DNA of 12,111 nucleotides from a virus (taxonomy: Duplodnaviria > Heunggongvirae > Uroviricota > Caudoviricetes): the IMG/VR virus record IMGVR_UViG_2537562217_000015. One strand, 5' to 3'. The notes below the pieces were generated by a model that saw nothing but the letters and a program-made list of their open reading frames with translations, did no database searches and was not told the DNA's origin. This document shows, one piece after another, positions 1 through 12,111 of this stretch. The position numbers and the translations under genes were made by a program. How positions within the stretch are numbered: the first letter of the stretch is position 1; each line of letters opens with the position of its first letter.

Positions 1-9
1 TCACTCCAC

Positions 10-36
10 AAAAAAGCCCGCCTGAACCGGCGGGCT
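10..36 (-). terminator. Rho-independent terminator downstream of lom
   Basis: Seen in sequence: inverted repeat AGCCCGCC (15-22) / GGCGGGCT (29-36) with a 6-nt loop. On the minus-strand transcript the 8-bp GC-rich stem is followed directly by a U run (plus-strand A run at 10-14). It lies about 25 nt past the lom stop codon (63-65). Confidence 0.6.
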
Positions 37-62
37 GTCATAACACTGTGTTACCTGGCTAA

Positions 63-662
63 TCAGAACTTATAACCGACACCCACGATGAAACCGTCAG
101 TGCGCCAGTCGCCACTGCCGGAGCCTTCATAAGCAATATCAATGGCCACGGATTCGGTCGGGTTAAACTGCACGCCAGCCCCCCACGCCAGAGACGTGTT
201 GCTGTGGCAACCGTCATCACTTCCGGTCAGCACATCGTGCGTTTTCCCCTTGTTGTCAGTTACGCGGAGATAATCCCCGGAGAAAGTCGACACACGGCTG
301 TAAGCCACGCCTGCCATCGCATACGCGCTGAACCATTCATTCACGCGTACAGACGGCCCCGCCATCACGCTGAACCAGCGGTTACGCACTGAATCTTCAT
401 GCCAGCGGGTATCGCTGTAATGGGTCAGCTGGCGATTCTTGTCTCCTGCATAGCTGAATGACGTAACCAGCCCCAGTGTGTCCGTAAACTCATAACGGTA
501 TTTCACGTTAATCCCGTTCAGATCATCACTGCCGGGAACGTTCGTCCGGGCATGAAGATACCCAGCGCTCAGCGTGGACTGATGTTCAGACGCCCATGCA
601 GGCGCACCGGATACGGCCAGACAAATGGCTGCGGACAAAATGGCGGCATAAAGTTTACGCAT
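63..662 (-). CDS. lom: Lom/Ail/PagC-family outer-membrane beta-barrel protein (prophage moron)
   Basis: 199-aa ORF with a signal-peptide-like N-terminus (MRKLYAAILSAAICLAVSGAPAWA) and a C-terminal aromatic residue (…GFIVGVGYKF) typical of OMP beta-barrels. Its position immediately downstream of J matches lambda lom. ATG at 660-662 is preceded by GAGAGG. Confidence 0.88.
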   Translation of the reverse strand: MRKLYAAILSAAICLAVSGAPAWASEHQSTLSAGYLHARTNVPGSDDLNGINVKYRYEFTDTLGLVTSFSYAGDKNRQLTHYSDTRWHEDSVRNRWFSVMAGPSVRVNEWFSAYAMAGVAYSRVSTFSGDYLRVTDNKGKTHDVLTGSDDGCHSNTSLAWGAGVQFNPTESVAIDIAYEGSGSGDWRTDGFIVGVGYKF

Positions 663-686
663 AATTACCTCTCGCTTTTCTGCAAT

Positions 687-710
687 AAAAAAGGCGTCAT
701 TTCTGACGCC
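687..710 (-). terminator. Intrinsic terminator-like hairpin between J and lom
   Basis: Seen in sequence: stem GGCGTCA (693-699) / TGACGCC (704-710) with a 4-nt loop. On the minus-strand RNA it is followed by six U (plus-strand AAAAAA at 687-692). It lies 18 nt past the J stop (729-731) and just upstream of the lom ribosome-binding site. Confidence 0.5.
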
Positions 711-728
711 CGTTCTGGGTTATAAAAT

Positions 729-4130
<3,402 letters not shown>

Positions 4131-4187
4131 TCACGCTCCATAAACGACAAAACCGCCCGCAGGCGGTTTCACATAAAACATTTTGCA

Positions 4188-4859
4188 TCAGCGACCAATC
4201 ACCACAACCTGACCACCGTCCCCTTCGTCTGCCGTGCTGATCTCCTGAGAAACCACCCGTGACCCCACGCGCATTTCACCGTACAGAACGGGCAGAACAT
4301 TGCTCTGGGCAACCATGTTATCCAGGGAGGAGAAATAGGTGTTCTGTTTGCCGTTATCCGTTGTCTGTGTACGGGGAGTTCTGGCTTTCGGTGCCAGCAT
4401 CTGCGCCACACCACCGAGCACCATACTGGCACCGAGAGAAAACAGGATGCCGGTCATACCACCGGCCCCAATGGCTGCCCCCCATGCTGCAAGGGTGGCT
4501 CCGGCGGTAAAGAATGATCCGGCAATGGCGGCAGCCCCCAGGACAATCTGGAATACGCCCCCTGACTTGGCCCCGGCGACTCTGGGAACAATATGAATCA
4601 CAGCGCCATCAGGCAGAGTCTCATGTAACTGCGCCGTTAACCCGGACGTGCTGACGTCCCGCCCGGCAATCCGTACCTGATACCAGCCGTCGCTCAGTTT
4701 CTGACGAAACGCCGGGAGCTGTGTGGCCAGTGCCCGGATGGCTTCAGCCCCCGTTTTCACACGAAGGTCGATGCGGCGACCAAATCGTTGTAAATCCCCG
4801 TAAAGGCAGATGCGCGCCATGCCCGGTGACGCCAGAGGGAGTGTGTGCGTCGCTGCCAT
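4188..4859 (-). CDS. I: Tail tip assembly protein I
   Basis: 223 aa, the same length as lambda gpI, with a glycine/alanine-rich hydrophobic C-terminal half. Its 5' end overlaps the 3' end of K by 103 nt in another frame, as in lambda. ATG at 4857-4859. Confidence 0.9.
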   Translation of the reverse strand: MAATHTLPLASPGMARICLYGDLQRFGRRIDLRVKTGAEAIRALATQLPAFRQKLSDGWYQVRIAGRDVSTSGLTAQLHETLPDGAVIHIVPRVAGAKSGGVFQIVLGAAAIAGSFFTAGATLAAWGAAIGAGGMTGILFSLGASMVLGGVAQMLAPKARTPRTQTTDNGKQNTYFSSLDNMVAQSNVLPVLYGEMRVGSRVVSQEISTADEGDGGQVVVIGR

Positions 4860-5500
4860 TTGTCGGTGTACCTCTCTCGTTTGCTCAGTTGTTCAGGAAT
4901 ATGGTGCAGCAGCTCGCCGTCGCCGCAGTAAATTGCGGCGTGATTCGGCACCGATGAACCAAAACAGCACAGCAGCACATCGCCCGGCTGTGCCGCTGAC
5001 AACGGCACCTGATACAGCCCCGTCGCCTCCAGATTATCCAGATAGAGATTCTGGCCGTGACGCCACCAGTCATCCTCACGATGAAAGTCCGGCATCTCAA
5101 TCCCCGCCAGATGATAAGCATCCCGGAACAGCGTGTAACAGTCCGTCACCCCGTGCTCAAAGCACCGCCCGGTAAGATGCGGCACACAGCGGAACTTGTG
5201 AATCGCCCCCCGGCAGACCAGCCACCACGGCAAATCACTCTGCACCTGCAGCCGCCGGTCGGCCTCACTCAGCCAGGGCAGACCACCGGGGTGGCTGTGG
5301 ACCAGCGCCACAATCTCACCCTGCATTTCTGCCTGCAGCCAGTCTTCCGGCGACATACGGAAATAATCCTCCGGCTCACCGGAGATATTCACGCCGGGGA
5401 AATATCTTTCCCCCTCCGGCGCTCTCACCACGAAGCCGCACGACTCCGCTGGCGCACATCGCCGGGCGTGCGCCAGAATCGCTGATTCTGTCTCTGTCAT
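4757..5500 (-). CDS. K: Tail tip assembly protein K (JAMM/MPN metalloprotease-like plus NlpC/P60-like domains)
   Basis: The ORF runs 4757..5542, but the first in-frame ATG is at 5498-5500 (MTETESAIL…), 4 nt after the L stop. It contains the JAMM motif HSHPGGLPWLSEAD (H-x-H-x7-S-x2-D) with an upstream E-x-C-G (AESCGF), and a downstream Cys/His-bearing region consistent with NlpC/P60. The lambda-annotated start would correspond to ATG at 5354-5356 (MSPEDW…). Confidence 0.85.
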   Translation of the reverse strand: MTETESAILAHARRCAPAESCGFVVRAPEGERYFPGVNISGEPEDYFRMSPEDWLQAEMQGEIVALVHSHPGGLPWLSEADRRLQVQSDLPWWLVCRGAIHKFRCVPHLTGRCFEHGVTDCYTLFRDAYHLAGIEMPDFHREDDWWRHGQNLYLDNLEATGLYQVPLSAAQPGDVLLCCFGSSVPNHAAIYCGDGELLHHIPEQLSKRERYTDKWQRRTHSLWRHRAWRASAFTGIYNDLVAASTFV

Positions 5501-5504
5501 GGGA

Positions 5505-6203
5505 TTACTGCGAAAGTTTGTTAATGGAAAGGAAGCCGCCAAAGTTGCCGACGTTATTGCGAAACTTACAGCCGCTCAGGCATTTGCTGCATTTATCCTT
5601 CGTGATATCGGACGTCGGCTGGTCATATTCATCCGCGACTGCCGGACCGTGATAACCGCACTCATCACCGCGATAGGTCCAGGTGCAGGTGTTGGCCAGC
5701 ATGATACGCCCCGGAAAAACAGCGCCGTCCGTTTCCGTCGGCGTGGACAGTACAAAAGAGGCACTGACCGCGCTCAGTTCGCTGCACTGCTCGATGCGCC
5801 AGCGGCTGATCACCTCCTGCTCCGGATCGGCGTCACTGTTTCCGTTGACGAAGTTCACCGCATCCAGAAAACGGGCGTAAACCTTACGCCGGACCACCGT
5901 TCCGCCGACCAGACTCTGCAGATCTTCCGCCATCCCGGTGACCATACCGTACAGGTTAGAAACCGTCAGCGTGGGGCGCGTACTGGTGCCTTTGCCATTC
6001 AGTTCAAAACCACTCCCCTGAATGGGGTATGCCTGATACTGCCGCCCCTGCCAGGTAACCGGCTCACCTTTTTCGTTCTGCTCATTACAGAAAAAATAAC
6101 GTTCACCACCGACCTCTGTCAGATCGATTTCCCAGAGCACCACCTGGGCTGACTGAGTGAGGCGTGTCGTCTCATGATGTGTTTCCTGTGGAATATCCTG
6201 CAT
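5505..6203 (-). CDS. L: Tail tip protein L
   Basis: 232 aa, the same length as lambda gpL, with a C-terminal cysteine cluster (…CGYHGP…CSKCLSGC…) consistent with the Fe-S site reported for gpL. ATG at 6201-6203 is preceded by GAGG, 9 nt after the M stop. Confidence 0.9.
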   Translation of the reverse strand: MQDIPQETHHETTRLTQSAQVVLWEIDLTEVGGERYFFCNEQNEKGEPVTWQGRQYQAYPIQGSGFELNGKGTSTRPTLTVSNLYGMVTGMAEDLQSLVGGTVVRRKVYARFLDAVNFVNGNSDADPEQEVISRWRIEQCSELSAVSASFVLSTPTETDGAVFPGRIMLANTCTWTYRGDECGYHGPAVADEYDQPTSDITKDKCSKCLSGCKFRNNVGNFGGFLSINKLSQ

Positions 6204-6212
6204 CAGAGCCTC

Positions 6213-6542
6213 CTATGCCACGACCTGTTCAAAATCTGCCGTTATGGTTACCCACAGCGCCCCCACGCTTGCCGACCATTTACGACAAACCACCCTAATC
6301 GGTTTCCAGTCATAAGGTGGCGTCCACTGAAATGCGCGGACGCCACCGTGCTGTTCCAGAAAGGCTTTTAAAGATGGGTGTTCACATTTACGAACACGTA
6401 TCGTCACGCTGTAAGTCGACAACTGGTTATTCAGTCCCGCCGCACGACGCTGTTCATAACCATCGCCCAGCTTCACTGTCACCACTTTCGGCTCTGATAC
6501 CACATTCATATCCGGGCGCACTTTCCAGTGAAACGTCTCCAT
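6213..6542 (-). CDS. M: Tail tip protein M
   Basis: 109 aa, the same length as lambda gpM. Its start codon overlaps the H stop (TAATG arrangement on the minus strand). It lies between H and L. Confidence 0.9.
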   Translation of the reverse strand: METFHWKVRPDMNVVSEPKVVTVKLGDGYEQRRAAGLNNQLSTYSVTIRVRKCEHPSLKAFLEQHGGVRAFQWTPPYDWKPIRVVCRKWSASVGALWVTITADFEQVVA

Positions 6543-9500
6543 TACCGATATGCTCCACTTAACCGACCACCATCACGGGCCTGCTGTTGCATAAAGTCCG
6601 CTGCAGCTTTTTTCCCAAGGTCATAAACCACCTTCAGGGCAGCCGGACCTATCTGCCCGTTCGTGCCATCGTTATTGATCTCAATGTTGTACTGCGGGGC
6701 AAACATCGCCATACCTGAACCACCAATATCCGCCACAACCCCCAGCTTACCGTCAGCACCACGACGAAGTGGCAGAATGGCTTCAGGTCCCGCTTCCCCC
6801 ATCACACCCGCGCCTTTTGCAAAAGCAAAAAACGTCGGACGGTTAACCACCGTGCCACTGTAGCGACTCAAATCAGCCGACTGATAAACACCGCCATCAG
6901 CATTGGCTACAAAATCAAAAGGCAGCGCGGAAGCAATGCCTTTTACCGCTTTCATTAAAGCTATCTGAGCCATGATTCTGGACATATCTGACAGCACAGA
7001 AGAAGTAAAAGATTTGAAATTGAGTTTGCCTGTAGTACAGAATGTCGCCAGCCAGTCACTCATGCTACTGAACGCAGACGTGAACAACTGTTCCACTGTC
7101 CAGGCTGTGTTATCCGCATTCTCAGTGACATTCTGGAGTGCACGCAGGACTCCGTTTTTCCAGTTACCCTGAGCAATTTCAAGCTGTTGCCAGTAACGGC
7201 GATTCTCATTCAGTTGTCGGTTCAGGCTCTCCGTCAGCGCCTGCTCGGCCTTTCTGTAGTCATCCGTGTTATATGTCCCTTTCTGCTCACTATCCCGCCT
7301 CAACTGCTCCAGCTGTTGCTGGTATTTCTGACGAAGACTCAGTTGTACCTGATATCGCTGCCGCTGCTGATCACCCATACCCACCGTGGCGATATCCAGA
7401 TTATGTTGTTGACGCTGAGCACGCTCTTCTTCAGCCAGTTGACTGGTCAGCTGAATTGTTTTTTTCTTCAGCTCGTTGAGTGCCGTCTGTTTCTGAAGCT
7501 CCTGCTGTTTTACATCCAGCAGCGTCAGTGCCTGAATCAGTTCATCTTTACGGGCCAGCACACTCTTTTCATCTTCCGTCAGTTTTTTCCCGTCCAGGTC
7601 GCTGATGCGCTGCTGCAGAGCCAGAAGCTGTTTATGCGCTTCTGTCATCCTTTCCGTGGCAATGCCTGCTGACTGTCTGGCAGCAGCAATCTGTCCTTCC
7701 ACCTGTGCCTGTTGCTGACTGTACTGCAGCAATAACCGGGTGGCCTCATCATTACGGGTTTCGCGTGTTTTTTTCTTACCGGATGCCAGGGCTTTCTCGT
7801 AACGTTCATTTTCACGTTGTATCGCCGCATCCCTGACAGTCTGATCGGCGTACTGCATGGCATTAATACGCGCAATTTCACGCTGATGTCGTGCTGCTTC
7901 CGTTTCATTCATCCGGTTCAGTGCAGCATTTTCAGCATTACGGCGTTTCTGTTGCTCCTGATAATTCCGCTCTGCCTGCTCATTTGCATCCTGCAAATCC
8001 TTCTGGCGTTTTTTCTCCTGAAGCTCGTTAAGACGCTGCTGATCGTACTCAACCTGAGAAAATGATGCCGTCCAGGGAAGTCTTTTCGCCCGCGACACTT
8101 TCTCCTGTAAAGCGGAAATCTGTTCATCCAGCGAGTCTTCAAGACCAATATTCATGGCCGCATCCCAGAAACGACTCCATAAATCAGACAGATACTTCAG
8201 CGTACTGCCCAGCGCATTGAGGTTATTATCAATATCCGCAGTACGCCGACCGGTTTCCTCTGCCAGTGCAGACATGGCTATCCGTGCCGCATCACTGGAC
8301 CGCCCCTGTTCCCCAAGGACGCGTATCTGCTCAAGCTGAGTGGCAGTAAGAAAATGCAGCTCATTGTCCAGAGCCTTCGCGGCATTTACAGGATCATCCT
8401 TCAGCCGCTTAAACTGATTTATGGTATCGCCGACCGACTGGCCAACCGATCGCTCCATCTGTGCGGCAGCTCTCGCCACCATACCGATATCGTTTCCACG
8501 AAATGCACCACTCCCCACCACCTGAGCCAGCGCACCGGCTGCAGCATGTTGCGTAATACCATTCCCGGAAATAGCACGACTGAGCGTCCACAGCTGCCCG
8601 GCAGTGACTCCGGCATAATGCCCCGTCAGCGACAACTGGCGGTTAAATTCTTCCCCCTCCTTCTGACCATCATACCAGGCTTTACCCAGACCATAGACGG
8701 CCGCGGCAATACCGCCAATAACCCCGCCCAGCATCATGCCTTTCGGTGACATCAGTGTGTCTATCCATCCGGCACGGTTAGCCAGCGTTATCCCGGATCC
8801 CCTCAGCGCACCTAAATTGCCGCGAGCCAGTTCACCTATCAGAACGCCTATCTCCTGGCGGGCCGCTGCACTTTTCAGACCCAGCGAATGCGTGGCTTTT
8901 CCTGCCTGCTCCATTTTGCGGATATACACTTCTGCAGCACTGCTTACCCCCAGCTGGGCAGCCTTAGCACGAAGCAACTCAGAAGAGGAAAGATTCTGGC
9001 GGGTTGCCTGCTCTTTAAGCTGACGGATAAACGCCACTTTCTGTCGGGTAGCCTCTGCCTCAGCCTGCGTAAGAACACGGGTTTTCGCCGTAACCTCAGA
9101 AATCAGCGCCAGATAATCCTGCTGACCAATCCCGCCACTGTTTCTGGCCTGTCGGATCTGCTGCTGAATACGCTGTAATTCCTGCAGCCCCGCACTGGCC
9201 TGTTTCACACTGTCAATCTGACGATAAAACGCGGCAGCCGCTTTATCCTGAGCCTCCGCCAGAGCCATGGCCTGCGCCTGTTCCTCGCGCATTTTCTGGC
9301 TCAGTGCCTCCATACGCTGGCGGGTTTGCTCCACCTCGCGGGCCATGCGTTCATGAGCCTGTGCGCTCTTCTCCACCGTCTGCGCATGGACGGATGCGGC
9401 TGTTGCAGCCGAAGAAGCCGCCTGCATTGTCTGCCGGGCGGCCTGAGTCTGACGCTCCATAAAACGCTGCATACGGGCAGAAGACCGTTCTGCATCGCTG

Positions 9501-9598
9501 GCTGCACCATTCAGAAGGTTTTTGATACGGGGAATTTCATTTTTAAACTCTGCCGCATCAATCCCCAAATCAATGACCAGGTTGGCTATCTGGTCCAT
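6542..9598 (-). CDS. H: Tail tape-measure protein (gpH equivalent, variant and longer than lambda H)
   Basis: The ORF spans 6542..9628. The likely start is ATG 9596-9598 (MDQIANLVIDL…), preceded by GGAGGTG with a 6-nt spacer, giving about 1018 aa. It has a long, highly helical Q/A/E/R-rich central region, a hydrophobic glycine-rich segment (MMLGGVIGGIAAAVYGLG), and a C-terminal INNDGTNGQIGPAALK segment resembling the lambda H C-terminus. It sits immediately upstream of M. Confidence 0.9.
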   Translation of the reverse strand: MDQIANLVIDLGIDAAEFKNEIPRIKNLLNGAASDAERSSARMQRFMERQTQAARQTMQAASSAATAASVHAQTVEKSAQAHERMAREVEQTRQRMEALSQKMREEQAQAMALAEAQDKAAAAFYRQIDSVKQASAGLQELQRIQQQIRQARNSGGIGQQDYLALISEVTAKTRVLTQAEAEATRQKVAFIRQLKEQATRQNLSSSELLRAKAAQLGVSSAAEVYIRKMEQAGKATHSLGLKSAAARQEIGVLIGELARGNLGALRGSGITLANRAGWIDTLMSPKGMMLGGVIGGIAAAVYGLGKAWYDGQKEGEEFNRQLSLTGHYAGVTAGQLWTLSRAISGNGITQHAAAGALAQVVGSGAFRGNDIGMVARAAAQMERSVGQSVGDTINQFKRLKDDPVNAAKALDNELHFLTATQLEQIRVLGEQGRSSDAARIAMSALAEETGRRTADIDNNLNALGSTLKYLSDLWSRFWDAAMNIGLEDSLDEQISALQEKVSRAKRLPWTASFSQVEYDQQRLNELQEKKRQKDLQDANEQAERNYQEQQKRRNAENAALNRMNETEAARHQREIARINAMQYADQTVRDAAIQRENERYEKALASGKKKTRETRNDEATRLLLQYSQQQAQVEGQIAAARQSAGIATERMTEAHKQLLALQQRISDLDGKKLTEDEKSVLARKDELIQALTLLDVKQQELQKQTALNELKKKTIQLTSQLAEEERAQRQQHNLDIATVGMGDQQRQRYQVQLSLRQKYQQQLEQLRRDSEQKGTYNTDDYRKAEQALTESLNRQLNENRRYWQQLEIAQGNWKNGVLRALQNVTENADNTAWTVEQLFTSAFSSMSDWLATFCTTGKLNFKSFTSSVLSDMSRIMAQIALMKAVKGIASALPFDFVANADGGVYQSADLSRYSGTVVNRPTFFAFAKGAGVMGEAGPEAILPLRRGADGKLGVVADIGGSGMAMFAPQYNIEINNDGTNGQIGPAALKVVYDLGKKAAADFMQQQARDGGRLSGAYR

Positions 9599-9683
9599 AA
9601 CGCACACCTCCGGAAATACCTTCCCCAAGATGCATCAGTTCTTCGTCCGTTCGCTCCGGTATCCCGTTCTCTTCCGGTAAAAG
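9599..9683 (-). pseudogene. Possible 3' remnant of the upstream tail assembly chaperone gene (G/G-T equivalent), truncated by IS66
   Basis: 85 bp of non-IS DNA between the IS66 left end and the H start. It is open on the minus strand in two frames, one ending at TGA 9635-9637 and one running on to TGA 9570-9572, overlapping the H start. In lambda the T reading frame ends overlapping the H start. This is an inference; no start codon or upstream part is present. Confidence 0.25.
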
Positions 9684-9710
9684 GTAAGCGTCGTCTCAGC
9701 ACCGTCTGGC
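9684..9710 (+). repeat. Putative IS66 left terminal inverted repeat
   Basis: Begins GTAAGCGTCGTCTCAGCACCGTCTGGC. The exact length is unknown because the right inverted repeat is outside the window. The 8 bp immediately to the left (9676-9683, GGTAAAAG) is the candidate target-site duplication. Confidence 0.45.
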
Positions 9711-9764
9711 AGATCCTGAAATTCCTGAGAGAATAGTGGACACCAAATATGGTGGACGCTATTC

Positions 9765-10169
9765 ATGAAATCATTAACCGCAGTGCGTAAAAAAAGCCCT
9801 AATTATCCCGTTGAGTTCAAAATCAAAATGGTGGAACTCTCGCATCGACCAGAGATCTCCGTAGCGCAACTCGCTCGTGAGCATGGGATCAACGATAATT
9901 TGCTGTTCAAGTGGCGCCAGTACTGGCGCGAAGGAAAACTACGTCCTCCTTCAACAACAGAAAACAACGTGCCTGAGCTGCTCCCGATAACACTTGATGC
10001 CGAAGATGTTGTCCCTACAACCTCCCCCCGGTCACAACCTGTAGCTGCTGCGACACCTGAATCACTCAATATCAGCTGTGAAGTGACGTTCCGGCACGGA
10101 TCACTCCGTCTGAATGGTGCCATCAGCGAAAATATCCTGAACCTGCTGATACGGGAGCTCAAACGTTGA
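9765..10169 (+). CDS. tnpA: IS66-family accessory protein TnpA (Orf1)
   Basis: 134-aa ORF starting 81 bp inside the IS end. The N-terminal region (ISVAQLAREHGINDNLLFKWRQ) looks like a helix-turn-helix. Its stop overlaps the next ORF's start by 4 nt. Confidence 0.85.
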   Translation: MKSLTAVRKKSPNYPVEFKIKMVELSHRPEISVAQLAREHGINDNLLFKWRQYWREGKLRPPSTTENNVPELLPITLDAEDVVPTTSPRSQPVAAATPESLNISCEVTFRHGSLRLNGAISENILNLLIRELKR

Positions 10170-10513
10170 TCCCATTACCATCAGGGACAAAGATCTGGCT
10201 GGTCGCTGGCATCACCGATATGAGAAACGGCTTCAACGGCCTGGCGGCAAAGGTGCAGACGACGCTGAAAGACGATCCGATGTCAGGTCACGTTTTTATC
10301 TTCCGTGGGCGTAATGGCAGTCAGGTAAAGCTCCTCTGGTCTACCGGCGATGGACTGTGTCTGCTGACCAAACGGCTGGAGCGCGGCCGCTTCGCCTGGC
10401 CGTCAGCCCGGGATGGCAAAGTGTTCCTCACACCGGCACAGCTGGCGATGCTGCTGGAAGGTATCGACTGGCGGCAGCCTAAAAGACTACTTACGTCCCT
10501 GACTATGTTGTAA
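10166..10513 (+). CDS. tnpB: IS66-family TnpB (Orf2); unrelated to IS200/IS605 TnpB
   Basis: 115-aa ORF (MIPLPSGTKIWLVAGITDMRNGFNGL…), the typical size and sequence character of IS66 Orf2. Its apparent start is TTG at 10166-10168, overlapping the tnpA stop (TTGA). Confidence 0.85.
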   Translation: MIPLPSGTKIWLVAGITDMRNGFNGLAAKVQTTLKDDPMSGHVFIFRGRNGSQVKLLWSTGDGLCLLTKRLERGRFAWPSARDGKVFLTPAQLAMLLEGIDWRQPKRLLTSLTML

Positions 10514-10561
10514 GCCTCTTTATCCTGGTCGACGCTGAATGAGCCTGGTAATATACCCGGT

Positions 10562-12099
10562 ATGAGCAGCTCACTTCCTGACGATATCAATGCACTGAAA
10601 CGTCTCCTTGCCGAACAGGAGGCGCTGAACCGTGCCCTGCTGGAAAAGCTGAACGAGCGTGAACGCGAAATAGACCATCTGCAGGCACAGCTGGATAAGC
10701 TGCGCCGGATGAACTTCGGCAGCCGCTCGGAAAAAGTCTCCCGTCGTATCGCACAGATGGAAGCTGACCTGAAGGCACTTCAGAAAGAAAGTGATACCCT
10801 TACCGGTCGGGTTGACGACCCGGCCGTGCAGCGCCCGCTGCGTCAAACCCGCACCCGCAAACCGTTCCCCGAATCACTCCCCCGCGATGAAAAACGGCTG
10901 CTGCCGGCAGCGTCATGCTGCCCGGAATGTGGAGGCTCGCTGAGCTATCTGGGTGAGGATGCCGCCGAACAGCTGGAGTTGATGCGCAGCGCCTTCCGGG
11001 TTATCCGGACTGTACGTGAAAAGCATGCCTGTACTCAGTGCGATGCCATCGTGCAGGCCCCCGCGCCTTCACGGCCCATCGAGCGGGGTATCGCAGGACC
11101 GGGGCTGCTGGCCCGCGTGCTGATCTCAAAGTATGCAGAGCACACCCCGCTGTACCGCCAGTCTGAAATGTACGGCCGCCAGGGCGTGGAGCTGAGTCGT
11201 TCACTGCTGTCGGGCTGGGTGGATGCATGCTGCCGGCTACTGTCACCGCTGGAAGAAGCGCTTCAGGACTATGTGCTGACTGACGGTAAGCTCCATGCTG
11301 ATGACACGCCTGTCCCGGTGCTGTTGCCAGGCAATAAGAAAACGAAGACCGGGCGGTTATGGACCTACGTTCGTGACGACCGTAACGCCGGGTCAACGCT
11401 GGCGCCGGCGGTGTGGTTCGCTTACAGCCCGGACAGAAAAGGCATCCATCCGCAGACCCATCTTGCGGGGTTCAGTGGTGTACTGCAGGCGGATGCATAC
11501 GCCGGGTTCAACGAGCTGTACCGGGATGGCCGGATAACGGAAGCCGCCTGTTGGGCTCACGCCCGCCGTAAAATCCACGATGTGCACGTTCGCACCCCGT
11601 CAGCCCTGACGGAGGAAGCGCTGAACGGATCGGCGAACTGTACGCCATCGAGGCAGAGATAAGGGGAATGACGGCGGAGCAGCGCCTTGCCGAACGTCAG
11701 TTGAAAACGAAACCGCTGCTGAAATCCCTGGAAAGCTGGCTGCGTGAAAAGATGAAAACCCTGTCGCGACACTCAGAACTGGCGAAAGCGTTCGCATACG
11801 CCCTGAACCAGTGGCTGGCGCTGACGTACTATGCAGATGATGGCTGGGCTGAGGCGGACAATAACATCGCTGAAAATGCGTTGCGGATGGTCAGTCTGGG
11901 CCGCAAAAACTACCTGTTCTTCGGTTCGGATCATGGAGGAGAGCGGGGAGCGCTGCTGTACAGCCTGATCGGGACGTGCAAACTGAACGGAGTGGAGCCA
12001 GAAAGCTACCTCCGCTATGTCCTTGACGTCATAGCCGACTGGCCGATAAACCGGGTCGGCGAACTGCTCCCCTGGCGCGTAGCACTGCCGACTGAATAA
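10562..12099 (+). pseudogene. tnpC: IS66-family transposase TnpC, interrupted by a frameshift
   Basis: Two adjacent ORFs in different frames (10562..11662, 366 aa; 11668..12099, 143 aa) that together give about 510 aa. There is an N-terminal leucine-zipper-like coiled coil ([38 protein letters not shown]) and a CxxC…CxxC motif (CCPECGG…CTQCD). The reading frame is continuous across 11621-11628 (CTGAACGG) if one base is restored, giving …EEAL[21 protein letters not shown]…. Confidence 0.75.
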
Positions 12100-12111
12100 C
12101 ACATCCCCGTC

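Follow-up and report, generated by a model that had tools for sequence, protein, structure and literature searches.

A 247-residue tail tip assembly protein K with two predicted peptidase domains in a lambda-like prophage, and a base missing from the lambda reference

The window, the whole 12,111-nucleotide stretch of Caudoviricetes DNA analysed here, carries a tail gene cluster in which K lies between L and the gene I that encodes a ubiquitin-like (Ubl) domain, upstream of J (Table 1), and annotated relatives are ordered alike. On the minus strand, the long K open reading frame runs from ATG 5500-5498 to TGA 4759-4757 (247 codons plus stop), and a second in-frame ATG, encoding Met49, sits exactly 48 codons downstream of the first. 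The longer product would have 247 aa and 28.3 kDa and begins MTETESAILAHAR, and the shorter one would have 199 aa and 23.0 kDa and begins MSPEDW. An earlier note on this DNA had claimed that the frame is open for 48 codons above the internal ATG, up to an ATG 4 nt past the L stop, and all of these coordinates were verified. At its 3' end K is overlapped by gene I over 64-103 nt. Against the PHROG profiles, K matches phrog_30, 'minor tail protein', with E=1e-159. An even longer frame of 261 aa starting at TTG 5542 was rejected, as this start is inside L and the openness of the frame upstream of the ATG is variable among relatives. The chance of finding 48 open codons is about 0.10-0.13 and thus unremarkable alone; the significance of the extension comes from its domain match and conservation, not from the open frame itself.

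Table 1. Genes, domains and sequence elements at the K locus (positions in the window)
Feature	Position	Strand	Remarks
Gene L (minor tail protein L)	5505..6203	(-)	Pfam Phage_tail_L, 336 bits; candidate coupling partner upstream of K
L-K junction	5498..5507	(-)	L stop TAA 5507-5505, 4-nt spacer tccc, K start ATG 5500-5498
Gene K, full length (tail tip assembly protein K; JAB/JAMM + NlpC/P60)	4757..5500	(-)	ORF and translation
48-codon N-terminal extension	5357..5500	(-)	Absent from 199-aa annotation; first half of predicted JAMM domain
AESCGFVV, residues 18-25	5426..5449	(-)	Predicted JAMM catalytic glutamate: E19 (5446-5444)
GGAGG, Shine-Dalgarno-like	5368..5372	(-)	11 nt before internal ATG, within codons for E-P-E-D
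Internal ATG (Met49)	5354..5356	(-)	Start of classical 199-aa annotation (MSPEDW...); equivalent to lambda 14276
HSHPGGLPWLSEAD, residues 68-81	5258..5299	(-)	H-x-H-x7-S-x2-D, predicted zinc-binding half of the JAMM motif
NlpC/P60 (C40) papain-like peptidase domain, residues 114-224	4829..5161	(-)	Pfam NLPC_P60 (PF00877), 48.2 bits
Predicted NlpC/P60 triad	C121 5140-5138; H187 4942-4940; H199 4906-4904	(-)	Invariant among 101 relatives
Gene I (tail assembly protein I)	4188..4859	(-)	Pfam Lambda_tail_I, residues 14-97; predicted substrate of K
Gene J	729-4127		ORF list; downstream of K and I

Motif, profile and fold all support the prediction that approximately residues 1-105 of K form a JAMM/MPN+ (Prok-JAB) zinc metallopeptidase domain. 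The five residues of the JAMM signature (E19, H68, H70, S78 and D81) are all present in K. The earlier note had read an E-x-C-G element in the extension as the JAMM glutamate motif and had paired it with an H-x-H-x7-S-x2-D motif downstream; the latter fits residues 68-81, and a profile alignment places E19 in register with the glutamate of solved JAMM proteins. In this profile search of the PDB, residues 2-105 of K align with 2kks, 2kcq and 5lda, and E19 falls on the E of PNEACG/PEEGCG, the P-x-E-x-C-G motif of 2kks and 2kcq. The 247-aa K scores 50.2 bits against Prok-JAB (PF14464; Pfam cut-off 25 bits), covering profile positions 4-103 of 114 with residues 4-98. In contrast, the 199-aa form covers only positions 63-103 and, at 22.9 bits, falls below the cut-off, in agreement with the note's view that a shorter K loses part of the domain. 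The 48-aa extension by itself matches profile positions 3-40.

An AlphaFold2 model of the 247-aa K has a pLDDT of 81 overall and 91-94 over residues 1-40, with a helix at 3-15 and strands at 20-27 and 30-36. The 48 codons would thus supply the JAMM domain with its opening helix, its two initial strands and its catalytic glutamate, and a K starting at Met49 would hold only half a JAMM domain. The model of the 199-aa form is poor throughout (pLDDT 44), but it was built from only 5 near-identical sequences; the comparison with and without the extension, suggested in the earlier note, is thereby confounded and carries no weight here. In a Foldseek search with the latter, the best PDB matches were 5ld9/5lda (Pyrococcus JAMM1), followed by Rpn11, CSN5 and AMSH, as expected of an MPN fold; Pyrococcus furiosus JAMM1 (5LD9/5LDA) was matched with a TM of 0.67 on target and an rmsd of 2.8 Å. 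With prokaryotic JAMM/MPN+ peptidases K shares the E...H-x-H-x7-S-x2-D pattern at nearly the same spacing, and its gene adjoins one whose ubiquitin-like domain ends in GG, as is the case for Ubl-acting JAMM peptidases. However, K is only about 21% identical to these enzymes (JAMM1/HvJAMM1) and is fused to an NlpC/P60 domain, and in place of an isopeptide conjugate it would presumably cleave a linear Ubl-linker-plug protein. Against the desampylase equivalog (HvJAMM1, NCBIfam NF041370) K scores 26.3 bits with a cut-off of 130, which makes it a relative of this family that does not belong to it.

The C-terminal domain is likewise supported as a predicted NlpC/P60 cysteine peptidase, by a profile score above the Pfam cut-off (23 bits for NLPC_P60), a conserved Cys-His-His and fold and profile matches of the C-terminal half to MepS, CwlO and LytE. 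The NLPC_P60 match, the Cys-His-His and the fold are thus common to K, MepS/Spr of E. coli and CwlO and LytE of B. subtilis. Unlike these peptidases, K has no noted signal peptide or cell-wall-binding domain, and it is not in the virion.

The extension is conserved as protein. Among the ORFs of 101 distinct relatives, E19, H68, H70, S78, D81, C121, H187 and H199 are invariant, and so are C21 and G22. Within the extension, 22 homologs of 68-97% identity share I8, L9, H11, A12, P17, E19, S20, C21 and G22, as well as Y33, N38, S40 and F47. Even in 61 distant representatives (33-57% identity), G22, N38, H68, H70 and D81 are invariant, and P17, E19, C21, F47, S78, C121 and H187 are conserved in at least 90%. 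For codons 2-48 the dN/dS was 0.26 in close relatives (dS 0.10) and 0.23 in distant ones, where dS is saturated; the rest of the K gene gave 0.11-0.18. Judged from these substitution patterns, the extension is under purifying selection. A constraint at the level of DNA or RNA was rejected as the cause of the conservation, as synonymous changes are common and non-synonymous ones rare. By tblastn, every complete homologous ORF has one continuous frame, down to 34% identity, the exceptions being the lambda reference and its copies. Full-length homologs mostly have 242-249 aa with PF14464 and PF00877, and among the best 150 listed of 2,658 representatives (E<=0.001) the full-length ones match from about query residue 2-10 onward. 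The earlier note had suggested aligning K homologs and comparing synonymous with non-synonymous change, and had named frameshifts or stops in close relatives as evidence against its reading. Both comparisons favour that reading, with protein-level conservation in relatives down to 33-57% identity and a dN/dS of about 0.25, and the extensions of the fetched loci contain neither frameshifts nor stops, again save for the lambda reference and its copies.

The gene is the one that encodes lambda K (TAPK; UniProt TIPK_LAMBD P03729, GenBank AAA96551), with L-K-I-J ordered alike in both, and the architecture of lambda K according to Iyer et al. 2006 (JAB + NlpC/P60) is the same as that found here. The 247-aa K of re-sequenced lambda is 96.8% identical to K in the window, a close relationship; the two have eight amino-acid differences, of which those in the extension are at residues 3 (T3Q), 26, 27, 36 and 45. 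In contrast to both, the K of the lambda reference and of UniProt has 199 aa, most likely due to a missing G. In J02459 and NC_001416, K spans 14276..14875 and has 199 aa, the length that the earlier note had taken for lambda K. These records, the lambda sequence of 1982 and its copy NC_001416, are without one G after position 14266, 10 nt before ATG 14276 (GGAGGC-TATTTCCGTATG in J02459 versus GGAGGCGTATTTCCGTATG in lambda imm21). Because this base is absent, the extension is out of frame in the lambda reference: a TGA stands in the K frame 21 nt upstream of ATG 14276, where the same frame is open in the window, and both records translate to a 76-aa out-of-frame ORF.

The sequences of OM418625, EU078592 (DE3), JQ086376 (HK630) and PV340536 each give a 247-aa K, and the G is present in 10 contaminant lambda contigs from unrelated genome assemblies, also in LC730321 and KT232076. 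Among the records compared, the deletion is carried only by J02459, NC_001416, OR974322 and OR474059. Over the 1.8 kb compared, the last two do not differ from J02459 at any base; one bears the reference feature coordinates and the other is labelled 'UNVERIFIED', and they are probably reference-derived. From this distribution, the base missing from J02459 most likely produced the 199-aa K, that of UniProt TIPK_LAMBD included, as an artefact, which annotation transfer then spread. The omission could be either a gel-reading error or a real mutation of the 1982 stock, as both fit the sequence data. Programmed frameshifting in lambda was considered and rejected: it would require J02459 to shift by -1 within GCC GGA GGC, which contains no slippery heptamer, and the idea is unnecessary because every independent sequence has the extra G. 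Thus the earlier note appears to have been right that the functional K has about 247 aa, but the short annotation is not merely a poor choice of start, since the omission in J02459 breaks the frame. Re-sequencing pipelines presumably list this base as '+G at 14,266, intergenic L/K', as in the breseq lambda example, and suppliers' notes on the lambda sequence, we assume, mention the extra G. Our full-text literature search found no explicit statement of a 247-aa lambda K or of an error in J02459; the coverage of that search being incomplete, an earlier mention is possible.

The explanation that best fits the locus, and that we hold with high confidence, is that the window encodes the complete 247-aa K of a lambda-like E. 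coli prophage with two peptidase domains, and that the 199-aa K derives from the omission in J02459. It has to be weighed against the signals for initiation, which favour the internal ATG. No Shine-Dalgarno match was found before ATG 5500 by the energy of the duplex with the anti-Shine-Dalgarno sequence (+0.7 kcal/mol), versus -9.5 kcal/mol before the internal ATG, where the GGAGG lies. This GGAGG accounts for the RBS that the CPT annotation places at this site and for the frequency of 199-aa calls. For ATG 5500, the absence of a Shine-Dalgarno sequence makes it probable that K is initiated by termination-reinitiation coupled to L. In 75 of the 101 distinct relatives the upstream gene stops 4-5 nt ahead of the K start, and a range of -4 to +26 nt takes in 94 of them. 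Translational coupling, as proposed in the earlier note, is therefore plausible. Our search of the accessible literature turned up no direct protein data on where K begins or on its mass, nor any experimental report of zinc binding or peptidase activity.

The classical view, in which the functional K starts at Met49 and the 48 codons are an untranslated spacer or a separate small ORF, could appeal to the strong Shine-Dalgarno-like site, to the lambda reference annotation and UniProt TIPK_LAMBD, and to the viability of the reference phage, for which the short form must be sufficient if the deletion is real. Nevertheless, this view is highly improbable given the purifying selection on the 48 codons, the conservation of E19 in both sets of relatives, the frame that is continuous down to 34% identity, the Prok-JAB cut-off that is passed only with the extension, and the confinement of the deletion to J02459 and records identical to it. 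Another possibility is that both forms are made, the 247-aa form by coupling to L and the 199-aa form from ATG 5356 via the GGAGG, the latter with its NlpC/P60 domain whole but its JAMM domain crippled. Besides the difference in duplex energy, the retention of ATG and GGAGG in most E. coli-type relatives would fit two isoforms, as would the frequent choice of Met49 by gene callers, with 199-aa clusters of thousands of members. However, codon 49 is ATG in 83 of the 101 distinct relatives, whereas the remaining 18 have a codon for Ile, Val or Leu, and in the same set the GGAGG is restricted to the E. coli-type clade, where it is just the codons for E-P-E-[ADE]. The 11-nt spacing from GGAGG to ATG is longer than optimal, and half a JAMM domain is unlikely to fold. 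We consider two isoforms rather unlikely.

If the 247-aa K is the functional form, it would be a 28-kDa non-structural tail-tip assembly enzyme translated from ATG 5500. Most likely, its JAMM domain would act in a deubiquitinase-like manner on the neighbouring gpI, a proposal that goes back to Iyer et al. 2006 (PMC1779556), who predicted that TAPK (JAB+NlpC/P60) processes the ubiquitin-like TAPI. The gene I product is laid out as an N-terminal ubiquitin-like domain, a Gly-rich hydrophobic linker and a C-terminal plug domain, and in an alignment of relatives the ubiquitin-like domain ends with a conserved G-A-K-x-G-G. The cut would fall after this GG (residues 100-101 of I in the window), K would depart along with the Ubl, and the linker and plug would take up their place under gpH, the C-terminal part of I (residues 134-223 being those seen in virions) thus forming the plug of mature tail tips. 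In lambda, K is needed for tail assembly and is not in the virion (PMC10721106; PMC10695390); gpK was absent from virions by mass spectrometry, and gpI was resolved only at residues 135-223 (PMC10721106). Ur-lambda is likewise without gpK, with gpI resolved at 134-222 (PMC12617516), and F-pyocin particles lack the K homolog PA0639 and show the gpI homolog only at 127-200 (bioRxiv 10.64898/2026.02.24.707460). Alternatively, disorder in the cryo-EM maps may be all that hides the N-terminal part of gpI. That the JAMM domain of K is a true deubiquitinase-like maturation protease cutting gpI after the GG during tail-tip assembly is a tentative reading, to which we give somewhat less than an even chance. 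Alternatively, the JAMM domain could be complete and act as a non-catalytic scaffold (MPN-, cf. Rpn8), with K working as a chaperone or solely via its NlpC/P60 domain. A scaffold would be in keeping with the absence of any reported activity of K and with the lambda tail assembly literature, which calls K only 'required' (PMC12617516). However, MPN- domains have lost the E/H-x-H/S/D residues, whereas K proteins across 33-100% identity keep all five with little or no variation; this speaks for retained catalysis and makes the scaffold improbable.

The length of K matters in practice, as cloning 'K' by the reference coordinates gives half a JAMM domain, and mapping reads, Ribo-seq data or variants to NC_001416 leads to half a JAMM domain or to a +G that is scored 'intergenic'. 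Work on the role of K in tail assembly and on the N-terminal, ubiquitin-like half of gpI requires the 247-aa protein. If the maturation protease reading is true, the function of K may have escaped testing partly since reference-based clones would miss the 48 residues that include the catalytic glutamate; with a correct 247-aa construct, the cleavage of gpI becomes directly testable. The 199-aa K is still given in J02459, NC_001416, the reviewed UniProt entry TIPK_LAMBD and the annotations of several modern lambda derivatives (DE3, HK630, imm21), and a 2020 review treated gpK as a 199-aa protein with a single peptidase domain. Nevertheless, the finding is already known, as the architecture was published in 2006 and RefSeq PGAP gives the 247-aa form, and it corrects an old annotation rather than being a discovery. 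The point added beyond the earlier note is the G missing from J02459/NC_001416, which most likely lies behind the 199-aa K. NCBI already lists the exact 247-aa protein of the window under the name 'C40 family peptidase'; in an E. coli prophage with 99.9% identity, PGAP predicts the same CDS of 744 nt, and the annotated one of PV340536 also has 744 nt.

The reading frame of K, the lambda-type tail tip assembly gene, extends 48 codons upstream of the start used in the classical 199-residue annotation. An earlier note had claimed from the sequence alone that K is probably about 247 residues long and that the extension completes a JAMM active site; all of its coordinates were correct when checked on the window sequence. 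Since 48 codons stay open by chance with a probability of about 0.1, this fact by itself proves nothing.

Features of the window and motifs of K
Feature	Position	Strand	Remarks
lom/Ail homolog	63-662	minus	full-length; Pfam Ail_Lom, 401 bits
J	729-4127	minus	tail gene
I	4188-4859	minus	tail gene
GAKSGG of I	about 4557-4577	minus	residues 95-101
Candidate I starts	ATG 4859-4857, ATG 4820-4818, GTG 4760-4758	minus
K ORF	ATG 5500-5498 to TGA 4759-4757	minus	247 open codons
Internal ATG of K	5356-5354	minus	codon 49 (MSPEDW...); counterpart of lambda K start
AESCGFVV			K residues 18-25
HSHPGGLPWLSEAD			K residues 68-81
L stop TAA	5507-5505	minus	then tccc, then K ATG
L	5505-6203	minus	tail gene
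M	6213-6542	minus	tail gene
Tape-measure gene	6542-9628	minus
HTH_Tnp_1 ORF	9765-10169	plus	IS66-family element
IS66 Orf2/TnpB ORF	10166-10513	plus
DDE_Tnp_IS66 transposase	10562-11662 + 11668-12099	plus	split in two ORFs

Full-length K homologs in databases are mostly 242-249 aa long and carry PF14464 together with PF00877. A library of 1.84 billion representatives yielded 2,658 matching proteins, and among the best 150 of these the alignment starts at query residue ~2-10 in full-length proteins of 35-59% identity. In tblastn comparisons with loci taken from viral and genome collections, every complete homologous ORF (231-252 aa) forms a single continuous frame, even where identity falls to 34-45%, as in Neisseria, Ignatzschineria and an acidobacterial MAG. 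The earlier note had proposed aligning homologs and comparing synonymous with non-synonymous change, and both bear it out. Thirteen extension residues (I8, L9, H11, A12, P17, E19, S20, C21, G22, Y33, N38, S40 and F47) are invariant in 22 homologs of 68-97% identity; in 61 representatives of 33-57% identity, G22, N38, H68, H70 and D81 are invariant, and P17, E19, C21, F47, S69 and S78 are at least 90% conserved. In codons 2-48, Nei-Gojobori dN/dS comes to 0.26 within a set of 82 distinct close relatives and to 0.23 against 19 distant ones; the remainder of the gene gives 0.11-0.18. The extension is thus under clear protein-level purifying selection, only slightly weaker than elsewhere in K. No variation was found at E19, C21, G22, H68, H70, S78, D81, C121, H187 or H199 in any of the 101 distinct ORFs.

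Against Pfam Prok-JAB (cut-off 25 bits) the 247-residue protein scores 50.2 bits and covers positions 4-103 of the 114 in the profile, whereas the 199-residue form scores 22.9 bits at positions 63-103 only; as the earlier note had claimed, a shorter annotation loses part of the JAMM domain. The isolated extension matches positions 3-40. In a distant-homolog profile, K residues 2-105 align to the solved JAMM proteins 2kks, 2kcq and 5lda, and the P-x-E-x-C-G of the K family falls on their PNEACG/PEEGCG, in agreement with E19 as the JAMM glutamate. The AlphaFold2 model of the long form has a mean pLDDT of 81 (91-94 for residues 1-40); its top PDB fold matches are Pyrococcus furiosus JAMM1 (5ld9/5lda; target TM 0.67, rmsd 2.8 Å), Rpn11 and CSN5, and its C-terminal half matches NlpC/P60 enzymes such as MepS, CwlO and LytE. 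The motif residues of AfJAMM are E22, H67, H69, S77 and D80, a spacing that nearly equals E19...H68-x-H70...S78-x-x-D81 of K. Every sequence and predicted-fold test applied places K with both JAMM/MPN+ and NlpC/P60 proteins, and its synteny and identity are those of lambda K; it scores 26 bits where the desampylase equivalog family requires 130, and so is no member of that family. The observation of a long K is confirmed and its interpretation supported. Neither the long form nor its domain architecture is new, since RefSeq, Pfam and the literature of 2006 have them already, and the paper describing the JAMM motif already listed lambda K (PMC300881).

The picture of a frame open upstream of the classical start holds in the window and fails in the lambda reference records J02459 and NC_001416, where the stretch before K is out of frame with it. 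The reference reads GGAGGC-TATTTCCGTATG and lambda imm21 reads GGAGGCGTATTTCCGTATG; because one G is missing, a TGA in frame with K stands 21 nt ahead of ATG 14276, and the L-proximal ATG opens only a 76-codon out-of-frame ORF. Six independently sequenced lambda or lambda-derived genomes, OM418625 (imm21), EU078592 (DE3), JQ086376 (HK630), PV340536, LC730321 and KT232076, carry the additional G and read through 247 codons without a break, as do ten lambda contigs contaminating unrelated bacterial assemblies. These contigs (loci L088, L090-L092 and L094-L099), evidently lambda control DNA, served here as independent re-sequencing; many are of low coverage, several are ~48.4 kb, and their K is 100% identical to lambda's. 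The assemblies are labelled Neobacillus, Pseudomonas, Chromatium, Paenibacillus, Shewanella, Desulfosporosinus, Bradyrhizobium, Leeuwenhoekiella and others.

Among the sequences compared, the deletion is confined to the reference records J02459 and NC_001416 and to two recent GenBank 'lambda' records, OR974322.1 and OR474059.1. The latter two equal J02459 base for base over the compared 1.8 kb, missing G included, and are probably reference-derived rather than independently assembled; one is described as coming from chicken cloacal swabs, the other carries the mark UNVERIFIED, and the feature coordinates of OR974322 are those of the reference. It is possible that the missing G was a real mutation in the stock sequenced for the reference, but the most economical reading of these sequences is that the 1982 work missed a G in a G+C-rich run. 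The 199-residue annotation then spread by transfer. In DE3, HK630 and imm21 the frame is open, yet K is annotated as 199 aa; KT232076 gives 211 aa, and PV340536, mEp460 (NC_019716) and PGAP on E. coli chromosomes give 247 aa. The exact 247-residue lambda K already occurs in public databases, on 1,000 contigs or more, where its names include 'C40 family peptidase' and 'Predicted metal-dependent protease of the PAD1/JAB1 superfamily'. The 199-residue sequence is AAA96551 and UniProt TIPK_LAMBD, and a 2020 review still credits gpK with 199 residues and places its peptidase domain at 52-182 (PMC7291167). What is chiefly added to the first account is this cause, the apparent one-base omission, which still truncates K in J02459, NC_001416, UniProt and work relying on them. 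Some PHROGs families hit by K resemble fragments of it, namely phrog_7305 (76 aa, N-terminal piece), phrog_2635 (135 aa, JAB half) and phrog_2552 (142 aa, NlpC/P60 half), and phrog_30 (544 positions) appears to take in L-K fusions, which suggests that phage annotations often split or mis-call K.

The upstream ATG lacks a Shine-Dalgarno complement (best anti-SD duplex +0.7 kcal/mol), which together with the adjacent L stop fits a translation of K coupled to that of L. This stop lies 4-5 nt upstream of the K start in 75 of the 101 distinct relatives and between -4 and +26 nt in 94; modest AGGA or GAGG sites precede the start in more distant ones. GGAGG lies 11 nt upstream of the internal ATG (anti-SD duplex -9.5 kcal/mol) and, with the reference frameshift, explains the historical start choice and many automated 199-residue calls; the imm21 record marks it as RBS. 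A minor short isoform made from this site in the E. coli-type clade is nevertheless unlikely. The GGAGG consists of codons for E-P-E-[ADE], and relatives outside that clade lack it; in 18 of the 101 relatives codon 49 encodes Ile, Val or Leu, so the internal start, judged from these sequences, is not a conserved family feature.

According to Iyer et al. (2006), TAPK has a JAB+NlpC/P60 architecture and is encoded beside TAPI, whose N-terminal ubiquitin-like domain ends in a conserved glycine; they proposed processing of I by K (PMC1779556). In I of the window, Pfam Lambda_tail_I covers residues 14-97, and the ubiquitin-like domain ends in G-A-K-x-G-G, conserved across relatives from E. coli to Neisseria and resembling the C-terminal GG of ubiquitin. 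Recent cryo-EM of mature tail tips from lambda and Ur-lambda shows gpI only at residues 134/135-223, and gpK is not found in the virions (PMC10721106, PMC12617516); in the F-pyocin structure the gpI homolog is visible only at residues 127-200. The GAKSGG lies ~33 residues before the virion-visible part of gpI (134-223). These facts are compatible with a tentative scheme in which K would process I as a deubiquitinase-like maturation enzyme.

The start of I is annotated inconsistently (4757-4859, minus strand). PGAP, PV340536 and mEp460 use the GTG overlapping the K stop, giving 190 aa, and this version looks wrong, as it would miss the first strand of the ubiquitin-like domain. Because the Lambda_tail_I match refers to a 223-aa I, conservation begins at Met14, 'MARICLYGDLQRFG' (15 relatives), and several relatives lack any start codon at -4, I really does begin inside K and shares 64 or 103 nt with its 3' end.

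Over K and L the window shares 96.5% identity with lambda, 97.2% with mEp460_4F5 and 99.9% with a prophage of E. coli strain 510016, which marks it as distinct from lambda itself. As in lambda, J is followed downstream by a homolog of the Ail/Lom outer-membrane proteins. An IS66-family insertion sequence (9765-12099, plus strand) lies directly upstream of the tape-measure ORF, where lambda would have its tail genes G/T and V, which makes it probable that the prophage is defective. The tape-measure gene of the 510016 prophage is flagged as an N-terminally truncated pseudogene.

Follow-up and report, generated by a model that had tools for sequence, protein, structure and literature searches.

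Assembly of siphovirus tails depends on the chaperones gpG and gpGT, both of which are essential; in lambda the G domain is the part that binds the tape measure protein gpH, and recruitment of the major tail protein gpV falls to the T domain (PMC4493119, PMC5009743, PMC3296357). These chaperones work on cognate tape measure and tube proteins (PMC4493119, PMC5009743), and when gpT is disrupted in phage TP901-1, the capsids that form lack tails (PMC4493119). The lambda G and G-T products (PF06894 and PF06223) are encoded between V and H, with T in the −1 frame and the T stop overlapping the H start, and the prophage locus analysed here has the same arrangement. Its T is 38% identical to lambda T and shorter (109 codons against 144, lambda carrying an extra C-terminal GGVR[FY]G repeat), and its candidate slippery site reads GGAAAAG where lambda has GGGAAAG. 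Closer relatives are Ayreon, mEp460 and phage cdtI, lambdoid siphoviruses of E. coli that are 98–100% identical to our sequence over the H start and T end (Ayreon also 96–97% over H–L) and share its tail gene order. In those isolated phages, each with a named host, T is uninterrupted, whereas in our prophage sequence, and not in lambda, T is cut after codon 75 by the insertion sequence ISEc22 (T::ISEc22).

The whole stretch of DNA analysed (the window; 12,111 nt) corresponds, in reverse complement, to a complete draft contig (APXQ01000023.1) from assembly GCA_000356525.2, one in a series of E. coli drafts that are closely related. Its minus strand carries a lambda-type tail module in the order lom-J-I-K-L-M-H. 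Gene calls and Pfam searches on the reverse complement placed lom at 63–662, J at 729–4127, I at 4188–4760, K at 4757–5500, L at 5505–6203 and M at 6213–6542, followed in the list of open reading frames by H at 6542–9598, all on the minus strand and all with the expected Pfam families and lengths. The tape measure gene H is intact at 1018 aa (TMP_2, TMP_4 and Tape_meas_lam_C), and its protein is identical to H of two uninterrupted prophages, L003 and L004. Its ATG lies at 9598, the start also annotated in Ayreon and mEp460, and a Shine–Dalgarno sequence, GGAGGTG, can be read on the same strand at 9606–9612. The downstream tail genes H-M-L-K-I-J-lom are thus intact, as the earlier note had them. 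Gene L, intact at 232 aa in the window, appears as pieces of 178 and 65 aa in two sister assemblies (contigs L007 and L009), which is further evidence of indel errors in these drafts. A search of the entire window against Rfam found no match.

The remainder of the window, from 9684 to its last base at 12111 on the plus strand, consists of bases 1–2428 of the 2454-bp element ISEc22, which puts a name to the IS66-family element recognised in the earlier note. We made this identification through copies annotated by RefSeq/PGAP with an 'IS66-like element ISEc22 family transposase'; the element in the window shows 99.9% identity across its 2428 bp with copies carried by E. coli strain 510016, with one substitution and one 1-nt deletion. 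Two of the 510016 copies are flanked by perfect 8-bp target duplications (GCTAAATC and GGATAAGC), which sets the ends at GTAAGCG...CGCTTAC and the full length at 2454 bp. The left imperfect terminal inverted repeat occupies 9684–9709 (plus strand) and begins GTAAGCGT; its first 8 bases are identical to those of the right repeat and further matches continue to about base 26, the right repeat having been read from full copies and sister contigs, as the window ends before it. Terminal repeats starting GTAAGCG are, as Han and colleagues reportedly set out in 2001, a signature of the IS66 family. The plus strand also has the IS66-type gene order tnpA-tnpB-tnpC: tnpA (9765–10169, 134 aa, HTH_Tnp_1, PF01527), tnpB (10166–10513, 115 aa, TnpB_IS66, PF05717) and the DDE_Tnp_IS66 transposase gene tnpC (10562–12099; PF13007, PF13005, PF03050 and PF13817).

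In the window tnpC is read as two pieces of 366 and 143 aa, owing to a 1-nt deletion in an AAA run at about 11623–11625 (GCTGAAACGG changed to GCTGAACGG). The same frameshift is present on every IS-bearing contig of the sister assembly GCA_000356465.2, together with another in tnpB (111 aa), while tnpC is intact at 512 aa in a second sister assembly, GCA_000357405.2. A change shared by all IS contigs of one assembly and absent from its sister is not assignable to the copy in the window, and it is probably a collapsed-repeat consensus, a homopolymer error or a sequencing error rather than a property of this copy. Sister contigs also extend 1–2 nt beyond the ISEc22 terminus, and what they show there is consensus ('G', or 'TC' in L009) rather than true flank, so contig ends at repeats are unreliable in these assemblies.

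Sister genomes (contigs L053–L062; GCA_000356465.2 and GCA_000357745.1) hold at least five copies of ISEc22, each with its own 8-bp duplication. Besides the copy in T, we found ISEc22 in gemA of a Mu-like prophage, between a TraI_2-family relaxase gene and an integrase gene, between finO and repA in a plasmid region, and on the chromosome between a GDPD gene and a Kdo/ribonucleotide-reductase region. A target-site preference, hinted at by matches running a few bases past the IS end, was considered and rejected: the left flanks of 20 further copies from many genera gave no consensus.

The left end of ISEc22, GTAAGCG at 9684, is 86 bp from the H start codon, with 85 bp of phage DNA (9599–9683) in between, exactly as the earlier note had placed it. 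The boundary was located from both sides. Phages and uninterrupted prophages agree with the window as far as 9683, with one further, ambiguous base shared, and GTAAGCG is also where ISEc22 starts in independent copies flanked by 8-bp duplications. Of the three minus-strand frames, two run open through the 85 bp, again as noted earlier, and one of them is the T frame, whose stop at 9570–9572 coincides with the first coordinate given in the earlier note. The 3' remnant of T therefore spans 9570–9683 (minus strand) and encodes 37 codons, LLPEENGIPERTDEELMHLGEGISGGVRYGPDSQPGH, plus the stop, the codons for LLP lying within the target duplication. Its overlap with the H start, which the earlier note had expected from lambda, amounts to 29 nt, compared with 8 nt in lambda.

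That the remnant is coding rather than intergenic is borne out by related phages. Window positions 9200–9683 are 100% identical to Ayreon, where 9570–9683 falls within a gpGT-like coding sequence and the rest within H, and 98–99% identical to mEp460, phage cdtI and others. The stretch is annotated in Ayreon, mEp460, cdtI and others as the end of a T or gpGT-like gene that overlaps the H start. In the uninterrupted prophages L003 and L004, G (128 aa, PF06894) is followed by an intact T (109 aa, PF06223), and comparison with these puts the ISEc22 insertion behind codon 75 of the 109. Read in phage orientation, the sequence is ...GACGACGCTTAC|CTTTTACCGGAAGAG in the window and ...GATTTCAGCCTTTTACCGGAAGAG at the empty site. 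The suggestion that the insertion lay in the G/G-T chaperone gene can thus be narrowed to its T part.

We found the identical left junction in seven assemblies. The exact junction was absent from 5,426 complete RefSeq E. coli genomes and from the GTDB species representatives, so no closed genome among those searched could show both junctions in one molecule. One contig of an unrelated, more recent assembly (L012 1–90; GCA_044914725.1) starts 83 nt upstream of an identical H, inside the CTTTTACC site, which suggests either that it carries the T::ISEc22 allele too or that a repeat broke the contig at this very position.

The insertion also explains where the contig ends: the window stops 25 bp before the right terminus of ISEc22. 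Because the contig ends in a repeat, its right flank lies outside the window, and the right junction was read in sister assemblies. We built the product expected from an 8-bp duplication, in which the T frame would run CTT TTA CC|G TAA and give a 75-aa protein, T', ending LLP*. An exact-sequence look-up showed that the predicted T' is present in public data in 75-aa and 71-aa forms (the latter from an alternative start), both ending LLP, with the 71-aa form named from E. coli P0298942.2 and E. coli 2862600. Among the matches listed, 11 sister assemblies have contigs that carry terminase, portal, capsid, Z, U, V, G and T' and then run into the right end of ISEc22. The partner junction reads ...GATTTCAGCCTTTTACC|GTAAGCGTGCAGC..., its right side being the ISEc22 right end, also written ...CAGCCTTTTACC|GTAAGCGTGCAGCAAG..., so that the order in these contigs is ...V-G-T'-CTTTTACC|ISEc22 right end. 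The left copy of the duplication is GGTAAAAG at 9676–9683 (CTTTTACC in phage orientation), present once at the empty site of L003 and L004. As the right-junction contigs carry the second copy of CTTTTACC directly against the IS right end, the 8-bp duplication GGTAAAAG is confirmed. Beyond the right end of the IS in the sister assemblies there thus lie, as the earlier note had proposed, a duplication and the rest of T, and after them G, V and the upstream genes. A search with a tnpC fragment for the partner contig in the window's own assembly, GCA_000356525.2, returned only sister assemblies among the matches listed.

Since the window is a draft contig ending in a repeat, its IS–phage junction could in principle be an assembly chimera. 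We give this virtually no credence, as the left junction is found in seven assemblies and the right in 11 (among the matches listed), and the two together make up a perfect 8-bp duplication at a site where uninterrupted prophages have unbroken sequence. Both junction contigs are present in five assemblies among the matches listed. A subtler alternative is that recombination between ISEc22 copies moved the H–J half away from the V-G-T' half, the contig break within the IS hiding the rearrangement. There are at least five copies per genome and the draft contigs end in the IS; moreover, the two bases that sister contig L009 has beyond the right end of the IS are 'TC' where 'GG' is expected. However, assembly GCA_000356465.2 has five ISEc22 left junctions, each with a right-junction partner of the same 8-bp duplication (GGTTGGTT, CTGCGTGC, GGTAAAAG, GGGGAGCA and AGGAAATA), four of the partners in the same assembly and the fifth in GCA_000357745.1. 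Matching duplications at all five junctions argue for simple insertions without later recombination between IS copies. The odd end bases are accounted for by collapsed-repeat consensus, given that the left-junction contigs of one assembly all end in the same extra base, and T would be disrupted even had the halves been separated. Recombination is accordingly very improbable, and a simple insertion of ISEc22 into T is the reading we carry forward.

We analysed what this insertion removes. From annotations and gene calls in L001, L002, L003 and lambda, together with frame analysis, T lies between G (PF06894) and the tape measure gene; its frame is −1 with respect to that of G, and its last codons overlap the start of H. 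The permitted interval (L003 9660–9700) holds a sole candidate slippery site for the shift from G to T, CCG GAA AAG TCC TGA, with the heptamer GGAAAAG. Compared with the GGGAAAG of lambda, it would allow the same A-site slip of a lysine codon from AAG to AAA, with GAA as the P-site codon, and it departs from the canonical X XXY YYZ. Since the site differs from that of lambda, it is synteny and reading frame that point to expression of a G-T fusion here. Uninterrupted T matches Phage_tail_T (PF06223) at 56.5 bits over residues 24–99 (cutoff 25.9), whereas T' scores 39.9 bits and covers profile positions 1–47 of 73 only; the 37-aa remnant alone has no PF06223 match. The last 34 residues of T are therefore cut off, as the earlier note had supposed for the 3' end of the gene, and with them 26 of the 73 profile positions (36% of the domain). 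Uninterrupted T also aligns with lambda T (the earlier note had proposed such a check for the translated remnant), and in an alignment of 18 homologues, including lambda T and reaching down to 37% identity, the lost part holds the invariant residues D85, G97, G98 and R100 and the near-invariant E93, which together form the motif GEGIxGGVRYGPD.

It is conceivable that the insertion is real but harmless, either because the last 34 residues of T are dispensable or because another prophage supplies the chaperone. The lost segment begins in a variable, acidic linker (alignment columns 83–95), and the strongest conservation coincides with signals for H. The codons of GGVRYG, the most conserved motif of the T family (window 9599–9620; 925–950 in the lambda sequence, L026), consist of the same nucleotides as the Shine–Dalgarno sequence and ATG of H, with GGAGGTG (the Shine–Dalgarno sequence of H in the window, inside the T remnant) encoding the G-G-V of the motif; the corresponding sequence is GGAGGTG or GGAGGAG in this phage and lambda. 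Because these codons double as H initiation signals, the motif may be conserved partly for H initiation and need not reflect T function. An E. coli cell often harbours more than one lambdoid prophage, another of which might complement the defect, and the sister genomes hold at least one further prophage, which is Mu-like. Against this, 36% of the Pfam domain is gone, and two of the conserved positions, D85 and E93, lie away from the H initiation signals. Lambda T has a second, internal GGVRFGPD copy without an ATG, which suggests that the motif also matters at the protein level. Complementation is made less plausible by the fact that a tail chaperone works with the tape measure and tube proteins cognate to it (PMC4493119, PMC5009743). 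Overall, we regard a harmless insertion as distinctly unlikely, and the loss of 34 residues with their conserved positions leads us to expect a non-functional GT' and tail-less particles.

We considered whether polarity might be the main defect, with the antisense, untranslated 2.45-kb IS stopping late transcription so that H-M-L-K-I-J would not be expressed. The earlier note had described these genes as separated from the late promoter. Physically this is correct, in that H–J are now 2454 bp further from the upstream promoters, but a functional polar block would be doubtful if Q antitermination governs late transcription here, as it does in lambda. The polymerase that makes lambdoid late transcripts is modified by Q and disregards both intrinsic and Rho-dependent terminators, so that it would read through any in the IS, and lambda N antitermination relieves IS polarity. 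We found no promoter-like site facing H on the minus strand between 9400 and 12111, and the antisense strand of the IS has only short random open reading frames, which would favour Rho; terminator-like sites on that strand, however, numbered 2, against 2.8 expected in shuffled sequence. Scanned for terminators or an outward promoter, ISEc22 gave nothing above shuffled expectation. The IS genes point away from H, which retains its own Shine–Dalgarno sequence and start codon. Polarity is compatible with truncation of T and is not needed to explain the defect; as its principal cause it seems to us unlikely, though it deserves some weight.

Taken together, our analysis makes it highly likely that ISEc22 transposed into T of a lambda-like prophage, truncating GT', and that most likely no functional tails can be made. 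In the sequence of events that we propose, the 2454-bp element entered the T reading frame and generated the 8-bp target duplication CTTTTACC; the right end of the IS supplies an immediate in-frame stop (CTT TTA CC|G TAA), so that T, and with it the predicted G-T fusion, ends ...DFSLLP. The truncated GT' would most likely fail at the step at which gpV is recruited, and induction would be predicted to yield DNA-filled heads, without functional tails or infectious particles. An additional polar effect on H–J is possible and would be secondary. From the domain and alignment data we infer, on good grounds, that gpGT function, and hence tails, would be lost. The earlier note went further in calling the prophage cryptic, which overstates the damage: apart from T, all the genes seen in the retrieved head and tail modules are intact, and the prophage is very probably better described as tail-defective. 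We also examined the three findings named beforehand as speaking against an insertion in the chaperone gene, namely a flank other than a chaperone gene, the lack of a duplication and an intergenic remnant, and none held. This prophage, found in a clonal set of draft E. coli genomes, looks complete gene by gene and yet is very probably tail-defective. Completeness predictors that count intact genes would miss T::ISEc22, because the frameshifted T is poorly annotated.

The insertion point has a structural feature of its own. ISEc22 landed in the T-run of a small hairpin inside T, GGCTGA-TT-TCAGCC followed by TTTTACC (GGCTGATTTCAGCC-TTTTACC), located at 2480–2497 in L002, which corresponds to window positions of about 9679–9683 plus the missing T' side. 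A 40-nt region here folds at −12.5 kcal/mol, and the annotators of mEp460 marked the hairpin as a rho-independent terminator.

Qin-like cryptic prophages (L016, L027–L030, L033 and L034) encode an identical 75-aa T' ending LLP*, at loci that adjoin ydfI/ydfJ-type mannitol dehydrogenase and MFS transporter genes. There the same product has arisen by a deletion without an IS, in prophages that are heavily deleted. In L028 (10199–10250), for example, the deletion joins T to an internal 148-bp fragment of H at a 4-nt TACC microhomology. This junction, with no trace of an IS, led us to reject an origin of the Qin-like T' from the present insertion followed by a later deletion. No more than 4 nt separate the breakpoint of this widespread Qin-like remnant from the point at which ISEc22 inserted, a closeness that is striking but that we take as coincidence, since the look-up selects identical products. 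That the hairpin and T-run in T form a recurrent breakpoint in lambdoid prophages is a highly doubtful proposition; if true, the hairpin site would be a fragile spot repeatedly disabling tails during prophage domestication.

The insertion is young. All 4420 of 4420 bases of phage DNA compared between the window and the uninterrupted prophage L003 are identical (the 3' end of T, H, M, L and the first part of K), as are 9923 of 9924 bases (99.99%) of the left half in a sister contig. Flanks that are 100% and 99.99% identical to uninterrupted copies point to a recent, clone-specific insertion. The locus thus offers a clean and datable first step of prophage decay, consisting of one IS insertion whose flanks still match uninterrupted copies.

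Neither the element, a common one in E. coli, nor the gene is new. The ISEc22 copies of strain 510016 have the same tnpA-tnpB-tnpC genes, GTAAGCG termini, 2454-bp length and 8-bp duplication, and the insertion site alone differs. IS-driven prophage decay is known in E. coli, for example from IS629 in prophages of O157, where an IS has likewise entered a structural gene of a lambdoid prophage that is intact in other respects; the IS family and the gene are different here. T::ISEc22 is therefore a known IS in a known gene, a case of ordinary prophage decay with nothing mechanistically new.
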